Part shown: positions 1-64,000 of the stretch, piece after piece
Position numbering within the stretch: position 1 is the stretch's first letter
Layout of the letters: every line of letters starts with the position of its first letter
Assembly (NCBI GenBank): GCA_963726195.1
Contig: CAVSBO010000003.1
Location: 832,001-896,000 of the forward strand
Reading direction: 5' to 3'
Length of the DNA: 64,000 bases
From: Candidatus Thorarchaeota archaeon
GTDB taxonomy: Archaea > Asgardarchaeota > Thorarchaeia > Thorarchaeales > Thorarchaeaceae
Position numbers and translations under genes: made by a program
Notes under the pieces: generated by a model
Seen by the model: the letters and a program-made list of their open reading frames with translations, nothing else
Database searches by the model: none
Told to the model about the DNA's origin: nothing

Positions 1-584
1 TCATGTTTCAGTTTCATATAGAAGTCATAGACCACGCCATGAGTCGAACGTGGTCCAATCACGTTACCGAACCTCATGCTGACGACACTAAAATCATAGA
101 GCGCGGCGAAAGACGAAAGGTACATCTCCACCGCGCCCTTTGCCGCCCCGTAATTACTGATTGGGCGAAAGGCGGTTGACTCGCGCGTCGGAAAGACATC
201 TGTCTCACCATAGACAGTCCCTCCGGAGGAAGCGAATACTATCCGCTTGACTTCATGCGTCCGCATGGCCTCAAGAAGGGTCAGGCTCCCCGTCACATTG
301 ATCTTGAAATCCCAAATTGGGTTCTCAACACTTTTGCGGACGTCAGGCTGGGCAGCGAAGTGATAGACCGTGCTGACCCCATCCAAAGCCTTGCTGACAT
401 CGGCTTCCGATGCGATAGAACCCCGGACGAACTTGAAGCGCTTGTTGTTCTTGCTAGAAGCAAGATTATCCATGGAGCCTGCCGAGAGATCGTCCAGCAC
501 AACCACCTCGTTCATTCCTATGAGCCGTTCTACGAGATGACTGCCAATAAAACCCGCACCACCGGTCACAAGGACTCGTTCCAA
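1..584 (-). CDS. NAD-dependent epimerase/dehydratase (UDP-glucose 4-epimerase-like), 3' end runs off window
   Basis: Manual translation from TTG at 584 gives LERVLVTGGAGFIGSHL (Rossmann GxxGxxG), FASSGGTVYG and YGAAK (extended SDR YxxxK). Not in the ORF track because there is no stop in the window. Confidence 0.9.
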   Translation of the reverse strand, partial: MERVLVTGGAGFIGSHLVERLIGMNEVVVLDDLSAGSMDNLASSKNNKRFKFVRGSIASEADVSKALDGVSTVYHFAAQPDVRKSVENPIWDFKINVTGSLTLLEAMRTHEVKRIVFASSGGTVYGETDVFPTRESTAFRPISNYGAAKGAVEMYLSSFAALYDFSVVSMRFGNVIGPRSTHGVVYDFYMKLKH

Positions 585-631
585 TCTCAGTCAGCTCCTA
601 ACAATCAATCAGCATACAAATCGCATAAGTC

Positions 632-1215
632 TTACTGGACCGAAAACCTTCGGTCCTTTAGTATGGATTCAAGAAATCCTAGCGCGGTTGGTGCCTTTGT
701 TGTCTTGTTCCACACCTCGACAAATCCCCTGAAAAGCGACAGATCACTCAGAGCTCTGCTCCCAAGATGAATTCAGCTCGGAATCTCGGACTTCGGGCCC
801 TGTTCCTAGACCCGGACAGATGGCTTTCATGGCATTGAGACCCCATGACATATCGCGTCCCTTGCGCTCAAAGACGAAAGGGAAAGCCGCACAAACCGAT
901 GGCCGGGCCACATGAATCATGCAAAGGTTGTCCTTGAGAAAAACGCAGTCTCCGTTCTGTTCCTTCTTCAGTGCCACGAATGCTAGGCCTTGCTCTGTGT
1001 TGACCTGTGGAATCTGACGTAGGCCTTCGGGCACTGGCTGGTTGCTGCCAAGAATATAGAAGTCGGTTGCCGCTGAGCAAGTCTCTCGCTGACAACCCTA
1101 ACGCAACAGACAGGCGGCTTAATCCGTTCCCGTCAAGGTAACAAGCAGCTCGCGCTGCCGACAACAGTCGCCGCACTTAGTACATTCGAAACGTACTCTT
1201 GATGCCTTTTCCGGC
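632..1215 (-). CDS. YkgJ-family cysteine-cluster (Fe-S/Zn) protein, broken by about 3 frameshifts
   Basis: Pieces in different frames: FECTKCGDCCR, LSRLSVALGLS, CVFLKDNLCMIHVARPSVCAAFPF, ICPGLG. Start is approximate. Confidence 0.7.
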
Positions 1216-1221
1216 CGCGGT

Positions 1222-2397
1222 CTACTTCCTCTTCGTGCCAGCTGGACGCACCTTCTGAAGGGAGGTTAGGTACTTCCTCAGCAGAGCCAACCCTTCCTCG
1301 ATGACCTCCATAGACGTTGCATAGGAGAACCTAAGATGGTGGTCATAGTCCTCTCCAAACTCCTTTCCAGGCGTGCAGACAACTCCAGTGTCTCGCAGAA
1401 TCATCTCGGCTAGATTCTCACTGTCCACGCCGTAAGCAGAAAAGTCAGGAAAGACATAGAATGCTCCATCAGGCTTTGGACACTTGACGTTTCCAAACTC
1501 AGAGAAGAGCTGTACAATCCTGTCCCGACGCTTCTCGTATACATTCCTCATGTTCGCAACTGAACTCTGGTCGCCCTTTAGGGCCTCAACGCCAGCACTC
1601 TGAACAAACGATGTGGCACAGGATGTGGTATTCTGCTGTATCCGCACCATGTTGTCAATCGTATCCGGGTTACCAATTGCATAACCTAACCGCCAACCGG
1701 TCATTGAGTATGTCTTTGAGAATCCATTAATCACCAGAGTATGCTCCATCGCGGGGTCGATTTCCAGCATTGAAGTTTGGGTCAGACCGCCGTATACCAG
1801 ACTCTCGTAGATTTCATCACTGATGACGACGAAATTGTGATCCGCCGCTAGGTCGAATATCGTTTTCAAAACGCGTTTAGATAGGATACCACCAGTGGGG
1901 TTGTTCGGGCTGTTGATGATAAGGCACGTACACTTCTTGGTGATTTTCGACTTGAGGACTTCCTCGTTCAGAGTGTATTTTGAGTCTGTCGGCACAGGTA
2001 CTGGATTGCCGCCAGCAGTGCCAATCATGACCCGGTAGGTTGGCCAATCCGGGCTCAGAACGAGCACGTCGTCTCCGGCATCGATCATGGATAAGATGCC
2101 CATGAACAGGGCCATCTTGGCCCCGGTCGTGACAACAACGTTCTTCCCTCCACTGAAGGAAATACCCCGAGTATGGTACATGGCCTCAATCGCGTCAAGC
2201 AATGGGGGAATGCCCCTCGCAGAGACGTACTTAGTGAAGCCGCGATTCAATGCCTCAATAGCAGCACTCGTGATGTTTGACGGCGTAGGAAAGTCAGGCT
2301 GTCCAACCTCAAAGTGATAGACCTTGCGTCCTTCAGCCTCCAGCTTGTTTGCGAGCTCAAACATCTTCAGAGTACCCGACTCCGGTATTCTTTGCAT
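1222..2397 (-). CDS. PLP-dependent class I/II (aspartate) aminotransferase
   Basis: GQPDFPTP, NSPNNPTG, SDEIY, GFSKTYSMTGWRLG motifs. Start is one of several candidates up to 2448. Confidence 0.92.
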   Translation of the reverse strand: MQRIPESGTLKMFELANKLEAEGRKVYHFEVGQPDFPTPSNITSAAIEALNRGFTKYVSARGIPPLLDAIEAMYHTRGISFSGGKNVVVTTGAKMALFMGILSMIDAGDDVLVLSPDWPTYRVMIGTAGGNPVPVPTDSKYTLNEEVLKSKITKKCTCLIINSPNNPTGGILSKRVLKTIFDLAADHNFVVISDEIYESLVYGGLTQTSMLEIDPAMEHTLVINGFSKTYSMTGWRLGYAIGNPDTIDNMVRIQQNTTSCATSFVQSAGVEALKGDQSSVANMRNVYEKRRDRIVQLFSEFGNVKCPKPDGAFYVFPDFSAYGVDSENLAEMILRDTGVVCTPGKEFGEDYDHHLRFSYATSMEVIEEGLALLRKYLTSLQKVRPAGTKRK

Positions 2398-2502
2398 GTG
2401 AATTTCCAAGTACAACCCACCTCTAGCAAGACTGATGGAACAATCCAACGAGGCAGCAGGAGGCTGGCGGCTTTCCTTTTGGATATATCATTTGCGGCGA
2501 GG

Positions 2503-3330
2503 TCACTTGGCACTTGAGAGCTGAGCGATTAGCCTCTTCTGATGCTCTGTCCCCCGCACGGCTATCCTGTCAATGACAATCTCACCCAGGCCCATCTCAT
2601 GCCCACGCTGCAGGTACGGTATTGTGATGGGATCTATTCCCAGAAGACTCACACAATAGGCGTCCACGGCAAAAGGATCTGTGCCCACGACGACGCCACC
2701 CACCTTGAGCAGTGCTGCCGTGCTTCGAGGCCCGGCTACAATTTCGGTCAAGTCCATGACTGTGATATTCGGCCGATAGACTGCTACGAGATCCAGCAGG
2801 CAATCATCAAGCCGCTCATGATAGACGGACTTGTCTCTCTCCGGAACGAGCCCAAATAGATTCTTGATTCCTGCCCCTACCGAGCGTCTCTCCGAGTCAA
2901 CCTTCAACGTTGCCGCGTTGACTAGAAACACTTGACCCGACAAGACTGCAGGCATGGCCCTTTCACGGAACAGGTTGCCGGGCATCTTCACGCTGACTTG
3001 GGGAGCAGTGGACAGATTGAGCAGCTGAACACCATCCTTCTCAAGAGCCGCATACCCACATTCGGAGAAAGCCGTCTCTGCTGATCTCAGCGGGTTATCG
3101 CTTTCAACCACGAACACTTGGCCGGCCGAAGCCATCACTCGCGACAAGAATCGAACAATACCAAGCGATGTGTTGCCTGGCAAGCTTGGACTATAGACAG
3201 ATGTCTTGATGATAACGCGTTCGATATTGCGGGAGAAGGGCAGGGGCGTAACGAGTTTGGAGAGAGCTACTGAGAGCGCCTCCTGCGGAGACCTTCTGAC
3301 GGCAACTGAGACTTCTGTGGTATGGTCCAT
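2503..3330 (-). CDS. DUF362-domain protein
   Basis: GIKNLFG and GTDPFAVDAY motifs and a YLQRGHEMGLG tail typical of DUF362. Confidence 0.75.
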   Translation of the reverse strand: MDHTTEVSVAVRRSPQEALSVALSKLVTPLPFSRNIERVIIKTSVYSPSLPGNTSLGIVRFLSRVMASAGQVFVVESDNPLRSAETAFSECGYAALEKDGVQLLNLSTAPQVSVKMPGNLFRERAMPAVLSGQVFLVNAATLKVDSERRSVGAGIKNLFGLVPERDKSVYHERLDDCLLDLVAVYRPNITVMDLTEIVAGPRSTAALLKVGGVVVGTDPFAVDAYCVSLLGIDPITIPYLQRGHEMGLGEIVIDRIAVRGTEHQKRLIAQLSSAK

Positions 3331-3420
3331 GAGGATGGCGCCTGCTCAGTCGGGGCTTTAAGTCTATCTCTCAACTCTGTGAGTGTATGTCACTGAGCCA
3401 CCCGCACGATAGGACCGTGA

Positions 3421-4569
3421 CTATGTGCCGAAGAACAATCTTCGTGCACGTTTCTTTCTCTCTTCCTCAGACTCTTCACTTTCGGGTCTAGGCGGTGGAG
3501 GAGGTGGTCTCACGGTTGGGCGCGTTGTGCCCTTCTCGGATTCGTCTTCCTCTTCAGATTCCTCCTCAGGCTCTGTGGGACCCTGCTCAATCTCTTTGCT
3601 CTCTACTTCGCTTGGCTCATCGTACGGGGTCCACACGGGTGACGACTTCCCATCTGCAGAATCTGAAGAGCGGGTCGCAACCTTCGGTTCTTCTGGAAGT
3701 GGTGGTGATGAAATTGTCCGTTCATACTCCTCCCAGGAGAATCCTTCTGATGCCTTCTCGGAAGCCTTCTCTGTGCCTTCCCAATCAGGCCTTGATTCAG
3801 ACTTGTCCCTATACATGGGAAAGCCAATGTCTACGCTACGTTCATAGAATGAGTCCTCAAAGTCGTCCCATGCGTCAGGCAAGTGAGCCTCCGTAGTCCC
3901 CTTGGCCTTTTCTTCAGGGGCGTGAATGCGCCCGGTCGAATCTTCAACAATGGGGGCAGGCCCTTCAGCACCTGCAGGATGTGGGTGCTCTTCGCCAAGA
4001 CCTGATTCGGTCTCAAGACTGGTTGGTTCAGTCAGATGGAACTCAGACAGAAAGTCTCTGGACTTCTCTTCACGCCTTTCCTCAGGTGAAATGCTTCCTT
4101 GAGAGGCAGGTCCCATTCGTGACATGTCAGGCATCTCAGACAGCGGGGGTTCCGCGTAGAGAGCCTCTTCGTGCCCCAAGTCCGGCAGGTCAGGCGGCTC
4201 AAGCGTCTCTTCCGCCGCTGGCTCTTTGAAATCCTGTGGGTATTCTGCTGAGAAAACCGAAGCCCTGCCAGCCGGGAATTCAGGACGCGCCGCCCGTACT
4301 TGACCGCCCCTGCGATCACCAAAATCGGCTGCGGCCTCTTCTCCTTCTGATTCCCCAAAGCTAATCCCAAGGGCTTGGCTCAAGCAGGATTTGCAGTGTT
4401 TATTCACAGCGATAAGTCCGTCATCGATAAAATCGTCAATCCTCTTTGCGCGGTTAGGGTTTCTCCTCGACCAAGCGACAAAAGAATCAATCATTCTGAG
4501 GGCGTCTCTTACGCCTAGCCAATATGACTCGTCTTTATCTGAACTCAACGGGGGCACCATCAACAACAT
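3421..4569 (-). CDS. Hypothetical protein: short N-terminal folded domain (CxxC), long acidic disordered region, C-terminal polyproline
   Basis: 382-aa ORF, E/P/S-rich, RPPPPPPRPE near the C-terminus. Confidence 0.75.
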   Translation of the reverse strand: MLLMVPPLSSDKDESYWLGVRDALRMIDSFVAWSRRNPNRAKRIDDFIDDGLIAVNKHCKSCLSQALGISFGESEGEEAAADFGDRRGGQVRAARPEFPAGRASVFSAEYPQDFKEPAAEETLEPPDLPDLGHEEALYAEPPLSEMPDMSRMGPASQGSISPEERREEKSRDFLSEFHLTEPTSLETESGLGEEHPHPAGAEGPAPIVEDSTGRIHAPEEKAKGTTEAHLPDAWDDFEDSFYERSVDIGFPMYRDKSESRPDWEGTEKASEKASEGFSWEEYERTISSPPLPEEPKVATRSSDSADGKSSPVWTPYDEPSEVESKEIEQGPTEPEEESEEEDESEKGTTRPTVRPPPPPPRPESEESEEERKKRARRLFFGT

Positions 4570-4606
4570 CTAGACATTTCGAGAAAAGCCTTTGCAATAC
4601 GGGTGC

Positions 4607-5080
4607 CTAGCGTTTGGACTTACCCGCGGGCTCTCTCGCGGAGACCATTTCCTCTAGCATGTCATCGAGAAGTCTGACAATCTCCTTGCTCTTCTCTTCG
4701 GTTAACCTGGGGCCGACCAACAGAGTTCTTGTCGGGAGATCGCCTGCATTAAGTTTGACTTCACTCTGGTACATGCACTCGGTCTCTTCGTCGGGTTCGC
4801 GCAGCACGATAATAACTCCACTAGCTCCCTTGAAACTCAGAGAGAGCATAAGGTCGAGAGCCGAGAACGCAGGCGACATGATGAGTGCTTTGACATCGGA
4901 TCTATCAGTCTTGTGACCTGCAGCGCTAATTCTTATGCCATCGACTTCCATGACCTTCTGACTGAACGCGTGCAAGACCTCTTCGAGCAGAGAATCATCG
5001 GGACCAATCACTGTAATCTTGAACAAGTACCGTGTCTTCTTGGGCTTCTTTGCCTTGGCTGCAGTTGTCCTCGGTGACAT
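4607..5080 (-). CDS. Degenerate small-GTPase-like protein
   Basis: YLFKITVIG start and SFKGASGVIIV resemble Rab/Arf strands, but there is no GxxxxGK[ST]. Confidence 0.55.
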   Translation of the reverse strand: MSPRTTAAKAKKPKKTRYLFKITVIGPDDSLLEEVLHAFSQKVMEVDGIRISAAGHKTDRSDVKALIMSPAFSALDLMLSLSFKGASGVIIVLREPDEETECMYQSEVKLNAGDLPTRTLLVGPRLTEEKSKEIVRLLDDMLEEMVSAREPAGKSKR

Positions 5081-5309
5081 TCGTCTTCCTCCGGTTTTGC
5101 TTCATCTCATTACCGAACTATTGCAGGTTGCGACAGTTACTTGGCATCGTATTCAATCCATCGATATGTCTTCCATGCAAATTCATTTTGCTTTGAGATC
5201 CCCAAACTCAGGCACTCAATCGAGGTGTTCAAGCATTCTGGCTCGTCGCCGATGACGCAGTTTCCTAACCACAGACGAAGCTTATTAAGGGCTCAGACGG
5301 ACCCAAATT

Positions 5310-5675
5310 TTGGAGATAGCCTTGGTTACGTCTGCTGAAGTCTTTGACAAGCTCAAACCGGTCATGGACCCAGATTACCCCGTGAGCATCACGGACCCTA
5401 GGCTGGGAATAGTGGCTGAGAGCTTCATAGAGGTTAAAGACCGAACGATTAGGGTTAGGTTCAAGCCGACATCAGCCCAATGCCCAATGGGTGGTTTGAT
5501 TGGCATCTTGATACGGCACAAGCTGGAAGATGTCTACCGTGGCTTCAAGGTGCAGGTGACTGTGGTTCCTGGTACACACGTCCAAGAGACTGCTGTCAAT
5601 TCGATGATTGGTGACGATTCCAAGTACAACAAGATTGTGCAGCAACTCGAACAACAGGGCATGTTCGAGGAGTAG
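5310..5675 (+). CDS. DUF59/SufT (MIP18-like) Fe-S assembly protein
   Basis: LKPVMDPDYPVSITD-LGIV and PTSAQCPM motifs. Confidence 0.8.
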   Translation: MEIALVTSAEVFDKLKPVMDPDYPVSITDPRLGIVAESFIEVKDRTIRVRFKPTSAQCPMGGLIGILIRHKLEDVYRGFKVQVTVVPGTHVQETAVNSMIGDDSKYNKIVQQLEQQGMFEE

Positions 5676-5761
5676 TCCGTCGCGCGTCATTGAGCGTGGT
5701 CCGCTCTACGTGAATCAATGCGACTGAAGAGTAACGGACCGAAGAGAATAGCTGGCTGATT

Positions 5762-6121
5762 GTGATGAGCAGAGGGGAACCGTTAGTAACGGTAGGTTTT
5801 GCTGTGATTGTCTTAGGACTGTTCATGCTTGCCATCCCTAGTCTTGGAAGCGGGAGCTCTTTCGTCGTCATATTTCCATTCTTCTTTGGCAGTGGGAGTC
5901 CTATTCTAACAATAGCGTTAGGCCTGACATTCTTCGTTGCGATGATTTTCGTGATGACGGTGGTCGCCAGAAGAGCATGGAGTTCGCCTCTCTCCCAAGA
6001 GGAGGCAAGCCGCGCCTTTGTGCCAGCCATGGGACAATGCACCGTGTGTGGTAGTCGGCTGCCTGAGAAAGCCCTATTCTGCCCTCACTGCGGCAGTCCG
6101 GTTCACAATGGGAATACATAG
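5762..6121 (+). CDS. Membrane protein with C-terminal zinc ribbon
   Basis: Hydrophobic helices, FPFFFGSG, CTVCG...FCPHCG. Confidence 0.7.
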   Translation: MMSRGEPLVTVGFAVIVLGLFMLAIPSLGSGSSFVVIFPFFFGSGSPILTIALGLTFFVAMIFVMTVVARRAWSSPLSQEEASRAFVPAMGQCTVCGSRLPEKALFCPHCGSPVHNGNT

Positions 6122-6184
6122 AGCGTTTCCAAGAAAGATACAGTGTTCACAAGTACCGGCCTAACCACCATTCGAGGAATCCGA

Positions 6185-6658
6185 ATGAATCCGTCCTTAA
6201 GACCTGTCAAAACAAGCGACATTCCTCAGGTGGAGGCAATCGAGAGAGCCTGCTTCCCTGATCCATGGGATCCGGATGTATTCGAGACTCTTGGAGCCGG
6301 AAACGGACGAGTGCAAACCGAATGGGGAGACACACTTGCAATGTATGTGGCAGACCTAGGTGAAGAAGTCGTGGGATATGTGGTGTGGCAAGAAGGGCAG
6401 AAATCGCCCGAAGGCAGAATCCTCAATCTTGCAGTCAAGTCGGAACACAGAGGAAGGAGAATTGGCAGGTCTCTTTTGCTGTATGCATTCGACCTCATGA
6501 AGACCCACGGAATGAAGTCCTGCAGGCTTGAGACCTGGGAAAGCAACTGGGTCGCTCGTCATATGTATGAAAGCTTGGGAATGATGACCACAGGAAGGCA
6601 CCCAGCATATTACGGCAAAGAGGATGCCATACTCTACTCAGTCAGGTTGGACAGCTGA
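6185..6658 (+). CDS. RimI/Ard1-type GNAT N-acetyltransferase
   Basis: IERACFPDPW, ILNLAVKSEHRGRRIGRSLL, ESNWVARHMYESLG, YYGKEDA. Confidence 0.85.
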   Translation: MNPSLRPVKTSDIPQVEAIERACFPDPWDPDVFETLGAGNGRVQTEWGDTLAMYVADLGEEVVGYVVWQEGQKSPEGRILNLAVKSEHRGRRIGRSLLLYAFDLMKTHGMKSCRLETWESNWVARHMYESLGMMTTGRHPAYYGKEDAILYSVRLDS

Positions 6659-9600
6659 CGGAGCCTTTTGGGGCTGAGACGGAGGGAGACGGACAATCAG
6701 TTGTGGCCCAATGATGTCATGAAACAGCTGCAAGTATGTCTTGTCAGATGAAACCAGTACCAGTGGCCGTGATGTCTCTGATGTCCCACCAATCACCACT
6801 TCCTTATTGTCCATCACTGCTAGTGTCATGGGTGACATGGTCTTGCGAACGTGCCAACCTAGTCCAGCGAGATCCTTCACTATGGGCTGCTGTTCCTCGC
6901 TCTCGGGTATGATGAGCACTCTTCTGACAGAATCGCCCGACTTCGTTACTCGCTTGATGTCAAGACCACGCAAGCTGGCTGTGGCAATCACAATTGACTG
7001 CTGAGCCCGTTGAGCCATATCGACAATGTGAGCACGGACCTCGTCGTTTCCCGTGAGATACCAAGTCGATTCAGGCTGGGTTCTCGTTAGGTCTGCACTG
7101 ACTGCTCTTACCGCTTCCATCGCTTTCATTGTCTTGCTGACTACGGACTCCAACCCTTGGGCGACCTCCTCCGTCTTCATTCGAATCTCACGATTGTATC
7201 CGTCTTGGTCTGCACGCCATTTCTCAACGGAACCCTCAAGCTCGAGGTCGAAATGAGATAGGGCCTCCGCGCGCGACTCTTTCGCCCTGCCAATGCTCTC
7301 CTCCAACTGACCTCCGAACTGCTCCGTTGAGCCGCTGATTTCGGATACCTTGGCAGTCACCTCATTCGTGAGATGCTCCATGATGCGTCCTGAACTGCTA
7401 GCAATCTGGGTTCTGACACCCTTACGAGCTGACTCTACCTTCTTGGATACACGCTGGTTTGCGGTAGCGACGCTCTGCTTTGTTCTCTCAGAGAACGAGC
7501 TGACTGACTTGGCCACGGTCTCCTTGAAACGTGTAACCTCTTGGCCGAGTCCATCTGTTACTGACTTTGAAGCAGTTTCGCAACCAGTGAACTGCGCAGA
7601 CAACCCATCGATGGTCTCCGTGTTGCTGGTCTCCGTCTGCGAGAGTGCCTCGTTCACTGCATTGCGCACTGGCTCCGAAATTGAGGACGGGAGGCCAGAC
7701 ACAGCTTTCATGCTTCTGTCTAACGATGTGCTACACTCAGATCCCAGTGCCGCTGCTTTAACCTTGAAACTGTCTTCGGCTCCCACAAGGATGGCAATGG
7801 CGGCCCCTTCGAATTGACTGATGCTGCCCTCACTTCTCTTCACAACGCTAGTCTCGGCGTCTTCTGCACCTCTTCCGAGACTCTTCTGCATCCGTCCGAT
7901 CTTGTCCGTGAGCTTTCCAGTCAATGCCATGAGGGTTGATGAGGCACCTAGGAGTGTGGTCTTGGTATACTCCGAGAACTCGCTGAATGCTTGCTCATCC
8001 CCAGATATCTGGGACTGCAGCAAGGCTTCAGCCTCTTCGTTCGCCGCCGTCCAAGTCTTGGCGGCTTCCTCCTTGCGCGCAGCAACCTCGGCCTTGGATG
8101 ATTCCGTGCGTTGGACAGATTCCTTCAGTGCTTTCGTCGACAGAGTGTCCAGTTTCTTGCCTATGTCACTAGGGAGACGCTGCTGAGCGTCCTTTTCTGC
8201 TGAAACGTATTCATCTAGCGTTGCCTTCATGCTGCTGGTTGCCTTGTTAACAGACTCCACGATAGAATCAGCAATGCTGGCGATGCGATCGGTGAGATTG
8301 TCGCGAGTAGCCGCCAGCGATGTGTTGAATTCCTCTGATGCACGAGCTAATTCGCTTACTATCTCCTGAATAGTACCGCTTTCAATTCCACTCAGTCCCG
8401 TCTCAATGCCACCGGTTGTTGCCTCAATGCGGCTAAGCAAATCGGCCGTTGTTCGTGAGAGCACGGTTCTTCTCTCTGCAACGAGTTCGTCGAGGGCCTT
8501 CTTCATTTCATCGTATGAGTCACTGACTTTCGTGACCCTGCTCTCGATTTCGGAAGCGTATTCCTTCTTCAGCTTGGCCGAGTCCTCTTGCAGCGAGGCG
8601 ATTTCAGCCTTAACGGAATTTCTGAATTGCGTGTGTGCTGAGCCTATGAGGTCGCGCGTTTCCAAACCTTGGCTCGATAGCAAACCACCGAAAACCGAAC
8701 CCAAGCTCTCCGCCAAGTCAGAGTGCTGTTTCGCAATCTCATCAAGGCGCACACGGAACTCCTTTCGAATCGCTTCAGTCTGCCGCTCAATCCGAGATGC
8801 TTGGTCTTCGATTGCCTCGTCGATTTGTCTCTGCATTTGCTCAGCATGAGAAGCAACTGATAAGACGCTCTGTTCCAAGCGCGAATCTATTGATGAGCGG
8901 ATGTCGCGATAGAAAGCCGTTGACTCCTTGATTTGAGCAGCGGCCGTCGAAGTCATGTCCGACACTATCTCTGTCATTTTGCTCGCCATACCGGTATCAA
9001 ACTCGCGAAACGCCTTCTTGGTTCCAGTGATGGCTGACTTATTGCTTTCAGCGGTCGTCGTTAGGACTGAACCGAAAGCCGAGCTGACCTTGTTGTCAAG
9101 GTCTCCAGTTAGAGATGTAAGCTTCCCGGCCTCAGCGTCGAGAGCCGCGCCGGCATCATTGCTCGCCTGAGACAATTTCCTTTGCAGACCACGACCCGTA
9201 TCAGTTCCCCACTTCTCAAGTCCGGCTCCGAGGGAACCAGCGCTGGTGTCAATCCGGTCTCTGCTAGCGGATACTTGAGCCTGTACTAACTTCAGTATCG
9301 ACGCACGCGAGTCAGTTGTGAACGACTCGATTTGACCTTGGAGGCCAGACAGTAAACCATCTACGGCTGCAAACGCTTGATCTACTGTAGCATTTGTTCT
9401 CTCCAAATACGTTGACAATGAGCTCTTCACCGTCTCAAGATGGCTCGCGTTTGCAGAGACAACCTGTGCGAGCTGAGCCGCGAGTCCCTCAGACGCGGAT
9501 GCAATCAGAGCTGTTGGACTCGTCGCTCCAAGAACTGACGTCCATGCCCAGCGTCTCTGTTACCTTTGCCGCATTCTCAATTACCTGCCGAGCGCCCTTG

Positions 9601-10565
9601 GCAATACCATTTGCCGCCTGTCTGGAGGTGGAGGCAAGGCCGGTAATTGACTTCCTTATTTCTGCGTCGGTTTGATCCAACTCGAAAGTAAGCTGTTCAA
9701 GCGAGCGTGCCAACTCATCAGACGATGCCGCCAACTGGCCAGCCGCTTCGTTCACTATGTCAGACAATCTCGACTCGATTACGTTAGACAAACCATCCAT
9801 TGTTTGTCGAAGAGTGGCTAGGTCATTCAGCAGAGCGTTCTTGACCGTGGACCTTGCTTCCTGCACCATCGCCTTTGTTCTCTTGCCAAGGTCAGCGATA
9901 GCCTGTAATGATGCATCCTGCTCGCGGCGAACATCTTGGTCGAGTTCCTTGTTCAAAGTCTTGATATCTGTCTGTGTGTCGCCTTGTACTTTGTCAATCT
10001 CACCCTGCACTTCGGCGAGCTGGCCTGTCAGGCTCTGTGCCAAACTCTCGCCGTCCTCTTTGATTATGGACTCCGCAGCTTGGCAGAACCCTGTCATGAT
10101 ATCGCTTGAAGACTCAATCGCGCTAGTCGCACTGGCCTGCTCTTCGTCAATCAGGGTCAAGTCCTGCTCTTCAAGAACTCGGGAAAGCTCGGTCGACATT
10201 GTTCCTCCGGCTTTCTTGATGCTTTCAGCAAGCTCCTCAAGCGCCCTATCTTGCGCGTCAAGCATTTTTCGAGAAATCTGGGCCAGCGAGTCTGTTTGAC
10301 CTGCAACCGATGACAAGTCTGCACTCATCATAAGGTAAGGTGGAATAGCTCGATAGACTGGTACCACGGAATCCACTCGACTGACCAAACCCTTGTTCTT
10401 GAGACCATCCAACGCCTTCTCAACTGTCTGGGGCTTGTCGCCTGATAAGACAGCAACAGCTCCTACGGTCATGTTTCCCCCAGCGAGTACCGGAAGCAAG
10501 ACTCGGACTTCTGCGTCAGTTATGCCAAGATTGGATTTCAGTACAGCAAGGGTTTCCTCACTCAT
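6638..10565 (-). CDS. Giant TrmB-family protein (~1,300 aa): N-terminal wHTH, long helical/coiled-coil body, C-terminal TrmB-effector-like domain; one frameshift near 9515
   Basis: ORF 9489-10631 begins LKSNLGITDAEVRV...LKNKGLV...YRAIPP (TrmB HTH). The upstream frame of ORF 6638-9430 stays open to about 9515 (TALIASASEGLAAQLAQ). C-terminus has TWYLTGNDEVRAHIVDMAQRAQQSIVIA. Confidence 0.75.
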
Positions 10566-10623
10566 CGCACCAATACTCAATGTGACTCCATTCCTCCTAG
10601 GAACTACATGGACTACCGCTGAA

Positions 10624-11439
10624 TCACGCATTACCAGTCGGCACGTGCCCTGAAGCGAGTCCGAAGATCCTTTTCAGGTCGCCTACCTCAGGCGCCGAGC
10701 TGTGCTCGTTCATAACGATTTCTGCCTGAAGACGGTTACCTTCGTTAGATGTCTTCAGGGTGAGCACCTCTATGCGGTCACCGACAGACAATTTCAATGA
10801 CTCGAGATGCTTTCTTGCATCGTTATTCGTTGCTTCGATGGAAAGAATCCACCAATTCGTTGTTTCATCTGAGAGATTGAAGTTGAGTTTGTAGTACTCT
10901 GAAAAGAGCGACACGTACAGTCTAAATGCCTGAAGGTCTCGAATCGGCACGTGGTCAGGGTTGAGTACGACAATGTCTCGTGCAAGGTCGAAGTGAAAGA
11001 CCATGTCGTCACCAGTTACAAGCAGCAGATTCCCTTCCCGAACTGTCGAGAATCCGGCCCAAATCTTCGAGAATCTTGTTGTGAACTGCCTAATCGAACT
11101 CATATTGAGAGCTGACAAGAAGTCTCGAACGGGTACTCTTCGATCGACCATTTCGCGAGTCCTCTTCTCCAGTATATAGCGCTTGACCTGATCGAGGTAG
11201 ACTGAATAACAGAAGCTCGGAAGGTCCTTGATGTCGACGCCGAGATCTATGAGCATGTTGAGGAAGTTGCGGTCCTTGCAGGCAGGACGCACGGTACACG
11301 CAAGCCTATCCTCTTGGCAGGAAGTGCACTTCTTCTTGTGGAGCTGCAACAGCTCCCTTGAAAGCTGCGTGTCCGCGGCCTTGTCAAGGAGCTGCAATCT
11401 CGACGCGAGAGTCCTGTCGTGACTTTCGTAATCCATCAT
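10624..11439 (-). CDS. Hypothetical protein with N-terminal Cys cluster
   Basis: 271-aa ORF with CTSC...C...C...C, codirectional with neighbours. Confidence 0.65.
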   Translation of the reverse strand: MMDYESHDRTLASRLQLLDKAADTQLSRELLQLHKKKCTSCQEDRLACTVRPACKDRNFLNMLIDLGVDIKDLPSFCYSVYLDQVKRYILEKRTREMVDRRVPVRDFLSALNMSSIRQFTTRFSKIWAGFSTVREGNLLLVTGDDMVFHFDLARDIVVLNPDHVPIRDLQAFRLYVSLFSEYYKLNFNLSDETTNWWILSIEATNNDARKHLESLKLSVGDRIEVLTLKTSNEGNRLQAEIVMNEHSSAPEVGDLKRIFGLASGHVPTGNA

Positions 11440-11623
11440 GTTTCCTACTCACCTATCATGCGCTAGACAATCACCGGTCATTAATCACCGCGGTGCTATC
11501 GTTGTGCACCACTGCCCAGTTTCGAAAGGACTTCAGGGGTTCACAATGATAAAGTTATGGAAAAAACAATGCAACAAAGCACGCGAGAAGAGCCCGGAAT
11601 CCACGATGTGGTTAGCTTCTTTC

Positions 11624-12472
11624 CTATTCCTTTGTCAGCTCGTTAAGCTTCTGGGTCCATCCCCGTATCTCCTTGCTCAGACGAGCAATGTCATTCTCGT
11701 TCAAGGTGGTAGTCGGGGGATACGATTTCAGATCTCGAGAGATTTTCCCAAACTGAAAAAGAACGGGTGTATGCCCAGGAATCATGGCAGTCAGCTTGTC
11801 ACGCGCCTCCTCAAGTGCCTTGGCCATCTTGTCAGCTCTGGTCTGAGGTTTGACCAGCTTGAGAAGACCGTCCATCACAGCGTCAACAGTTCCCGGCAAA
11901 ACTGGCTCGCTTTTGTCCGCTTGGCCTGCGGCAGCTGTTGCCTCCTTCTCGCCCTTTGAAGAAGCCTTAGACTTTTCGGGTTTCGGTGCCGCCTCGCCCA
12001 GCTTTCCAGCCATTTCCACGGCTTTGCTGACTTCATCCAGAGTTCTGTTGTACTTGCGCTCGATGTCATCGAGCTGTCTGACTATGATGCCTACAATCTC
12101 CTGGGTCTCAGAAAAGGCATGGCTGAGCTCATCAAACTTCTCTTCAAGCGTCGAAAGGCTTGCTACGTAATGCTGGAGATCGTCGATTTTCTTCCCGAGA
12201 ATACTATCCTGCTCCTCGCGACCACTTTGCAGAGCCGCATCGAGATCCTTCACGGAGATGAGGACATCGTCCATTTTCTTGAACAGCACAGTGGTCTCTT
12301 TTGAGTCCAGTGCATCTTGCACTGTCGCGCTAATACCCTGAACTTGAGCCATGAGACCATCCATTTTCGAAGCGAGCGCGGTTTGCTGGTGCACTTCCCC
12401 CTTTAGTGCGCTTACCTCCTCACTGAGGCGTTCGAGCTTCTTCTCGATATCTCCAAGCGATCCTTCAGACAT
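11624..12472 (-). CDS. Coiled-coil hypothetical protein
   Basis: Heptad-like N-terminal half (LERLSEEVSALKGEV...) and a helical C-terminal domain. Start chosen at MSEGS. Confidence 0.7.
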   Translation of the reverse strand: MSEGSLGDIEKKLERLSEEVSALKGEVHQQTALASKMDGLMAQVQGISATVQDALDSKETTVLFKKMDDVLISVKDLDAALQSGREEQDSILGKKIDDLQHYVASLSTLEEKFDELSHAFSETQEIVGIIVRQLDDIERKYNRTLDEVSKAVEMAGKLGEAAPKPEKSKASSKGEKEATAAAGQADKSEPVLPGTVDAVMDGLLKLVKPQTRADKMAKALEEARDKLTAMIPGHTPVLFQFGKISRDLKSYPPTTTLNENDIARLSKEIRGWTQKLNELTKE

Positions 12473-12620
12473 TCCAAGCACTGCCCTACTGGTATTAGTC
12501 CAGAGGGGAATAACTGTTGTATTTAGCCTTTCGTCGATTGTAGATATGGGGCGCAGCACTTGAGCATCGTGACCAAATCAACAAACGAAGTGCTTGTGTT
12601 GGCAGCTCAGGCCAAGGCCT

Positions 12621-13445
12621 CTACGAAGTCTTTGCCCTTATGATCTCCACACCAAGATTCTGAAGTGCAGGAAGGATACGTTCTCTGTGCTCAGCATTCG
12701 TGCCTTTCCAATCAACCAATGCCGCGACAGTCTTCTCTCTCGCACGATTCACCATCTGGCGAATGACATCTGCAGTTATCCCATCCAGAGCATACTTCGG
12801 AGCAATATGGCCGATTCTGTATCGACCCTCGATTACAATGCCATTGAACTTGGTCGCGTAGTGCGTCCCACCGAAGGCAATGACCGCGTCACGTGCGATA
12901 GGCTCATGAATGCAGTCAACTGCCGCGGCTGCTACTGCTTTGGCCGCTTCTCTATTTCGCCATTGGCTCTCGTCACTGCCAAGCTCAACAAAGAGCAGGG
13001 GTATCTTCATCGATGTTGGTCCGTGATGAGTGACTTCCATGCTGACCTCGAATTCGCTCAGTTGCCGTTCTTTCTGCTCTTGGCTGAGCCTCCTAAGAGC
13101 TGTTCCAACCAATGATGCTATGGAGACCGAAAGCTCGCGCGGCTTCCCACCAAATTGCGCTTCATCTCCGAAATTGCCGGTGCTGTGAACAAGCAATGCC
13201 GGACGCCCAGACTGCGCCCTGTGACGAGAACAGAAGATGAAAGCATCCGCGTCGAAGCTCGCTTCAAGATGATCGCATTCCACGAGGTCTCGACTGGACG
13301 TTATCAGCAGAGCGGACTTATCACGGGCCATAACAGGATTGCCCTCAAAAGACTCACCCGTGTCTGAGAAGCCATGGTCCCTGACCAGGACCTCTCGAAT
13401 TGTCTGGCTCGCAATGTCCTTCTCAGATGTGACGAGAACCCTCAA
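12621..13445 (-). CDS. dtdA: Archaeal D-aminoacyl-tRNA deacylase
   Basis: FCSRH, VHSTGN, EVTHHGPT, FVELGS, FGGTHY, GHIAPKY motifs. Confidence 0.92.
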   Translation of the reverse strand: MRVLVTSEKDIASQTIREVLVRDHGFSDTGESFEGNPVMARDKSALLITSSRDLVECDHLEASFDADAFIFCSRHRAQSGRPALLVHSTGNFGDEAQFGGKPRELSVSIASLVGTALRRLSQEQKERQLSEFEVSMEVTHHGPTSMKIPLLFVELGSDESQWRNREAAKAVAAAAVDCIHEPIARDAVIAFGGTHYATKFNGIVIEGRYRIGHIAPKYALDGITADVIRQMVNRAREKTVAALVDWKGTNAEHRERILPALQNLGVEIIRAKTS

Positions 13446-13458
13446 CAGCTAGGTCTCC

Positions 13459-14694
13459 CTAATCTATCCTGCACTTATCCAGTAGAGGCTCAAGTGTTGT
13501 CCCGACATCTATCACGACTGGTTCGCTGAATGCAGAGAGAAGATCACTCTCTATCCGGGTCTTGGATTCCTTGATTTTGCCGAGCTGTTTGGTGATTTCG
13601 TCCCTGATTCTCAAGAGGTCGTTCTTGTGATACTCAAGATTCTTGCTCGCTTCTTCCAGGCGAGAAGCGAGTTCCGTGTTTCTTTCGTATACTTCCGACC
13701 CTGTGAACGCATGGCGTTTCTCATCAATTGCTTTGGCCTGATTCTGAAGGTCATGCAGCGACCCGTTCCTTATGTCCTCTATTTCCTCTATCGCCCGTCG
13801 CTCCAATCTGTCCTTGAGAGCGAGCTTGCCATCCTCCAATGCCTGTCGGAGGCCGTCAAGCCCTTCAACGAGACCCGGATATCCATCCGACTCAGCCGTG
13901 ATAGCGGCCAAGGGATTCTCGAAATAGTCGGCGAGAGCCTTCTGTCCGGCGGGACCAACCCGGACACCGGTCTCAGTCTGAAGGTATGTCTTGACCTGCT
14001 TCTTCAGAGGATTAAGCTTCATTCTCAAGATGCTGGAAACTCGTTCGGACTCCTCATCTAGAGAAAGGAGCTCCGCGACATTCGAGGACTGTCGAAACTG
14101 ATCGTACACCTGCTTCGCAGATGAGTACTCCTTCTTGGCGGAGTCAATCTTGAGCCTGTTTTGGCGAAGCCGTTCTTCGAAGTTTTCCCTCGCAAGTGTC
14201 AGTTCGCGGAGTGACTGGATTCGACCCTCTATGCGTTCAATGTCTTTCAGCCAGCTGAAATCATACAGAAGCTTGCCTAGCTTCTTCATTTCAAGTGACA
14301 ACTCCTTGATGTACATGTCAAGAGATTTGATCGCGGCCTTGTGCTTCTTGTCCATCCGTCCTATCCATCGAGCACCTGCACCCCACACCTCTCTGATGAA
14401 TCGCTCTGTCTCCGTCTGCAAAGCCTCAGTGCTCTCGTAAGTTATCGTCTTCTTCACATCGAAGTTGTCTACTATCTCAGTAATCTTCATCGCGAACCTT
14501 GCTGCAATGCCCTCTGATTCCTCATCTTCTTCGGCGCTAGTTTCTTTGAGGTTCTCTGCTATTGCCTGAACTTCCTTAAGTCCACTCTCAACAGTCTTGT
14601 AGCTTCTTTCGGCCTGTTTGACAAAGTCCTTTGACTTGTCGGCTAGACGCTTCTTGTACCATTTCTCAAGGTGTTCAATAGTGAGAGTGGTCAT
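13459..14694 (-). CDS. Coiled-coil hypothetical protein
   Basis: 411-aa ORF, K/E/L-rich and helical, codirectional with dtdA. Confidence 0.75.
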   Translation of the reverse strand: MTTLTIEHLEKWYKKRLADKSKDFVKQAERSYKTVESGLKEVQAIAENLKETSAEEDEESEGIAARFAMKITEIVDNFDVKKTITYESTEALQTETERFIREVWGAGARWIGRMDKKHKAAIKSLDMYIKELSLEMKKLGKLLYDFSWLKDIERIEGRIQSLRELTLARENFEERLRQNRLKIDSAKKEYSSAKQVYDQFRQSSNVAELLSLDEESERVSSILRMKLNPLKKQVKTYLQTETGVRVGPAGQKALADYFENPLAAITAESDGYPGLVEGLDGLRQALEDGKLALKDRLERRAIEEIEDIRNGSLHDLQNQAKAIDEKRHAFTGSEVYERNTELASRLEEASKNLEYHKNDLLRIRDEITKQLGKIKESKTRIESDLLSAFSEPVVIDVGTTLEPLLDKCRID

Positions 14695-14810
14695 GGCCGT
14701 TGCACAATCGGAGCCGGGTTCGTGTGTGGTTTATCAACCTTTTCAAAGTCCAATGCTTGATTATGTGCACAGTCGACTGCCTCTCATGTACAACGAACAT
14801 TCCGTAATGG

Positions 14811-14876
14811 AGGAATTGGTAACCCCTTGACCTTTCGCCCGTGGTCGCACGAATGAAATCAAGGGGTTCAATTCCT
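14811..14876. repeat. 66-bp long imperfect inverted repeat flanked by ATGG direct repeats
   Basis: AGGAATTG/CAATTCCT, AACCCCTTGA/TCAAGGGGTT, TTTC/GAAA and CGTG/CACG stems; ATGG at 14807-14810 and 14877-14880. Confidence 0.85.
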
Positions 14877-14905
14877 ATGGTTGACTGTTTATGTCTCCTT
14901 CTGCC

Positions 14906-15092
14906 GTTCATTGTGAGTTGGACAAAGTTGGACACAGGAGTCTTCGTCCGCCCAGAAACGGCACTGGGCTCAAACTCCTTGAGGTCAGGTTCGTGTCGCT
15001 TCAACCTCAATGACTGAATTCCTCATTGAGGCTTATGTACTCCCACAGTTTCATGTCCATGTTTGTCCAGATTCTCGGCAGCTGCCGCTGAA
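14906..15092 (-). mobile_element. 187-bp non-autonomous IS607-family mini-element (MITE-like) related to the 22972-31116 element
   Basis: Minus strand: GG|TTCAGCGGCAGCTGCCGAGAATCTGGACAAACATGGACA...AGCCCAGTGCCGTTTCTGGGCGGAC...TGTCCAACTTTGTCCAACTCACAATGAAC|GG. Both ends match the large element, with GG at 15093-15094 and 14904-14905. Confidence 0.88.
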
Positions 15093-15508
15093 CCTAAATA
15101 GTCGGCGAGCATGATTCCTGTCGCCGTCAGGCTTGCCTGAAGCCCTCTGGTTGCCATGTCGCCTCCGACTAGCAGTCCCATGTCGATCAAAGCGCGAAGG
15201 TTCCATTTGACGGTACTATATGGAAGGCTGCTTCTGCGTGATACCTTATCGGCAAGGCCTGTGACTGTCAGTTTGTGAAACCTAAGCAACCAGGCAGTCA
15301 TCCTCAGTACCGTCTTTTGAGTCTCGCTCATCCGAACATCTGCCAGTGTCAGAAATGCTGAGGCAAGGCTCTCAAAAGAAGGCTTCTCAGTCGGTTTGGC
15401 TTCTAACTCAGGTGACTCACGGCCACCAGAGAACGAATCCACCTCGTCGGCGGATTTGGCACCCACCACTTGTCTGAGCGACCCGACATCGATGGGCATT
15501 AGGTACAC
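15023..15508 (-). CDS. Winged-helix DNA-binding protein; last ~22 aa come from the inserted mini-element
   Basis: TVTGLADKVSRRSSLPYSTVKWNLRALIDMGLL HTH pattern; reading frame enters the mini-element at 15092. Confidence 0.7.
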   Translation of the reverse strand: MYLMPIDVGSLRQVVGAKSADEVDSFSGGRESPELEAKPTEKPSFESLASAFLTLADVRMSETQKTVLRMTAWLLRFHKLTVTGLADKVSRRSSLPYSTVKWNLRALIDMGLLVGGDMATRGLQASLTATGIMLADYLGSAAAAENLDKHGHETVGVHKPQ

Positions 15509-15590
15509 TACTACCCATTGCGTTTTTCACCTCACTTCAAATCGGGTGGCGTACCGTTTTCCTCATTACACTTAAGCTTTGCTCGCGAAC

Positions 15591-16086
15591 CTACTCCATG
15601 TCACTCGGAAGCTCGAAACCCGCAGAACTGAGCTTCCCAAATCCTTGGCTGTAGAGGCTCATGTGATGTCTGATATCCCGCTCTGCCTCTGAAAGGGATT
15701 CAAGTAGGGGTTCTATTTCATCGAGACCGCCCTCTTTGTATTCGTCTATCATGTCACTCATGACATCACTCTGGCCAAGCATGGAATCCTGAATTACGGC
15801 ACCTCAGCTCAATCATCGATTGAACTACCTCAATCGCATCACTATCAGGTAGATAGGGCAGAAAGTCTTCGAAAGCAACGTTGGCTTGACGGCATCTCTC
15901 GACCCGTGTGGGGATTGTTTCGTCAACCATAGAATACATCCAGCCCACTCGCTCGTTGTCTGTCAATTCCCTCAGATTCTCCATCGAGAAGTATCCGGTC
16001 CAAGGAGCGAATTCTGTGGCCTCGTATTCTATCCACTCCTCAAAGGAATTGATAACGCGCTGCCAAGCGTCCTGCGTCTCAGACAT
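15591..16086 (-). CDS. Acidic hypothetical protein, frameshift near 15790
   Basis: ORFs 15766-16116 (MSETQDAWQ...) and 15591-15782 join with one indel. Confidence 0.6.
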
Positions 16087-16182
16087 CAGCCATCGCCTTA
16101 TTGTGCAGGAGTTCACGTTATAAAAGACTGTGTCTATGTCATGATGGAATGACCGACAGACTCCAGCAGATACTTCACCTCC

Positions 16183-16821
16183 TTGAAGAAACCAAGGAGA
16201 ATGACATCATCTCTCCTTTTGACGATCAGACTAGAGGCGTTCTTGAACAGACTCGAAGTACACGAAACAATGGACGAGCCACTGCGTGTCTCCAGAGAGC
16301 AGAGAATCTCTCTCGCCCTCCTTGCGGTCTCCTTAGGGGCCGAGATTGAGTCAGTAATTGAAAGAATGACTTGGAAGGACTTCGAAGCGTTTGTGGCGAG
16401 GGTCCTGACTGAGAATGACTATGCCTGCGTGGAGAGCTTCAGGAGGAGGGGAAACCGGTCAGTGAAGGGCATGGAAGTTGACGTAATCGGTGTCAAAGGG
16501 AAGACAGTCATTGCAATAGACGCAAAAATGTGGAACGCGCGGCTTGGGAAATCGTCTGCACTGATGCTAGCAGCAGACAGGCAGAAAGAGAGAACAGCCA
16601 GACTGCCAGATCAAATCGAGAAATTGTCGGATAAGATTCCCAACATGCGAGATGGTTTGTACAAAGTGATACCAGTGCTTGTGACATGGCTTGTTGAAAG
16701 TGTCTTGTTTCAAAATGGCGTCCCAATCGTGCCCGTTTTTCAGCTCAACTCCTTCTTACTTGACTTGCCAGTTTATGAGGACACGATTGTTAGTTACGAA
16801 GCCAGACTTCAACGCATGTGA
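16183..16821 (+). CDS. PD-(D/E)XK restriction-endonuclease-like protein (Mrr/NERD-like)
   Basis: WKDFEAFVARVL...EVDVIGVK...IAIDAK. Confidence 0.75.
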   Translation: MKKPRRMTSSLLLTIRLEAFLNRLEVHETMDEPLRVSREQRISLALLAVSLGAEIESVIERMTWKDFEAFVARVLTENDYACVESFRRRGNRSVKGMEVDVIGVKGKTVIAIDAKMWNARLGKSSALMLAADRQKERTARLPDQIEKLSDKIPNMRDGLYKVIPVLVTWLVESVLFQNGVPIVPVFQLNSFLLDLPVYEDTIVSYEARLQRM

Positions 16822-16826
16822 AAGGC

Positions 16827-17831
16827 TCATAGAGGAGCAAGTAGACCTGTTACTGTATCCATGAATGCCAGCTGAATGAAGGTAGAGGGAAGAAGCCGCT
16901 TCCTCTGCAGCTCGCGGATCTCAGTATATGTGCCAAGGTTTTCCCTCGTCGCTTTTGCAATCGCGATTGCGCGATCATACGGTGTTGCATCATGAGACCA
17001 GTCTGCACGTTTGGCATCGTCCCAAATGCGTTGCAAAATCGACTGAAGTAATCCGTCTGCCAGTTCGGAAGGATTCAGGGAGGCCTTGGCAGCACCGCAG
17101 ACCGCGGCTTCATTGGTTGTATGTCCATGTGCGATGACAACTATTCTCTTGTCCGAAGGATCGTTCTCAAGCCAGCCTGCTAGAAAGTCATCCAAGTCCC
17201 GTGTTTCACGAGACGCATCGTCACAAGCGGGAATGAATCCGCCAAGTGTCCTTATCACCATTGGGACACCGCTGGATGTGCAAGGAGGCAGAAGTCTTGA
17301 GTCTGAGCATAACACAACCAGCACTTTCTCGTCGATCACAGGAGGTGTCACATTTCTCCGAGCCAGCACGCTCGCCAGCAACCTGTCCGTGAACTTGACT
17401 TCACCGACATGTCGGTAGGATCCCGTTGAGTCCTGTTGTAGGCCCAAGATGTGAGCTTTCTTCAGGTGTTCATTTTGGGTGAGGGCAGACATCGACTCTT
17501 GAATGACATCATCGGGCTCGTCGGATTCGAAGGTGATCGCAGCGATAAGTGTCCCACTGAAGTGACCAAAATACGCGGCGGGCCCTCCAAAGAGGAAAGA
17601 AGACTCCTCAGAACCAAGCAACGATGCTTTTGGGAGACGTGTCGCCCAGAACGCATCACCCTGTCCCAGCCCGAGCAGGCTGCAGTCCTGACCGGACTTA
17701 TGCACGGGTGAAATCATGAGGATGTGCGGATTCTGACCTTTTGCAGCTGCCTCCATCCTCGTCTTGAGCTTGAATGAACGCTCTCTTTCGTCTGCCAGCT
17801 GTCTGGACTTGTCGACCATTGAGTCTAGCAC
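16827..17831 (-). CDS. Beta-carbonic-anhydrase-like protein
   Basis: C-terminal half has LCSDSR and IAHGH...VCGA zinc-ligand motifs. Confidence 0.6.
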   Translation of the reverse strand: MLDSMVDKSRQLADERERSFKLKTRMEAAAKGQNPHILMISPVHKSGQDCSLLGLGQGDAFWATRLPKASLLGSEESSFLFGGPAAYFGHFSGTLIAAITFESDEPDDVIQESMSALTQNEHLKKAHILGLQQDSTGSYRHVGEVKFTDRLLASVLARRNVTPPVIDEKVLVVLCSDSRLLPPCTSSGVPMVIRTLGGFIPACDDASRETRDLDDFLAGWLENDPSDKRIVVIAHGHTTNEAAVCGAAKASLNPSELADGLLQSILQRIWDDAKRADWSHDATPYDRAIAIAKATRENLGTYTEIRELQRKRLLPSTFIQLAFMDTVTGLLAPL

Positions 17832-18022
17832 TTGGATTTCCTCTGCACGATTTCAGCAACGTGGCGAACGCAGTATTGGTGTCTGAGAGGGGCCTGCGTT
17901 CTGCAGATGCTCATAACGCTTCTTGTATCAGTACCGTGTTGGCTGTCAATCAACACCTTCAATAAAGAACTAGCTAAAGGCGGGAACGGCCGAGTCCTAC
18001 CAAGAACAGGAGTTGTCACCAC

Positions 18023-18907
18023 ATGCTTCTTGGAATCTCCTATGATGAAAACATAAACAACTGGGCAACGGCTGGCCTCATTGAGGCGATGAAGAACAGG
18101 GGATACGAGGTCAAGGCCTTTCGTCTCTCAGATGTTTCCGCGAACATACCTGACAAGTTTGTTCTCTTGGAAGATGACGACATATCCGGGATGAACGGTG
18201 TGATTGTCAGAACGCTGGGCTTCGGAACAGGAGATCAAATGACATATCGCATAAGCCTGCTGGAGCATTTCGAGAACGCCGGTATTTACGTCATGAACCC
18301 TGCCTATTCGTTTCGCAGGGCAAAGGACAAGTATGCGACTCTGACCGCGCTCCACAAGGCAGGTATCAATGTGCCTCGGACTTATGTTGGCGAGAACCTC
18401 GATGCTGCAATTAAGTTCGTAGATGAGGTCGGTGATGTCGTGGTGAAGCCCATGATTGGATCGCGCGGTCTCGGAGCCATCAGGGCTGAGAACCGTGAAC
18501 TCACATACAGGGCACTCAAATTCATACACCAACTTGGTCAGGTGCTGTATGTTCAGGAGACGATCAAGAAACCAGACCGTGACATCAGAGCCTTTGTGGT
18601 CGGAGGCAGGGTCGTCGGTTCCATGTACCGCTACCTACCAGACAAACAGGGAGAATGGCGCACCAACGTGCACGGAGGTGGTCGTGCAGTGGTGGCACAA
18701 CTGGACAATGAATACATAGAGTGCGCTGTTAAGACTGCAGAAGTGCTTCGCTTGGATTACAGTGGGGTCGATATCCTAGAGTCCGAGAATGGTCCTTGCG
18801 TTATTGAGGCGAATGCAGCACCGTCATGGAGCGCCCTATCGGAGGTTACTGGTCTCGACATCGCAGGTTTGATTGTCGATAGACTGGTAGAGCTCACACG
18901 AAAGTGA
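18023..18907 (+). CDS. RimK-family ATP-grasp glutamate ligase (MptN/CofF-like)
   Basis: AKDKYAT, VVKPMIGSRG, DIRAFVVG, WRTNVHGG, GVDILE, IEANAAP. Confidence 0.88.
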   Translation: MLLGISYDENINNWATAGLIEAMKNRGYEVKAFRLSDVSANIPDKFVLLEDDDISGMNGVIVRTLGFGTGDQMTYRISLLEHFENAGIYVMNPAYSFRRAKDKYATLTALHKAGINVPRTYVGENLDAAIKFVDEVGDVVVKPMIGSRGLGAIRAENRELTYRALKFIHQLGQVLYVQETIKKPDRDIRAFVVGGRVVGSMYRYLPDKQGEWRTNVHGGGRAVVAQLDNEYIECAVKTAEVLRLDYSGVDILESENGPCVIEANAAPSWSALSEVTGLDIAGLIVDRLVELTRK

Positions 18908-18963
18908 GAGCCTTTATCACCTTGTTGCTGGGGACAGACGGATTTGTTTCAGGATTGTCTCAA

Positions 18964-19698
18964 TCAGAGCGTCTTGAATATCGCCTCAACCTCATCCTGA
19001 CCCAGAATCTTGAACATCTTCGAGGTTGTGTCTATCCGTCCGATTTCAACGATCTTGGCCTTCTCGGCTGCATCGACAGCAGTCTTCTCTCCAGATGCTT
19101 TCACGATGCCTTGGAGTGCTAGCTTCACAGCACCTTCTAGGTCTATGCTAGGTTTGTACTGCTCCTTGAAGAAGTCTCGGACCATGTCAGAGTCCTTTCC
19201 TATTGCTGCGGCTTTCCAGCCCCAGTATGAACCCGAGGGGTCAGTCGTGTAAAGCTGGGGACCGAAGTCATCGACTCCGCCCAAAAGCAGAGATACTCCA
19301 AACGGCCTGGCACCAGCGCCCTGAGTGTAGGACTGCTTGATATCACAGATTTCCACGACAAGAGACTGAACCGAAACGGGCTCGTCGTAGCTAAGTCTGT
19401 TGATCTGTGCCCTTACCCGAGCATAGTCAATCAGCCTTCTAGCGTCTGCATGCAGACCAGCTATTGCCGTTCCTATATGATCATCAATGAGAAGGATCTT
19501 CTTGAGTGTATCAAGATCTACGAGGGCATGGGGAGACCGCTTCTCTCCCGCAATAATCACACCGTCGGTGGCCTTCACACCAACAGCAAGAGGGCCGTGG
19601 CGGACAGCCTCAGTCGCATATTCGACTTGATAGAGCCGACCCTCAGGACTGAACATTGTAATATTCCGGTCATAACCGAGACTCTGTGTGGGAAACAT
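18964..19698 (-). CDS. psmA: Proteasome alpha subunit
   Basis: GYDRNITMFSPEGRLYQVEYA signature, RPFGVSLL, TDPSG. Confidence 0.97.
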   Translation of the reverse strand: MFPTQSLGYDRNITMFSPEGRLYQVEYATEAVRHGPLAVGVKATDGVIIAGEKRSPHALVDLDTLKKILLIDDHIGTAIAGLHADARRLIDYARVRAQINRLSYDEPVSVQSLVVEICDIKQSYTQGAGARPFGVSLLLGGVDDFGPQLYTTDPSGSYWGWKAAAIGKDSDMVRDFFKEQYKPSIDLEGAVKLALQGIVKASGEKTAVDAAEKAKIVEIGRIDTTSKMFKILGQDEVEAIFKTL

Positions 19699-19810
19699 TC
19701 TGTCCGAACACTCCAGCCCTATCTGGCCTCTGAGCCAGTTTGGCAGGTAAGCCCAACGAGAGGGCGTTTAAAAGCTTAGCGAATGAGCTGTGCTTCGCAT
19801 GTGTCAGTGG

Positions 19811-20533
19811 TCACACGGTCTGTTGCCTACGTTCAAGCTCGAACAGCTCAAGATGCATCTTGATACCCGGTGGTACACCCTTTACGAGTGGTTCAAGCTC
19901 TTCCCGTGTCGGTATCCTGAGTTTGGGCACTTCCGTTTTTCTCGTGCCAGCTGATGCTACATATCTTTGTACAACATATCGTCCCCTGAATCCAATCTCA
20001 TCGAGAAGCCCAAGGATTGCTTGTACATCTTGAGTCGACATGAGATTGCCTGCATAAGTGGTCCGCGGCCAAAAGGCGGCGTCTGAGCCCATCACCAATT
20101 CTATGCTTTCGCGAACTTTGGGCCAAGGGTCATACGATGTTCTGACGACCTCACGATACCTTTTGGGATCCGCTTTGATATCAAACCAGACAGAGTCCAG
20201 ATATGGAAGACAATGCTTGAGGACATCTGGTCTAGACCCTTGAGTGTTCAGGTTAAGGTGATAGTCCTTCTTTCGTCTTAGTTCCTTCAGAAGCTGGGGC
20301 AGGTCTCGATGAATCGTTGGCTCTCCGCCTGTTATGCAGCAACCGTTCGAAAGACTGCCTTCAGTTTTAGCGACTATGGCTTTGATAGGCATATCAGTCC
20401 CCGATGACTCCGGAATGAGCTGTGCGTTCTGACAGTAGGGACAGTCGAAGTTGCATCCGCCAGTAAAAACGACAGTCACAGGAATGCCCGGTACATCAAC
20501 CAGGCTCACATCTATAACAGAAGCAATCCTCAT
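19811..20533 (-). CDS. Radical SAM anaerobic ribonucleotide reductase activating-type protein
   Basis: GCNFDCPYCQN, ITGGEPT, FDIK. Confidence 0.85.
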   Translation of the reverse strand: MRIASVIDVSLVDVPGIPVTVVFTGGCNFDCPYCQNAQLIPESSGTDMPIKAIVAKTEGSLSNGCCITGGEPTIHRDLPQLLKELRRKKDYHLNLNTQGSRPDVLKHCLPYLDSVWFDIKADPKRYREVVRTSYDPWPKVRESIELVMGSDAAFWPRTTYAGNLMSTQDVQAILGLLDEIGFRGRYVVQRYVASAGTRKTEVPKLRIPTREELEPLVKGVPPGIKMHLELFELERRQQTV

Positions 20534-20675
20534 TCTATTCCTTCAGTTCCCACTAGGTCATGCGGCAGTTAAATCTGCAACGCAAGAGCAATGCCCTGAA
20601 GTGAACACAGTGTGAGAACGCTTTACCTAGAACACTTATTTTGTAGAAGCCACTTGGTCTCTTGGGACCCCGGCA

Positions 20676-20948
20676 ATGGCAAGTGTATCTAACAAGCGAG
20701 AGCATATTCTCCAGAGTACACTGTTTCACATACAAGTCAATCAGTGTCAATACATCGACAATTTCCCTGAAGCGGTCACGTCAGTCCTCGACGACATGAT
20801 CCATAAGAAGAAGATACGGGACTTCGACGTGGTGAAGAAGAGACTGTACAGAATCAACACGAGCTTCTTCGAAATCAACAAGCAGAAAGTCAGCAAGAAG
20901 GATTTCTTCGAGGGTCTGTTCAGGCGAGTCTCTGGCAGAAGGAACTAA
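20676..20948 (+). CDS. Small hypothetical protein
   Basis: 90-aa ORF with ATG start in an otherwise empty intergenic gap. Confidence 0.5.
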   Translation: MASVSNKREHILQSTLFHIQVNQCQYIDNFPEAVTSVLDDMIHKKKIRDFDVVKKRLYRINTSFFEINKQKVSKKDFFEGLFRRVSGRRN

Positions 20949-21020
20949 AGAGAAAGAATCTCAGAATCTGCCTTGCCGGAAGGTCAGAGGACCCTGCTCC
21001 AGCAGTCTCGCGGTACAGTT

Positions 21021-22226
21021 CTACACGGGTTCTGAAATCTCGAAAGTAATGATGAAGTTTGCTCCAGAGGACACCTTCCCGGACACCCGATCTTGAACCT
21101 CAATTCTCGCGCCGTATTTGTGAACCATCTGTGCGACAAGTGCGAGACCCACGCCTCCAAAACGTTTGGCCCGGTCAAATAGCGACTTCTTCTTCTCGCC
21201 ACTGATGCCAGGTCCATTGTCGGCTATAGAGAGCCTGAACCACTGTCCTTCTCTCTGCCCCGAAACCCACACTTGCTTGTCTTCCTTGGTGTTATGCCCA
21301 GCAGCATTCTCTAGAACGTTCCACAACAGCTCGCCAAGAAGAGAATCTGCCTTGACCCTCACGGGGGAGTCAAAGCCCTCAACGTGCACCTTGGCTTCAT
21401 AGACTCGCTCAAGAACCCCTATCTTCTCTTTTATTGCACTTGACAAGTCAACACTCGCATTAGGGATTCCCCTAATCTGACCTGCACGCTTTGTCTTGGT
21501 TATCAGTCGATTGCAGCGTTCCACAGCGTCGAGGATGTCATGCCTTGCGTCGTCGATGTATGATGGTGGCAGGTTCTGTTCAAGCAATCCTGCTGACATC
21601 ATTATGACCTGTAACTGGTTTGCTATGTCGTGCGTAATCAGATCAAGGTAGAACTGGACTGTTTCCTCTGCATCCTTTTGTTCTGATATTTCCGTGATAA
21701 CAGCGAACGAACCGACAAACTTGCCCTTAGAGTCGAAGTATGGTGCGGCCGCTATGATAGTTGGTACAACCTCTCCCCTGCGGTTCACCCATTCCATCTC
21801 GTATCTCTCGGACTTGCCATCTTTGCGATTGCGAATTCTATCCTTAGCCATCTTGTGGTCCTTTTTCGTCGTTAACTCGACCCAGTTCTTTCCAACAAGC
21901 TCCGAGGGAGAGTAACCGAGCATTTTAGCGAAAGCATCGTTGGCATAGACTATCCTTTCATTCTCATCATCTATAGCCAACCCTTCTCTCATAGTCTCTA
22001 TCAACAGACGGTATACAGACTCTGCATTCGCAAGTATTCCCTTGCCCGAGTCCTGGCCTGTGGCATCCTTGGATTTTACCAAAGTCAGCTTCGCCTCGCG
22101 AGAGTCTGCACATTCATGATGGACCCGAAACACACGTCCTAATCTTGTCTCGGGAAATGGGCTAATTGAGGTTATGCTGTTCGTCTTACAATTCGGCCAC
22201 TGTTTGACCATGAGAAACACCAGCAA
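21021..22226 (-). CDS. PAS-domain sensor histidine kinase
   Basis: PAS (IVYANDAFAKMLGY), H-box THDIAN, N-box NVLENA, DNGPGI, GVGL. The real start is probably downstream of 22226. Confidence 0.9.
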   Translation of the reverse strand: MLVFLMVKQWPNCKTNSITSISPFPETRLGRVFRVHHECADSREAKLTLVKSKDATGQDSGKGILANAESVYRLLIETMREGLAIDDENERIVYANDAFAKMLGYSPSELVGKNWVELTTKKDHKMAKDRIRNRKDGKSERYEMEWVNRRGEVVPTIIAAAPYFDSKGKFVGSFAVITEISEQKDAEETVQFYLDLITHDIANQLQVIMMSAGLLEQNLPPSYIDDARHDILDAVERCNRLITKTKRAGQIRGIPNASVDLSSAIKEKIGVLERVYEAKVHVEGFDSPVRVKADSLLGELLWNVLENAAGHNTKEDKQVWVSGQREGQWFRLSIADNGPGISGEKKKSLFDRAKRFGGVGLALVAQMVHKYGARIEVQDRVSGKVSSGANFIITFEISEPV

Positions 22227-22262
22227 ACCAAAGGACCTTAAACCAAGGTCAGAAGTTGCCTA

Positions 22263-22971
22263 GTGATGCACTCATCAGAATCGAATACCGACAGACGATT
22301 GAGAATCAGCCATGGTCGCACTTGCAATTGCCCTCCGAATCACATCAACTGCCTGTCGGCCAAAGAGTGGATTCAGCATCAGATTGCTGTATGGGAGTTC
22401 TACTACGAGGCACGGGATGTGAGGGACAAGAACATTCATCCAGCGACCTATCCCATAGCACTTCCGTCAAAGTGCATATCTCTGTTCACTCATAAGGGTG
22501 AACTGGTGCTGGACCCATTCGTCGGTGTGGGAACAACACTCGTCGCAGCCAGAGACCTCGCACGCAACGCAGTCGGGTTCGACCTAAAGGCGGACTATGT
22601 CGATTTCTCCAACAAGCGGCTGAGCTCTATGTCGGACAATGAGACAACGCAGATTGCATTGTGCGATGACGCTCATAACATACCTTCGTACCTTGAGGAG
22701 GAAACTGTTGCCGTCTGTGTGACATCTCCGCCCTATGCAAACCTCCTGAATCGCCGCAGACAGAACAAGAGTATGAGGGGCAATCTCAGGAAGGATGAAT
22801 ACTATCTCAAGGTACAGCAGTATTCTGACGATCCGAGGGATTTGGGCACCATGGATGCCGAGCCCTATGCGAAAACGCTAGGTGAAATCTTCGGTGGCAT
22901 TCTTCCTTTAATGCGACATAGAGCACACTGTCTTGTCAACATAACTGACTACTGGTGGGAAGACAGAAGGG
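22263..22971 (+). pseudogene. N4-mC/N6-mA DNA methyltransferase, 5' part (interrupted by IS607-family element)
   Basis: HPATYP, DPFVGVGTT (motif I), TSPPY (motif IV). The frame runs into the element left end after DYWWEDRRV. Confidence 0.9.
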
Positions 22972-22989
22972 TTGACAACAGCTGCCTAG

Positions 22990-23009
22990 AAGTTGGACAA
23001 TCTTGGACA
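22990..23009 (+). repeat. Left subterminal repeat: two TTGGACA motifs at 10-bp spacing
   Basis: TTGGACA at 22993-22999 and 23003-23009; 19/20 identical to the reverse complement of 31088-31107. Confidence 0.9.
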
Positions 23010-23048
23010 CCACAGAACTGAAGAGCCGCAGCGCGACTGACACGATGC

Positions 23049-23675
23049 ATGTTGAGTGTGTCAGCAGCTGCGGTCAGGGTTGGGGTCTGTGCAAAAACCA
23101 TCCGACGGTGGGACGACAGGGGTCTTCTCCGATGTTTCAGGACCCGAGGTGGTCACAGACGAGTGCCTCAGTCAGAAATTGAACGAGTCATCTCAGAAAG
23201 GGAGCCGAGAGCAGATTCTCATATGACCTGCTCAAGAGCAACAATCGTGTACGCACGAGTATCGTCCCACGGGCAGAAGGCCTCAGGTGACCTTGACAGA
23301 CAGGTCGGCGAACTGCTCGCAAGTTCTGGCGAGGCATCTCCTCTTGTCCTCCCTGACGTCGGCTCCGGACTCAACATGAGGCGCAGGGGTCTATGGCAGC
23401 TGATACATGCTGCAGAGAGAGGACTCGTCAACCGGGTGATTGTCACTCACAGGGACAGACTGGCCCGCTTCGGGACCGAATTGATTGAGCATATCCTCTG
23501 CCTCCATGGCGTGGCCGTCAATGTCCTTCACGAGAACCGGGACATGACTCCTCAGGAAGAAGTGGTCGCCGATCTGATAGCACTAATTGCATCGTTCTCC
23601 GGACGTATCTATGGGCTTAGAGGTGCCATCCTCAGGGCCACAAGAGACCCGCTCAGACAAAGTTCTACTTCTTGA
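23049..23675 (+). CDS. tnpA: IS607-family serine recombinase transposase
   Basis: N-terminal MerR-like HTH (KTIRRWDDRG...TRGGHRR), catalytic YARVSS, DVGSG, THRDRLARFG, IASFSGRIYG. Confidence 0.95.
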   Translation: MLSVSAAAVRVGVCAKTIRRWDDRGLLRCFRTRGGHRRVPQSEIERVISEREPRADSHMTCSRATIVYARVSSHGQKASGDLDRQVGELLASSGEASPLVLPDVGSGLNMRRRGLWQLIHAAERGLVNRVIVTHRDRLARFGTELIEHILCLHGVAVNVLHENRDMTPQEEVVADLIALIASFSGRIYGLRGAILRATRDPLRQSSTS

Positions 23676-23692
23676 AAAGGGACGCGGTCCTC

Positions 23693-23731
23693 CTCACGAT
23701 TTCTCTCCAGCCCCGGTGGAGAGACCGTGGG
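23693..23731. terminator. Hairpin between convergent tnpA and cargo gene
   Basis: TCTCTCCA (23702-23709) / TGGAGAGA (23717-23724), extended by CTCACG/CGTGGG; terminator function is inferred. Confidence 0.4.
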
Positions 23732-23784
23732 CTTCAAGCTGTTTCTCTACTGCGTTTTCGGTTTTTCCGTCTTGAAACCTTGCG

Positions 23785-26700
23785 TCACTCCTGATTTCCA
23801 GAAGCTGCACCCTGTTCATGAGCCTTCCGGACATCTCTAACCACATCAGGGACCTGCTTCCTCAATACCTCGCCAAGGTTCTCAATGCTCTGGAGTCGAG
23901 GCACTATTTCGAGCTCCACAGCCTCTCTTACTTCTCGCACCGCTTGTTGTACACCTTCGCCGAGCAGGATCTTCGGGTCATCATAGAGCATTCCCGATGC
24001 TGTACGAGTTCCATCGGTTTCTTCACTTACCCAATAGATTGCCTGATTCTGAGAATACAAGGTCACTGTCCACGTCGCTGGCTCCTCCGCGAACTCTTCA
24101 TCATGGCGACCAAGGTGTGTTCCAGCATGATTCAGCCAAGATGTCACTCGCCTGATGAACTGCTGTTTGTTCCTTATGGAGAAACCGCTCATCTCGCCCT
24201 CTCTCATGCTTTCCCTTAGCATGTCTACGACTTCCTCGGCATCCTCTTCACTCTCAATCTCTATTGTCCGTGACAGGAGCGGCTCACGTCGACCCTGTCC
24301 GATAGGAAAGACAGCATATGTACAGCTTGTTTCAGACAGGTCAGAGAGCCGTAGTTCACAAGGTGGGCTTCTTGCCGAGTACCCATGTCCCTTGAGTTCT
24401 GACAGGATTCGCTTCCTGAGCGCTCCGTACTCCTCTATTGCATTCATTGGGATCCGGGACGTGATGACATTCAATATCCTCTGGCACTCTTTCTCCGCGC
24501 CGTGGCCGTGCACCAACTCGATTGTCTGGGGAGTTTCCGTAAGGAATAGTCCTGTGATTGTCGACTGTGCTTGCCACTCGACATACTTCGGCTCTGTACA
24601 TGACAGGCCGACCAGCCAAGTCTGTTCTCTCACTCTCAGATAGGTTCCGGGCTCTAGAGGTTTCAATGACAGACCGTTCCTCCGAAGGAACATGCGGACG
24701 TACTGCTCCTCATGATACACCACGCTTTCATCTTCCCCAGAACCCTAGGCATGACGATGGCAAGTCTGTACAATCGCCCTGCATAGACTCTCCCTGGGGC
24801 AAGGAGCCCATTCACAGCTTCTCCGGTCATCGGTCTTCCAAGCTGTCGCTTTACTTGATTAGGACAGTCTGGCGGCAATGATATCCGCCAGCAGGCACCG
24901 TGATCGTACTCCTCACTATAGGGCGATGGGACAGATCGACTGGTCATGTTCAATGCTCACCTTGAGGGTCCCGGCCTCTTCGAAGAACCCGGACACTCGT
25001 GCAGGGAGTTCCTCCACCTCAGTTCGTGCAGCCTTGAAAGTGACATATGGTCCAATGAAATCCAGTTCTCCGTACACGATATCATCGAAGACACTCCAAG
25101 TGACGTACGTGCCCGAGTCTGTGTACATGGGTCCTGAGTTTGTCATAGGCCATCTGAGGAGTGAAATGAGTTCTGCCGTGTATTCCACGTTCACCTCTTG
25201 GAGGATTTCATCATCGCCATCAACGAACCTAACTTGGCAGACATTATTCACCATCTCAAGACGCACACTGACAGATGCTGGTCGCGTGACAGCCTCGATG
25301 TACCTACGCAGAGAGGCTGCCACACGTTGGTAGAACGACTCTGGTAGTTTCGTTCCTTGAGAAGCTTCAGTAACAGAGGGCTTAGTGAAGGACTGTCTTA
25401 TGGCACGGAGATGACGGACTGATGAGTGCCCCTGTTCCACCAGCTCGAGGACTCCCGAGTAGACTCTCTCATGATCGTCCGTTTCCATGCTCCATGTTTC
25501 CAGCCCCTGTTCAGTTGGTCTGAATTCCATTAGGACTTGTGAGGACCCGAGAATCTCGTCGGGTGTCTGTTGTGTTAGTACCTCTTGTTTGGTCTCACTC
25601 CAGAGGAGCCCCTCCTTGTCTGGAGACTTGCTCATGAAGCAACCAATGAGCATGCGGGCCTCATTCTCGGGGTCCTGCATGACAAGCCACCAGGGAAGAG
25701 CAGTCTCATCCTCCGGTAGAAACCTGATTCCAAACGTCAGTCCAGCCGTCGTTCTTTCACTGGAAGTGACAAGCTCCACTGTCTTTGGAGGAAATGCAAC
25801 AATGGTTCCTGGCCTTGTCTTCAACCTATTGGGTGAGCGGTAGAGCCGCTGGGAATTGATTCTACCCAGGGTCGTGGCCACGTACCCCTTGCCGGCCCCT
25901 GTCTCAGGGTGTCGGTAGCGCACAAGGTCAAGGACACTTGGAGTCTTGGCGGGAGGCCCATCAAGAACTCGTACTTCGAAAGTCAGGTCATCAGGGGCTC
26001 CTCTGAACTCATGCATGACTGCGTCGAACCGTTCCTTGATGCTCTCTTTCGAGTCATCTGAGAGCATCTTGTCAGGCCACAGGCAGACAAGCCAAGGGAG
26101 CAAGGTCATCGAGAGGAGCCTTATCCTGCTGCGAGTAGCCTTGTCGGGTACGATGTCGTCCAGCCCTCTCTCCTGCACAACGAGTCCCTTCCCTTGGTTC
26201 TTGAACCGCCTTGACCAGCCCCTCAGCGGAGGTACGAGCACGAGCTCAGTGTTCATGTCTTCGGGAGAATGGCGAACGACTACTCGGATATCATCATGCA
26301 TTGGTGAGTCCCCGATGACTGGCAACCCACATTTCTCAGGCTCGACAGCATTCCTTGGTGCCACAGGTAGGTTCCAGACAATCTCAGTGACGACCTCAGC
26401 AAGAGATGAATTGTCATAGAATGGGAGAAGGGCTCTGGTTGCATATGGGACGGACTTCTCGGAAGAGGGCGTAGGTGCATCGAACCACAGGACCGTCGTC
26501 TTCTTGTTGTCTGGAAGACTGTCCAGAAGCTGGTCCATTACGACCTGTAGTCTATCTCGGTGGCTCTCCGGAGTTGCATCTCGCAGGGTATCTGCCCCCG
26601 TCACGATGACTATTGTGTGGCTATTGATGCCCTTGTCCAGCTCGAACGATGGTATGTCTCCACCCTCATAGAGATATGATAGGATTTCGTCAAGGCGCCC

Positions 26701-28745
26701 TCTAACCTCTATGCCTTGAAAGAACTCTCGAATATGGTCTGGTTGCGTCTTCGCCACCTCGTCATCAGAGTATCCTCTTGGCCTTAGGCGAAGGCGTGCC
26801 TCTGCAAGGTGGGGCTCAGTGAACTGACTTGCAAGGTCAAACCAAACAAACCGTGCACCGAGGTGGCTCTCTTTCATCTCATAGAGCATCTGAAGCCCAT
26901 GATAGTTCCGTGCATTCCAGGCGGCGGACTGGCCTGCAGATGTCGGGGATCTCCCTACAAGATAGAGAATGAATCTTCGTCTGCTCTCTAGGCTCTGCTG
27001 GAACGGGTTGTAGAGTGGTTTCCACGGGACGTCAATAGCCTCTCCCCCCTGCTTCTCAGGAACGACTTGCTCATGAATGATCAGAGCGACTCTGCTATTG
27101 CTTCCTCCAATAGGCCTGATGGCCGTTCTTTGAACTGCTCCACTCATCTTCTTGATGGATTCATAGGCCTTTACCAATAGCCCTTCAATGGTTCGTCTGG
27201 CTTTATTGATATCAGTAATGGACTCGATGACTATCGTTCCTCTTGGCACGTACCTTGGCTCCAGCCCAGTGGCTTCATGGTATCTCTCAGCCAGCGCTTG
27301 TGCATAGACCTCTACTTGTCGCTGTGCAGATGCGCTGGGAGCGGATTTGACAATGGCGTCCCATTCTTTGTCCTCAAGAGTTCGGTCTTCAACGGGTAGC
27401 TCAGCAACAATACGGGGAGGAAGCCCTCTATGCAATCTGGACTCAGATGATTTCTCTTCAGCATCAATATGCCACTGATGCCCCATGCGGGTCTTGATCT
27501 CGCAGACGAATGCTGGTCTCCAGAGGATTTGTTTCCCGTCAGCTGTGATGATCCTCTCTAGAAGTAGAATGTCCACTTTTCCCAACCCGGACTCAGTCAC
27601 TATCGCCAGCTCTGACACAATAGCATACTCAGAGGCCCCTACATACCTATGTCCATTGAAGATGACGTCATTCAGATGCCATGGGCTGGGAAAGAGGTCT
27701 GATATCCTTCTGTGCATTATCGACCCCTTTAGTTTCGCTCGACTGGTTGCCTGCTGTCTGATGTATTCGACATCAGCTTTGGTTAGGCACGGTTCTTCAA
27801 GACCGGGCGTTCTAATGAAACCCCTCTGTGTCAGTCGTTCAAGCTCTTGAAGAGCAGGATGATTGCCATAGAATGTCAGTGCTTCGTCGAGCTGGCTCCG
27901 AAAGAAGTCGAAGGACGTATTGGATGCTCCATGTTCGAAGTCCCCCATCACGCTCTTGGCCGCTTGCATCGTGGGGTGATACCCGGACTCTGAAATCAGC
28001 TCTTTCACTCTTCGAAGAGCAGCGTTCGCCCCCTTTCTGAACTCTGGTCTCCCACACTTGTGCTCTGAGTAGATGTATTCAAGATAAGGTCGTACAAGAA
28101 GGAGAAGGAGATTGCAGTACTTGGTGGTCTCGCTCACAGGCACATCACAGATTGTGCAGTAGGTGGCAAGATACTCACCATGACTCCGAGCAGCATCACC
28201 AAAGTCCATAGAGGGAAGGTCAGGATGCGTGAGCATGACTCGTGGCCCGAAGGAGGACCCCTCGTATCCTGCGACTCTAAACTCTTTTCTGTGAGATCCC
28301 GCTCGCACTGTACGTGTTCCAAATTGAGTGGCATCAGGAAATGGGAACTCTCTCTGTGAGAACTCTCTGAGGGTAGCACCACATGCATTAAACCGCTGGT
28401 TCAGAGGACCCACAGTGCCATCAGGATTCTTCTGTCTGGAGACCTCAGTATGCCCAAATTCAGCAGCCTTCTCATAGAGCATCTTGAGCATGTTGTTCCT
28501 GATTTGAGGTTCAGCCTTGAGAACGGACGAGCAGTCAGGGGTACCTCGTTCCTTGCTCAGAAGATAGACGTGTCGAGTCTCTGCCAAATCTCGTAGGAAC
28601 TCCAGTAATGAGCACAGGTCAGTCTGTTCTTCATGCTACATTGGAGTTTCACCGTCGAGGCAAGCCCTGTCCGCAATGCAGCTGACATGACACGTTCTGG
28701 ATGAACGGGTAGTGGCCGAACAGGACGCCCTCTTGGCCTTGCCAT
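23785..28745 (-). CDS. Giant cargo protein (~1,650 aa) with RecB/Cas4-type PD-(D/E)XK nuclease and degenerate RecA-like region; three frameshifts (~28637, ~24917, ~24735)
   Basis: ORFs 28557-28745, 24916-28587, 24663-24953 and 23785-24723 join seamlessly with single indels. Motifs: GSIMH, SELAI, GKVDILL, CEIKT, QRQVEVY. Confidence 0.75.
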
Positions 28746-28955
28746 CTCACTGATAGGATGGCATTGTGATATTTAAGTTCATTTTTTGGAAGTAACAGGC
28801 GCGGAACTCAGGTATCAAGAACTGGCTTGTTTCATAAAATCTGCCCCTTCTTCTTTATCAAACAAAAGGCTAACCTTTTACTCTGGTAATTATACGTCGC
28901 TTGCTTTTGTATGCCCTTATATCCCGACTTCAGCACCAATATGCGGTAGAGGCTG
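28746..28955. promoter_or_regulatory. AT-rich divergent promoter region for cargo gene and tnpB
   Basis: Clearly AT-richer than the flanks; TATA-like TTAAAT on the minus strand near 28770 and CTTATAT near 28918. Confidence 0.5.
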
Positions 28956-31087
28956 ATGAAGAGACAACCCCGGCGTCATCCCCGGGCGCCAAACCATGAC
29001 GTACAACAGGCAAGGCAACAAACAATGGATGATAATTATACGTCCTCTTCATCCACTTACCAAGCCGAGAAGTTCTCTCTCAACTCATATCCTAGAATTG
29101 TCGATCGAAAGGGAAAGAAAAGACGACCTGACCCTTCCTTCTCCGCAACACACAGACCCCCCGTCGAACAAGCACTAAGGGAGCTTGTCAGCGGCAACAA
29201 GTGCTCTGACATCGATATCCAGACACTTGAGCAGCACTTCGACAAGTATCTCAATGCAGTCAATCTCGTACTTGATGAGGTATACTCTGCTTCCGATCGC
29301 GCCCAGCGTGTCGGAGAGCGATTGCGCTCTTCAAGAGGACAAGGCTATGTAGTACTAAGAGAAGAGAACTTTCTAGAATGGAAACCGGACAACAGGTTCG
29401 GACAACTAGTCTATGAGCGAATGTATCGTAATGTCCTTGAGACCGCAGCCCGCATCGTGTTGGCTGACTACACGCGCAGGACACTGGTCAACTCACTAAT
29501 CACGATGCTGGCGAGTGATAGGCAGCAACTCAAGTCGCTCATGGCTCTCAAACGAATCCCTGCTCCTCTTGTCAGAAAGCTGCGAGCGACAGTCGGTGAA
29601 ACATCTGGTTCGTACTATCACTACGCGCTCACGGCATGCAAACAGCTTCGAAGAGCACTCGATGAACACCTCCTTGAGAGCTTCGGCGAGTCCACATCCA
29701 TCCGAAGACTAGCAAGGGACCGAGTTCGCGACCTTCTCGATACTCAATCGTCTGAATCAATCAAGGCCATGAATGCAACACTCAAGAAAGTGCAGAAATG
29801 GCACAAGACCGGTTTTCCATTCACTGCTCCCATTTTCAGACAAACCACCATGGACTTTACTGCATCTACTGAAAACACAACAGGACAAGGGTACTGGTTC
29901 ATGGAGGACTCCGAGCGACAGGACGAGGTTATCCTGTATATCAAGACCCCTCCCGGGGTCACAGGTCGTCAAGCCACGCCTGATTCACCGTACAAGAGCC
30001 AAACTCTTCGATTCAGGTTCCTCGACTGGTTGCCCCGAAAGGCAGCCCGTGCTCACAAAAAGGCAGAGGAGTCGAAAGCTCACGGTCATTTCAGCAGGGC
30101 CGTGGAGTCTGAATATCGTGCTGCACGCTTTGACGATATGACCCAACAGCTGAGGAACAATGTCAGACTGCAGTGCCTGAATAGACAACTTTCTTCTCTG
30201 AAGTCCAGAAAGGACATCGATGGAGAGAGGGTCAATGAACTGAAAGCCCAGATAACGGCGCTCAGACAGACCAGAAGGTGTGCCCCGCCCATCCTCAGTC
30301 TGCGAGGACACACTGCCACACTCATTATTCCCTTCCTATGCCCTGACAAACAGATGCTGAAACGAGTGCTGCCAACAGTCCCAAGGACAGGCAGGGCAGG
30401 AGTCGACCGGGGTCTGAGATATCCGGTGGTCCTCTCAGTAAAGAACGGTGCAAACAGTATGATGAAACAAAGATAGGAAGGCCAGAGTCATTCGAGAGAC
30501 GCGAGAGGCTCAGACAACGTACACGAGTCTTGATGTCACAGATCGTGCGACGACGGAACAACTGGGACAGGAAACGACCGATGCTGTCACCTCCGTCCTC
30601 TATTCTGAAACGGGAGAGAGAGCTGGAGGCAGTGTGGGCCAAGGTCCGACGCATCGACCGAGAAATCTCCCATCAGCTGGCCGCTGAGACCGTCTGGTTC
30701 TGTGAGCATCGTGGTGTCAAGACTGTCTACTTCGAAGACCTACGGTACTTCCAACCACAGGGCGGGTTCAAAACTCATTCATGGGAGCTGTCAACCAACC
30801 TCTGGGGGAAAATCATTGAAGGGGTCCGATATCGCAGACAGGCCCTAGGTCACAAGTACGGTGGAGTATGGACTGTGAACCCAGCCATGACATCCCAGAG
30901 ATGTAGTACCTGTGGTGAGAAAGGAGTGCGCGTCAGAGACAGTGATTCCACAGAGGAGGAGCACGGTGGGGAGTTCTTCTACTGCCCGAGCTGTGACCTC
31001 AAACTGCACGCAGACGTGAACGCGGCCAGAAACATCCTTATGATTCAACAACCCAAGCCCAGTGCCGTTTCTGGGCGGACTGCTTGA
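28956..31087 (+). CDS. tnpB: Large TnpB/Cas12-like RNA-guided endonuclease (~710 aa), one frameshift near 30452
   Basis: RuvC-I GVDRG (D484), RuvC-II YFEDL, VNPAMTSQRCSTC...CPSC zinc finger, RuvC-III HADVNAARNI. The downstream frame is open from ~30452 (QYDETKIGRPESF...). Confidence 0.88.
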
Positions 31088-31118
31088 TGTCCAAGTTTGT
31101 CCAACTTACAATGAACGG
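31056..31118 (+). ncRNA. Putative 3' part of TnpB omega/re-RNA scaffold (hairpin plus terminal pseudoknot)
   Basis: GCCCAG/CTGGGC stem; loop CCGTT is complementary to terminal AACGG; the 25-nt block is identical in the mini-element. The 5' boundary cannot be defined from sequence. Confidence 0.6.
31088..31107 (-). repeat. Right subterminal repeat: two TTGGACA motifs (inverted) at 10-bp spacing
   Basis: TGTCCAA at 31088-31094 and 31098-31104. Confidence 0.9.
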
Positions 31119-31294
31119 TTCCTGCTCACATGTATGTCATCAATGCATTGCAGGATGTAGGGTACGAACTCCGTAACATAATCATCTGGGACAGGCAGAA
31201 CATAGTGAACCGTGCTGGCATCTTCGGGTGGCCCAACAATTACATCACTCTCAGCACGACCTTCGAGTACATTGTTGATTTCTGGCGTCCATGA
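31119..31294 (+). pseudogene. DNA methyltransferase, 3' part
   Basis: PAHMYVINALQDVGYELRNIIIWDRQN...TTFEYIVDFWRP-stop, typical of N4/N6 MTases (IIW, EYI); in frame with the 5' part after element removal. Confidence 0.9.
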
Positions 31295-31351
31295 TGAGCC
31301 TCGTCAGTGACAAGCCACAGGTCACATGATTTGATTGACATGACAGGATTC

Positions 31352-32430
31352 TCAGATTCCGAGAATGGGAAATACCAATTCCTTGACCTTTCGAACTGTT
31401 TCGCGCACGGTCATCCATATTTCTGCATCATCCTTGAAAGGCGGCTTTTGCTTGGGAGGAGAATACTTGCGACCTGACAAGCACGGATATGACCGTGGCC
31501 ACACCCCAGCACAAAGAGTCTGGATGGTACCCTCCGCCCGTCACTACTCCAAGTCGACCGTCACTCCACTTGTGTGCTGCATTGTGTATTCTCTCTGCGA
31601 TGTATCTTATCATCGTCGTCGTCAGTTTGAGGTGCGCTAGGCGATCCAGGTAATGTGCATCAAAGCCGGGCAGAAACAGGATGAACTGAGGACGAAAGAA
31701 ATCGACCAGCTTCGGGACCAGCTCGTCAAAGGCATATCTGTATACTCCATCGCCCGCGTCCATCGGAAATGGCATATTGATGTTGTAGCCGGAGCCACGA
31801 CCAGAACCGACCTCGTTCACGTACCCTTCGTGAGGGTACATCCATTCAGGATCCTCATGGAAAGAGATGACCATGACCTCCGGATCGTCGTAGAAGTACG
31901 CTTGGTCCCCATTTCCGTGGTGGACATCGAAATCCGCGACAAGTATTCGATTCAGACCATTCTGTTTGAGCTCGCTAACAGCGGCCGCGATATCATTGAA
32001 AACACAGAAGCCACCACCCTTATCGAACTTGGCGTGATGAAAGCCGCCGGTGGGAGACATAAAGTGCTCCACGCGTCCCGACATGATTGAGTGGACTCCA
32101 GTGACGGTAGCACCGGACAAAACTAGAGCATTCTCGTATATTCCTCTGAAACCCGGCGTGTCTATGTCAATCTCACCTTGGCCGGTCTCAGAAATCGTTC
32201 TGACCTTCTCAATGTATTCGGAGGAATGCACGCGCTCGAGAATGGGCACAGGAAGAGACTCTGCTTGTCAGCTCAGTTACGTTCTGAGATGCAAGCAGCC
32301 CGGCCGAATCCAAGAAATCCCTGATCATTCTGAAACGCCCGGGTCTCAATGGGTGCCGGTCACCATAGTCAAAACTGTCGAAGACCGGGCTCCACATGAA
32401 GCCGACTTGGCAGTCTCTCCTCGGGATCAC
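31352..32430 (-). CDS. Histone deacetylase/AcuC-family protein, two frameshifts
   Basis: HPLRPGR (upstream frame), GGFHHA, GFCVFND, DFDVHHGNG, GFDAH, GGGY; C-terminus continues in another frame to 31352. Confidence 0.85.
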
Positions 32431-32542
32431 ACACCGCCACCATTCCAGCTTTTGGTAAGCTTCGGAATCACGCGTACTAATGGATGCCGATTTGAGTGTC
32501 AGTGTTGTGTGACGCAAACGGAATGTTAGTGCCTAAATTGCA

Positions 32543-33652
32543 CTACCCGTTAGGTGCAATTACCGCCTTGACCGAAATCAGCTTCTCTTGAGCTTCCAGT
32601 GCCTTCTGCGCATCGCGAAGCGGGAACCGATGAGTGACAATCTTCTCGAATGGGAACCGATCGTAGTTTTCAGCAATGGTCTTGATGGCCCTGTAGACAT
32701 GAATTGTTTCCGTGCCCCAGACTGTTCTGATGTCCAAGTGCTTTCGATTCATCAGGTGCGGTCTCACCTCCACAGTCCCGCTGTCAGTGTACTGGCCACA
32801 AATCGTGTACGTGCCACCCTCACGCACAAGTTCTATTCCCTCTGGAATGGCTTTGGCGGCGCCAGTCGCCTCATAGACTATGTCAGGCCCATGACCATTC
32901 GTAATATCTCGAAGGAAGCTCTTCCGGTCTTCGAGAGTGCCCTCACGTATGTTGAGGGTGTGGGTAGCTCCGAACTGTTCTGCAAGCTCCAGACGGTTTG
33001 GAGCCTGATCAATCGACGTGACTGTCCTAGCCCCATTCACCTTGGCGATCATCGCAATCATTAGGCCAACTGGTCCAGCGCCCTGTACTGCAACATTGGC
33101 TCCCCATGTGAGTGGGCTCCTAGTGGCGGCGTGCACCGCAGTCGGCAGGGCGCAACCTGCTGATATTGCCCCATTGAAACTCACATTCTCAGGAATGCTC
33201 ATCATGTGAGTGCCAGGCGTGAGGTACATGTACTCACTGTAGCCTCCAATCAGGAACGGGAACTTACTCGAGTCACGCGTTATTCCGTAGACCTCTCGAT
33301 TGGGGCACTTGGTTGGCGCCTTGGCGACAAGACAATTCCAGCAAGAGTAACAGGTTTTCGTGACATCGTGAAACGTGACCCTATCGCCAATCTCTATCTG
33401 CCGACCATCAAGATCCCTGATTTGTCCGGAGCCCATGTCCTCGACGGTCCCTACTACCTCATGACCGAGTATGAGTGGATAGGGTACGCCGGTGAGCTTT
33501 CCATGCCAGAGATGAACATCGGTGCCGCAGACACCAGCGTTTGCAACTTTCAACAAGATGGAACCCGGTACAAGCTCGGGAATCTCAAAGTCCTTGATAA
33601 TAAGAGGGTCATTGGGTTTGGGTACTACTGCCGCTTTGCTGTGACGAGTCAT
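32543..33652 (-). CDS. Zinc-dependent alcohol dehydrogenase (MDR family)
   Basis: GVCGTDVH, GHE, CxxCxxC...C, GAGPVG. Confidence 0.92.
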   Translation of the reverse strand: MTRHSKAAVVPKPNDPLIIKDFEIPELVPGSILLKVANAGVCGTDVHLWHGKLTGVPYPLILGHEVVGTVEDMGSGQIRDLDGRQIEIGDRVTFHDVTKTCYSCWNCLVAKAPTKCPNREVYGITRDSSKFPFLIGGYSEYMYLTPGTHMMSIPENVSFNGAISAGCALPTAVHAATRSPLTWGANVAVQGAGPVGLMIAMIAKVNGARTVTSIDQAPNRLELAEQFGATHTLNIREGTLEDRKSFLRDITNGHGPDIVYEATGAAKAIPEGIELVREGGTYTICGQYTDSGTVEVRPHLMNRKHLDIRTVWGTETIHVYRAIKTIAENYDRFPFEKIVTHRFPLRDAQKALEAQEKLISVKAVIAPNG

Positions 33653-33847
33653 ACAATCACTGCTTGCAGTCTTCGCAATCGACCCTAATATAACGCCTAT
33701 TATTTGACACATACCAACTTCGCGGGCACAACAATGCAGACACGGCATAGTTCCGTTTGCGTGACACGGTACATTCTCACTTAACGATAGTTTTATAAGG
33801 TACTAAGCAGACCAATTAGTGATTAACAATAGTTAGGAGAGCACCAT

Positions 33848-34090
33848 ATGAAGAAGAACGAGCCCGCAGAGACATTGGATTGTGTGGGGTTGTTTTGTCC
33901 GCAGCCGCTATTCCAGACCAGAGAAGCTATTGACAAGCTTCGGGTAGGAGAGATACTAGAAGTTCTGGCCGATGATCCTGCGGCTGAAGAGGACTTGAAG
34001 CGATTTGTCAAGAGAACTGAGAATGAGCTAGTCCTCTACGAGAAGACGGAAGATGGTGTTCATAGGTTTCTTATCAGAAGGAAAAAGTAG
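33848..34090 (+). CDS. tusA: TusA-family sulfur carrier
   Basis: LDCVGLFCPQP, LEVLADDP. Confidence 0.9.
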   Translation: MKKNEPAETLDCVGLFCPQPLFQTREAIDKLRVGEILEVLADDPAAEEDLKRFVKRTENELVLYEKTEDGVHRFLIRRKK

Positions 34091-34100
34091 GGGATTGAAA

Positions 34101-34475
34101 ATGAGCAAGAAGACAACGAGTAAGAAGAGCATTCTGTACGTCCAAACGAGCGATAGTCCTGAGAGACAATACTCTCCGCTTGTGCTGGCTCAGAGTGCAA
34201 AGGCAATGAATATTGATGCGAAGGTATACTATCTTGGAATGGGCCTCAAGATTCTGAAGCCTGGTGCAGCCGAGAAGATCAAACTGGGTAGCTTTCCTAG
34301 TGTTCTTGACATGATCAACCAGACTCTGAAGGCTGGTATCCCCATCTATGTCTGTGAAGCATCGAAACAAATGCTTGGATGGGACAAAGTCGAACTGATA
34401 CCCGGGGTCAAGATAGTAGGTGCCGCTACATTAAATGACCTCGCATTAGAAGCGGACGCAACAATGTGGTTCTAG
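34101..34475 (+). CDS. DsrE/DsrF-family protein
   Basis: IYVCEAS, VKIVGAATL; sits in the sulfur-relay operon. Confidence 0.8.
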   Translation: MSKKTTSKKSILYVQTSDSPERQYSPLVLAQSAKAMNIDAKVYYLGMGLKILKPGAAEKIKLGSFPSVLDMINQTLKAGIPIYVCEASKQMLGWDKVELIPGVKIVGAATLNDLALEADATMWF

Positions 34476-34495
34476 GCGAAGGAGGTTTGGGGGAT

Positions 34496-35665
34496 ATGGA
34501 CGAAGTTTACCTTGACTACCAATCGTCAAAGCCTGTTGACCCAAGGGTCATAGATGAGATGATGCCCTATTTCCATGACCTGTTCGGAAACCCCTCATCT
34601 CTACACAAGGTCGGTGACACTGCAACTGATGCCCTTGAGGACAGCAGGAAGCGGATTGCAGCGTTTATCCATGCAGATCCGGACGACATTGTGTTCACTT
34701 CAGGCGCAACCGAATCAATCAACCTAGCTCTCATGGGCTTTGCTCTCAAGAACAAGAAGAAAGGAAATCATATCATCATTTCCGAAGTCGAACATATCTC
34801 AATCCACAACATAGCCAAGTATCTCGCCTCTCAAGGCTTTGAGATTACGAAGGTGCCTGTAGATCAGTATGGGAGAGTTCACGTGGACAAGCTTGAGCGC
34901 AAATTGAGAGATAGTACCATCCTCATTTCCATTGGCTATGCCAGCAGTGAGATAGGCACGATTCAGCCAATAGCAGAGATAGGGAAGATTGCGAAGGAGA
35001 AAGGCATCGCATTTCACACGGATGCTGTAGCCGCCGAGGGGTTGGTGGACCTCGATGTTAATCGGGACAACATTGACCTAATGTCACTCTCCTCGAATGA
35101 TATCTATGGTCCCAAGGGTGTCGGAATCCTGTACATGAGGAAAGGATTCAGGGTCAACCCGATTATGATAGGCGGTGGACAGGAGAGAGGACTAAGGTCT
35201 GGTACCGAAGACATCCCAGGGATTGTCGGTATGCGGGCTGCAGCCGAGATCATGAGTAGTGAGATGGACTCTGAAGTCGCTCGCTTCAAGACATATCGTG
35301 ACAAAGTAATCAAGCACGTGCTTGCAGATGTGCCGGATAGCCACCTGAACGGCCACCCAACGGAGCGTCTAGCCAGCAATGCCCACTTCAGGTTTGACGG
35401 TATTGAGGGCGAATCAATATTGCTCTCTCTGAAAGACAAGGGTATCGCAGTGGCTACAGGTTCTGCCTGTTCGTCCAAGACACTAGAACCCTCTCATACT
35501 TTGATAGCAACCGGTCTCGTACACGAGGAGGCTCATGGTTCACTTGAGCTGACCTTTGGACGATTCAACGTTGACAGCGACGTGGACAGAGTAATTGAAG
35601 CAATACCGGGGGTTGTCTCTCACTTGAGAACGATTTCTCCGATTTACACTTGCAAAGGAAGGTGA
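34496..35665 (+). CDS. iscS: Cysteine desulfurase (IscS/NifS type)
   Basis: YLDY, FGNPSS, FTSGATES, FHTDA, RSGT, ATGSACSS. The usual SxHK PLP lysine reads SSND here. Confidence 0.85.
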   Translation: MDEVYLDYQSSKPVDPRVIDEMMPYFHDLFGNPSSLHKVGDTATDALEDSRKRIAAFIHADPDDIVFTSGATESINLALMGFALKNKKKGNHIIISEVEHISIHNIAKYLASQGFEITKVPVDQYGRVHVDKLERKLRDSTILISIGYASSEIGTIQPIAEIGKIAKEKGIAFHTDAVAAEGLVDLDVNRDNIDLMSLSSNDIYGPKGVGILYMRKGFRVNPIMIGGGQERGLRSGTEDIPGIVGMRAAAEIMSSEMDSEVARFKTYRDKVIKHVLADVPDSHLNGHPTERLASNAHFRFDGIEGESILLSLKDKGIAVATGSACSSKTLEPSHTLIATGLVHEEAHGSLELTFGRFNVDSDVDRVIEAIPGVVSHLRTISPIYTCKGR

Positions 35666-35672
35666 TGTTAGA

Positions 35673-36452
35673 ATGAAGTCAACGCAATACAGCGAGAAAG
35701 TATTGGATCATTTCCGCAACCCGAGGAACGTTGGAACCCTAGAAGGTGATGACGTGGCCTCTGGTGTAGTAGGTAACCCCATCTGCGGTGACTTGATGGA
35801 GGTTTTCATCAGAGTCAAGGATGACAGGATCGTAGAGGCCAAGTTTAGAACATTCGGGTGCGGGTCAGCAATTGCCACCAGCAGCATGACAACAGAGATG
35901 GTCAAGGGTATGACTCTCGATGAAGCGATGCAAGTAACGAGGGAAAATGTAGCATCAGAGCTCGAAGGTCTTCCACCTATCAAGATGCACTGTTCGAACC
36001 TTGCGGCTGACGCTCTGCACGAGGCAATCAAGAACTATCGCGCGAAAATGGCAGGTGAGCCGCTTGCTGAAAGGAATTATTCAGCTGAACCGACAGAATG
36101 TGCCATTGGAAGAGATCAGTTCCTAGGCAAGGGTGTGTATGTCTCAGCAGAAGACCCGAAGGAGTTCAAAGACAAGCGAGTGCTCGTCGTCCACACTGGT
36201 GACAAATCTATTGAAACAGCGATTCGACTTGCCGCATATAGTGGGCGGGTTGTGCTTTCCACACCTGATAAGGACATTCAGACCACCAAGGTTCTGAAGC
36301 AGAAACTTGCCAGGTCGAAGGTGAAGGTTCTGTACGAGTCCCGTCTTATAGAGATACGGGGAGACGAGGAAGTTGAAAGAGCCTATATGCATAATCTCAG
36401 CGAGGACGAGAAGTACGAGCTCTATGTAGATGCAGTAGTTCTCTCTGAGTGA
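35673..36452 (+). CDS. iscU: IscU/NifU scaffold fused to a thioredoxin-reductase-like C-terminal segment
   Basis: DHFRNPRNVG, NPICGD, TFGCGSAIA, KMHCSNL; then FLGKGV...FKDKRVLVV...EIRGDEEVE...LYVDAV. Confidence 0.85.
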   Translation: MKSTQYSEKVLDHFRNPRNVGTLEGDDVASGVVGNPICGDLMEVFIRVKDDRIVEAKFRTFGCGSAIATSSMTTEMVKGMTLDEAMQVTRENVASELEGLPPIKMHCSNLAADALHEAIKNYRAKMAGEPLAERNYSAEPTECAIGRDQFLGKGVYVSAEDPKEFKDKRVLVVHTGDKSIETAIRLAAYSGRVVLSTPDKDIQTTKVLKQKLARSKVKVLYESRLIEIRGDEEVERAYMHNLSEDEKYELYVDAVVLSE

Positions 36453-36544
36453 GAAACTGCTGTTACAGTAGAACCGGATCCGGCTTCTTCCGGGTCCGGT
36501 CCTAACACTCAATCCTCTTTTTTGACAGAAGGAATCCACTGGCG

Positions 36545-36967
36545 CTAAGCCAGTACAGTCACTACGGGGAGCTGCACGCGGCGAATGATTTCCTCGGTGA
36601 CACTCTTCGATAACCGCCTGCGTCTTTTTCTGCGCTTTAACATGAAAAGCATCGAGTAACGGGGATCCTGTGCCTCCTCAACAATCGCATCCTTCACGTG
36701 TCTTGCCACGGCGATCTTGATCTGTACGCGGTATCCTTGCTTAGATAGCCAGTCTGAAAGGGGTTTAATCTTTGCCTCTGCAGCGGCTACGAGGTCTTTC
36801 ATATCGTCTGTGTCAAGAGGAGTAGAGATGGGCGTTTCAATTACATGAAAAAGAGTCAGCGCTTTAGTCTGGAATTTCAGAAGAGGAAGCATCGCCGCCA
36901 CCATGTCGGAATAAGCGATGTCTCCGGAATATGGAATCAGGACATAATCTCGGGTACCTTCTTCCAC
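36545..36967 (-). CDS. Universal stress protein
   Basis: VLIPY, LFHVIE, SVTEEIIRRVQLPVVTV. Confidence 0.8.
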   Translation of the reverse strand: MEEGTRDYVLIPYSGDIAYSDMVAAMLPLLKFQTKALTLFHVIETPISTPLDTDDMKDLVAAAEAKIKPLSDWLSKQGYRVQIKIAVARHVKDAIVEEAQDPRYSMLFMLKRRKRRRRLSKSVTEEIIRRVQLPVVTVLA

Positions 36968-36986
36968 CAGTAGAGTTCAGCCCCCT

Positions 36987-37253
36987 TCATTCATCAACAA
37001 CTTCACCGTCTTTCTTGTGCACATACATTACAACGCTTGATACTGTGCTCTTTATTCCCGGTATCTTGAGAATGTTGTTTTTCAGAATGTTGCGGAACTG
37101 CATCACATCATCGGCCTCGAGAATAGCGATGATGTCCGCCTCCCCGGTTACCTCAAAGACATCTATGACTTCAGGGATATCCGTAAGCCCATGTGCGACT
37201 TCCTCAAGGTTAGACTCGACGTACACGCTTAGGATGATTCGAATACCAGGCAT
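36987..37253 (-). CDS. Stand-alone Lrp/AsnC ligand-binding (RAM) domain protein
   Basis: IPEVIDVFEVTGEADII...IPGIKST. Confidence 0.85.
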   Translation of the reverse strand: MPGIRIILSVYVESNLEEVAHGLTDIPEVIDVFEVTGEADIIAILEADDVMQFRNILKNNILKIPGIKSTVSSVVMYVHKKDGEVVDE

Positions 37254-39169
37254 TATTTTCTAACCACCATTATCTTCCCAGGAGCAACAGAAGAAACCAG
37301 CGTCACGATGTCCTCTTCGTCCTTTTTATGTGCTTTCTTAAAGCCCTTCCTCAAGGGGAGAACCACGAAGTCGTACTCGGGCGAGAGGACTGCATCAGTT
37401 ATCACGCGTGCCAACGGGCCAACCTCAACACGGGCCGTGGCCTCGAACCCATATCCCGAGAGAGCCCGCGCCATGTCCTTTAGGTCGAGCAACGTTAGCT
37501 CTCGATACTGGTCGGCCATGGCCAGAGGGATATGCCAGCGGCCGGTACGAATTACACTCATCAACGTCAGGCGGAACTGAGTGCTCAGGCTACCCCTGAT
37601 AGAGTCAACTACCTCCTCCCTCTCCTCGGGGCGGATCAAGACGAGCGCATTGAACTTGTACGCCATGGGTTTTATCGAGCGTCCAGTTTCTTTTGAGAAG
37701 AGGGACTTGTGAAGTCCATGGCGATAAATCACGTATGCTAGCACCCCAAAAGTGATCCACGCTACACCCAAGACCCTTCCCATCGGATGAAAGATCATGA
37801 CAAGGGTCCAAATGGACAAGCATGCACCCATGCCAACGACACCCGACACGGGGATCCTGTACGACCGGCCATGCCGGCCAATCTTGAAGTTCAAGGGCAC
37901 TTCCCATGAACGATGGGTGTCCTTGTCCGTCTGTCGTAGCACAATCAAAGACGCATTGACAAGAAAATAGGAAAGCAACGCTCCGAAGTTATAGAGGTCT
38001 GCAACCCAGTCAAGCTGCCCAACGAGTGCCATGATTCCTCCAATCATGCCGAAAATGACAATGGTCCGGACAGGCGTCCTTGTCCTACGATTGATTTTCG
38101 AGAACCAGCGCGGCACGAGACCAAAACGGCCCATCGAGAAGACAATCCTTGACACACCGATTACTCCGGTGTTTGCTGAGACCAGGCAAATCGCGAAACC
38201 AGCACCCGCAACCACTGGCACTATGTAGGGGCCTATGATGGCGAACGAGCCCGCAAGGGTACTAATCGGGTTTGCCAGATGAGCAGCCAGCACATCCCAA
38301 GGGAGTATCCCCATGCTAAGGACCGATAGCCCCACTGCGAAAACCAAGACTGATATGACCGACATCTTGGTAGCCCGAGGGATTGTCCTGTCTGGTCTCT
38401 TGGTCTCCTCGGCAGCCTGAGCTATAGACTCTATGCCTATGAACGAACTCATTGCAAGAGTGATGGCGTACAGTAGATTCTGTGTGTTCAGACTCAATCC
38501 GGGCACGTACGATATGTGACTGAATGCCTCAGGGGCGCCAACCACAGAAAGCTGAAGCAGGAATAGGTTGAGGTGAAAAGCGACGAACAACCCCACAATC
38601 GCAACAAGCGACAGCACAACTAAACTCAGGCTCACCATCACCATGTTGAGCCTAGATGATTCCTTGATGCCGATAATATTGACACATATGAGAGCCACAA
38701 CAATGGCGAAAGATGTCAGACCCATGGCGCTAAGAGTGACCTGAAAGCCTAGGACTCCAAGGGTAACGTATGTGTAGGGATTCAGCCAAGGGATGAAAAA
38801 GCTCAGGTAGCCTGTTGTTGCTATTGAGAAAAGAGCCAGATCCACTGTATAGTCTAGCATTACGAGCCAGCCGGCCGCGAAACCAGCAAAGTCATTGAAT
38901 GCTTTCATCGCGTAGACATGGGCACCGCCAGCATACGGATATGCTGTGGCTAGTTCGGCATATGCAAGACCACTCGCGACATAAGTGACGGACGCAATGA
39001 GAAAGGCTATGGGGGTCCATCCTGCGGCATACGCAGCCACCAAGCCAAGAGCAAGATAGATGTCAGCGCCTACATCTGCATAGCCCATTGCAAAAGAGCC
39101 GTACCAACCTACGTCCCGTTTGAGGGTTACACTTGTACCTCCTGCTGAGGAATCTCGGTTGGTTGTCAT
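37253..39169 (-). CDS. APC-family amino acid permease with C-terminal USP-like domain
   Basis: DVGADIY, YAELATAYPYAGG, GIESIAQAAEE, SRIVFSM, LYNFG. Confidence 0.88.
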   Translation of the reverse strand: MTTNRDSSAGGTSVTLKRDVGWYGSFAMGYADVGADIYLALGLVAAYAAGWTPIAFLIASVTYVASGLAYAELATAYPYAGGAHVYAMKAFNDFAGFAAGWLVMLDYTVDLALFSIATTGYLSFFIPWLNPYTYVTLGVLGFQVTLSAMGLTSFAIVVALICVNIIGIKESSRLNMVMVSLSLVVLSLVAIVGLFVAFHLNLFLLQLSVVGAPEAFSHISYVPGLSLNTQNLLYAITLAMSSFIGIESIAQAAEETKRPDRTIPRATKMSVISVLVFAVGLSVLSMGILPWDVLAAHLANPISTLAGSFAIIGPYIVPVVAGAGFAICLVSANTGVIGVSRIVFSMGRFGLVPRWFSKINRRTRTPVRTIVIFGMIGGIMALVGQLDWVADLYNFGALLSYFLVNASLIVLRQTDKDTHRSWEVPLNFKIGRHGRSYRIPVSGVVGMGACLSIWTLVMIFHPMGRVLGVAWITFGVLAYVIYRHGLHKSLFSKETGRSIKPMAYKFNALVLIRPEEREEVVDSIRGSLSTQFRLTLMSVIRTGRWHIPLAMADQYRELTLLDLKDMARALSGYGFEATARVEVGPLARVITDAVLSPEYDFVVLPLRKGFKKAHKKDEEDIVTLVSSVAPGKIMVVRK

Positions 39170-39340
39170 GGCTCCATCGCCACCGTAGTACCGATGTCAG
39201 TTTCTCACGGACCTTCGAGTGCTTTCCCGGTGTGGATTGAGAACAAGCGTGGTAGTAGATTCCCGCTCGTATGAAACGCTACTTCTGAAAGTTGCCCTTT
39301 TGAACTGCTCGCTATGTAGTGTCGAGGGCAGAAAGTGCCG

Positions 39341-40555
39341 CTACTGTGGACTCTCTGACAAAGCTCTGTCACTATGCTGGTTCCTAGAAATTCGTTCCAT
39401 CCGGTGCAGACCGGGAGTGTTAAGGACTGTGATGAAGGAGAGCACTACAAGTATCAAGAGAATGACTGGTAGTTTGAGCCCCGCATTCAACAGAATCGCA
39501 ATCATGAATGAGCCCACCATGATCCCTCCGTCCATACCTGCAGAGTATGTGGCCATCGCTCGGGCTTGCTCACTCTCCGGGACAACCAGAGATGCAAGAG
39601 CATTCAATGCAACGTTGGCCAGTGACAGACCGATTCCCAGCGCACAGGCTGAGATGACATACGTGACATACTCAGTGCCAACGGCCGCCATCAACAGCCC
39701 GATGGCCATGCAACAACATCCAATAGCGCTCATCATTCCGTGACCCCTTCTGTCAGACAGTGAACCGCCAACAGCGTAACCCACGACCATAGAACCTGCA
39801 AACCATGTGAAGTAGAGCCCGGAGTTGGCTACGGCATGCATGACGGCAATCGAAGGCGAGTAGCTTAGCACTGCACCGAATCCGAAGGACAGAACGAATA
39901 TCGACAGGCTGGGTCTCAGTGCGGCTCGACTAACGAACCCACCGGAACGAGGTGTGTCCGAAGACTGCTTCTCGTGGCTACCTCGCCAGATTACGACAGC
40001 GATAGCCACAGCTACCACGCTGATAGTACATGTCATCGCGAACAAGAGATTGTATGCTTCACGGGTATCCACCAACACGATGGCACTTCCGACAGCAGGA
40101 AACACCATCATCGCGAATGAGTTCACACCATTATAGTAACCAAGGCCCTCGCCAACACGAGACGGAGGAGACCTTTGGACAACGGCTGTCATAATAGCAA
40201 CGGTTCCTAGAGCCCAAGACACTCCGTGGAATACCCTGAGCACATATATGTCAATAATCGCGCTTACTGCCGCATAGCTGATGAATACAACTGAGAGCAT
40301 CACTTGCCCCAATGCAAGCATTAGAGTCACGCTGGTCCGCTCAATGATTTTTCCTGACACGAATCTGAACAAGAACGCAGTCCCGGTGAAGATACCAAAG
40401 GAGACGCCTAGTGCAATCTGGTCTCCGGAGACAAAGAGCACGAAACCCTGCAACGCGGAGAGAATAGAGTTATGCGCTGTGAACATGAAAAATGACAGAA
40501 CCAGAACAATCGCCAGTGGCCCAGGAATGGACAGTCTTCGTGTCAACATCAACAC
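39341..40555 (-). CDS. MFS transporter
   Basis: About 12 TM segments, GSLSDRRG, LRVFHG. Confidence 0.85.
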   Translation of the reverse strand: MLMLTRRLSIPGPLAIVLVLSFFMFTAHNSILSALQGFVLFVSGDQIALGVSFGIFTGTAFLFRFVSGKIIERTSVTLMLALGQVMLSVVFISYAAVSAIIDIYVLRVFHGVSWALGTVAIMTAVVQRSPPSRVGEGLGYYNGVNSFAMMVFPAVGSAIVLVDTREAYNLLFAMTCTISVVAVAIAVVIWRGSHEKQSSDTPRSGGFVSRAALRPSLSIFVLSFGFGAVLSYSPSIAVMHAVANSGLYFTWFAGSMVVGYAVGGSLSDRRGHGMMSAIGCCCMAIGLLMAAVGTEYVTYVISACALGIGLSLANVALNALASLVVPESEQARAMATYSAGMDGGIMVGSFMIAILLNAGLKLPVILLILVVLSFITVLNTPGLHRMERISRNQHSDRALSESPQ

Positions 40556-40646
40556 TTTCCGGCGTTCTTGCAGCTCGTGTCAATCATGTAGCGCTCAAAG
40601 TCATATGAGGAATGCATCTGGGGAACAGATGGAATAGATAAAACAA

Positions 40647-41201
40647 CTAGCGAAGGGCTCTTGACTTCATGCCAAGCATCTTTTGCTTTACGAAGTCCCT
40701 AGCCTCACCCCTTGTCTTGAACTTCTCAATGTCAGTCTTGTACTTCTCTCGAATAATCTCCTGCTGGAAGTATACATAAACTGCGTCGTACACAGGAAAC
40801 TCACATTCGAGGCTCTCTTGGTCGGACTTAGTTAGTAACGGAACGCCGGTACCAACTATTTCCAGCACCCAGGCACGAGGCTCCTTCTGGATGCCATCGG
40901 TGTCCGCCGCGCGCACGAGTTTCCTCACCCTTTCGAGCGCCTCGTCGTCTTGCAGTTTGTATTTCTCGACGATTGCGTCGAACGTACAATGATCTTCGTT
41001 GCCGCATTTGTGGTGGTCGAACTCGGCGCCTCCCCCCATGTCAAACTGAATGGCGCCCGTCTTCTTGGAGAATTCGGGCACATCAGCCTTCGGCAGGAAA
41101 ACGAACTGTGCTCTAGCATCAATGAATCTCTTGATCAGCCATGGACATGCGACCCTGTCGACATGAACATTCTCTCTTGTCACCCACAGCAATGCCCGCA
41201 C
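40647..41201 (-). CDS. ChrB-domain (chromate resistance) protein
   Basis: WVTRENVHVDRVACPWLIKRFID, CTFDAI, VRAADT. Confidence 0.85.
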   Translation of the reverse strand: MRALLWVTRENVHVDRVACPWLIKRFIDARAQFVFLPKADVPEFSKKTGAIQFDMGGGAEFDHHKCGNEDHCTFDAIVEKYKLQDDEALERVRKLVRAADTDGIQKEPRAWVLEIVGTGVPLLTKSDQESLECEFPVYDAVYVYFQQEIIREKYKTDIEKFKTRGEARDFVKQKMLGMKSRALR

Positions 41202-41335
41202 CTAGCAAGCGCCAATGAGGTCGCCTTATAGGCGTGACTGGCACGAGCCGCTCGACGGCAGGAGTTGGCATTTCCCGTGTTCAGTGAGTATGAGTGCGCC
41301 GAGTCATCCACAGCGCACTCAGGAACCAAGCATCT

Positions 41336-42614
41336 TCACGATTTTTCTCGTTTGCCCGTCTCAGGGATTGTCGAGATTAGTAGTGTTGCAATCAACAACG
41401 TGATGACTAGGTACAAGATCGAATAGAAGTAGGAGCCGCCTACCTTCAGAGCTTCCAGAATCAATAGACCCAGAAACGCTCCGAGGTTGCCGAACCAGAA
41501 TGCCAACCCAGCACTTGCGCCCGAGAGTTGAGGCCCTACTGACTTGAACTCCTCCAATGTGGAGAGTGCTATGGGCATGATACTGACCAAGAAGAATCCG
41601 AGCAATCCTGCCGAAATGAATGTGATTCCTACAACTGTGCTGGTTCCCACAATGAAGGTCATGATGGCACCTACAAGTGCGGCTACAACCAAGAACGGTC
41701 TCCTCTTGTGGACGTGATCTGACAAACCTGAGAGTCCAAGAGCACCGAATATTCCGAAGACTAGGAGGAATATCTCGACCATGACGAGGTTCCCAAACCC
41801 GGCCGAAACAGGTATTCCTAGAGTCGGCAGCAGATCCTCCAGTATTCCCGTGAGGCCAATGAAGATACTGAAGCCCACAAAAAAGCCGAAAGAGATAATC
41901 CACACATTCCTGTCTTTCAACATCGTCGTGACTGGACGCTTCTCAGTTGTAGTCTCAGGGATATCAGGAGGATGTGCGGGCTTGTCTCTGGCGACAGCAA
42001 AGAACAGAACCGTCAGGACAACCGCGAGTATTGTGTAGATGGAGAGAATGTACACGACATTCGCTCGGGCACCCGCAACCGTGTACAGGGGGTTTGCGTA
42101 CATCGGAGTGTTCCAAAGAAGAAGACTCAATGTTGTCCCTACGAGCATGCCAAGCAGCATGAATAGTGTGCTGACACCAGTTGCTAGAGCCCTTTCGTTC
42201 CTCGGGAACCACTTCACACTCAGGTAAGTGATGCAGTCCTGTACCATCACGGATCCTGAGGACAGGCCAAGCTGGCAAAGGAGAATCATCCAGAAGTCGT
42301 TAACTACGAAAATCCTGAGTGCGCCAAAGAGGGTCTGCAAAATCGCGCCGAAGCCAGCTACAACAATCAAGCCCTTCTTGTCTGCCAGTACTCCGACAGG
42401 CAGTGAGAGAATGATGAATGCCAATGGTTGTGATGCTGTGAGCAGTACGATTGTCTGGTTCTCCGGCTGCTAGTCCAAGGACAGGAGTGACCTCATCTCG
42501 TATTAGCGAGAAGGTAAGCCACATGGCTTGTCCAATCATGAATATGAGACCAAATACAAGGAGAACTGCCCATCGGTATCTGTAGACATGAACCTCTTCT
42601 GTCACATAGTTCAC
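41336..42614 (-). CDS. MFS transporter, frameshift near 42450
   Basis: YRYRWAVL N-terminus (ORF 42300-42614) joins ORF 41336-42424 (WFPRNERA, LSDHVHKRRPF). Confidence 0.8.
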
Positions 42615-42774
42615 CTGCTATGACGCAAATCCGAATGCACAGCCTCTAACCAAGTGCGAAACGGGGTATTATCAATTTCGCCGCCGGAGTTCGTATGACT
42701 GAACACCGGAGGAACAACCGGAGTCTGGTCATATCTTGCTGACCAAATCACGAACAAGCTATTCACTACGCGGA

Positions 42775-43979
42775 CTAAACTAGCAATCTCAAGCCGGTTA
42801 TTGGATGTCGTGATATCACGCGTTTCATGATTGCGCTCTTCAGGTCGGAATAGGGTTCAGGCCGCCGATTAGGTCAGTCACGTGACCTCGGATAACCTGG
42901 TCCTTAGCAGCCATCCGTACTATGAGCTCCATATTCTGCTCAGAGTTGAACAACAGGTTGGCAAGCGAGTTTGAGGCCTTCAGTTGCTTGCCGACGTCAG
43001 CCTTCCATCTTCGTTGATATTCTTTGGTTCCCTTTGTTCGCCCCTGAAGAATGTCAGAAACAGTGTCGGCAGCGATTTGGCCTGAGGCCACCGCATAGTA
43101 GATGCCCTCACCCGTTGCTGGTGAGACGAACCCGCCTGCATCTCCTGCAAGCATAATCCGCTTTGTGATTGTATTCTGTATAGGACCCTTCAGTGGAACT
43201 CTCATAGCACTCTCGTTGGACAGATCCACTTTCACAGAGTTCCTCTTTTCGAACTCATCTACAAACTTCTCCCACGCAGTTCTGAGGTCTTTGGCGTAGG
43301 GCATGAGGCAGCCCATCCCGAGACTGACTTCATCCTTCTTCGGGAAGCACCAGCCGTAGCCATGTTGTATTCCGCCAAAGAATATCTCTATGCATACTTT
43401 GTCCGGTCCGTACGGTCCCTGAGTGATGCGCATGATGTCGGAAGGATCCATCGGGACGCCTGCTTCGAAGCAGAGGCCAATCTCGTTGTCTTTCCAGCTG
43501 GTTTTGATACCTGCAGACCTCGCGACTCTGCTGTTGACTCCGTCAGCTCCGACGACATACTTCGAGGTGAAGGACTGTCCATCTTTCGATCGGACCGTCA
43601 CCTCGTCACGAGATTCCTCAAGATCTGTGACTTCGACATCGGATCGGACTTCTGCCCCGGCCTCCTCGGCCTTCTTCAGAAGGAAGTGATCAAAGATGCT
43701 CCTCTTGACCGTGTATCCTGTTAGCATGGGTTTGGTACATACGACTTGAATTCGGGACGGCGAGTAGACATGCGACCCACAACTCTCGTGCTCTATTACA
43801 GGGCTGACGTCGAAATCGAGCAGACTCGTTAGGCCCGGTCTGAAGCCTCCTGCGCAGACCTTTCTACGAGGATGCTCCTGTTTCTCAAGAAGGATCACGT
43901 CAACGCCTTTCTGCGCAGCTCTTCTGGCGCAAGATGCACCTGCTGGGCCTCCGCCAACGATTATCAGATCATGAGCCAA
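42775..43979 (-). CDS. Geranylgeranyl reductase family protein, frameshift near 42855
   Basis: IVGGGPAG, KVCAGG, GADG, YGWCFPK, GDAGG...GEGI; C-terminus continues PYSDLKSAIMKR...LLV-stop. Confidence 0.88.
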
Positions 43980-44138
43980 TGCGAGCCATCTCCACTAACA
44001 AGCATGCAACTTTTCGCTCCCTTTGTATCTTAGAGCGAATGTCGTAATCTGCTACGACTGTTGCCGTAGATACCCAGTCAAATGGAACATCGCACATAAG
44101 AAGCCTTCTGGCGAGAAGATGAAAGCGTTCAACGCCTT

Positions 44139-44663
44139 CTAGTCAGGAATACGCTCATACGTCGTGAGGCCTAGGACCACGCCGACCTCCTCAGGGCTCA
44201 GAAGCTCGGGCTGACTCTGCTTGTTTGCTACTGCTATCTTTTCCACACCGGTGAACTGTTTGTTCAAGATTCTCACTATGTTGCGAGACTTTGATACATT
44301 TTGTTGAGTGCTATCAGTGACCAACACAACGAGATCAGGAACAAAGTTACCAATAACCAGACGGCCGGACGGGTTGGCAACCTCCGCGTAAGGAACTTCC
44401 ATAGCCTCGACTCTTGTGTCAGACCCTACCTTCTCTAGGGAACTGGCAACATGCTGTACCTCGGTTCCCTCAAGACCGACCACTAAGACATTCAATTGAT
44501 GGACTCCAAGAGAACTCTGAATACTCGTGAATAGTTGTGCACGATAATAAGTCTTGACCTTCTCCTCCGACGGAAACGAATCCAAACCGCGGGAAAGTGC
44601 AGTAGCAGAACGCGAGGCAAACGGAAGGGTGGCGCCATAGGAAAAGAATAATAGCATATTCAC
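44139..44663 (-). CDS. Degenerate small-GTPase-like protein
   Basis: NVLVVGLEGT, DLVVLVTDST, IAVANKQ (G4-like); P-loop lysine absent. Confidence 0.55.
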   Translation of the reverse strand: MNMLLFFSYGATLPFASRSATALSRGLDSFPSEEKVKTYYRAQLFTSIQSSLGVHQLNVLVVGLEGTEVQHVASSLEKVGSDTRVEAMEVPYAEVANPSGRLVIGNFVPDLVVLVTDSTQQNVSKSRNIVRILNKQFTGVEKIAVANKQSQPELLSPEEVGVVLGLTTYERIPD

Positions 44664-44771
44664 GTAATACGCTAATGTCTGCTTGAGTATGGAAGAAGAT
44701 TCTCGTGCTCCTTCGCAGGCATTTGGAAACCCTTTGAAGGGTGTGTTGCCCCCAACCGGTGGACCAGAATC

Positions 44772-45059
44772 ATGACATCGACAAAGAAGCTTCCGCTAAG
44801 TGCTGTGGTGGTGTTGAGTGAACTCGCTAATGAAGGTCCTATGTCACCGAAGGACATCACTCAGACTCTCGAACTCCCACCACGAACAGTTAGTTTTGCC
44901 CTGAGGTGGTTGACCAACAGGAAGCTGTGCCGCAAGGTGCCGAACCTTCAAGACATGCGGCAGCCGTTGTACGTCGCAGATCGGGACCGCGCAGCGGAGT
45001 TCAAGCTGGACATGGATAAGGCTCAGATGCTTGCCCTCATGCGTCGCATGATAATGTGA
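44772..45059 (+). CDS. Winged-helix transcriptional regulator
   Basis: GPMSPKDITQTLELPPRTVSFALRWL...PNLQDMRQPLY. Confidence 0.8.
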   Translation: MTSTKKLPLSAVVVLSELANEGPMSPKDITQTLELPPRTVSFALRWLTNRKLCRKVPNLQDMRQPLYVADRDRAAEFKLDMDKAQMLALMRRMIM

Positions 45060-45229
45060 AACGACTCGATTACTTCTTCTTCTGAATGGGCACTCTCCGC
45101 ATCATAAATCAACAATGCTCACGTCGCCAGAACTGGAACACCGGGGATGAGCATCAAGCGCGAGTTTAAGACAGGGATGCACTCCACAAATCTGCCTGAC
45201 CGTCGGTTCTCATTTCAGGAGGAAGAAAC

Positions 45230-47690
45230 ATGACAATCAGGCATACTGCCGAGTACGGGAGCCTGAATCTGGAAGAGACCTTCCGCCTGCTCGACTCTAC
45301 GGCAGACGGCCTGCACGAATCAGATGCAATTGCGCGCACCGCTCAGTTCGGATACAATGAGATAGCCGAACCAAGGTCCGGCGCGCTCAGGGACTTAATC
45401 GGGAGATTCTGGGCCCCGATGCCTTGGCTATTGGAACTCACAATCGCTCTCTCACTTGCTCTTGGACGCTTTTTGGATGCAGGAATCGTGACCGCTCTTC
45501 TCACTATCAATGTCGCAGTAGGTTACATCAATTCCTCTCGTTCCCAAAAGGCTCTCAGAATCCTGATGAAGCACCTCGCGCCCAGTGCCAAGGTGTATGA
45601 GAGACGGAGAATGGAAGACCATAGAGACAAGATTCCTCGTACCCGGCGACTTAATTCTGATTGGTCTGGGTGATGTGGTGCCGGCTGATGGGAAGGTAGT
45701 CAAAGGAGACCTGATGGCAGACCAGTCATCTCTGACAGGCGAGTCGTTGCCAGTGAGCCTGCGCGAGTCGGATACTGTCTACTCAGGCACGACTGTCACT
45801 GAGGGCGAATGCGTGTGCGTAGTAGTGAACACGGGCGAGGCTACAACTTATGGAGCAACGGCAAGGCTCGTCAGAGAAGCCCATCCGGTGTCTCATCAGA
45901 CACAGATAATGCTCGGGGTAGCCAGATACTCTCTGTACTTCAGCTTGGTTGCGCTTCTCGTTGCGTTGGCATATGCCTTCGCAGTCAGGAGTCTGGAGAT
46001 GACATTGGTCTTCGAATTGGCAATCATGTTTCTCATGGGATCTATACCTGTTGCATTGCCAGCAGTATTGGCAGTAGCTGAGTCCGTTGTGTCCCTTGAG
46101 CTTGCCCAAAAAGGGGGCACTGGTCACAAGACTGGACTCTGTCGAGGATGCAGCTTCGATAGACATCGCCTGCATAGACAAGACAGGAACAATCACTCAA
46201 AACAGACTCTCCATAGTTGACGTGATTCCTGTTGACAGATACTCGAAAGAGGATGTCGTGCGGGCAGCTGCCTTGGCCTCTCAAGAGGGTAGCAAGGACC
46301 TTCTGGACCGACTCTCGATAGACTATGCACGGTCTCTAGCAATCTCCCTTGAATCATACGAACAGACCAATTCACTCCGTTCGCGCCTTCGTTGAAGAGG
46401 TCGGAGGCAACTATTCGCCACGGGAACACTCAGTTCAGGGTCATGAAAGGCGCGCCCACAGATAGTGATTGGGCTTTGTTCGCCAGCTGCCAAAACAATC
46501 TAGCCAAATGAATGACAGACTCGATGAACTATCTCAACGGGGTTACAGGACTCTGGCAGTTGCAATGTCCGACTCGGGCCAGACCAGAGAGACTGAATTT
46601 CATCGGTTTGCTTGTGATATCAGACCCAATTCGGCCGGATTCGAAGGCCATGATTGAGAAGCTCAGAGACATGGGTGTGAGGCCGCTCATGCTTACTGGC
46701 GATAACCTAAGCATCGCGAAGGAGATTGCACACCAAGCCTCAGTGGGAGACACGGATAACGAAGACTAGCAGATGCGGGAGATGCCCTGAACCCAGATAG
46801 CCCACATGTTCTGGAATACGATGGTTTTGCAGAGATATACCCGGAGGACAAGTACCGGATTGTGAAGTTGCTCCAATCAGAAGGGCACATGGTTGGAATG
46901 ACTGGTGATGGTGTTAATGATGCCCCAGCGCTCAAGCAGGCAGAGATGGGAATCGCCGTGAAGGGAGCGACTGACGTGGCCAAGGCTTCGGCCAGTGTGG
47001 TGCTTACCGAAGAAGGTATGGGGGTCATAGCAGAAACAATAGTGACCAGCAAGAAAGTCTACCAGAGAATGCTCAGCTGGGTGCTGAACAAGGTCTCGAA
47101 GACCGTCCAAGTTGTAGGGATTCTGACTATCGGTTTCATCTGGTTGCAGGACTTAATCGTCTCGGTCATTGGGTTGGTGCTTGTCATCTTCTCCAATGAT
47201 TTCCTGACCATATCATTGGCCAAGGACAACGTGACAGGCTCGGAGAGCCCAAGCATCTGGGGCATCAGGAACATCAGCCTAACGGGACTGGCTGTGGGGC
47301 TTTTGCTCATTGTTCAAGGCGGACTCACTGACTCTCGTGGGCAGAGTATTACTTCATGATGAACCTCGACACCTTGAGAAGCTTCGTGACAATCACTCTC
47401 ATATTCACAAGCCAGTTCAGAGTACTCATCGTCCGAGAAAGGAGAACGGTTTTGGTCTTCGAGGCCGGGGAGGGAACTCACGGTCACCGTCATTGGCACA
47501 CTATTGCCTTCTCAACATAGCAGTGTTAGGCATCATCATTTCTCCTCTTTCGCTTCAGGTCTTTTCTTCTCACTCGTATTCTCGAGCCTATTCATGATCA
47601 TCTTGGTCGATCCAGTCAAGTGCTCCATGGCACGGAGATTCCATCTCTAGACTCCCCTCATCAACCGACAAGAAGTTCTCAAAGCCCGAA
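45230..47690 (+). pseudogene. P3A-type H+-exporting P-type ATPase, many frameshifts (pseudogene or sequence errors)
   Basis: FGYNE, LVPGD, DQSSLTGES, IPVALP, DKTGT, KGAP, DPIRPDS, TGDN, GDGVNDAPAL spread over about 7 ORFs. End is approximate. Confidence 0.8.
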
Positions 47691-47754
47691 CCATTGTTTA
47701 TTTGTCTCCAGCACGGTACCTTGCCAAGACATAGTGACCCGTCAGGACAAAGAG

Positions 47755-48234
47755 ATGACAGCAAAACGCAAAAACTGAGAAAAGCCACGAAGGACGACAT
47801 TGGTCGCATCGCAGACATGTACATCGAGGACGTTGAGGAAAACAGAGTCAGAGCAAAGAATTCGCCCAGTGACCTCGTCGAACGCTTCCACACTATCCTC
47901 TGTATTGAGGATGAAAGGCTATGTGGATCCATCTCTTGGGAAACACGAGGCGGTCTTGACGATGGTGTCGTCTGAAATAGTTGGACTAGGAGTCAGGCCT
48001 GCATATCGCCGCAATGGGCATAGGCACGAAGGTTGCTAGGCGAAACAATCAAACAACTTCGCGTATTCTTCGCCGAACGCGGGAAGCAGACTGAGAATCC
48101 TTTACCTATTCATGGAGAAAGCAATGAAGGCGCGCGCGAGTTCTACCGGAAAACTGGGATTCACTGAAGTGGCTGAGATACAAGGAATGTACCCACATGA
48201 GGATGCGGCGATATTCGTCTTGAGGATAGGGTAG
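47755..48234 (+). CDS. GNAT acetyltransferase, frameshifted
   Basis: LRKATKDD..., EIVGLGVRPAYRR.GIG, AREFY.KLGF pieces in different frames. Confidence 0.65.
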
Positions 48235-48310
48235 CCAACTGGCGAATTTGCGGACACCTAGAAGCAATGGACAGGAATTGAAACGAATGGGCCGCAATGC
48301 AGTCTTCTCG

Positions 48311-48817
48311 TCACTCTCGACGCTTGTAAGTATAGTAAACCATGATTGACCCAAGTACCGGCATCAGGGGAAGCGGAATCACATTGTGGATAGCAAAAGC
48401 ATCAAGCGAATATGAAAAGAAGCCTAAGCACACAACAAGTATGGCAAATGCTGTGACCACGACATCGGTTAGGAGTGTTCTTGGCCCACCTTCTATGGCG
48501 AAGCGTTTAACCCTGAGGAAGAGAAATAGGCTCATCACGAGCATTCCTAAAGTGACCAGCTGATTCTCATCCAGTAGCGATATGGTCGTTCTGTCGAACG
48601 GACCGCCGTAGTCAGTGCCATATGAATGACTGAATGTCCATAGTGGGGCGGTCAGAAGTACGGCGGTGTAGCTTGAATCAGTGAATTCGTTCATCTCAGT
48701 CACGAGAATGCTAGGCACAAAGAACGCGATCGCTGCCAACAGCAGAATGTGGCCTCTTGGCATCCTGTGCAGAGCAGTTGCCCCCAACACGCCAGTTCCC
48801 ATTGCTATCGCTGCCAA
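48311..48817 (-). CDS. Hypothetical membrane protein
   Basis: 168-aa ORF with 4-5 hydrophobic segments. Confidence 0.55.
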   Translation of the reverse strand: MAAIAMGTGVLGATALHRMPRGHILLLAAIAFFVPSILVTEMNEFTDSSYTAVLLTAPLWTFSHSYGTDYGGPFDRTTISLLDENQLVTLGMLVMSLFLFLRVKRFAIEGGPRTLLTDVVVTAFAILVVCLGFFSYSLDAFAIHNVIPLPLMPVLGSIMVYYTYKRRE

Positions 48818-48974
48818 TTAGCCGCAATTCGATATCTGCTTTGCGACTCACGCAGGCCTGCATTCAGCCGGGCAAATCTCGGTACATGCAAGAGAGATGA
48901 ATGAACAGAGAACAGAAGTAGAGCACAAGTCGATCGGACCAAGCAAAAGAAAGGAAAAGGAGAACTAGGTTTCC

Positions 48975-49196
48975 CTACTCTCCCTTCTCGTACTTGAAGC
49001 TCAGGTTAACCCGAACGCGGTAGGCGGCAATCTTGTTGTTCTCGATCCTGACATCCTGTGACACGATTTCCGCGACTCGCAAGTCGCGAATATGCTTTGA
49101 AGCCTCAGCGATGAGGTTCTTGACAGCGTCCTCCCAAGACTTCGGGCTGACTCCGACCAATTCAATGAATTTGTAGACACTCGGCTCTTCAGACAT
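48975..49196 (-). CDS. Dodecin-family protein
   Basis: VYKFIELVGVSPKSWEDA...YRVRVNLSFKY. Confidence 0.9.
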   Translation of the reverse strand: MSEEPSVYKFIELVGVSPKSWEDAVKNLIAEASKHIRDLRVAEIVSQDVRIENNKIAAYRVRVNLSFKYEKGE

Positions 49197-49332
49197 GTCT
49201 CGGCTCCTCCATTCGAATGGAAAACCAGTGCTATGTTCAGCTTTCGCGACTGAAAAGCGTTATTCCAGTCCGCTTTCCAAGTAAGTCAAGCAGGAAATGC
49301 AAACACACTGCAGTGGGATGAAGACCTGCTGC

Positions 49333-50070
49333 CTAATGAAAGAGCTTCAGAAGCTCCTTGATGTGATGAATCACTGTTGTTCCTGCAGGTGCTTTGGCAC
49401 CTTCCTCCGGGTTGCACCATACCAGTAGAATGGGTGTCATCTCAGCCCTTGTGGCTGACTGCAGGTCGTAGGTGATGCTGTCTCCAACATAGGCGCACTT
49501 TCTTGGATTCACCTGCAGAGAAGACGCAACCTGAACCAACATGTAGGGGGAGGGTTTCTTGTACCCTGGCACGCACGAGTACTCGACAGCTCCAAAGAGA
49601 GAGGACAGGCCATCGTAGGCTAGACGTGCGGATGGGTCGTTATGTCTGTTTGATGCGATTCCCAGCTTGTATCCTCGCGACTTCAACTGTTCAAGAACAG
49701 GCTTACAACCTTCTAGAAAAGTAGACCTCTTCTCTACCGGAACGGCCGCCCACTTACGTTCGCACTCCTGAGCCTTGGAAGCGACATCCTGCTTGATTCC
49801 GAATTCAAGCAGTACTCTGCGATCGTACTCGACCCAGTCTTCAGTAGCGGGCAACCAATGCGGGCCCACCTCGCGTTCAACCAAGGTCCTGTCGAACCAA
49901 GTATCTGCTGGTTCCATGAGCTGCTCAATCTGCTTATCGGACAGATGATTAAACTTCGATGTTCCAAGCTCATGCAAGAAAGACCGGACCATTACCACTG
50001 ATTCCCGGCGGACATCATAAAGAGTGCCGCCCATGTCAAAGATGATGGCCTTAATCGTCTCCAGCTCCAT
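49333..50070 (-). CDS. HAD-family hydrolase
   Basis: FDMGGTL, IASN, KPSP, YVGDSITYD. Confidence 0.88.
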   Translation of the reverse strand: MELETIKAIIFDMGGTLYDVRRESVVMVRSFLHELGTSKFNHLSDKQIEQLMEPADTWFDRTLVEREVGPHWLPATEDWVEYDRRVLLEFGIKQDVASKAQECERKWAAVPVEKRSTFLEGCKPVLEQLKSRGYKLGIASNRHNDPSARLAYDGLSSLFGAVEYSCVPGYKKPSPYMLVQVASSLQVNPRKCAYVGDSITYDLQSATRAEMTPILLVWCNPEEGAKAPAGTTVIHHIKELLKLFH

Positions 50071-50110
50071 GATGAGGTCACCTTAGCCCGCCATTGGCTT
50101 TACGGGGCAA

Positions 50111-51310
50111 CTAACTGCGAGAGCCAATCGAAGAATCCAGGGCTGCCAACAAATCGGCCAAGAGGTCTTCTTTGTCTTCAATACCGACCGACAGGCGAAC
50201 AGTCGATTCCGAGATGCCCATCTTCGACAGCGTTTGTGAGTCAATGTTGTAGTGCGTTGTCAGTACTGGGATGCTTGCCAGACTCTCGACGCTCCCAAGT
50301 GAAACAGCATTTAGAAAGAGCTCAAGCGAGTCTACGAACTTCTTGGTCTTTTCTAAGTCGCAGTCCAAATCCACTGATAGCATTCCACCAAATCCTCGCA
50401 TCTGGCTTCGGGCGATATTGTGATGTGGATGACTAGGCAGCCCGGGATAGTGAACACGTCTTATCCTGCGGTCTTTTGAAATCTGCTGGGCGAGGTACAA
50501 AGCATTACTGTTGTGCCGCTCCATTCGCAAAGCGAGCGTCTTGATTCCGCGGTCAAGAAGGAAAGATGCAAACGGATCTATCGTGCCTCCAAGGAGCTTG
50601 TACGCGGCTCTAACCTTGTCCACGACTACCTTCTTGCCAGACACCGTGCCCGCCGTTAGGTCAGCATGTCCTCCCAGATACTTCGTTGCACTGTGCAACA
50701 CGAGGTCGACGCCCATCTCATGTGGCCTTTGGTTGATTGGAGTTCCGAACGTACTGTCGATGACGCTCATGGTGCCCGTAGATGTGGAGGCGTGAGCCAC
50801 GCTGGCAATGTCCATAATCTTGAGAGTGGGGTTGGTAGGGGTCTCGAAATAACAGAGCTTGTACTTTCCTCGAGAGACCAAGAGCTTGTCAACGAACTGT
50901 TCGGTATCAACAAAGTCGACTTGAATGCCGTTGCTCGGCAGAATCTCCTGAAAGAAGTGCAGGGTTCCGCCATAGATTGAATCAGAAGAGAGAATCTTAT
51001 CACCGCTCTTCGCTAGACCCATGACAGCAGATGATATCGCAGCCATTCCTGAAGAGACCGCAAGAGTATCTTCCGTGTTCTCAAGGGCGCTGATTTTCTT
51101 CTCCACGTGGTGGGTAGTGGGATTGCTCCACCTCGTATACACGTCCTTGCCTGTCTTGCCAGCGACAGAATCGAGCATGTCTTGCTGATCTTCAAAGACA
51201 TACGTCGATGTCTGAACGATGGGAACAACAGCAGGTCCTGTGCTCTGAATTTCCTTTCCTTGCACACATAGAGTGGACAGGCCCCGGGGGCCCCGACTTC
51301 CTTTCTTCAT
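50111..51310 (-). CDS. Cys/Met-metabolism PLP enzyme (cystathionine gamma-synthase/methionine gamma-lyase family)
   Basis: YTRWSNPT, SSGMAAI, ETPTNP, HSATKYLGGH, SLGSVES. Confidence 0.92.
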   Translation of the reverse strand: MKKGSRGPRGLSTLCVQGKEIQSTGPAVVPIVQTSTYVFEDQQDMLDSVAGKTGKDVYTRWSNPTTHHVEKKISALENTEDTLAVSSGMAAISSAVMGLAKSGDKILSSDSIYGGTLHFFQEILPSNGIQVDFVDTEQFVDKLLVSRGKYKLCYFETPTNPTLKIMDIASVAHASTSTGTMSVIDSTFGTPINQRPHEMGVDLVLHSATKYLGGHADLTAGTVSGKKVVVDKVRAAYKLLGGTIDPFASFLLDRGIKTLALRMERHNSNALYLAQQISKDRRIRRVHYPGLPSHPHHNIARSQMRGFGGMLSVDLDCDLEKTKKFVDSLELFLNAVSLGSVESLASIPVLTTHYNIDSQTLSKMGISESTVRLSVGIEDKEDLLADLLAALDSSIGSRS

Positions 51311-51519
51311 TTCAATCACACCAAATCGTGAGCATATCTGACTCAGCTCGCGTTCAGCTGAGGACGCAAATCCTAGACTTGAAGCAGATATAAGAGCTCT
51401 ATCATGCAGTTCAGTAATGGGGAATCGTAGCACATGGATGAGCGCACAGTTGCGTTGAGAGATGGTAGAGAAATCAGACTTCGGTCCGTACCGCCGATGA
51501 CAAGGAACGGTTACTCACG

Positions 51520-51954
51520 ATGTTCTCTACGATCTCGGAATCTGCACTGAGATGGGGTTTGCCGCCCTACACACGGGACAGAATTGAACGTTGGTTTGCG
51601 ACTCCCCAAGACATGATTGGTCTTGTGGCACTAGATGGTGATCGAATAGTAGGCTGGTGCTCGATCTACAAGCAACCACACCCAAGGCGAAAGGGGATTG
51701 GCGATCTGGGAATCTACTTGCACCAAGACTTTCACGGAGTCGGCCTTGGTACAGCCATGACTAAGCAGGCGCTTGCGTTGGCTGAGGAGCAGGGCATGCA
51801 TAGGATAAGTCTTGAAGTCGTTGAAGATAACAAAGCCGCAGTGCGCCTCTACAAGAAGACTGATTTCAAGACTGATGGAAGGCTCAGGGATGCGTATTTC
51901 GGCGATGACAATCGGTACCACGACAGCCTCATCATGAGCAAGATTATGGACTAG
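51520..51954 (+). CDS. GNAT acetyltransferase (true start probably 51434, frameshift near 51490)
   Basis: FHGVGLG, LEVVEDNKAAVRLYKK. Confidence 0.8.
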   Translation: MFSTISESALRWGLPPYTRDRIERWFATPQDMIGLVALDGDRIVGWCSIYKQPHPRRKGIGDLGIYLHQDFHGVGLGTAMTKQALALAEEQGMHRISLEVVEDNKAAVRLYKKTDFKTDGRLRDAYFGDDNRYHDSLIMSKIMD

Positions 51955-52077
51955 GCATTCCGATTCGTACTATGCGGGCCCGCAGTTTCTGTGGGACATG
52001 CTTGAAGCCTTGATCGTGAGAGACGAGTCCAACTCTTGGCAGCCCCGTGTCCTCGCACTCACTAGCGGCTACCATTG

Positions 52078-54309
52078 CTAGTCAAGAGCTTTCGAAGACA
52101 CAACTGTGGCAATCTGAAGTGCAGGAACTGGACTCCCGGCAGCAATGAAGCTGTCTGTCCAGCTAGGCAGTCCGGGTGCGCCACCATTGCTGAGCATGCT
52201 TTGCCAAGCCTCATCTGTGAGCCTATCGCTCGCGGGCTGAATGAACTCATAGTAAGAGAATACACCACCGCGGGCCAGGAATACTTGGCCATCTGAAGGA
52301 ATAGCGACGTAGATGAACATCGGGTTGCCGACCGCCTCTTCGAGAACCGTCATTGTGTTTGGATCTGTATGTACATCGGCTATGAGAGCCATCGAGCGGT
52401 CGGTGCTAGATGTGTATTGTGTATTCTCCGGAATCTGAGTGACGTTCTGTAGAATTAGATATGACGACCGTATCAGGCTGATTTCCGTGTCATTCAGGAC
52501 CTGCCCTGTGAGCTCTTTGACCGAGATTGACTTCAGTCCTAGAAGGAAGTCTAGCAGCGTCTCAAGCTTCTGTTCAATATCCTTCGAAAGCAAGTCCCGG
52601 CTCGTGAGACCGGCAATCATCATCGTGCATAAGGAGGCCAGCCTTGCATAGACTGCGGGTACTGGCTCGACATATCCTGCTTCTGGACTCTCCGGTGGTA
52701 TTCCGGTATTCCTGGTACCCGATTGCTTGGCATAGAGTATGGTATCATGGCGTAGTTCTGTCCAAGAGCCGAGTGCTGTGTTCAGTTGCTTGTCTGTCCA
52801 AGCGTCATTGTTCATGAAGAGAGGATATCCAGCTTCTGTTGAGCTAAGAAGGGGTAACAAGGAGTAGAGCCACAAGTAGTACAGATTGTGCGTCCACTCC
52901 TGTACAGACATGTTGCCAATCAATTCTCGGAGCATATCCATTTGCTCAACGTACCTGTAGTACCCCTTTTGATTGTCGAGATACTTCCATGCCACATCTG
53001 AACCCAGCGCCGCCATCACGTCAAGCCCCTTTGGCATGAGGCGAGGGTTACTATCGGTGCCGACATTGGTATAGACGAGTTGGCCCAGAATGTAGCTGTC
53101 TGGAATGTATCTTTGGCCCATGAATCGCATACCCATAGTCGCATTCATGTCTTCCCCAGAGCCATAGGGCGTTCCAAGAATCAGCGGACTACGCAAGCCG
53201 CGAGCAGCATCTATGAATTGTCCCAGCAGGGTGTCATTATCCAACTCCGGAAGCGTAACGGCGGGTCCATAGATACTCTTGGTCAACTCAAGATAGTCGG
53301 TTGGTAACAGGTCGTCGGCCGACCCGACAAAGAAGACCGTAGGCTGATAGATTGCATCCCAGACTTGGTATCCGCTCAAAGAATCGGCGAGACTTCTTAT
53401 CTGGTTCGTCAGTGCAAGTGATATCAGAATAGCTTGAGGGGTCTGTTCCCAGGCTTGGTCGGCGTTGAGTCTGAAAGAGACACGACCGTACCACATCATT
53501 GCTTTGAAGTACTGGCTTAGAACCGCACTTCGAGTGTAGTGCCCACGAGGTACGTACTGCGAGAAATCCTCGCCATAGCCCATGAACCATGCGTTGGATA
53601 TCCCGGCGTGCGCCTCGATGAGAGACAGCACCTGATTGACCTCAGCAACTACCTCAGAGGGGACGGTGGTCGTGTTGTCAATCAAGCACGCTGCCACGGC
53701 AAAGTATGCAACGTTTCTGAGAGCAGCATCCTTCCAACGACCTTCTGTGAGAATCTGATACTGTGCATATGAGTCCGTCAGCATGGATATCGTGAGAGCC
53801 CGAAGAAGATCCCAGAATGAGTAGACTTCTGCCTGCCTTAGAGCAAGGTCATAGAGAACATGGAAGGCATGGAGAACTGAGTCTGTCGTAATGAACTGTG
53901 GAATCGCCATTTCATGATTAGAGTCCATGATTTCGTATATCTGGCTGTGATAGGATTGAGGCGTGACGACGAACCCGTTCCTTTCAAGCAACGAGCGTTC
54001 GGCAGACGTGAGAGAACAGAACTTGTCCATGTTGACTACGTTCGAGAGACCGGTGCCCAGACTATATGCCGGCGCATTGGGTGTGAAGCTCTCATCATAT
54101 GGGACGTAGTCTGCGAATGAATTGGGCACGGAAACATTAATCGTGAAGTACATGCCATTCCTCGCACCGGGTAAGTATGAAAACACACCCGAAATCAAAC
54201 CTAAACCTGCAACGAGGCTGACTGCAATCAGAGAAGCAGATATGCCTCCTGCGAGCATCTTTCGCTTTGTTTGGTTATCAAGTGCTTTCGCTACAAGCGC
54301 CGGAAACAT
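52078..54309 (-). CDS. DUF3160-domain secreted/membrane-anchored protein
   Basis: N-terminal TM, FITTDSVLH, DFSQYVPRGHY, WTELRHDTILYAKQS, GYVEP, IADVHT, GGVFSYYEF. Confidence 0.85.
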   Translation of the reverse strand: MFPALVAKALDNQTKRKMLAGGISASLIAVSLVAGLGLISGVFSYLPGARNGMYFTINVSVPNSFADYVPYDESFTPNAPAYSLGTGLSNVVNMDKFCSLTSAERSLLERNGFVVTPQSYHSQIYEIMDSNHEMAIPQFITTDSVLHAFHVLYDLALRQAEVYSFWDLLRALTISMLTDSYAQYQILTEGRWKDAALRNVAYFAVAACLIDNTTTVPSEVVAEVNQVLSLIEAHAGISNAWFMGYGEDFSQYVPRGHYTRSAVLSQYFKAMMWYGRVSFRLNADQAWEQTPQAILISLALTNQIRSLADSLSGYQVWDAIYQPTVFFVGSADDLLPTDYLELTKSIYGPAVTLPELDNDTLLGQFIDAARGLRSPLILGTPYGSGEDMNATMGMRFMGQRYIPDSYILGQLVYTNVGTDSNPRLMPKGLDVMAALGSDVAWKYLDNQKGYYRYVEQMDMLRELIGNMSVQEWTHNLYYLWLYSLLPLLSSTEAGYPLFMNNDAWTDKQLNTALGSWTELRHDTILYAKQSGTRNTGIPPESPEAGYVEPVPAVYARLASLCTMMIAGLTSRDLLSKDIEQKLETLLDFLLGLKSISVKELTGQVLNDTEISLIRSSYLILQNVTQIPENTQYTSSTDRSMALIADVHTDPNTMTVLEEAVGNPMFIYVAIPSDGQVFLARGGVFSYYEFIQPASDRLTDEAWQSMLSNGGAPGLPSWTDSFIAAGSPVPALQIATVVSSKALD

Positions 54310-54412
54310 GGGTGTGCTATTGAAGTACCTGCAGATAGTACCATGGATTAGGACAGAGTGTCCATGAAGTAGAACAGGGAAGAGATTATCTGTAAGGCGC
54401 TCGACCGTCGTT

Positions 54413-54880
54413 ATGGTGGTGTGTGTTACGGGAGAAGAAAAAGACGCTCAGGACTTGGAAGCGGAACTCAGAGGAAACACGCTCAGAGTCTACTGGTACA
54501 TGTTGCAGCAATCCAAGCCCGTCGGTGTAAGGGAAGTACAGCGTGCTTTGGGCATGTCCAGCCCTTCAGTAGCCAGCCACCATCTCTCGAAGCTGCTCGA
54601 TCTTGACCTTATCGCAAAACAGACAGACAACACTTACGAACTCAAGCAAATCGTTAAGGTCGGAACTCTCAGGAACTTCGTTGCTTACAGGGGAGTGCTT
54701 CTTCCCAGATACGCATTTGTCGCCTTCTTCTTCACTGCCTTCACAATAGCCTATCTTGTCATTGCTGTGTTTGCGCCCGTCAGTACTTTCGACAGGTATG
54801 TTGCTTTGGCGTTGGGGATTGTGGGTGCCCTGTTCGGATGGTTTGAGACATATCGGCTCTGGAGAATAAAACTGGTCTGA
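54413..54880 (+). CDS. Membrane-anchored wHTH regulator
   Basis: GVREVQRALGMSSPSVASHHLSKL plus two C-terminal TM helices. Confidence 0.8.
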   Translation: MVVCVTGEEKDAQDLEAELRGNTLRVYWYMLQQSKPVGVREVQRALGMSSPSVASHHLSKLLDLDLIAKQTDNTYELKQIVKVGTLRNFVAYRGVLLPRYAFVAFFFTAFTIAYLVIAVFAPVSTFDRYVALALGIVGALFGWFETYRLWRIKLV

Positions 54881-54988
54881 GAGCTCAGCAAATAGGAGGT
54901 TTGCTCGGTTTACAGACAGTCAATTATGACTGTCATCGATGGCGCAGGCCGAAACCGGTATCAATTGCTACAGGGCGTTGCTTGCCAT

Positions 54989-55477
54989 ATGGTGAAAGTC
55001 CTCATAATCTATGACTCAGAGACCGGAAACACAGAGAAGATGGCGAATCTGGTGGCCGCTGGTGCCCGAGAAGTCAAGAATGTGGACGTGGCAGTCAAGA
55101 AGGTGGATCAGGCGAGCAACGAAGACCTGATGGACGTGCATGCTATCATTATGGGCTCACCAACGTACTATGGACAGATGTCAGGGAAGCTGAAGTCGTT
55201 TATAGATGCGAGCGCAGCAATACATGGAAAGCTGAAAGGCAAGGTAGGCGGCGCGTTCACAAGTTCGGGCGGCACAGCTTCAGGTGCTGAGACCACTCTA
55301 CTCTCAATCTTGAACGCGATGCTGATACACGGGATGGTGATCGTCGGAAGATCTGACAATAAGCACTACGGTGCTGCTGCCGTGGAAGAGCCAGAGGACA
55401 AGGACATAGACATGTGCAAGGAGTTGGGGAAGAGGATCGCAGAACTCACCGTGAAGATACATGGTGGACGAAGCTGA
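54989..55477 (+). CDS. WrbA/flavodoxin-family NAD(P)H oxidoreductase
   Basis: YDSETGNTEKMA, GSPTYYG, GKVGGAFTSSG. Confidence 0.88.
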   Translation: MVKVLIIYDSETGNTEKMANLVAAGAREVKNVDVAVKKVDQASNEDLMDVHAIIMGSPTYYGQMSGKLKSFIDASAAIHGKLKGKVGGAFTSSGGTASGAETTLLSILNAMLIHGMVIVGRSDNKHYGAAAVEEPEDKDIDMCKELGKRIAELTVKIHGGRS

Positions 55478-55561
55478 AATCAGCGGTCCGTGTTAGGCAC
55501 CAACAGCTCACGAGCATATGGTCTAGTCGATTCAATCCAGATTGTTGGGTGTTTGCGGCTT

Positions 55562-56263
55562 CTAGTGCGGGGGATGGAGATTTGTCTCCTTGAACGCAAG
55601 TCCCAGCTTTTGGCGATGACCCGTAGCCACGTAGATTGCTCGTTCAGCTATCATCATGGCATGGTCTGCAGCCCTTTCATAGTATCTTCCAACCAAGATG
55701 TAAAACAATGCCATGCGTATGATAGTATTGTCCCGTCTGAGATAGTCGACAATCTCCTCAAACATGTCCTCAGTTTCTTTGTCTGTTACTGATTCCAGTT
55801 TCTCCAGTTCACCTATTTCGGAAAGGTCTCCGGTGAGGACTGCCTTCATGGCGATATCCAGAGTCTTCTTCGACTGCTGTGCAAGAAAAGGAAGTGTCAC
55901 GAGTTCCTTGAAGTGCTGCAGGTGCAACCCGTCAGCCAGCTTCACGATATGAGCAATCTTGGACGCATGTCGGCCTATCCGGTAGAGGTTACCTGCTACC
56001 TGCAAGTAGCCTGCCAGCTTCCGGAGGTCTCCTGCCACCGGCTGCCTTCTTGCTATTGTCTCGATGATGTTCTCTTCTACCTTGTGTGATAGCTCCTCGT
56101 TCTCGTTTGCCATCTCATCGACTTGAAGCGCGATACTTACATCGATGCTCTCGAATGCTTTCATCGCAAGCAGGAGACCATTCCCGCAGAGTTCCTGCAT
56201 CTTTGTTAGTCTCTTTCCGATGTCATCGATGTACTTCTCAAGAAGTGTTCCCATTACTCTCAC
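55562..56263 (-). CDS. phoU: Phosphate signalling protein PhoU
   Basis: RRQPVAGDLR, RYYERAADHA; follows pstB. Confidence 0.9.
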   Translation of the reverse strand: MRVMGTLLEKYIDDIGKRLTKMQELCGNGLLLAMKAFESIDVSIALQVDEMANENEELSHKVEENIIETIARRQPVAGDLRKLAGYLQVAGNLYRIGRHASKIAHIVKLADGLHLQHFKELVTLPFLAQQSKKTLDIAMKAVLTGDLSEIGELEKLESVTDKETEDMFEEIVDYLRRDNTIIRMALFYILVGRYYERAADHAMMIAERAIYVATGHRQKLGLAFKETNLHPPH

Positions 56264-56264
56264 C

Positions 56265-57032
56265 TCATCCTATGCGACCAGTGATGAATGCTTCAGTACG
56301 TGGGTCAGACGGTGCCTCCGCGATAGAACTAGTCTTATCGAATTCTACTAGCTCTCCCAGATACAGGAAAGCCGCTTGGTCGGACACTCTGAATGCCTGC
56401 TGCACATTGTGCGTTACCATTATTATCGTATAATCCTTCTTCAGCTCTACGATCAGGTTCTCGATCTTGGCGGCGCTTATTGGGTCCAGAGAGGAAACTG
56501 GCTCGTCCATAAGGAGGACTGGCGGGTCGACCGAAAGAGCTCTTGCAATGCAGAGCCTCTGCTGCTGGCCTCCTGAAAGGTTTGGAGCAGGCTCGTCAAG
56601 TTGGTCCTTAACTTCGTCCCATAGAGCAGCTCTTCGGAGGGATTTCTCCACTATCTTGTCTAGCTCGGAATTGTCCTTCACACCGTGTAACCTTGGTCCA
56701 TACTTGACGTTGTCGCTGACACTCATCGGGAATGGATTTGGTCGCTGGAAGACCATTCCAATCTTTCGCCGAAGGTCGTAGACGTTGGCTTGGGGGCCGT
56801 AGATATTTTCTCCCTCAAGCAGAACCCTGCCCTTCATCCTGAAGTTGCCAATCATATCGTTGAGTCGGTTGATTGTCCGAAGCAGAGTACTCTTTCCACA
56901 ACCTGATGGACCCATGATAGCGGTCACTTGGTTGTCACTGAAGTGGCATGTGATATTCTTCAGAACCTGCTTTGGCCCGAACCATGTGGATAGGTCATAC
57001 ACCTCAATCTGATGCGTCCAAGCTGTCATCAT
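56265..57032 (-). CDS. pstB: Phosphate ABC transporter ATP-binding protein
   Basis: [39 protein letters not shown]. Confidence 0.96.
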
Positions 57033-57997
57033 GCCAGCCTCCTAGTCACCTTTCTCGATAGGTAGTTAGCAATCACATCCACAGCCAAGACCATGATGAG
57101 CAGGGCAAGAGCAGTGGAGTCTGCTTTCACCTGAAGATAAGGCCGTGGGTCTGTGATGTACGCCCAAATCGTAAACGGAAGTGATGCAACCCACGAAGCC
57201 GGACCCAGAAACGATGAAGGGGTGGTGAGGCTATTGCCGGAGGTGAATATCAGTGGGGCGGTCTCACCCATTACTCTGCCTATGGCCAGTAGTACTCCAG
57301 TCATGATTCCCGGAAACGCTGCCCTTATGGTCACTCGCCAAGTAGTAGTCCACTTCGTGGCACCCAGAGCAAGCGACGCCTCTCGCAATGAGACCGGGAC
57401 CTGCCGCAAGGCCTCCTGAGTCGTCCTCAGGACTGTGGGAATCATCATGAAGGCTAGGGTCAGCCCTCCCGAAACGAGTCCCATTCCCACACCCAGGAAA
57501 ACCACAATGAAAGCGAATCCAAAAGCTCCGAGTACTATTGACGGTATGCCGGCGAGGACATCAGACGCGAACTCGACGATATTGCGTATTCTGCCTGGTG
57601 GAGAGTATTCGTTAATGTACACTGCGCCGAGTACACTGAGAGGAATGCCAACGCCACCTGCGACAAGAACCAGCAGAATCGTCCCGACGAGTGCATTGCG
57701 GATTCCTCCTGTAAGACCAGCGCCCGGAAACGTCGTGAAGAAGTCCAGAGTCAGTCCGCCCAATCCCGTAATTGCCAGCTGGATGATGATGAGGAAGAAT
57801 GGCAGAACAACAATCAGCGTCGCTACAGCAAAGATGATCTTCAAGAACAGGTCCTTTGCTTCACGCTTGCTTCTGACCAACAGCTGAGACTTCAGCCAGA
57901 GCAATAGTCTTCTTCCTCGCCCAATCTGGGGCTCCACAGCTGATGGGGCTGCTTCACTCGTCGCGCCTGTTATCGCAGAATCGGAGCCGCTCGACAT
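57029..57997 (-). CDS. pstA: Phosphate ABC transporter permease
   Basis: [26 protein letters not shown]. Confidence 0.92.
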
Positions 57998-58008
57998 TCG
58001 TTCACATC

Positions 58009-59040
58009 CTATACTAAACCTCTGGTCTTCATTCCCCATTTTACGAACCACTTGGCAATGACTGTGAAAGATACAGACATCAGTAGCAGGACAAATGCCA
58101 CTGCGAACAATGCTGACCTCCAGAGTGGATAGACAAAGGCGTAGCCAAGCTGGTTTGTTATTATGCTGGTCATGACATAAGTCGGGTCTAGGAGCGTGAA
58201 AGGTATCTGCAGGGAGTTGCCCGTTACCATGAGCACGGCCATCGTTTCGCCGACCGCTCTTCCCAGGGACAGTACTATCGCCGCCCCTATGCCCGGTATG
58301 GCTGCAGAGACCACTATCTTCACGGCTGTCTCTGTCTTGGTTGCACCCAGCGCAAGTGATGCCTCACGATACGAACTCGGCACGGACCGGAGCGCATCGT
58401 CCGAAACTGCTACTACCGTGGGCAACAGCATTATGGCCAGTATGGTGCCGCCAGCGAGAACACTGAGACCGTTAGTCGAGCCTTGGAACCACGGCATCCA
58501 CGCGGTCAAAGGATTCGATTGCACTGCAGGTGCAAATGAGTTCTTGATCCAAGGCACCATCACGATGTAAGCCCATAACCCGTACACTATGGAAGGTATT
58601 GCGGCCATCATCTCTACAATCATGCGCAGAGAGGTTCTGATTCTAGGTGGGCAGAACTCGCTCAGAAACACGGCCGCCCCGATACCCAAGGGAAGAGCCA
58701 TCGCGATTGCCAAGAACGTGCACATGAATGATCCGACAATGAACAACCCAATACCGTAGAGGTCTCTGTTCGGGTCCCAAATTGGTTGTATGACAATCGA
58801 AGGCCCTCCTTGAGGGGCCAGAAAAATCGGCGTTGCTTCATACCAGAGAAAGGTTAGAATGAGTATTATCAGAGCAGAACCTACGAAAGCCGGTATGAGA
58901 AGAACGAATTTGCCGACAGCATCCTGTAAAGCGGGGCCTCGCATTCTACTGAGGGCCCGAAGTCTAACTGTGACGTTTGACCCGATTCGTCCCGGAAATC
59001 GGTTTGGAGATGATTCCCCTGATGAATCTTCTGATGCCAT
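58009..59040 (-). CDS. pstC: Phosphate ABC transporter permease
   Basis: WDP, AAIPSIVYGLW, GRAVGETMAV. Confidence 0.93.
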   Translation of the reverse strand: MASEDSSGESSPNRFPGRIGSNVTVRLRALSRMRGPALQDAVGKFVLLIPAFVGSALIILILTFLWYEATPIFLAPQGGPSIVIQPIWDPNRDLYGIGLFIVGSFMCTFLAIAMALPLGIGAAVFLSEFCPPRIRTSLRMIVEMMAAIPSIVYGLWAYIVMVPWIKNSFAPAVQSNPLTAWMPWFQGSTNGLSVLAGGTILAIMLLPTVVAVSDDALRSVPSSYREASLALGATKTETAVKIVVSAAIPGIGAAIVLSLGRAVGETMAVLMVTGNSLQIPFTLLDPTYVMTSIITNQLGYAFVYPLWRSALFAVAFVLLLMSVSFTVIAKWFVKWGMKTRGLV

Positions 59041-59170
59041 CGGCCTTTCACCAGTCTGCTGTCCGTGCTCGGAAACATTGTTCGTGTGTTGAATCCTTTT
59101 TGGTCCTGCTAACTTGATGGAAACGAGGGGTGAGCTGGCACCCGCCAGTCCACCTCTTGGAGGAGAGAGT

Positions 59171-60217
59171 CTAGGGAGTCGGTTTGAGCATGCCCACCTC
59201 GTTCAGAGAATATGATGCTGCCGCCGTTCCATTGATTGGCACATATCCAACGCCGGATACGTATGCCTGCCCCTGTGCAATCGCCCAGTCAAGGTACACA
59301 ATGACATACCAAGGCACATTGTCTACGTTTACCAAGTAGAAGAGGAGCCGAGCTATCGGGTATGCACCCGGAGTGTCGGAATTCATCAGATTCTGGCCGG
59401 GATCAGTCAGTGTGGTTGGAATGGCCTTGAGAGCAGCTGACAAGCTGGGGACCACCCACTGACCATTTCCATAGTTGTAGAGGTCAGCAGCAGTCAGACC
59501 TTCCATGAATGCAAGACCCACATAGCCTATCGCTTTGGAGTCACCCTTTACTCCTGATGCAACAGCAGGATTACCCAGAACCGCGTTGAACCCTGCTGGC
59601 CATGAGATAACCTCCGAGCTTCCGAGCGTCCATGTGAAGTTCGCGTGAGGGTTCGGGTTGCTGCTTGATGTCGATAGCCACTTGCCGAATGTCGCGGTCG
59701 TTCCACTTGAGTCTGATCTCACGTATACATCAATCGTGCCAGTTGCTGCCACACTAACGTGGAAGGTTGAGGCAAAGTTCTCCCAAGTTGTGATGTCACC
59801 TTGGAAGATAGCCGCAGCCATGTCAGAATCAAGCTTGAAGACAGAGCCATTGACCGAGGGATTGACAACAATAGCAAGTGCATCAGCTGCTATAGGCAGG
59901 ATCTTCACATTTGGGTAGTCTCCACGGTATTGAGCAGACGGGTAAGAGCTGGACGCGCCTATGTGTATCAGGCGTTGAGCTACCTGAGACTGCCCGAGTC
60001 CTGAACCACCTGCTACAACATTGACTACGAAAGCAGGGAAGCCCTCGGAGAACATGCTTGACCATTCTTGGCTCAGTGGATAGACGGTTGTAGAGCCAGC
60101 CGTGGAAATCGTGTATGTGACCGGGGCGCCCGATGGCATCAGCACGAAGACTGCACCGGCACCCACCATGATGCCGATTAGCAGGTAAACGCAGAGTGTC
60201 GTTGCATTCTTCTTCAT
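59171..60217 (-). CDS. pstS: Phosphate ABC transporter substrate-binding protein
   Basis: AGSTTVYP, GGSGLG, RSDSSGTT, YPIAR. Confidence 0.93.
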   Translation of the reverse strand: MKKNATTLCVYLLIGIMVGAGAVFVLMPSGAPVTYTISTAGSTTVYPLSQEWSSMFSEGFPAFVVNVVAGGSGLGQSQVAQRLIHIGASSSYPSAQYRGDYPNVKILPIAADALAIVVNPSVNGSVFKLDSDMAAAIFQGDITTWENFASTFHVSVAATGTIDVYVRSDSSGTTATFGKWLSTSSSNPNPHANFTWTLGSSEVISWPAGFNAVLGNPAVASGVKGDSKAIGYVGLAFMEGLTAADLYNYGNGQWVVPSLSAALKAIPTTLTDPGQNLMNSDTPGAYPIARLLFYLVNVDNVPWYVIVYLDWAIAQGQAYVSGVGYVPINGTAAASYSLNEVGMLKPTP

Positions 60218-60464
60218 GCTCTTGGTTTCCCTTCTTGTCAGACGCCACCATTGACGGCAGCATAAATATGATGCGCATGAGTCTGAAGTGTCTGCTATTG
60301 ACGTATCTACTTCATGTGACAGTGCCCATCATAAGAGATGAGAGAGACCACCGTCGGTATGGCGACGGAAGCTCGTGCGCGTCCAGGGTCGCGCTTGAAC
60401 TAAGTGCTGCACGCGGATTCCGGATATAGAAGAGATATAAGAACCACGAGTCAGATGCCGCGTC

Positions 60465-61343
60465 GTGTCTAAGACTCTTAGCAAGCAATTGAAGAAAAGC
60501 ATCATCAAGAGCCAGAGACAAGAAATCACTGAACACGTGATTTACAGTAAGCTTGCAGAGTCAACGAAAGACGAGAAGAACCGAAATACTCTGAAGGAGC
60601 TGGCGGACGATGAACTTGAGCACTATGAAGTCTGGAAGTCCCTGACGAAAAAGGACGTGAAACCGAAGTCCTCTACCATCCGGAAGTTCATGCTGTATGC
60701 CAGACTCTTCGGCCTAACCTTCAGCCTCAAGCTCATGGAACACGGAGAACAGCGTGCACAGAGGTTTTACGCAAGTCTCTCAGAGCAGGTGCCAGAGGCA
60801 GGCGTGATAGTCAACGACGAGACCGAGCATGAGAATGATCTCATTGATATCATAAACGAAGAGAAGCTGAAATACGTCAGTGCAATCGTCCTCGGTCTCG
60901 ATGACGCCATCGTCGAATTCACGGGCGCGCTAGCTGGTTTCACATTCGCCCTGCAAGACGCACGGTTGATAGCCATGACAGCCTTGATCACAGGCATTGC
61001 CGCATCGCTGTCAATGGGATCGTCAGAGTATCTATCAACGAAGTCGGAGGGAGGGGACAAGAGCCCGCGAAAAGCCGCTGCATACACGGCCATTGCCTAT
61101 CTAATGACCGTGCTGGCATTGATAGTGCCCTTCTTGATCCTCAAAAGCATCTACATGGCGTTGCTCGTATCTATTCTCAGTGGAATTATCATACTCTTCG
61201 TTTTTACATTCTACGTATCGGTCGCAAAGAGCCTGTCTTTCAGGAACAGGTTTCTAGAGACCGCTGGGATCAGTTTGGGTGTGGCCGGCCTCACATTCGT
61301 GTTAGGTCTGCTGGTGAGGATGTACTTCGGGATTCAGATCTAA
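60465..61343 (+). CDS. Rubrerythrin-like plus VIT1/CCC1 iron exporter (MbfA-like)
   Basis: N-terminal DELEH/DETEH ExxH motifs; VLGLDDAIVE and SLSMGSSEYLS. Confidence 0.85.
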   Translation: MSKTLSKQLKKSIIKSQRQEITEHVIYSKLAESTKDEKNRNTLKELADDELEHYEVWKSLTKKDVKPKSSTIRKFMLYARLFGLTFSLKLMEHGEQRAQRFYASLSEQVPEAGVIVNDETEHENDLIDIINEEKLKYVSAIVLGLDDAIVEFTGALAGFTFALQDARLIAMTALITGIAASLSMGSSEYLSTKSEGGDKSPRKAAAYTAIAYLMTVLALIVPFLILKSIYMALLVSILSGIIILFVFTFYVSVAKSLSFRNRFLETAGISLGVAGLTFVLGLLVRMYFGIQI

Positions 61344-61493
61344 GACACCACTCGTCCTTGGACTGAGAAAAGGGCTAATGGACTCGGCAGGCTCACCAAG
61401 TGATTGCACACCACGTACTTCGAGGAATTGACTGATGTCTCAAGACCAACTGCCTGAGGAAGCGGTCCCGAGTCGACGCACCTGTCGACACGT

Positions 61494-61511
61494 TTAAATG
61501 AATCTAGATTC
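61494..61511 (+). promoter_or_regulatory. TATA-like box fused to palindromic operator GAATCTAGATTC
   Basis: TTAAATGAATCTAGATTC, 17/18 identical to 62884-62901. Confidence 0.7.
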
Positions 61512-61538
61512 TTTTCGGCTGAAGCCCTCAAAGGACAG

Positions 61539-62378
61539 GTGGAAAGGTCAGTGCCGCAAGGTGCAATTGACAGAGAGAGTATGATACAGCCCGAAGTGAG
61601 AGAGAGGATGAAGCATGTGAAACACAAGATCGTTGTCCTCTCAGGAAAAGGAGGCGTTGGGAAGAGCACTGTGTCAGCGAATCTGGCCATGGCTTTCGCA
61701 AAGGAAGGAAAACAGGTTGGTGTGCTTGACGTTGACGTATATGGTCCATCTATACCGAAAATCCTAGGGCTTGAGGGTATGCACCCCGAGGTTTCGGAGA
61801 AATCAATCATACCAGTAGAGGGGCCTCTCGGATGCAAAGTGATGAGCATGGGTTTCCTTCTTCGCAACACTGACGATGCAGTAGCATGGCGTGGTCCTCT
61901 CGTGGCGAAGGCCATAACTCAGTTTCTGAGCGATGTGGAGTGGGGTACCCTAGATATGCTCGTTGTCGATTTGCCGCCAGGCACGGGAGACGAAGTATTG
62001 AGCATCCTTCAGTCAATACCGAAAGTGGACGGAACGCTGATTGTGTCGACTCCTCAAGAAGTTGCTGTGCTCGGGGCAAGGAGATCGATTCAGCTGACTC
62101 AGTTGATGGGCGTCCGAGTGCTGGGGATTGTTGAGAACATGGGTGAGTATGTCTGTCCGAAGTGCGGAGAACGTTACAGGATGATGGGCGAAGGTGCGGT
62201 TGAACGAGCGGCGAGTGACTACGGTGTGCCCTACCTCGGTTCTCTACCGATGGACCCGGCAATCATGGGATTCTCAGATCAAGGTACACCTTTCGTCATA
62301 GCAGCGCCTGAGTCTGAGGCTAGCAAAGCGTTCATGGAAGTGGCTCACAGAGTATTCGAGCTGATTGGTGAGTCTTAG
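61539..62378 (+). CDS. Mrp/ApbC/NBP35 Fe-S carrier ATPase
   Basis: SGKGGVGKST, DVYGPS, VDLPPGTGD, GIVENM...CPKC. Confidence 0.93.
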   Translation: MERSVPQGAIDRESMIQPEVRERMKHVKHKIVVLSGKGGVGKSTVSANLAMAFAKEGKQVGVLDVDVYGPSIPKILGLEGMHPEVSEKSIIPVEGPLGCKVMSMGFLLRNTDDAVAWRGPLVAKAITQFLSDVEWGTLDMLVVDLPPGTGDEVLSILQSIPKVDGTLIVSTPQEVAVLGARRSIQLTQLMGVRVLGIVENMGEYVCPKCGERYRMMGEGAVERAASDYGVPYLGSLPMDPAIMGFSDQGTPFVIAAPESEASKAFMEVAHRVFELIGES

Positions 62379-62434
62379 GTCTCTTTAGTCAGAACAAAGA
62401 ACATGGTCAATCTTTATGGCCTCATGTCAGTGTT

Positions 62435-62857
62435 GTGATGGATATGCCTCGAAGAAAGATTCACAGACTTGTCGACAGTGAACCGCCGATATCCGTCTTC
62501 AAGCCAGCGGGTGTGCCAGCAAGAGACCTGGAAGAGACGCTCGTTACCGTCGATGAGTTTGAGGCGCTGAGACTCTCGGATTACGAAGGGCTGGGCCAGA
62601 GAGACGCATGTGAGGCAATGAAGGTCAGTCAGCCTACATTCAACAGGATTCTCAGTTCTGCAAGAAAGAAGGTTTCCACCGCCCTTGTCAAGGGGTACGT
62701 CTTGAGGATCGAGGGGGGCAACTACGTGCTAGGTGACGGCAGCGGAGGCCTTGAATGCAGAGTCTGCGGGCACGTAGTCGAGTCCTCTTCCGGGGAAACC
62801 GCTCCTTGTCCAAAGTGCGGTTCAACCGAGTTCAGGTGGACTCGCAGGCACAGGTAG
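62435..62857 (+). CDS. DUF134-family HTH protein with C-terminal zinc ribbon
   Basis: FKPAG, DEFEALRLSDYEG, MKVSQPTF...ARKK...IEGG, CRVC/CPKC. Confidence 0.88.
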   Translation: MMDMPRRKIHRLVDSEPPISVFKPAGVPARDLEETLVTVDEFEALRLSDYEGLGQRDACEAMKVSQPTFNRILSSARKKVSTALVKGYVLRIEGGNYVLGDGSGGLECRVCGHVVESSSGETAPCPKCGSTEFRWTRRHR

Positions 62858-62883
62858 TCGTTCTCGTTCACAGACCAAAAGGG

Positions 62884-62927
62884 TTAAATGAATCTGGATT
62901 CGTTACTCATTTTGATTCTGGATTCAA
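62884..62927 (+). promoter_or_regulatory. TATA-like box with tandem palindromic operators
   Basis: TTAAATGAATCTGGATTC (62884-62901) and TTGATTCTGGATTCAA (62912-62927). Confidence 0.7.
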
Positions 62928-62982
62928 TAGAGTGTAGTAGTCAGTCTGTGCGAATCCGGAAAGATAGAATGGAGAACAAGGC

Positions 62983-63405
62983 ATGACGAAGATAGCCATA
63001 AGCTCAACCGGTAACAACGTCGATTCCATTATCGATCCAAGGTTCACGCGCTGTAGTTACTTCGTGATAGTGGACACCGAGACAATGGACTCTACAGCTG
63101 TGCCCAATCCAAGTGCACACGTGGCCGGTTGCGCCGGGATTGATGCGGCTCATGCTGTCTTGGCGGAGGAAGTGAACGCAGTCGTCACGGGCCATATAGG
63201 ACCTCATGCGATGGCAGCTCTCTCGGCCGCAGGAAAGCGCGTTCTTTCAGCCAACCCTGGCACAGTTAGGCAGGCCATAGATGCATTCACGCGGGGAGAT
63301 CTGATGCCAATCACAGATGCAGCTCAAGCCTTTGGAGGCGCACGCATGCGGGTGGGGATGGGGCACCAAGGACACGGTTATGGTAGAGGAGGACACTGGT
63401 CTTGA
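62983..63405 (+). CDS. NifB/NifX-family (dinitrogenase Fe-Mo cofactor-binding domain) protein
   Basis: KIAISS...DPRFTRCSYFVIVD...GHIGPHA; Gly-rich tail. Confidence 0.85.
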   Translation: MTKIAISSTGNNVDSIIDPRFTRCSYFVIVDTETMDSTAVPNPSAHVAGCAGIDAAHAVLAEEVNAVVTGHIGPHAMAALSAAGKRVLSANPGTVRQAIDAFTRGDLMPITDAAQAFGGARMRVGMGHQGHGYGRGGHWS

Positions 63406-63767
63406 AGCGAATAGTGATACCGACTGAGGATTCTGAAGGCAAGAAGCTAGCAGGTCATTTTGGGCACGCTGCATTCTTCGCTCTTTTGGAGCTCGATAAT
63501 GCAAATCGCGTTGTGAGCAGGAAAACTGAGAGAAACACCGGGACTCATATGGGAGGTCAAGGTTTTGCCCACGATAATGTCTTGGCCCTGAAGCCTGATG
63601 CGATCATAGTGTCGGGCATGGGACCAAGAGGACTGACCACATTCCGGAGTCAGGGGATAGCGGTACTGCAGGCCAACAGCCTCTCCGTAGATGACATAGT
63701 CGCTGCTTACAGCGCAGGGAAACTGTACGAGCTGACAGAAGGGTGCCATGATGCCCATCATGAGTGA
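63402..63767 (+). CDS. NifB/NifX-family protein
   Basis: AGHFGHAAFF, GMGPRG, GCHDAHH tail. Confidence 0.85.
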   Translation: MKRIVIPTEDSEGKKLAGHFGHAAFFALLELDNANRVVSRKTERNTGTHMGGQGFAHDNVLALKPDAIIVSGMGPRGLTTFRSQGIAVLQANSLSVDDIVAAYSAGKLYELTEGCHDAHHE

Positions 63768-64000
63768 TGAGTTGATACAGAGAAAACACCCCTCAGAACA
63801 TTGAGAGCGGAACTGAACCGTAACTCCCCTGCCCTACCCTGTGACTGAATACTCACCGACTTCAGGTCATCCGGAAGCGTTTTCACAGTCCGAGCATACG
63901 CAATTGGCCGGAGCTGGAGATAGATGGTCAAAGACGAGCCGCTCTATGGAGGATTCAGGAACGGGATTCCTTTCGTCCAATTTGGTCTGGGCACACAAGA

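What the first reader, a model, noticed from the sequence alone, without database searches (positions are those of the whole stretch)
14906..15092. 187-bp non-coding mini-copy of the transposon, 8 kb away and inverted
Seen: the right end matches the large element at 27 of 29 terminal bases plus GG, and shares an identical 25-nt block (14946-14970 vs 31056-31080). The left end keeps GGTT...CAGCTGCC.AGAA..TGGACAA.C.TGGACA. The interior is under 100 bp, with a CCTCAATGA/TCATTGAGG hairpin (15005-15031) and no gene. It is again flanked by GG on both sides. This independently confirms the ends and the GG core. Inference: a non-autonomous element mobilised by TnpA in trans, which may also supply a second guide RNA (guide beginning CAGAAGGAGACATAAAC) to the large TnpB. 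Left-end divergence suggests it derives from a sister element.
Basis: partly seen in the sequence, partly recalled or inferred. Interest (0 to 1): 0.78.

Follow-up and report, generated by a model that had tools for sequence, protein, structure and literature searches.

The report
Guide-RNA-only IS607 mini-transposon in Thorarchaeota
This 186-base stretch is one of about 18 copies of a gene-less jumping element in an Asgard archaeon that keeps only the transposon ends, a promoter-like box and the folded guide RNA of a TnpB nuclease, a known kind of hitch-hiker seen here in a new host and transposon family.

Summary
Real, and more than a lone mini-copy. The element (14906-15091, minus strand) is one of 18 protein-free copies in this genome and occurs in 18-20 of 24 same-family genomes (Thorarchaeota, by homologue names), in none of 16 more distant ones searched. 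It has IS607-type ends, an AT-rich box about 27 nt upstream of a structured RNA, and a 3' hairpin/pseudoknot shared with the ends of ~710-aa TnpB genes; pairings show compensatory changes. Best reading: a mobile stand-alone omega-RNA cassette, moved by TnpA and read by TnpB in trans. Expression and cleavage are untested. Corrections: the core register is off by one. Orthologues and an empty allele in this assembly show the target is AG-GG, so this copy's left core is GT, not GG, and the empty site is TATTTAG-GG-CAGAAGG. The neighbouring TnpB is frameshifted; the only intact cognate TnpB found lies on another contig. The mini belongs to its own old lineage, not a deletion of the neighbour. Guide-only elements are published for IS200/IS605, and this scan noted the same type in other Asgard genomes.

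The parts
14906..15091 (-). Body of the protein-free IS607-type mini-element, 186 bp
   Evidence: Family alignment and orthologue register; model hit 142.7 bits
15092..15093 (-). Left crossover dinucleotide, GT in this copy (family consensus GG)
   Evidence: Register fixed by empty alleles and reading frames
15094..15095 (-). Host bases AG that, with the GG core, form the AGGG target / inferred TAM
   Evidence: Left-junction census AGGGT 35, TGGGT 12, GGGGT 9 of 70; TAM role inferred
15052..15069 (-). Two left-end TGGACA repeats, 10-nt period (inferred TnpA sites)
   Evidence: same repeats at large-element left end (I14)
15032..15039 (-). TATA-like box, degenerate in this copy (TACATAAG)
   Evidence: AT fraction 0.85-0.99 at -28..-25 from the first helix in 72 copies; promoter function inferred
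14979..15010 (-). Helix H1 (mini-specific 5' hairpin, GACAC in the loop); predicted RNA 5' end near 15010
   Evidence: 5 of 7 pairs with two-sided changes, 85% paired; MFE fold from 15010
14936..14979 (-). Helix H2 enclosing hairpin H3 (14950-14969) and a GGAC bulge (14945-14949)
   Evidence: Pairs 82-132, 83-131, 96-115 with 22, 12 and 11 two-sided changes and among the top 8 mutual-information pairs
14956..14961 (-). H3 loop CCGUUU, pseudoknot partner of the last six scaffold bases
   Evidence: 96% paired in minis; C-G 17 / G-C 6 swap in 25 tnpB-linked ends
14915..14934 (-). Two right-end TGTCCAA repeats (inferred TnpA sites, also inside the RNA)
14904..14909 (-). GAAC + right core GG (14905-14904); 3' end of scaffold and pseudoknot strand
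   Evidence: core inside scaffold by analogy with ISXfa1 and CboIStron
14887..14903 (-). Predicted guide (host flank, begins CAGAAGG; length approximate); holds the host gene's original last four codons and stop
   Evidence: Position inferred; no second TAM+guide match in the assembly; codons
15023..15508 (-). Conserved host ORF (no Pfam hit) whose 3' end is interrupted; now ends in 24 element-derived codons
22972..31116 (+). Cognate 8,145-bp IS607 element with cargo, GG cores at 22970-22971 and 31117-31118, inside a DNA methyltransferase gene
   Evidence: Empty site restores WWEDRRVPAHM as in two orthologues
23049..23675 (+). TnpA serine recombinase with N-terminal MerR-type HTH; only resolvase-family gene in the assembly
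   Evidence: Pfam PF00239 + HTH_17/MerR; genome search
28956..31087 (+). Large TnpB, frameshifted near 30450 just after the RuvC-I motif
   Evidence: tblastn against the intact 708-aa copy changes frame between residues 491 and 515

Best explanation
A non-autonomous IS607-family element that is a guide-RNA-only cassette. Shown from sequence: IS607-type ends, insertion into a G-GG target without duplication, many dispersed copies, an AT-rich box at fixed distance from a conserved structured region, and a 3' hairpin plus pseudoknot shared with the right ends of ~710-aa tnpB genes. Inferred: TnpA from a full element excises it as a circle and inserts it at NGGG sites; the internal promoter (or, here, read-through from the host gene) gives an RNA of about 107 nt scaffold plus flank-derived guide; a TnpB made elsewhere (intact copy on C16) loads it and cuts element-free alleles (AGGG + CAGAAGG...), and repair from the occupied allele keeps or spreads the insertion. 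The occupied site is spared because its right end reads ACGG, not AGGG. This particular copy may be partly crippled: its left core is GT and its TATA box is degenerate.
For: 18 minis versus 7 tnpB-linked ends in the genome; 18-20 of 24 family genomes. Empty sites: orthologues, an empty allele of a 91%-identical sibling in the same assembly (C9 vs C10), and a gene restored by removing two copies and flipping the middle. Structure in 72 minis: 90.6% paired, 18 of 34 pairs with two-sided changes, 0/500 shuffles, slid controls at most 47%. Core in 25 tnpB-linked ends: 94.7% paired, pseudoknot pair swaps C-G/G-C. TATA-like box at -28..-25, resembling boxes upstream of this genome's tRNA genes (by eye). 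Cognate TnpB has D475/E584/D677 invariant in 50 homologues and a Cas12f/TnpB fold. Published analogues: stand-alone omega-RNAs acting in trans (PMC10691335), PATE-like elements (PMC10055086), IS607 core/TAM/pseudoknot logic (10.1101/2023.11.20.567912 and PMC10711439).
Against: The structure was drawn by hand; RNAalifold recovered only H3 and the GGAC helix. Related sequences inflate covariation counts; pseudoknot pairs barely vary among minis; two helices overlap TnpA DNA repeats, which could explain their conservation. Helices H1/H2 are not matched in tnpB-linked ends, so TnpB compatibility is assumed. Two same-genus assemblies with minis gave no TnpA or TnpB match (83-93% complete).
Confidence: 0.75

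Rival explanations
1. Plain DNA-level MITE: only the ends matter, and the interior is a neutral or TnpA-related spacer; no functional RNA.
For: The best-conserved 65 nt are also the transposase end; no RNA data; shuffle controls ignore relatedness.
Against: Two-sided changes in interior helices H1/H2 across genera and a fixed-distance TATA-like box are not needed for end recognition; C. botulinum TnpA needs only 40-60 bp ends; pseudoknot swap in tnpB-linked ends.
Confidence: 0.12
2. The RNA is made and binds TnpB but acts as a decoy or repressor (titrating the nuclease, or binding without cutting) rather than as a homing guide.
For: Minis outnumber the one intact cognate tnpB 18 to 1 here and carry extra 5' helices.
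Against: Catalytic triad invariant; scaffold ends exactly at the core with a variable flank; TAM-like AGGG versus self ACGG matches cutting IS607 systems.
Confidence: 0.08
3. Host-domesticated RNA or a removable intervening sequence (intron-like) that restores the host transcript.
For: Several copies sit inside genes; IS607 elements can carry introns.
Against: No meaningful Rfam match (best E 1.2); far too short for a group I intron (own knowledge); site is empty in orthologues and sibling copies are polymorphic or cause rearrangement.
Confidence: 0.05

Closest known systems
Stand-alone omega-RNA loci of OMEGA systems (Altae-Tran et al. 2021, as summarised in PMC10691335)
   Same: Mobilised, effector-less guide scaffold in a genome that also encodes the effector; flank-derived guide; predicted action in trans.
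   Different: Here the ends are IS607/serine-recombinase type, the host is an Asgard archaeon, and trans action is untested.
PATE-like protein-free IS200/IS605 elements of Geobacillus stearothermophilus (PMC10055086)
   Same: No protein genes, transposon ends kept, often encode an omega-RNA needing TnpA and TnpB in trans.
   Different: Those use Y1 (HUH) TnpA, hairpin ends and ssDNA transfer; this uses short subterminal repeats, a GG crossover core and a serine recombinase.
IS607-family TnpB systems ISXfa1 (PMC10711439) and C. botulinum IStron (10.1101/2023.11.20.567912)
   Same: MerR-HTH serine TnpA, GG core in a GGG target, right-end RNA whose last bases pair with a hairpin loop, self/non-self difference at position -3 (TGGG/TCGG there, AGGG/ACGG here).
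   Different: Those are cis systems with small TnpBs; the cognate TnpB here is ~710 aa, full elements carry cargo, there is no intron, and the mini has its own promoter-like box and 5' helices in place of tnpB coding sequence.

Membership tests
IS607 family (non-autonomous derivative) | Cognate serine-recombinase TnpA with N-terminal MerR-type HTH | tested here: met
   Large element with the same ends encodes PF00239 + HTH_17/MerR; supplied in trans for the mini
IS607 family (non-autonomous derivative) | Insertion by crossover at a GG dinucleotide, no target duplication | tested here: met
   Empty alleles give AG-GG for the family; this copy has GG right and GT left, a product type also reported for IS607 TnpA
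IS607 family (non-autonomous derivative) | Short subterminal repeats at both ends instead of long terminal inverted repeats | tested here: met
   Two TGGACA at left, two TGTCCAA at right
IS607 family (non-autonomous derivative) | Excision as a circle and reinsertion by TnpA | not testable with these tools
Stand-alone omega-RNA | No effector or transposase gene, yet mobilised | tested here: met
   186 bp, 18 dispersed copies with unrelated flanks
Stand-alone omega-RNA | Scaffold homologous to the cis RNA of a TnpB in the same genome, with terminal pseudoknot | tested here: met
   Mini model hits tnpB-linked ends at 45-79 bits; H3 and pseudoknot shared; 5' helices differ
Stand-alone omega-RNA | Scaffold abuts a variable flank that matches the empty site next to a TAM | tested here: met
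   Flanks variable after the core; sibling guide matches AGGG + 16/16 at the empty allele on C9; TAM itself inferred
Stand-alone omega-RNA | Expressed as RNA | not testable with these tools
   Only a conserved TATA-like box; no reads
Stand-alone omega-RNA | Guides the nuclease in trans | not testable with these tools
   Needs biochemistry
PATE (IS200/IS605 derivative) | IS200/IS605 ends served by a Y1 transposase | tested here: not met
   Ends match a serine-recombinase element
Classical MITE | Terminal inverted repeats with target-site duplication | tested here: not met
   Termini differ; empty sites hold one GG, no duplicated target
IStron / group I intron | Group I intron catalytic core | tested here: not met
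   No Rfam match better than E 1.2

The most novel reading that the evidence does not exclude
The minis are an old, independently propagating guide-only lineage of Thorarchaeota IS607 elements that evolved its own promoter and 5' helices once freed from tnpB coding constraint, and they form a natural pool of ready-made ~107-nt trans guides for an undescribed ~710-aa Asgard TnpB; most of that nuclease's activity in the cell would then serve the parasites' sites.
Probability: 0.4. Interest if true: 0.58.

Novelty: new member of a known kind. Interest (0 to 1): 0.38.

Why it matters
It extends guide-only hitch-hikers from IS200/IS605 to serine-recombinase IS607 elements and to Asgard archaea, and hands over a defined test set: one intact TnpA, one intact 708-aa TnpB with a predicted (A)GGG TAM, a compact scaffold with its own start, and 18 natural guides. 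No paper in the library held both 'Thorarchaeota' and 'TnpB'. The copies also reshape the genome (gene-end replacement here, an inversion elsewhere). The concept itself is published, so the gain is a new example and a candidate nuclease, not a new mechanism.

Tried and rejected
Rfam gave only chance hits. The promoter/terminator scan is bacterial and found nothing in the element. RNAalifold consensus was weak, so named pairs were counted instead. A blind longest-ORF test of the core register was ambiguous for intergenic or decayed sites and for the twin inserts on C8; only junctions with orthologues, an empty allele or a recognisable protein were used. Off-target search: no second TAM+guide site for this copy (best 12/16). 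The first structure string for the model was one character too long and was corrected. No canonical slippery heptamer was seen by eye at the TnpB frameshift. The left end of the C16 element was not found.

Full report
Observation. The 29 bases inside the right end equal the large element's at 27 positions, the 25-nt block 14946-14970 is identical to 31056-31080 in reverse, and the 9-bp hairpin at 15005-15031 exists. The element lies on the minus strand, 7.9 kb from the large element's left end. It has no gene of its own; it overlaps the tail of a host ORF (15508-15023) that is conserved in relatives.

Context. The large element (22972-31116) encodes a MerR-HTH serine recombinase, the only PF00239 gene in the assembly, two cargo ORFs, and a TnpB that changes frame just after its RuvC-I motif. 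An intact homologue of 708 aa lies on contig C16. Its D475, E584 and D677 are invariant in 50 homologues, and its model (pLDDT 78.6) matches Cas12f/TnpB/Fanzor2 structures. Named homologues come from Thorarchaeota, which places the genome.

Copy number. BLAST, an HMM and a covariance model agree on 25 right ends in the genome: 18 protein-free minis (183-187 bp where both ends are clear; one lacks its left end, one is decayed) and 7 ends attached to tnpB sequence. Matches occur in 18-20 of 24 genomes of the same family, up to 70 per genome, and in none of 16 more distant genomes searched. This copy's nearest relatives are three minis at 88-91% identity (support 98/98), within a clade that includes minis of another genome of the genus. 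The interior is shared among minis of many genera and is not matched in tnpB-linked ends. So the minis are a lineage of their own, not fresh deletions of the neighbour.

Boundaries. Left junctions read AGGGT, TGGGT or GGGGT in 56 of 70 related copies (the pattern used required GG), so either pair of Gs could be the core. Four independent checks pick the last two. (i) Removing the large element that way restores WWEDRRVPAHM in the methyltransferase, as in two orthologues. (ii) Contig C9 holds the empty allele of a sibling on C10, reading CGAAG-GG-TCGATG. (iii) Removing two inverted minis on C3 and flipping the 210 bp between them restores an oxidoreductase frame across both junctions. The body is therefore 14906-15091 and the left core is GT. 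Either it mutated after insertion or it came from a donor circle with a GT joint; C. botulinum TnpA gives exactly such left-altered, right-GG products, and fully mismatched cores block its excision (10.1101/2023.11.20.567912). Whether this copy can still excise is unknown.

RNA anatomy. In 72 aligned minis an AT-rich box sits at -28..-25 from the first conserved helix (AT 0.85-0.99), the usual archaeal TATA spacing (own knowledge). Downstream lie H1, then H2 enclosing a GGAC bulge and hairpin H3, the two right-end repeats, and GAACGG, which is complementary to the H3 loop. Counting these pairs gives 90.6% paired cells and 18 of 34 pairs with two-sided changes; no shuffle reached this and slid controls were at most 47% paired. 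Three of the eight top mutual-information pairs, found without assuming a structure, are H2/H3 pairs. In 25 tnpB-linked ends H3, the pseudoknot and the GGAC helix are 94.7% paired, and the pseudoknot's outer pair is C-G in 17 and G-C in 6. Caveats: relatedness inflates such counts, RNAalifold alone found only part of the fold, and two helices overlap TnpA repeats. This copy folds better than all 200 shuffles (z -3.5) and adopts H1-H2-H3 when started at 15010.

Mechanism. Shown: ends, target, copy number, mobility by filled/empty alleles, conserved fold, intact TnpA and one intact TnpB in the assembly. Inferred: TnpA moves the mini in trans; its RNA loads on TnpB; TnpB cuts empty alleles at (A)GGG + guide, and repair from the occupied allele retains or spreads the element. 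The occupied site ends ACGG, differing from AGGG at position -3, as TCGG does from TGGG in the C. botulinum system. This guide has no other match in the assembly, as expected for a self-homing guide. I put the cassette reading at 0.75 for the family; this copy, with a GT core and a degenerate TATA box, is perhaps even odds to be active, though read-through from the host gene could supply RNA.

Comparison and verdict. Stand-alone, mobile omega-RNAs working in trans are published (PMC10691335), as are protein-free PATE-like IS605 derivatives with omega-RNAs (PMC10055086). My literature searches found no natural IS607 case and nothing on Thorarchaeota TnpB, within a library that lacks most subscription papers. 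Earlier notes of this scan describe the same element type in at least 13 genomes, including Thorarchaeota; these are unchecked and not independent support. Verdict: real, a well-supported new member of a known kind; interest 0.38.

Noticed in passing
G000 C9 (whole 4.9-kb contig) vs C10:38799-45002: C9 is a near-identical variant of a C10 region (98-99.9%) that lacks the mini at C10:39218 and a further ~1.4 kb; probably a second strain. It is a perfect AGGG + guide target for that mini.
   Followed up: partly
L118 (G000 C3:337131-337716): Two inverted minis flank a flipped 210-bp middle of an NAD(P)H-binding oxidoreductase gene; undoing it restores the frame (one separate stop codon remains near codon 48).
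   Followed up: yes
window 22972-31116; L131, L132, L134: IS607 elements here carry several kb of cargo. The 1223-aa cargo ORF (24916-28587, no Pfam hit) has homologues beside other tnpB copies on C16 (1689 aa) and C8 (broken).
   Followed up: partly
L136:1501-3627 (G000 C16:27041-29167): Intact 708-aa TnpB of a Thorarchaeota-wide ~710-aa clade; no close solved relative by sequence (best E 0.008, Cas12g). Its right end reads AACGA, not AACGG, as do several other tnpB-linked ends; its left end was not found.
   Followed up: partly
L117 and L033 left junctions: Two other minis of this clade read GG-CG-TCA at the left junction, suggesting non-GG left cores are inherited through donor circles.
   Followed up: partly
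window 14811-14876: Long hairpin 27 nt past the right end; single copy in the genome, and a similar inverted repeat is present in the orthologous empty locus L002, so it predates the insertion. A loosely similar stretch lies at 31368-31393.
   Followed up: partly
G000 C15:124460, C8:114215, C8:55321, C16:~21565: Left ends (or remnants) followed by a shared ~150-nt non-coding stretch beginning GGACACATCCAAG, different from the mini interior; role unknown.
   Followed up: no
L117 (G000 C8:162252-162708): Two minis in tandem about 80 bp apart; the register there could not be resolved.
   Followed up: partly

Follow-up and report, generated by a model that had tools for sequence, protein, structure and literature searches.

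We found an 8.1-kb mobile element with base-exact ends in a window (the whole stretch of 64,000 nucleotides that was analysed) from an Asgard archaeon of the Thorarchaeota. It interrupts a gene for an N6/N4 DNA methyltransferase, identified by Pfam (PF01555), by frame restoration and by an orthologue in genome G022, leaving the 5' part of the gene at 22263..22969 and the 3' part at 31119..31296. The left junction is a GG core (22970..22971) in the target AG|GG, followed by a left end (22972..23012) which includes the left inverted-repeat arm and two TTGGACA repeats (22993-22999 and 23003-23009). The right end (31058..31116) combines the 3' part of a predicted omegaRNA scaffold with the right inverted-repeat arm, and the right-junction GG core (31117..31118) forms the final bases of the scaffold; all these features read on the forward strand. 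Only three genes lie between the ends, tnpA, a giant gene that encodes aCas1, and tnpB.

Ends, insertion site and empty alleles

The GG dinucleotides that a first-pass annotation had placed at both boundaries are present, and the subterminal inverted repeats, which it had given as 20 bp, extend to 23 nt (91%, at 22990-23012 and 31085-31107), with the best complementarity among the longest repeat pairs and with arms 19 and 9 nt inward of the junctions. Deleting 22972-31118 regains the frame of the host gene, as had been claimed, and gives a methyltransferase of 295 aa. The empty allele that the annotation suggested looking for was found in a genome of the same genus (G022, contig C80), where the gene is uninterrupted, 87-97% identical, and has AG-GG at the site; synteny with the window extends over 25 kb, and its sole large break runs from 22973 to 31114. 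A contig of run X6, in which 22965 is joined directly to 31145, provided a second empty-site junction. The GG core at both junctions, the single GG in the empty site and the lack of a target duplication are hallmarks of IS607, and together with the domains of TnpA they bear out the assignment to an IS607-type element with a serine recombinase.

The tnpA gene (23049..23675, forward strand, assigned by Pfam) is intact and encodes an IS607 serine recombinase of 208 aa, with a MerR-type HTH (PF12728/PF00376), a resolvase domain (PF00239) and the catalytic serine at residue 72, within YARVSS. No further match of its clade occurs in this genome at E<=1e-20, and the window insertion was most likely made by this TnpA. 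A search for the end-to-end circle junction in four runs, which as a search of assembled contigs only is a weak one, saw none. No family B DNA polymerase gene lies between the ends, no CRISPR array was present among the window repeats, and tnsB, tnsC and tniQ gave no Pfam matches. The possibility of a compositional island was also discarded, the GC content (0.49-0.56) being like that of the flanks.

The giant gene, the large TnpB and the guide-RNA scaffold

The giant gene (23785..28745, reverse strand, about 1,650 codons) is separated from the large tnpB (28956..31087, forward strand, about 710 codons) by an intergenic region (28746..28955) which, given the head-to-head layout, presumably holds divergent promoters. 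The layout first described, with tnpA at the left, tnpB at the right and about 5.3 kb with a reverse-strand giant gene between them, was correct, except that the giant gene is not a single open frame: it falls into four pieces (56 + 1219 + 57 + 318 = 1,650 codons) with breaks near 28577, 24918 and 24745, and tnpB likewise falls into two (about 500 + 209 codons), broken near 30457. In runs X2, X4 and X6, related copies have one-base indels at 28577, 24917-19 and 30457, three of the four break positions, which indicates that the window copy is either decaying or carrying assembly indels; among some 18 host genes nearby, at least one is split as well. From the sequence as assembled, TnpA could be made, while full-length aCas1 and TnpB could not. 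Intact gene copies are available on contig C16, where aCas1 occupies L001:1690-6816 and tnpB L001:7000-9168, and at loci L039 and L041.

Modelled folds identify the giant protein as a Cas1-fold protein, the aCas1 of Asgard aCas1-TnpB loci, whose source is said to be Makarova et al. 2020 (CRISPR J). The domain calls come from predicted folds of an intact paralogue (L001), which shares no more than 26% identity with the protein of the window, and comprise a Cas1 catalytic helical domain, a RecB-type PD-(D/E)xK nuclease, a RecA fold without the Walker K/D ATPase residues, and a beta-rich tail. In VIA structure comparisons the Cas1 domain matched a Cas1 structure at Z 12.8 (rmsd 3.8, 176 aligned) and a casposase at Z 10.9. 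The models suggest that aCas1 probably carries a second, degenerate Cas1-like domain, at a Z of only 5.4-6.2 in VIA, and hhalign gave no profile similarity between the first and the second. The Cas1 residues E/H/D/D and the nuclease residues E/D/K/Q/Y are invariant in 75/75 proteins, the window copy included, with tnpA present or absent; in intact aCas1 the Cas1 site includes E77, H189 and D199, and the nuclease D400 and K424. Pfam, a PDB profile search and an Atlas feature search of the giant protein returned nothing useful; Foldseek on its models recovered the RecA fold only and nothing for the C-terminal half, Cas1 surfacing only with VIA, and no fold was recognised for residues ~1200-1600, a region not folded alone.

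TnpB has the RuvC D/E/D motifs and the zinc finger/TNB domain, and its intact large relatives (n=58) measure 666-794 aa from stop to stop. At the right end, the hairpin at 31058-31075 has a loop able to pair with AAC|GG in a predicted pseudoknot. Across 63 elements the first stem pair is C-G in 30 and T-A in 30, and the last pseudoknot pair is C-G in 46, T-A in 6, T-G in 6 and A-T in 1, so that it is paired in 59/63. Because the minimum-energy fold of the window right end is no better than that of shuffles (z -0.7), the scaffold prediction depends on covariation only. The predicted TnpB guide would be the first ~20 nt of 31119..31296, a position taken from work on IS607 TnpB (10.1101/2023.11.20.567912), and would be aimed at the empty allele. 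We found no full self target adjoining AGGG in the host genome. This genome contains 12 MITEs of 183-187 bp which share both ends and the scaffold block with the element, and AG precedes the core in 10/12 of them. IS200/605/607 elements have non-autonomous, omegaRNA-bearing MITEs, and what differs here is that the MITE ends are common with those of an aCas1-bearing parent.

Relatives, partnership and a second insertion footprint

The gene order tnpA-aCas1-large-tnpB, which the first-pass annotation had suggested searching for, recurs at nine other loci in seven genomes and six genera (the loci are from related genomes and are not independent), so all three genes are linked beyond the window. 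In seven of the nine both ends are present, and the GG sites differ. A nested insertion was rejected, since the giant gene lacks ends of its own and, in several relatives, stops 0-16 nt from the stop codon of tnpA. The right junction is GG in 21/22 left-end-bearing elements, the exception (L124) ending in GA. A tnpA-less copy on contig C8 lies at AG|GG without duplication, and its removal restores an SDR reading frame; a further copy of the element, L113, also at AG|GG without duplication, agrees with three empty alleles.

aCas1 stands head-to-head with TnpB in 59/60 loci, most of which lack tnpA, and we came across no aCas1 without a TnpB. On this distribution, it is TnpB, and not TnpA, with which aCas1 is almost obligately paired, and the many loci without tnpA mean that TnpA cannot be the sole route of spread or persistence of the module. 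Its partners belong to two unrelated TnpB classes (~710 aa and 560 aa), with at least nine class changes on the aCas1 tree, and in the loci fetched the 560-aa class never occurs with a tnpA of the window clade. Named homologues are nearly all from Thorarchaeota, and carriers number 48/85 genomes of the family plus 3/12 in a single further family of this phylum.

The earlier description of a cargo-bearing transposon that moves a nuclease as a unit stands in that the giant gene does move as a unit; the cargo is a Cas1-fold partner of TnpB, frameshifted in this copy. That the giant gene plays no part in mobility and is either carried along passively or serves defence, as a plain cargo reading would have it, could be argued from the MITEs, which spread without the giant gene in cis, and from derivatives that lack it (solo large-tnpB, and a tnpA stub with tnpB). 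We consider this improbable given the constancy of the TnpB partnership across two unrelated classes and repeated class changes; moreover, the loci with tnpA and tnpB and no aCas1 are deletions, since tnpA or tnpB is truncated there. Very unlikely, in our judgement, is that aCas1 acquires spacers and writes guide cassettes for TnpB instead of moving the element. A Cas1 with a Cas4-like nuclease is indeed the layout of adaptation modules, and several elements of the 560-aa class carry, past the scaffold, two or three short pieces that match tRNA or 16S sequence, with a CAGGTC-type repeat between them. Against it, there is no guide array in the window or in the left-end-bearing IS607 copies, where the guide is plain flank, and neither Cas2 nor a CRISPR repeat was seen.

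Target duplications of 8-9 bp were detected in 5/15 left-end-less aCas1 elements against 1/22 left-end-bearing ones and 0.5% of shuffled pairs, and a few loci of the left-end-less class may be misclassified because the variant left end of L113 escaped the first detector. Four of the five in left-end-less elements were checked against empty alleles, one of them at a non-GG site, and the length in aCas1-bearing copies is exactly 9 bp in 4/5. In the 560-aa class the 9-bp test scored close to random expectation (3/30), solo-tnpB copies have 12-bp duplications, and the 20-mer and local-alignment tests for flank repeats have little power in the large-TnpB class. A non-GG right junction was not significantly associated with left-end loss (10/41 vs 1/22, p 0.08). 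Copies without a left end adjoin tRNA genes in 10/40 and 11/36 cases, compared with 0/23. These duplications point to a second insertion route, which could be integration by aCas1 or aborted homing by TnpB.

One possibility is that aCas1 is a second transposase, a single-chain Cas1 pseudo-dimer with TnpB maybe picking the site, in which the right end would be joined at +1 past the TAM and the left end, once trimmed by the nuclease, at +9, to yield the 9-bp duplication. The modal 9-bp length fits, as do the empty sites of L040 and L154 (AG-GA or AG-GC), which a strict-GG TnpA should avoid, the 560-aa class without a window-type tnpA, and the casposon-like adjacency to tRNA genes (PMC9939771); a transposase role for aCas1 is also predicted in the main account of these loci (PMC10691335). 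We nevertheless hold it to be rather unlikely. The duplication copies have no conserved left end, whereas a casposase needs terminal inverted repeats; 12-bp duplications also occur in the solo-tnpB copies, repeats are seen in just 3/30 of the 560-aa class, and the left-end-bearing L124 likewise ends in GA. Moreover, two junction fillers in duplication-type copies can be aligned with the tnpA stretch of three-gene elements, while three have no assigned origin; the view of the fillers as captured flank DNA was therefore dropped, and as tnpA remnants the two make such copies truncations of an IS607 parent.

Such variable truncations of the parent would be expected if the duplications were scars of aborted homing, in which TnpA inserts and later excises the element, TnpB cuts the empty site, and copying from the right flank halts early and is end-joined, with aCas1 doing no more than assist this repair, or with host enzymes carrying it out. 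L144, whose otherwise intact left end has its first 11 nt replaced by target sequence, is consistent with this, and left-end-less copies, being non-excisable, would accumulate. We hold this explanation tentatively, at somewhat under even odds, for it requires TnpA to have inserted earlier at a non-GG site in two cases checked against empty alleles, leaves the modal length of 9 bp unexplained, and, should host enzymes be enough, gives no reason for the Cas1 catalytic residues to be invariant.

Proposed mechanism and place among known systems

We propose, with a probability of roughly 0.7, that this is an IS607-family transposon of Thorarchaeota carrying an aCas1-TnpB module and working as follows. 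TnpA would insert and excise the element through a double-stranded circle, recombining at the GG of an AG|GG site and leaving no duplication; the ends and empty sites are observed, and the chemistry would be that of IS607 work. The large TnpB, with an omegaRNA made of the right end and ~20 nt of flank, would cut the empty allele beside a G-rich TAM, and the element would be copied back. aCas1 would be the working partner of TnpB rather than passive cargo, and probably trims, pairs and joins DNA ends at the TnpB-bound or TnpB-cut site. A second process, whose footprints are observed and whose enzyme could be aCas1, would generate copies without tnpA and left end, with a duplication of ~9 bp. 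The intact window TnpA probably also mobilises the 12 MITEs and the tnpA-less C8 copy in trans. A stronger version, which we think doubtful, makes the giant protein a Cas1 integrase in one chain that, with TnpB-omegaRNA, inserts the element with a 9-bp duplication, the right end being sufficient; its modelled parts would be the active and degenerate Cas1 domains, a trimming nuclease and a RecA-fold DNA binder.

As in the IS607 element of the C. botulinum IStron (10.1101/2023.11.20.567912), we find an HTH-serine recombinase, a GG core, a scarless empty site and a pseudoknotted scaffold ending in GG, with a target that is mostly AGGG here and TGGG there, both G-rich. IS607 elements measure about 2 kb and typically, though not strictly, have tnpA adjoining tnpB, whereas this one measures 8.1 kb, encodes a TnpB of ~710 aa and, like its nine relatives, has a ~5-kb antisense aCas1 gene between them; no group I intron is evident in it. 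With casposons (PMC9939771) the element shares a stand-alone Cas1-fold protein, and the window relatives share target duplications and tRNA-adjacent sites. Unlike casposons, it has no PolB, and aCas1 lacks the N-terminal beta domain, its Cas1 being fused into a protein of 1,400-1,900 aa; duplications are 8-12 bp in the relatives and absent from the window copy, as opposed to ~15 bp, and the repeats are subterminal rather than terminal, the duplication-bearing relatives having no left repeat.

The first-pass annotation did not recognise the architecture as a described one, which holds only in part. The aCas1-TnpB pairing is published: Altae-Tran et al. 2023 (PMC10691335) describe Asgard loci of groups Cas1H-Asgard-1 and -2, with a diverged Cas1 homologue with catalytic E/H/D adjoining TnpB. 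In the main text of that work aCas1 replaces the Y1 or serine recombinase, whereas in this element aCas1 occurs together with an intact IS607 TnpA, with GG-core ends and with scarless empty sites, and some loci without tnpA derive from the three-gene form by truncation. The GTTCACTCA motif given there downstream of tnpB follows the 560-aa class paired with the same giant protein family; the 710-aa class of the window lacks GTTCACTCA and ends in AAC|GG. New relative to that main text are the aCas1-TnpB pair riding on an IS607 element and the relatives with a second insertion mode. The accounts of Asgard aCas1 consulted here only predict a transposase role and leave the element ends undefined; the present element brings ends defined to the base, together with empty alleles, a target motif, a scaffold RNA, intact copies and two insertion footprints, so that the role of aCas1 beside TnpB is now directly testable. 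If aCas1 does not integrate at TnpB-chosen sites, the published picture, as far as its main text goes, would still need correcting, as the serine recombinase is not replaced by aCas1 in the window class and loci without tnpA are, in some cases at least, truncated forms of an IS607 parent. If it does, it would link casposases, Cas1-Cas4 adaptation and RNA-guided transposition in a compact guided integrase, and, were the one-chain Cas1 integrase true, the element would have two integration chemistries and TnpB and aCas1 would together make up a naturally occurring integrase of two genes, directed by TnpB and often landing at tRNA and rRNA genes.

Element boundaries and gene integrity

The insert (22972-31116) lies within a host N6/N4 methyltransferase gene, and we found the GG dinucleotides of the first-pass annotation at 22970-71 and 31117-18. 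Subterminal inverted repeats of 23 nt (at 91%) are present inside both ends. Deleting the insert while keeping one GG yields, as predicted, a 295-aa methyltransferase. A search for empty methyltransferase alleles recovered one in a same-genus genome, which is collinear with the window over 25 kb with precisely the insert as the sole interruption, and a second in a public contig; the intact gene of the same-genus genome reads AG-GG at the insertion site.

The tnpA gene (23049-23675, + strand) encodes an intact IS607 serine recombinase. For the proposed 1,650-aa nuclease gene and oversized TnpB, the total of 1,650 codons stands, but both genes are frame-broken as assembled: the giant gene, on the reverse strand from 28745 to 23785, lies in four frame pieces, and tnpB is broken once, near 30457. 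At three of the four breaks one-base indels separate the window copy from related copies in public sequencing runs (X2, X4, X6). Splitting also affects one or more host genes nearby, so the breaks may reflect either decay or assembly error. A deacetylase-family neighbour (31428-32517) appears divided into two frames, and the reading frame of a methyltransferase paralogue elsewhere in the genome (G000:C7:120939-121821) is interrupted near codon 63, which together suggest scattered assembly indels. Adjoining another copy, on contig C8, about 1.7 kb of mostly homopolymer runs (G000:C8:114720-116450; ~9720-11000 of fetched locus L002) is probably an assembly artefact. The C8 copy, 7.6 kb long and without tnpA, is inserted at GG within an SDR gene, and the same genome carries an intact giant gene and tnpB pair on contig C16.

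The giant protein

What had been described as giant nuclease cargo corresponds to the Cas1-like aCas1 of already published Asgard aCas1-TnpB loci and has a predicted nuclease domain. The structure of the intact C16 paralogue was predicted in two halves (pLDDT 87 and 83), and in this predicted fold residues 5-257 resemble the Cas1 catalytic helical domain (Z 12.8, rmsd 3.8, 176 aligned) and casposase (Z 10.9), and residues 591-890 a RecA/Rad51 fold. A PD-(D/E)xK nuclease with a RecB-type Q-x3-Y motif was read off the alignment at residues 350-530. Residues ~997-1180 bear a second, weak Cas1 resemblance, with Cas1/casposase-type chains in seven of the eight top rows (Z 5.4-6.2), among them 2yzs, titled 'uncharacterized', which we take to be a Cas1. 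Profile comparison of this domain with the first Cas1 domain gave no similarity; from the modelled fold it is a probable degenerate second Cas1 copy. All 75 proteins examined, the window copy among them, share Cas1 residues E77, H189, D196 and D199 and nuclease residues E387, D400, K424, Q477 and Y481 without exception, with or without tnpA; conservation does not extend to the Walker A lysine or the Walker B aspartate.

The element has the mechanistic features of IS607 but not its compact layout, and agrees with Asgard aCas1-TnpB loci in its diverged Cas1 homologue with catalytic E/H/D, its adjacent TnpB and its Asgard host. Casposon and CAST identities were ruled out. The main text of PMC10691335 states that aCas1 takes the place of the serine recombinase; coexistence of the two is not described in the literature searched.

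Distribution and gene order

Named homologues of the giant protein come from Thorarchaeota nearly throughout. Of the 87 genomes of the class, 52 encode it, frequently in multiple copies; outside the class, within the phylum, it is confined to 3/12 genomes of one family. Among 60 loci fetched by the giant gene alone, tnpB is head-to-head with it in 59, the remaining locus running into a contig edge. TnpB falls into two classes, of ~710 aa (the window's) and of ~560 aa with a rearranged RuvC-II, and tnpA is restricted to loci of the large class. The GTTCACTCA motif, reported for Asgard aCas1-TnpB loci in PMC10691335, was located after tnpB of the 560-aa class. A frameshifted aCas1 gene with a 563-aa TnpB beside tRNA-Asp (L004, G000:C16:217331-223383) means that both classes coexist in the window's genome. 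At L080 and L081, ~1 kb of additional DNA separates aCas1 from the 560-aa tnpB.

Nine loci (L039, L041, L086, L088, L093, L096, L124, L125, L144) from seven genomes and six genera repeat the window element's arrangement of tnpA, then the giant gene, then large tnpB; L124 and L144 have only part of tnpA. Both ends are present at seven of the nine, every one at a distinct GG site, as expected of the mobile unit first proposed. Where tnpA lies beside tnpB, one or the other is truncated and some loci retain a giant-gene stub, so from their sequence we infer deletions of the three-gene form. L122 (G042:C189) and L129 are a variant layout with additional genes: aCas1 co-oriented with tnpA, two ORFs (~340 and 245-280 aa), then large tnpB.

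Predicted guides, footprints and proposed mechanism

Compensatory pairs mark the right-end hairpin that is kept across 63 large-TnpB elements and whose loop is able to pair with AAC|GG. For one IS607 TnpB a pseudoknot and a scaffold ending in GG have been demonstrated (10.1101/2023.11.20.567912), and the large-TnpB right ends match both. As its predicted guide TnpB would use the ~20 nt at the start of the methyltransferase 3' part, directed at the empty allele, and the TAM is probably AGGG-like, judging by right-end and MITE sites here and by IS607 TnpB work. Twelve MITEs of 183-187 bp in the window's genome share the element's ends, AG preceding 10 of them. One, of 186 bp, lies in the window itself (14904-15090, minus strand; G000:C3:846904), with 11 further sites elsewhere; they contain a TATA-like box and scaffold and may supply guide RNAs in trans. 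Guides predicted for ten loci (L089, L092, L110, L112, L114, L128, L134, L044, L049, L050) resemble tRNA 5'/D-arm sequence, and most have an intact tRNA-Lys or tRNA-Arg 40-80 nt off on the opposite strand. After the 560-aa tnpB in L065, L067, L069, L071, L075, L079 and L087 stand two to three consecutive short pieces with a CAGGTC-type repeat between, some of them matching 16S rRNA (25 nt in L065, antisense in L067, the 16S 3' tail in L075) or tRNA; these may be stacked guides or leftovers of earlier targets.

Two footprints were found. Sisters L113 and L117 are 93.7% identical at different sites and, confirmed against empty alleles, L113 has its left end and a clean insertion at GG, and L117, without a left end, has the target's first 9 bp at both sides. 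Exact 8-9 bp duplications occur in 5/15 left-end-less aCas1-bearing elements, against 1/22 with a left end (chance level 0.5%), and 12-bp duplications in 2/15 solo-tnpB elements. Empty alleles verified the duplications of L038, L040, L117 and L154; the empty alleles for L036 have contiguous flanks. The L040 and L154 targets are non-GG (AG-GA or AG-GC). Two fillers between duplication and aCas1 stop align with the tnpA region of three-gene elements, which makes these copies left-truncated derivatives of a three-gene parent. Staggered integration by aCas1 could leave such duplications, a reading we consider rather doubtful; aborted TnpB homing, with or without aCas1 assisting, is a tentative explanation towards which we lean slightly, because the left ends are truncations without conservation. 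tRNA genes neighbour 10/40 left-end-less copies and 11/36 of the 560-aa class versus 0/23, counts in which kin are not independent. On either side of L059, L061, L062 and L083 (560-aa class) the 3' part of a tRNA-Gly is present as imperfect direct repeats of 40-55 bp, resembling attachment-site duplication, and in L104 (G042:C49) the right end is followed by a 68-bp diverged copy of the left-flank host gene's 3' end.

Beyond the ends, empty sites, gene order, conservation and two footprints established here, TnpA would, by analogy with IS607, recombine the element via a circle and TnpB would drive homing, and we propose that aCas1 would process and join DNA ends at the TnpB site. On a fast aCas1 tree the two TnpB classes are interleaved, with at least nine changes, and the nearest neighbour of the window's aCas1 is paired with the other class. 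The aCas1-TnpB partnership has thus outlasted repeated TnpB exchange, which argues for function over hitch-hiking.

Follow-up and report, generated by a model that had tools for sequence, protein, structure and literature searches.

A giant aCas1-type gene, interrupted by three frameshifts, adjoins tnpB in an IS607-like element of a Thorarchaeota archaeon

The four minus-strand open reading frames (ORFs) of the region studied here form a single giant gene, which is a copy of the little-studied Asgard aCas1 protein, a partner of TnpB that has already been catalogued. The region lies in the window, a 64,000-nucleotide stretch of DNA from Candidatus Thorarchaeota archaeon (GCA_963726195.1, contig CAVSBO010000003.1, positions 832,001 to 896,000). 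We tentatively take this aCas1 copy to be an obligate TnpB partner that acts as a DNA-processing and recombination module, while TnpA moves the element, and we give this reading a little less than an even chance. Cas12 descends from TnpB, and Cas1 and Cas4 carry out CRISPR adaptation. The aCas1-TnpB pairing therefore lends itself to asking how cooperation between RNA-guided nucleases and integrases began.

The frames at 28745-28557, 28635-24919, 24956-24666 and 24744-23788 align end to end with homologues of 1,550-1,700 aa, each encoded by a single intact ORF, the closest of which (P0005) is 86% identical. A preliminary description of this DNA had read the four ORFs as one gene for a protein of about 1,650 aa, and the homologues bear this out, being single ORFs and not separate genes. 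It had also joined the ORFs by single-base shifts. Three shifts of one nucleotide are indeed present, but the first join (KLQC/HEEQ) was misplaced; it falls about 20 codons too early because frame A matches the homologues up to EIWQ. Frameshifts 2 and 3 compensate for each other, and the intervening 63 codons continue to match the homologues.

Table 1. Location of the giant gene, its predicted domains and frameshifts, and the surrounding element in the window.
Feature	Position	Strand	Remarks
Upstream part of split DNA methylase gene	22263..22973	+	resumes at 31118-31294
Left end of element	22974..23012	+	subterminal repeat AAGTTGGACAATCTTGGACA
IS607-type TnpA (MerR-like HTH + serine recombinase)	23049..23675	+	intact; sole copy in genome; Pfam Resolvase and MerR HTH
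Giant gene (aCas1-type), ~1,650 codons	23785..28745	-	ATG 28745-28743, stop 23787-23785; three 1-nt shifts inside
C-terminal ~790 aa, made up of several small alpha/beta domains	23788..26055	-	no known fold; putative Zn site H-x4-C...H-x2-C
Frameshift 3, loss of one base (gtt ctg ggg g)	24735..24743	-	within 24741-24735, at or beside GGGG run; VMPRV.G/EDESVVY
Frameshift 2, one extra base (cta-t-agt)	24916..24920, ~24918	-	CPIAL/SEEYDHGACW; within conserved H-x4-C...H-x2-C motif
RecA/RAD51/KaiC-like domain, degenerate P-loop	26056..26991	-	Q569 replaces Lys; D600 kept
RecB/Cas4-like PD-(D/E)xK nuclease	27223..27780	-	P0001 residues 286-471; G304 H308 E342 D355 E379 K381 Q440 Y444
Diverged Cas1-like helical catalytic domain	27976..28700	-	P0001 residues ~1-220; candidate catalytic residues E42, H137, D144, D147
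Frameshift 1, one base missing	28578..28580	-	...YEIWQ[x]TRHVYLL; homologues match frame A to EIWQ, frame B from TRHVYLL
AT-hook-like RGRP, N-terminus	28722..28733	-	consensus M.R.RGRP..P.PVHPERV
Divergent ~710-aa TnpB (Cas12f1-like TNB domain)	28956..31087	+	own shift between 30456 and 30527
Right end of element	31056..31117	+	hairpin GCCCAG...CTGGGC, inverted TGTCCAA repeats, terminus ...ACAATGAACGG

The chances are evenly balanced that the four frames lack any present function in this genome, either as a dead pseudogene or as separate genes. Frame changes are dense at the giant gene, with three in 5 kb and at least one more in the adjoining tnpB, as compared to two in 24.8 kb of control genes from the same assembly, and of the three other copies in this genome two are likewise broken. 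However, one of the two control-gene changes lies in the essential rpoB and is a 1-nt shift outside any homopolymer. Assembly error is a real alternative to decay because rpoB carries the same kind of shift as the giant gene, and the shifts seen here may have either origin. Two further observations argue against a dead gene: conservation remains good in the out-of-frame stretch that shifts 2 and 3 enclose, and family members elsewhere are overwhelmingly intact. This particular copy, which may be broken, adds nothing by itself.

The best homologues of the giant protein are from Thorarchaeota. The family comprises 183 clusters at 50% identity, mostly of 1,400-2,350 aa, and is present in 28 of the 43 genomes of one archaeal family but almost absent from the rest of the phylum. 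Genomes that carry it usually have several copies, mostly intact and divergent from one another. One intact homologue is the 1,722-aa copy at G000 C16:21692-26857. Asgard Cas1 homologues associated with TnpB are reportedly treated by Makarova et al. 2020 (CRISPR J) as well. The preliminary description offered no prior literature, whereas the family has already been published as aCas1 (Altae-Tran 2023, PMC10691335). In the aCas1 passages of that paper, aCas1 adjoins TnpB in Asgard archaea, is proposed to be a transposase that replaces the Y1 or serine recombinase, and falls into groups Cas1H-Asgard-1 and -2, which are associated with TnpB. The right-end signature given there for aCas1-TnpB is a variable stretch plus GTTCACTCA downstream of tnpB. 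This signature was recovered in the loci of 14 relatives, those with a TnpB of ~550-610 aa. The TnpB group of the window copy has a different right end, listed in Table 1, and is tentatively taken to be the other published aCas1 group. Those same passages make no mention of RecB-like, RecA-like or novel C-terminal domains; the present analysis maps the domains of the family and names candidates for its catalytic residues.

The nuclease domain of the giant protein has the alpha-beta-beta-beta-alpha-beta core with D...(D/E)xK and QxxxY, and the motifs G-H...E...D...ExK...QxxxY are near-invariant across 111 full-length relatives. The RecB-family motif order noted in the preliminary description (G..H, E, D, ExK, QxxxY) is therefore upheld, and the core is canonical for Cas4/RecB nucleases. 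The domain also differs from Cas4. It lacks the Fe-S cysteines, having no conserved Cys where canonical Cas4 has C26, C164, C167 and C173, and it has no significant profile match, either to Pfam Cas_Cas4 or to canonical Thorarchaeota Cas4 by hhalign of the nuclease region (probability 1%).

The adjacent domain has a RecA core fold with Q569 at the position of the Walker-A lysine, in agreement with the earlier suggestion of a RecA/KaiC fold without that residue. The Walker-A motif GxxxxGK[ST] is absent from the window copy, which reads ...SAGQS. At the lysine position, Q was found in 30 of 111 sequences, K in 13, E in 12 and P in 10, and the Walker-B aspartate D600 is retained in 109. The core fold and this aspartate are common to RAD51 paralogues, KaiC and archaeal RadB-like proteins. 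As compared to RecA-superfamily proteins, however, the family mostly lacks the Walker-A lysine and carries the domain as one part of a multidomain nuclease. In the case of the C-terminal ~790 aa, already called unrecognised (as ~800 aa) in the preliminary description, the predicted fold is confident (pLDDT 88) and has no match among solved structures. Searches of Pfam, PADLOC and NCBIfam with the gene pieces and relatives returned noise alone (SiaC, RdgC; E >= 0.06), a profile search of PDB sequences returned nothing, and ESM Atlas, searched by features, gave no usable match.

The AT-hook and the Cas1-like catalytic domain were overlooked in the preliminary description. The N-terminus appears to be a very diverged catalytic domain of Cas1 type, preceded by the AT-hook, although the likeness is weak by sequence. 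The alignment of the giant protein with Cas1 is collinear. The hhalign probability is 14%, and PF01867 (Cas1) did not match the giant protein, 55 relatives or a six-frame scan of the genome. The E/H/D/D residues of this domain are near-invariant in the 111 full-length relatives. The N-terminal beta-sandwich domain of Cas1 is absent; the model shows helices from residue 3 on, and it is past the Cas1 N-domain that the alignment begins. The Geobacter Cas4-Cas1 fusion (PDB 7mi4) also joins Cas4-like and Cas1-like parts in one polypeptide, but the order is reversed in the giant protein, where the Cas1-like part precedes the nuclease. As compared to Cas1 integrases and casposases, the giant protein is five times larger, has no Pfam match, N-terminal beta domain, Cas2 or CRISPR array, and belongs to insertions that lack target-site duplication.

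The element that holds the giant gene is 8.1 kb long and has ends of IS607 type; comparable transposons are 7-8 kb long. Removal of 22974-31117 restores the split methylase gene exactly, with no target duplication. Both junctions have a GG(T) core, the target AAGGG|T is conserved, and mini-elements of ~190 bp have both ends in common with the window element. Neither target-site duplication nor terminal inverted repeats were observed at any well-defined insertion. Beside the L012 insertion lies an 8-bp direct repeat (TTCATAAT) that was considered as a target duplication; it is treated as chance because L010, L011, L066, L077 and the window have no counterpart of it. The element shares with IS607 a MerR-HTH serine recombinase, a right-end TnpB, the GG core, the lack of duplication, subterminal repeats and derived mini-elements. 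However, it measures 8.1 kb instead of the ~2 kb of a two-gene element, most copies lack tnpA, and a 5-kb extra gene lies on the opposite strand between tnpA and tnpB.

A divergently transcribed tnpB adjoins the giant gene in 26 of 26 loci, and the link to the large TnpB suggested in the preliminary description is supported. The label of cargo used there is misleading: the giant protein is the invariable partner of TnpB and TnpA is the optional gene. TnpA lies beside the giant gene in 4 of the 11 loci of the window copy's TnpB group and, by coordinates, in at least ten further places. No TnpA was found in the 14 loci of the ~550-aa-TnpB group, and ten genomes with several intact copies of the giant gene have no TnpA homologue. 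In a sister element, the place of TnpA is taken by an acidic ORF of 205 aa (L066:7527-8141), which was rejected as a counterpart, being no serine recombinase and having no Pfam match.

These elements resemble the aCas1-TnpB systems of PMC10691335, as far as the latter are described in its aCas1 passages, in their Thorarchaeota host, the adjacency of TnpB in two groups and the conserved flanking ends. They differ from that description in that an IS607 TnpA co-occurs in many elements and the junctions resemble products of a serine recombinase. Since the protein is accompanied by an IS607 recombinase and by junctions of IS607 type, the published proposal that aCas1 simply takes the place of the transposase needs testing.

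In the reading that we favour, TnpA, in cis or in trans, would carry out the GG-core exchange by which elements of this type move, and the giant protein would be the element's DNA-processing and recombination module, partnered with TnpB. TnpB would cut the empty or excised site and the RecB-like nuclease would trim the ends. The Cas1-like and RecA-like parts would then bind, join or resolve the DNA, and the element would be copied back or integrated. Each biochemical step of this scheme is inferred, as is the overall role of the protein as an enzyme of recombination or integration that acts together with TnpB. The trimming of TnpB breaks by a homing accessory, as suggested in the preliminary description, is plausible; a repair role after TnpB cutting is pure conjecture.

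It is possible, though on the unlikely side, that the role of transposase or integrase falls to the giant protein itself, with strand transfer by the Cas1-like part, end preparation by the RecB-like part, and TnpA as a later add-on or hybrid. The same proposal of a transposase is found in the aCas1 passages of Altae-Tran 2023 (PMC10691335). The ten TnpA-less genomes with intact copies favour it, as do TnpA-less elements that are 84-88% identical and occupy unrelated flanks in related genomes. The giant protein is universal in the elements, whereas TnpA is missing from 14 of 14 and 7 of 11 loci in the two groups, and the conservation of the Cas1-type catalytic residues points the same way. However, the well-defined insertions, having neither target-site duplication nor terminal inverted repeats, are unlike those of casposons or CRISPR integration. 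The window junctions fit the GG core of a serine recombinase, their ends are common to the mini-elements, and a bona fide TnpA is aboard. The domain missing from the N-terminus is also the one by which Cas1 dimerises.

Heimdallarchaeia aloposons have tandem genes for 3,000-6,000 aa, integration at tRNA genes and ParA-like genes (Wu et al. 2022, PMC8813620). Both they and the present elements are Asgard transposons built on giant genes, but the aloposon account includes neither TnpB nor Cas1, and identity with aloposons was set aside for want of a visible relation.

A passenger cargo serving host or element in defence or addiction, as the preliminary description envisaged, is improbable. Nuclease domains on a mobile element, in a large, lineage-specific protein, would suit such a module, but PADLOC models detected no family at E up to 1 and nothing else was found in its favour. 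The giant gene never occurs without TnpB in the loci examined and the divergent arrangement is constant. Genomes have several divergent copies, not one defence island, and no toxin- or antitoxin-like partner is present.

It is very improbable that the giant protein, instead of being a transposase or repair factor, serves its TnpB as an adaptation-like module by which the guide or target specificity of the latter is installed or renewed; if true, the element would be a living intermediate form linking TnpB transposons to CRISPR-Cas12 with spacer acquisition. The sole hint of such a function comes from the sister element group, in which a variable stretch is bounded by conserved sequence that includes the CRISPR-repeat-like GTTCACTCA.

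The 28745-23785 minus-strand interval is covered by four stop-free frames, which the preliminary description joined into one gene. A word-indexed search found about 50 homologues in Thorarchaeota, 1,520-1,700 aa long, and every one is a single ORF that aligns over its full length; the homologues are not separate genes, and the proposed unity holds. Break positions were set by tblastn of the nearest homologue (P0005, 86% identity) together with the raw DNA. The large and last pieces use the same frame, and the 63 codons from shift 2 to shift 3 are out of frame with conservation retained. Frame A, the first piece, matches the homologues through ...HYWSSYEIWQ, and thus the first join initially proposed, KLQC/HEEQ, lay about 20 codons too early.

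Features of the giant gene, its element and related loci (window coordinates unless a contig or locus is named; G000, own genome; G014 and G028, relatives)
Feature	Location	Strand	Remark
Shift 1, giant gene	~28580-28578	minus	one base lost
Shift 2, giant gene	~24918	minus	one base too many
Shift 3, giant gene	24741-24735	minus	one base lost, next to GGGG run
Element ends	22967-23012; 31056-31121		recur in own genome
Mini-element	G000 C3:337527-337717		~190 bp, both ends present
Mini-element	G000 C16:77272-77464		~190 bp, both ends present
Mini-element	G000 C4:111629-111819		~190 bp, both ends present
Methylase gene, parts	22263-22973; 31118-31294		N6_N4_Mtase
Methylase paralogue	C7:121123-121767		intact, 68% identical
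Sister element	L066:1222-8473 (G014)		~550-aa TnpB
Sister element	L077:2579-9816 (G028)		~550-aa TnpB; 88% identical to L066 element over 7,252 bp, different flanks
Solo TnpB copy	G000 C13:52654-54787		~720-aa type, two frames
Solo TnpB fragment	G000 C13:118366-118725
Histone-deacetylase-family gene	31428-32249	minus	flanks window element
Histone-deacetylase-family gene	L007:5789-6625	plus	flanks intact C16 copy

The giant protein had no match in any sequence library searched. Residues 1-860 of the main piece were modelled with AlphaFold from a 46-sequence alignment (pLDDT 76), and the model gave three matches; conservation was assessed in 111 full-length relatives from an exhaustive profile search (183 clusters). 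The protein opens with an RGRP AT-hook. Its N-terminal domain keeps R67, N79, G86, H137, D144, D147 and R150 in 101-104 of 104 sequences, and its profile-profile alignment to canonical Cas1 of Thorarchaeota scores weakly (P 0.002, probability 14%) yet is collinear: E42 falls on Cas1's Glu, the N79/N83/G86 block on the PxNAxLxxGY block, H137 on its His and D144/D147 on its Asp/Glu. The RecB-type PD-(D/E)xK nuclease recognised earlier is supported by G304, H308, E342, D355, E/D379, K381, Q440 and Y444, which are kept in 108-110 of 110 sequences and in the model lie on the strands and helix where they are expected; this domain has no Fe-S cysteines and is therefore RecB-like, not Cas4 proper. The following RecA-like region, as had been noted, lacks the Walker-A lysine (Gln in the window copy, Lys in just 13 of 111 relatives) and retains the Walker-B Asp. 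The C-terminal part, previously called unrecognised, remains so: in the intact homologue nearest to the window copy, the last 765 residues were modelled as several small alpha/beta domains (pLDDT 88) with no convincing match in PDB or ESM Atlas. Frameshift 2 strikes a conserved H-x4-C...H-x2-C motif (85 of 86 where present).

A divergent TnpB gene lies upstream of the giant gene in all 26 loci examined, in line with the suggested linkage to the large TnpB. The loci come from the own genome, from relatives (twenty stretches) and from metagenomes (three contigs). Partner TnpBs are either about 720 aa with a C-terminal TNB domain or about 550-610 aa and extended at the C-terminus. The only TnpBs seen without a giant gene alongside are the C13 copy and fragment. 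Within one archaeal family, 28 of 43 genomes carry the giant gene, as compared to one of ~157 genomes from the rest of the phylum. Carriers usually have several copies, most of them intact; the own genome has four, one of which is intact (1,722 aa).

The passages on aCas1 in Altae-Tran et al. 2023 (PMC10691335) place aCas1-associated TnpBs in two Asgard groups, propose aCas1 as a transposase, and describe a variable stretch and then GTTCACTCA downstream of tnpB. Because this signature was recovered exactly at the 14 loci whose TnpB is of the shorter kind, the giant family is the aCas1 of those passages. With the family and its TnpB link already published, the window copy is a further member, possibly broken. 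The same passages do not describe the RecB-like domain, the RecA-like domain or the novel C-terminal domains, nor do they give candidate catalytic residues or mention co-occurrence with IS607 TnpA and IS607-type junctions.

The window element, 8.1 kb long, cuts a DNA methylase gene exactly; once 22974-31117 is removed, the frame is restored codon for codon as compared to the paralogue. GG(T) is present at both junctions, with no longer duplication. The right end alone occurs in about eleven more copies in the own genome. The target AAGGG/T (slash, junction) is common to six left junctions; among mini-element and end copies it precedes all left junctions, and AACGG/T is found at nearly all right junctions. 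The left end is separated from the 3' end of the giant gene by an intact MerR-HTH serine recombinase, of which the genome has no second copy. Recurring ends, exact insertion, GG(T) junctions without longer duplication and this recombinase together give the pattern of IS607 elements.

The layout of TnpA, giant gene and TnpB also occurs in other genomes (L074, L080 and a remnant in L072) and, judged by coordinates, in at least ten further places, always within the ~720-aa TnpB group. No TnpA homologue was present in ten genomes carrying giant genes, and none was found with the ~550-aa group. The L066 and L077 sister elements have in TnpA's place a 205-aa acidic ORF with no family match, and their variable stretch (8-13 nt) plus GTTCACTCA is set back from the element end by ~30 nt, into the element. 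TnpA-less elements, mutually 84-88% identical, sit in unrelated flanks, and those insertions compared have neither target duplication nor terminal inverted repeats. One element of the family (L012) separates nusA from rpS12 in the RNA-polymerase operon; the 8-bp direct repeat TTCATAAT flanking it (7741-7748, 15116-15123) was rejected as a duplication and is probably chance, since other insertions do not reproduce it.

The constant core of these elements is the giant protein and TnpB, with TnpA optional. The giant protein may tentatively be read as an auxiliary recombination or repair module acting with TnpB; this is placed first for the window copy because TnpA explains the junctions and no Cas1-style duplication is seen. 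That it is itself the transposase is somewhat less likely; the mobility of TnpA-less elements favours this reading, and the two remain close; for both, we infer every biochemical step. The defence or addiction role once suggested found no support in searches that included PADLOC defence models.

True decay and assembly error are about evenly balanced as causes of the shifts. Seventeen ordinary genes of the same assembly (24.8 kb), aligned to relatives' orthologues, contain two frame changes, as compared to three in 5 kb for the giant gene, about seven times the rate. Essential rpoB is split by a 1-nt shift outside any homopolymer (G000 C16:214952-214954; ...ESDREID-stop/...DVVSDDEEI) and a second control gene changes frame (C14:12901-14902), so indel errors are present in the assembly. 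Such errors may also depress its completeness score. Two of the three other giant-gene copies in the own genome are broken, and the neighbouring tnpB (28956-31087) has at least one further shift, losing frame between 30456 and 30527. This tnpB seems to end ~8 codons before the intact copy at C16:26990-29164.

Histone-deacetylase-family genes flank two element copies, the one beside the C16 copy holding the first half of the domain only; this may reflect chance, target preference or rearrangement between copies.

Follow-up and report, generated by a model that had tools for sequence, protein, structure and literature searches.

Positions 31057 to 31118 of the window (the 64,000-nt stretch of a Candidatus Thorarchaeota contig analysed here) very probably constitute the 3′ module of a guide RNA (reRNA or omega RNA) serving a TnpB-family nuclease, at the right end of an IS607-type element. 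The module contains a hairpin and a pairing between its loop and the last bases of the element, both conserved in over 100 related Thorarchaeota transposon ends. The two features owe their significance to this recurrence (24-25 copies in the source genome and 70 homologous ends) and to covariation, given that a 6-bp stem accompanied by a 5-nt complement is unremarkable in any one sequence.

The element occupies positions 22972-31118 on the forward strand (8,147 bp), its left junction being AGAAGGG followed by TTGACAAC and its right junction GAACGG followed by TTCCTG. It contains tnpA, which codes for a serine recombinase, together with a giant cargo gene and a tnpB-like gene for ~710 aa, and interrupts an N6/N4 DNA methyltransferase gene (PF01555, E=1.5e-21), the 5′ part of which lies at 22263-22971 and the 3′ part at 31119-31294, both on the + strand. 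Joining the flanks restores the methyltransferase frame across the junction (DYWWEDRRV, then PAHMYV), and the orthologues in relatives are uninterrupted, at 293-317 aa. In a genome of the same genus (G002), the gene is likewise uninterrupted and aligns without gaps over the junction, a natural empty site that fixes both the boundaries and the predicted empty allele. The left flank ends at 22971 and the frame continues into TTCCTGCTCAC, exactly the AGAAGGG-TTCCTGCTCAC empty site that the original prediction had reconstructed. As GGTT is common to both junctions, each boundary slides by up to 2 nt.

A GG-type crossover without target duplication and scarless excision, visible in the GGTT junctions and the G002 empty allele, place the element with IS607. 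The compact IS607 layout of tnpA and tnpB only is not what we find, since the cargo gene, at least 1,223 codons long, separates the two; this gene is also linked to a long tnpB in the C16 copy, and its giant product had no match in Pfam, NCBIfam or PDB sequence searches. For the C16 and C8 copies the left end was not found, similarity running for 7.6 kb and ending without the TGGACAA motif. In the window, the left end holds the repeat TGGACAATCTTGGACA (22994-23009, + strand), an inverted copy of the right-end TGTCCAAGTTTGTCCA and a motif also present in mini-element left ends; the repeats at the two ends are probably recombinase binding sites. The left flank terminates in GGG (22969-22971, + strand), which contains the GG crossover dinucleotide and, judging from the left junctions of the family, is a candidate TAM. 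Those junctions read GGG in 14 of the 15 copies in the source genome and AGG in the remaining one, a pattern that is consistent with the putative GGG TAM.

The tnpA gene (23049-23675, + strand), present in a single copy in the assembled source genome, encodes an IS607-type serine recombinase with a MerR-like HTH preceding the resolvase catalytic domain (PF00239, E=5.7e-17; PF12728, PF13411 and PF00376). The product of the tnpB-like gene (28956-31087, + strand; about 710 codons) scores above the cut-off of PF07282, the TNB domain (54.6 bits), and below that of NCBIfam guided_TnpB (61 bits versus 100), while its predicted fold resembles Cas12f, TnpB and Fanzor2 structures in Foldseek searches. 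The window copy is frameshifted by one base near 30447-30457, with a stop at 30474-30476. Homologues have an intact frame of 707-731 aa in which the RuvC D/E/D residues and two CxxC motifs are invariant (D489, E598, D691 and four Cys in 12 of 12 homologues). The nuclease is about 715 aa long, of which about 480 aa precede RuvC-I; an ordinary TnpB has roughly 400 aa. A PF13454 match in the N-terminal part (24.9 bits) was discarded as spurious, since it falls in a long helical region and does not recur in the C16 homologue.

The 62-nt module is predicted to comprise stem-loop A with an 8-nt loop, stem-loop B directly after it, and a 16-nt tail ending in GAACGG. In stem-loop A (31057-31076, + strand; a stem of 5-6 bp), GCCCAG at 31057-31062 faces CTGGGC at 31071-31076 around the loop TGCCGTTT at 31063-31070. 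Stem-loop B (31077-31102, + strand), delineated by the MFE fold and RNAalifold, pairs GGAC (31077-31080) with GTCC (31099-31102) and, further in, CTTG (31083-31086) with CAAG (31092-31095). Within the loop of stem-loop A, CCGTTT (31065-31070, + strand) forms the 5′ strand of a pseudoknot, identified by complementarity and covariation. The 3′ strand, supported by pairing statistics and compensatory changes, is the hexamer GAACGG at the very end of the element (31113-31118, + strand). Because the tail pairs with the loop in this way, the pseudoknot would enclose stem-loop B, which sits between its two strands. The GCCCAG/CTGGGC hairpin and the complementarity of CCGTT to AACGG (31114-31118) were recovered where the original prediction had placed them; the pseudoknot it proposed is real and conserved and comprises 6 bp rather than 5, the additional pair (T31070/G31113) being G-U in the window and C-G in most relatives. 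The expected overlap with the last tnpB codons is also present, the frame ending K-P-S-A-V-S-G-R-T-A-stop with TGA at 31085-31087; across 12 intact homologues, stop codons lie 4 to about 45 nt before the element boundary.

Folded as a single sequence, the terminal 179 nt of the large element are not unusually stable (z = -0.71); on energy by itself the finding would have lacked support. An Rfam scan of 28500-31400 at E<=10 returned nothing but a chance lncRNA match, and by sequence the module is a family separate from the curated omega RNAs and reRNAs of Rfam. Upstream of stem-loop A, RNAalifold and an all-pairs scan of 72 aligned gene ends detected no covarying helix.

Of the roughly 24-25 copies of the module in the source genome, about 15 belong to mini-elements of ~190 bp. 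Among 80 loci from other Thorarchaeota, 70 have it at the 3′ end of a tnpB-like gene, as do three further full-length copies of the source genome and the relatives' loci L025-L043. The exact 20-nt hairpin occurs twice in the window, at 31057-31076 (+ strand) and 14950-14969 (- strand), and not at all in shuffled sequence; the second occurrence was missed by a repeat search (12-nt seed, 30-nt minimum) and recovered by pattern search and BLAST. It belongs to a gene-less mini-element of 189 bp (14904-15092, - strand) with the left end and 3′ RNA module of the large element. Hairpin and last 6 nt are identical in the two and the spacer is 4 nt longer in the mini-element, in keeping with what had been claimed for this pair. 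The mini-element folds at z = -3.29, mostly through pairing of its left end with its right end, which the large element cannot form locally. An outer stem of the mini-elements, AGGAGT/ACTCCT, of which one compensated variant exists, was considered as a common scaffold and rejected owing to its absence from full-length copies.

Covariation among homologues, on which the original prediction had staked its case, is strong for both the hairpin and the pseudoknot. Pseudoknot positions are paired at 95.9% in a set of 37 sequences and at 94.4% in one of 71. Pairing in hairpin and pseudoknot is 93-96%, versus 23-50% after a shift of the partner by 1-3 columns (26-50% for the pseudoknot alone), and none of 500 shuffles exceeded the observed covariation scores. 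Compensatory changes affect 3-4 of the 6 pseudoknot pairs, among them pairs 1, 4 and 6. Pair 6 appears as C-G (29), G-C (24), U-G (8), U-A (4) and A-U (2), and pair 1 as C-G (52), U-G (7), U-A (6) and A-U (1). Two or three pairs have switched together within single loci with complementarity kept, as in TCGTTG/CAACGA, CCGCTA/TAGCGG, ACGTTC/GAACGT and TCGTTT/AAATGA. On a tree built from upstream sequence only, pair 6 underwent about 20-21 state changes (19 and 15 in its two columns), so many independent events that the signal does not reflect one inherited change. The second pair of stem-loop A is C-G in 36 sequences, U-A in 34 and never unpaired, with 9 coupled changes inferred on the tree; its loop-closing pair is G-C in 57 and C-G in 13, with 5 coupled changes. 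In stem-loop B, pairing of the outer stem amounts to 96.8%, and changes have occurred on both sides in all four pairs of that stem. Among the 71 sequences, the pseudoknot is unpaired at pair 4 in 11 cases and at pair 1 in 5. Mispairs of the G-U and A-C types number about 37 to 15 (outermost hairpin pair left out), an asymmetry that weakly favours the tnpB sense strand, and RNA. One mini-element (C5:228181) was set aside as clean proof of a 5-bp pseudoknot; since three relatives show the same loop change uncompensated, the case for the pseudoknot rests on the larger data set.

Part of the right-end sequence conservation is explained by bases that double as codons, probable recombinase sites and the crossover site. 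Conservation might even act at the DNA level only, on recombinase sites (TGTCCAA repeats), the GG crossover and the last tnpB codons, the pairings being by-products. Such a reading would fit the TGTCCAAGTTTGTCCA repeat, which is mirrored in the left end as recombinase sites would be, the conserved peptide S-A-V-P/S-G-R-T encoded by the hairpin, and the terminal GG, a crossover dinucleotide typical of IS607 (PMC10711439). Binding sites and codons keep their sequence, however, and yield no compensatory double changes. Here, by contrast, changes at the third base of one codon (GGG to GGA) are matched on the other side of the loop by changes at the first base of another (CCC to TCC), and the loop itself has changed in step with non-coding bases about 50 nt distant, through many independent events. 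The pairings are also kept in the non-coding mini-elements, including in the compensated forms GCCCAA/TTGGGC and CCGCT/AGCGG. We consider purely DNA-level conservation improbable.

Slightly less credible still, and distinctly improbable, is a terminator, stabiliser or translational control element of the tnpB mRNA with no role as a guide scaffold. Its appeal lies in the position of the structure at the very end of the gene, with the stop codon inside or after it in several homologues. Against this, no U run follows the stems, the structure is retained in mini-elements that have no gene, and its end always coincides exactly with the element boundary, while the position of the stop codon varies by up to about 45 nt. 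The DNA guide of IS608-type ends is located 5′ to the foot of the hairpin, not in the loop. A single-stranded DNA transposition signal, comparable to the subterminal hairpins of IS200/IS605 and using the pairing between loop and element end as a DNA 'guide' to position cleavage, would accord with the tolerance of DNA hairpins for G-T pairs and with the many ordinary tnpB genes of the genome, by which IS200/IS605-type elements are probably present, yet it is highly implausible in an element that has a serine recombinase (IS607-family enzymes move double-stranded DNA; PMC10711439), that shows the IS607 pattern of GG(TT) common to its junctions and scarless excision, and whose pairing strand lies in the hairpin loop, unlike the IS608-type geometry.

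If the module is a guide-RNA scaffold, a transcript running out of the element would append about 16-20 nt of flanking DNA as guide, predicted here as TTCCTGCTCACATGTATGTC (31119-31138, + strand). A guide drawn from the right flank had been anticipated, and the flank position stands; the start is less sharply placed, at 31119 or 31120 (+1 or +2), because position +1 is always a pyrimidine (T or C always comes after the right end). Its functional length is probably about 16 nt; related loci adjoining tRNA-Lys have a conserved flank of 16-17 nt, which suggests such a length. The predicted guide has one exact match in the source genome, and no close match there is preceded by GGG. Excision by the serine recombinase would leave no scar and would recreate AGAAGGG followed by TTCCTGCTCAC, that is, a GGG TAM and then a perfect target. 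The occupied junctions differ from this target, the right one bearing CGG instead of GGG and the left one matching the guide for only 2 nt, and would escape as non-targets. Were the empty site cut and the break repaired on the template of a sister copy that has kept the element, the element would be restored. We infer from this arrangement that cleavage may be confined to the excised allele and may enforce retention, as the original prediction proposed. Given the frameshift in its tnpB, any cleavage by the window copy would need a nuclease made elsewhere; like the gene-less mini-elements, this copy would rely on action in trans. Such action is uncertain because the nearest intact tnpB paralogue is 47-61% identical and its right end finishes in GA, not GG.

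The proposed arrangement represents an established design in a new archaeal family, and for that reason it extends rather than changes current understanding. In ISXfa1 of Xylella fastidiosa, the activity of an IS607 TnpB with a GGG TAM depends on a pseudoknot that links the guide-flanking bases with an apical loop, within a reRNA of ~150 nt (Yoon et al. 2023, PMC10711439). The module described here matches it in overlapping the tnpB 3′ end, stopping at the right end and placing a loop pseudoknot next to the guide, and the two elements share crossover G bases within the scaffold, a GGG left flank, a serine recombinase partner and a scarless GG crossover. It differs in lacking any sequence or Rfam match, in its 6-bp pseudoknot, in the invariable pyrimidine at +1 and in a covariation-supported structure limited to the last 62-75 nt; the nuclease of about 715 aa, the 8.1-kb element with its giant cargo gene and the Asgard host also set it apart from ISXfa1. 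A further reRNA, that of ISFba1 TnpB, is RAGATH-18-derived (PMC11061315, PDB 8iaz). No RNA has been described for the large Thorarchaeota TnpB-like family in the literature examined. For these Thorarchaeota-confined nucleases, our results predict scaffold end, pseudoknot, GGG TAM and guide start to the base, with covariation as backing. They make the family directly testable and enlarge the IS607/Fanzor branch of RNA-guided nucleases by an archaeal example, with a natural empty allele displaying the exact site that the guide would recognise.

TnpB of the IS200/IS605 element ISDra2 recognises a TTGAT-type TAM and, unlike its counterpart in the window, is a much smaller protein accompanied by a Y1 transposase and single-strand transposition. 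Its omega RNA (PDB 8h1j) resembles our module in having a guide-adjacent pseudoknot, a scaffold encoded by the end of the gene together with the right end, and a guide taken from the flank; the predicted fold of our protein is also related to that of ISDra2 TnpB (E=7e-4). Among Asgard archaea, the aCas1-associated TnpB loci Cas1H-Asgard-1 and -2 have a variable region 3′ of tnpB after a single conserved T (Altae-Tran et al. 2023, PMC10691335). They share with the window element an Asgard-restricted TnpB, a large partner gene and a T (here T or C) at the right end, and differ from it in that the latter has a serine recombinase and a giant gene without a Cas1 match in Pfam, NCBIfam or PDB sequence searches. 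The downstream GTTCACTCA motif of those loci (PMC10691335) did not stand out in our 70 flanks. PATE-like mini-elements of IS200/IS605 encode omega RNAs (Meers et al. 2023, bioRxiv 10.1101/2023.03.14.532601) and, like the mini-elements found here, are gene-less and keep both ends and the guide-RNA module, so that transposase and TnpB would come in trans. Those of the source genome differ in deriving from an IS607-type element and in a left end able to form a long stem with the right end.

More speculatively, and with a rather low likelihood, reduction of the guide scaffold to the ~62-75-nt module may have gone along with the addition of about 300 N-terminal residues to the nuclease. The mini-elements could then be guide-RNA genes in their own right, complete and acting in trans, which exploit the nuclease to be retained themselves, and the tRNA-Lys-adjacent subclade, with its 16-17-nt conserved flank, a fixed-guide and possibly domesticated version. 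Were this the case, the family would represent a natural intermediate stage, with protein taking over from RNA scaffold, on the path from TnpB to Cas12-like enzymes.

The large IS607-type element of the window, which belongs to an assembly of 2.9 Mb (19 contigs, 89% completeness), was delimited from its termini: the motif TGGACAATCTTGGACA (22994-23009, + strand), an inverted copy of the right-end motif TGTCCAAGTTTGTCCA, locates the left end, and the left junction (..GACAGAAGGG|TTGACAAC..) therefore places the element at 22972-31118 (8,147 bp). Its genes are tnpA, encoding an IS607-type serine recombinase with resolvase and MerR-like HTH domains (23049-23675, + strand), a large cargo gene without family match (ORFs 23785-24723 and 24916-28587, - strand) and, last, a tnpB-like gene (28956-31087, + strand). 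On either side of 22972-31118, the flank is one half of an N6/N4 DNA methyltransferase gene (PF01555, + strand). Because joining these halves keeps the frame (..DYWWEDRRV|PAHMYVINAL..) and an uninterrupted orthologue from a genome of the same genus aligns without gaps over the junction (88% DNA identity), the empty site AGAAGGG|TTCCTGCTCAC of the original prediction is correct. GGTT is common to both junctions, in line with the dinucleotide crossover by which IS607 elements insert (PMC10711439).

The right end of the element encodes a compact structured module. A hairpin had been proposed here, and the sequence indeed reads GCCCAG at 31057-62 and CTGGGC at 31071-76 (+ strand), the two arms of stem-loop A, with the 8-nt loop TGCCGTTT (31063-31070) between them. 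Pairing of the loop CCGTT with AACGG (31114-18) was likewise described accurately as an exact complement, except that the 5-bp extent was too short: T31070 and G31113 add a sixth pair. Two copies of the 20-nt hairpin exist in the window, and shuffled sequence contains none. Directly downstream, stem-loop B has an outer stem of GGAC (31077-80) with GTCC (31099-102), enclosing the inner stem CTTG/CAAG, and the tnpB-like frame (..KPSAVSGRTA) terminates at the stop codon 31085-87. The module thus defined consists of stem-loops A and B and a 16-nt tail, the last six bases of which close the pseudoknot over stem-loop B. A search of the coding region upstream of stem-loop A found no further covarying helices.

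Covariation among homologous right ends is present for both hairpin and pseudoknot. In alignment A1 (37 ends, from this genome and 20 loci of relatives), pairing reaches 93% in the hairpin and 96% in the pseudoknot, with both-sided changes at 7 of the 12 pairs, and a shift of the 3' partner by 1-3 columns lowers it to 29-49%. The covariance model R1 encodes the hairpin alone and hence has no bias toward the pseudoknot; it gave a hit at the gene end for 70 of 80 independent loci, yielding alignment A4, in which the pseudoknot is 94.4% paired. Here pair 6 occurs as C-G (29), G-C (24), U-G (8), U-A (4) and A-U (2), with 5 unpaired; pair 1 as C-G (52), U-G (7), U-A (6) and A-U (1), with 5 unpaired; pair 4 as U-A (53), U-G (6) and C-G (1), with 11 unpaired; and pair 3 as G-C, with G-U in two sequences. 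For covariation the pseudoknot scores 0.308, compared with 0.117 for shuffles, none of 500 being as high, and 0.02-0.12 for slid partners. Within single loci, several pairs are altered jointly with complementarity kept (TCGTTG/CAACGA, CCGCTA/TAGCGG, ACGTTC/GAACGT and TCGTTT/AAATGA). On a tree built from 900 nt upstream, with all tested columns left out, pseudoknot pair 6 requires about 21 state changes (19 and 15 in its two columns), and hairpin pairs 2 and 6 require 9 and 5, both sides always changing together; the covariation signal thus reflects many events rather than a single inherited change. Coding and recombinase sites account for part of the sequence conservation. The hairpin lies within the codons for S-A-V-P/S-G, where GGG to GGA at a third position goes along with CCC to TCC at a first position, a linkage that protein coding does not explain. 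The outer stem of stem-loop B is 96.8% paired across 71 ends, with both-sided changes at all four pairs (variants include GTAC/GTAC and GCAC/GTGC), and its inner stem is kept in one subfamily only (69%).

In the window, the nuclease gene is either disrupted or wrongly assembled. A one-base frameshift near 30447-30457 and a stop at 30474-76 split it over two frames, yielding ORFs of 506 and 185 aa (about 710 aa if read through) across which all catalytic motifs are found; the frameshift could mark a real pseudogene or a MAG consensus error or mis-assembly. The genome holds three further long tnpB-like copies, of which that on contig 16 is intact (722 aa) and may be compatible in trans with the window's putative RNA. 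Among 24 genomes of the same taxonomic family, 15 carry homologues (707-731 aa, 44-61% identical), as do none of 16 searched genomes outside it; public Thorarchaeota/Promethearchaeota assemblies provide homologues in 80 loci. D489, E598, D691 and two CxxC pairs are invariant in 12 homologues. Profile matches are limited to the C-terminal third (PF07282 at 52-55 bits; NCBIfam guided_TnpB at 61 bits, under its cut-off), about 480 residues precede RuvC-I, and an AlphaFold model (mean pLDDT 70) gives low-TM matches to Cas12f, Cas12m/g, ISDra2 TnpB, ISFba1 TnpB and Fanzor2 structures. The nuclease is a TnpB/Cas12 superfamily protein, unusually large for a transposon TnpB.

The closest experimental framework is ISXfa1, an IS607 element that transposes by GG crossover and makes a reRNA of about 150 nt crossing the right boundary (Yoon et al. 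2023, PMC10711439). Its pseudoknot between apical loop and guide-flanking bases is required: mutation abolishes activity and compensatory change rescues it partly (PMC10711439). A retention model and gene-less PATE elements encoding omega RNAs have been described (Meers et al. 2023, bioRxiv 10.1101/2023.03.14.532601), and catalogued Asgard TnpB groups are linked to Cas1-like genes, a conserved T being followed there by a variable region (Altae-Tran et al. 2023, PMC10691335). The present family may or may not be one of those Asgard groups. From these comparisons, the predicted RNA is a new sequence family of an already known kind in a new host group; both the nuclease and the element that go with it are unusually large.

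A guide RNA is predicted at the right end of the window's large element, for which we infer the TAM and the guide length. Left flanks end in GGG in 14 of 15 copies and in AGG in one, usually preceded by A, and CGG occupies the equivalent place at the right end. The base that follows the right end (window position 31119) is always a pyrimidine (T55/C15 in the 70 A4 loci; T17/C6 in this genome), recalling the 'single conserved T' of Asgard TnpB loci (PMC10691335), and the remaining right flank is unrelated between copies. This pyrimidine could reflect which targets the recombinase prefers, or it could be part of the scaffold. In ISXfa1, whose TAM is GGG, a fixed flanking base is counted in the scaffold (PMC10711439), and by that analogy the guide would start at 31119 or 31120. 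Excision would create a target for this guide. Neither occupied junction is one, since CGG stands in place of GGG at the right junction and just 2 nt agree with the guide at the left. The 20-nt right flank has no second occurrence in the genome, and none of its few 16-nt near-matches is preceded by GGG.

BLAST and a covariance model found 24-25 module copies in the genome: four where long tnpB-like genes end, a few fragments and about 15 in gene-less mini-elements of about 190 bp. The 189-bp example in the window (14904-15092, - strand; hairpin at 14950-14969) had been said to keep the module with a differing spacer, and it does: its last ~62 nt are in common with the large element and its spacer is 4 nt longer. 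Minis and large element also have a common left end (T..GC..C AGCTGC .. TGGACAA.CTTGGACA). Since the assembled genome has the window's tnpA as its sole serine recombinase gene of this type but about 15 minis with matching ends, the tnpA-bearing element is the likely master copy that would supply them with transposase. Minis occur in pairs: two on contig 8 (C8:162252-162594) lie in tandem with 269 nt from one right end to the next, and two on contig 3 (C3:337131-337716) are placed head-to-head with about 200 nt between them. In minis, including window 14990-15045 (- strand), three segments complementary to one another (CCTCAATGA / TCATTGAGG / CCTCAAGGA) would permit alternative folds. Minis also have an AT-rich box (TACATAAG / TTAAATAG / CATATAAG) ~95-100 nt before the right end, which could be a candidate archaeal TATA box for a transcript of their own.

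In a set of relatives' loci (L061:5059-5180, L055:5059-5260, L071:5174-5330, L075:5068-5190, L079:5156-5330, L062:5053-5260 and L089:5174-5330), conservation extends past the right end for 16-17 nt (CCAGTGGCTTAGCCAG and variants), beyond which the sequences are unrelated. At a further 45-130 nt, the opposite strand carries a tRNA-Lys(CTT) gene, and the start of that gene (GGG|CCGGTGGCTCAG..), with 3-7 mismatches to the flank, looks like a possible TAM and protospacer. The conserved flank could be the relic of an ancient insertion in a tRNA-Lys copy, with a guide-length piece under selection, or it could stem from a fixed-guide nuclease.

The giant cargo gene and the long tnpB are arranged head-to-head. 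In the window the giant gene comprises two ORFs (312 and 1,223 aa; 23785-28587, - strand), and on contig 16 a single ORF of 1,708 aa (locus L021:1190-6316, - strand); these two versions share 26% identity, and a third homologue is found at C16:218888-221232. Pfam, NCBIfam and PDB sequence searches gave no matches, and no Cas1 match was found by sequence. Giant gene and long tnpB also form 7.6-kb units without tnpA (C16:21557-29171 and C8:106585-114200; 88% identical), which have no recognisable left-end motif and stop exactly at the right end. A histone-deacetylase-domain gene adjoins both the window's element (31428-32249) and the 7.6-kb unit on contig 16.
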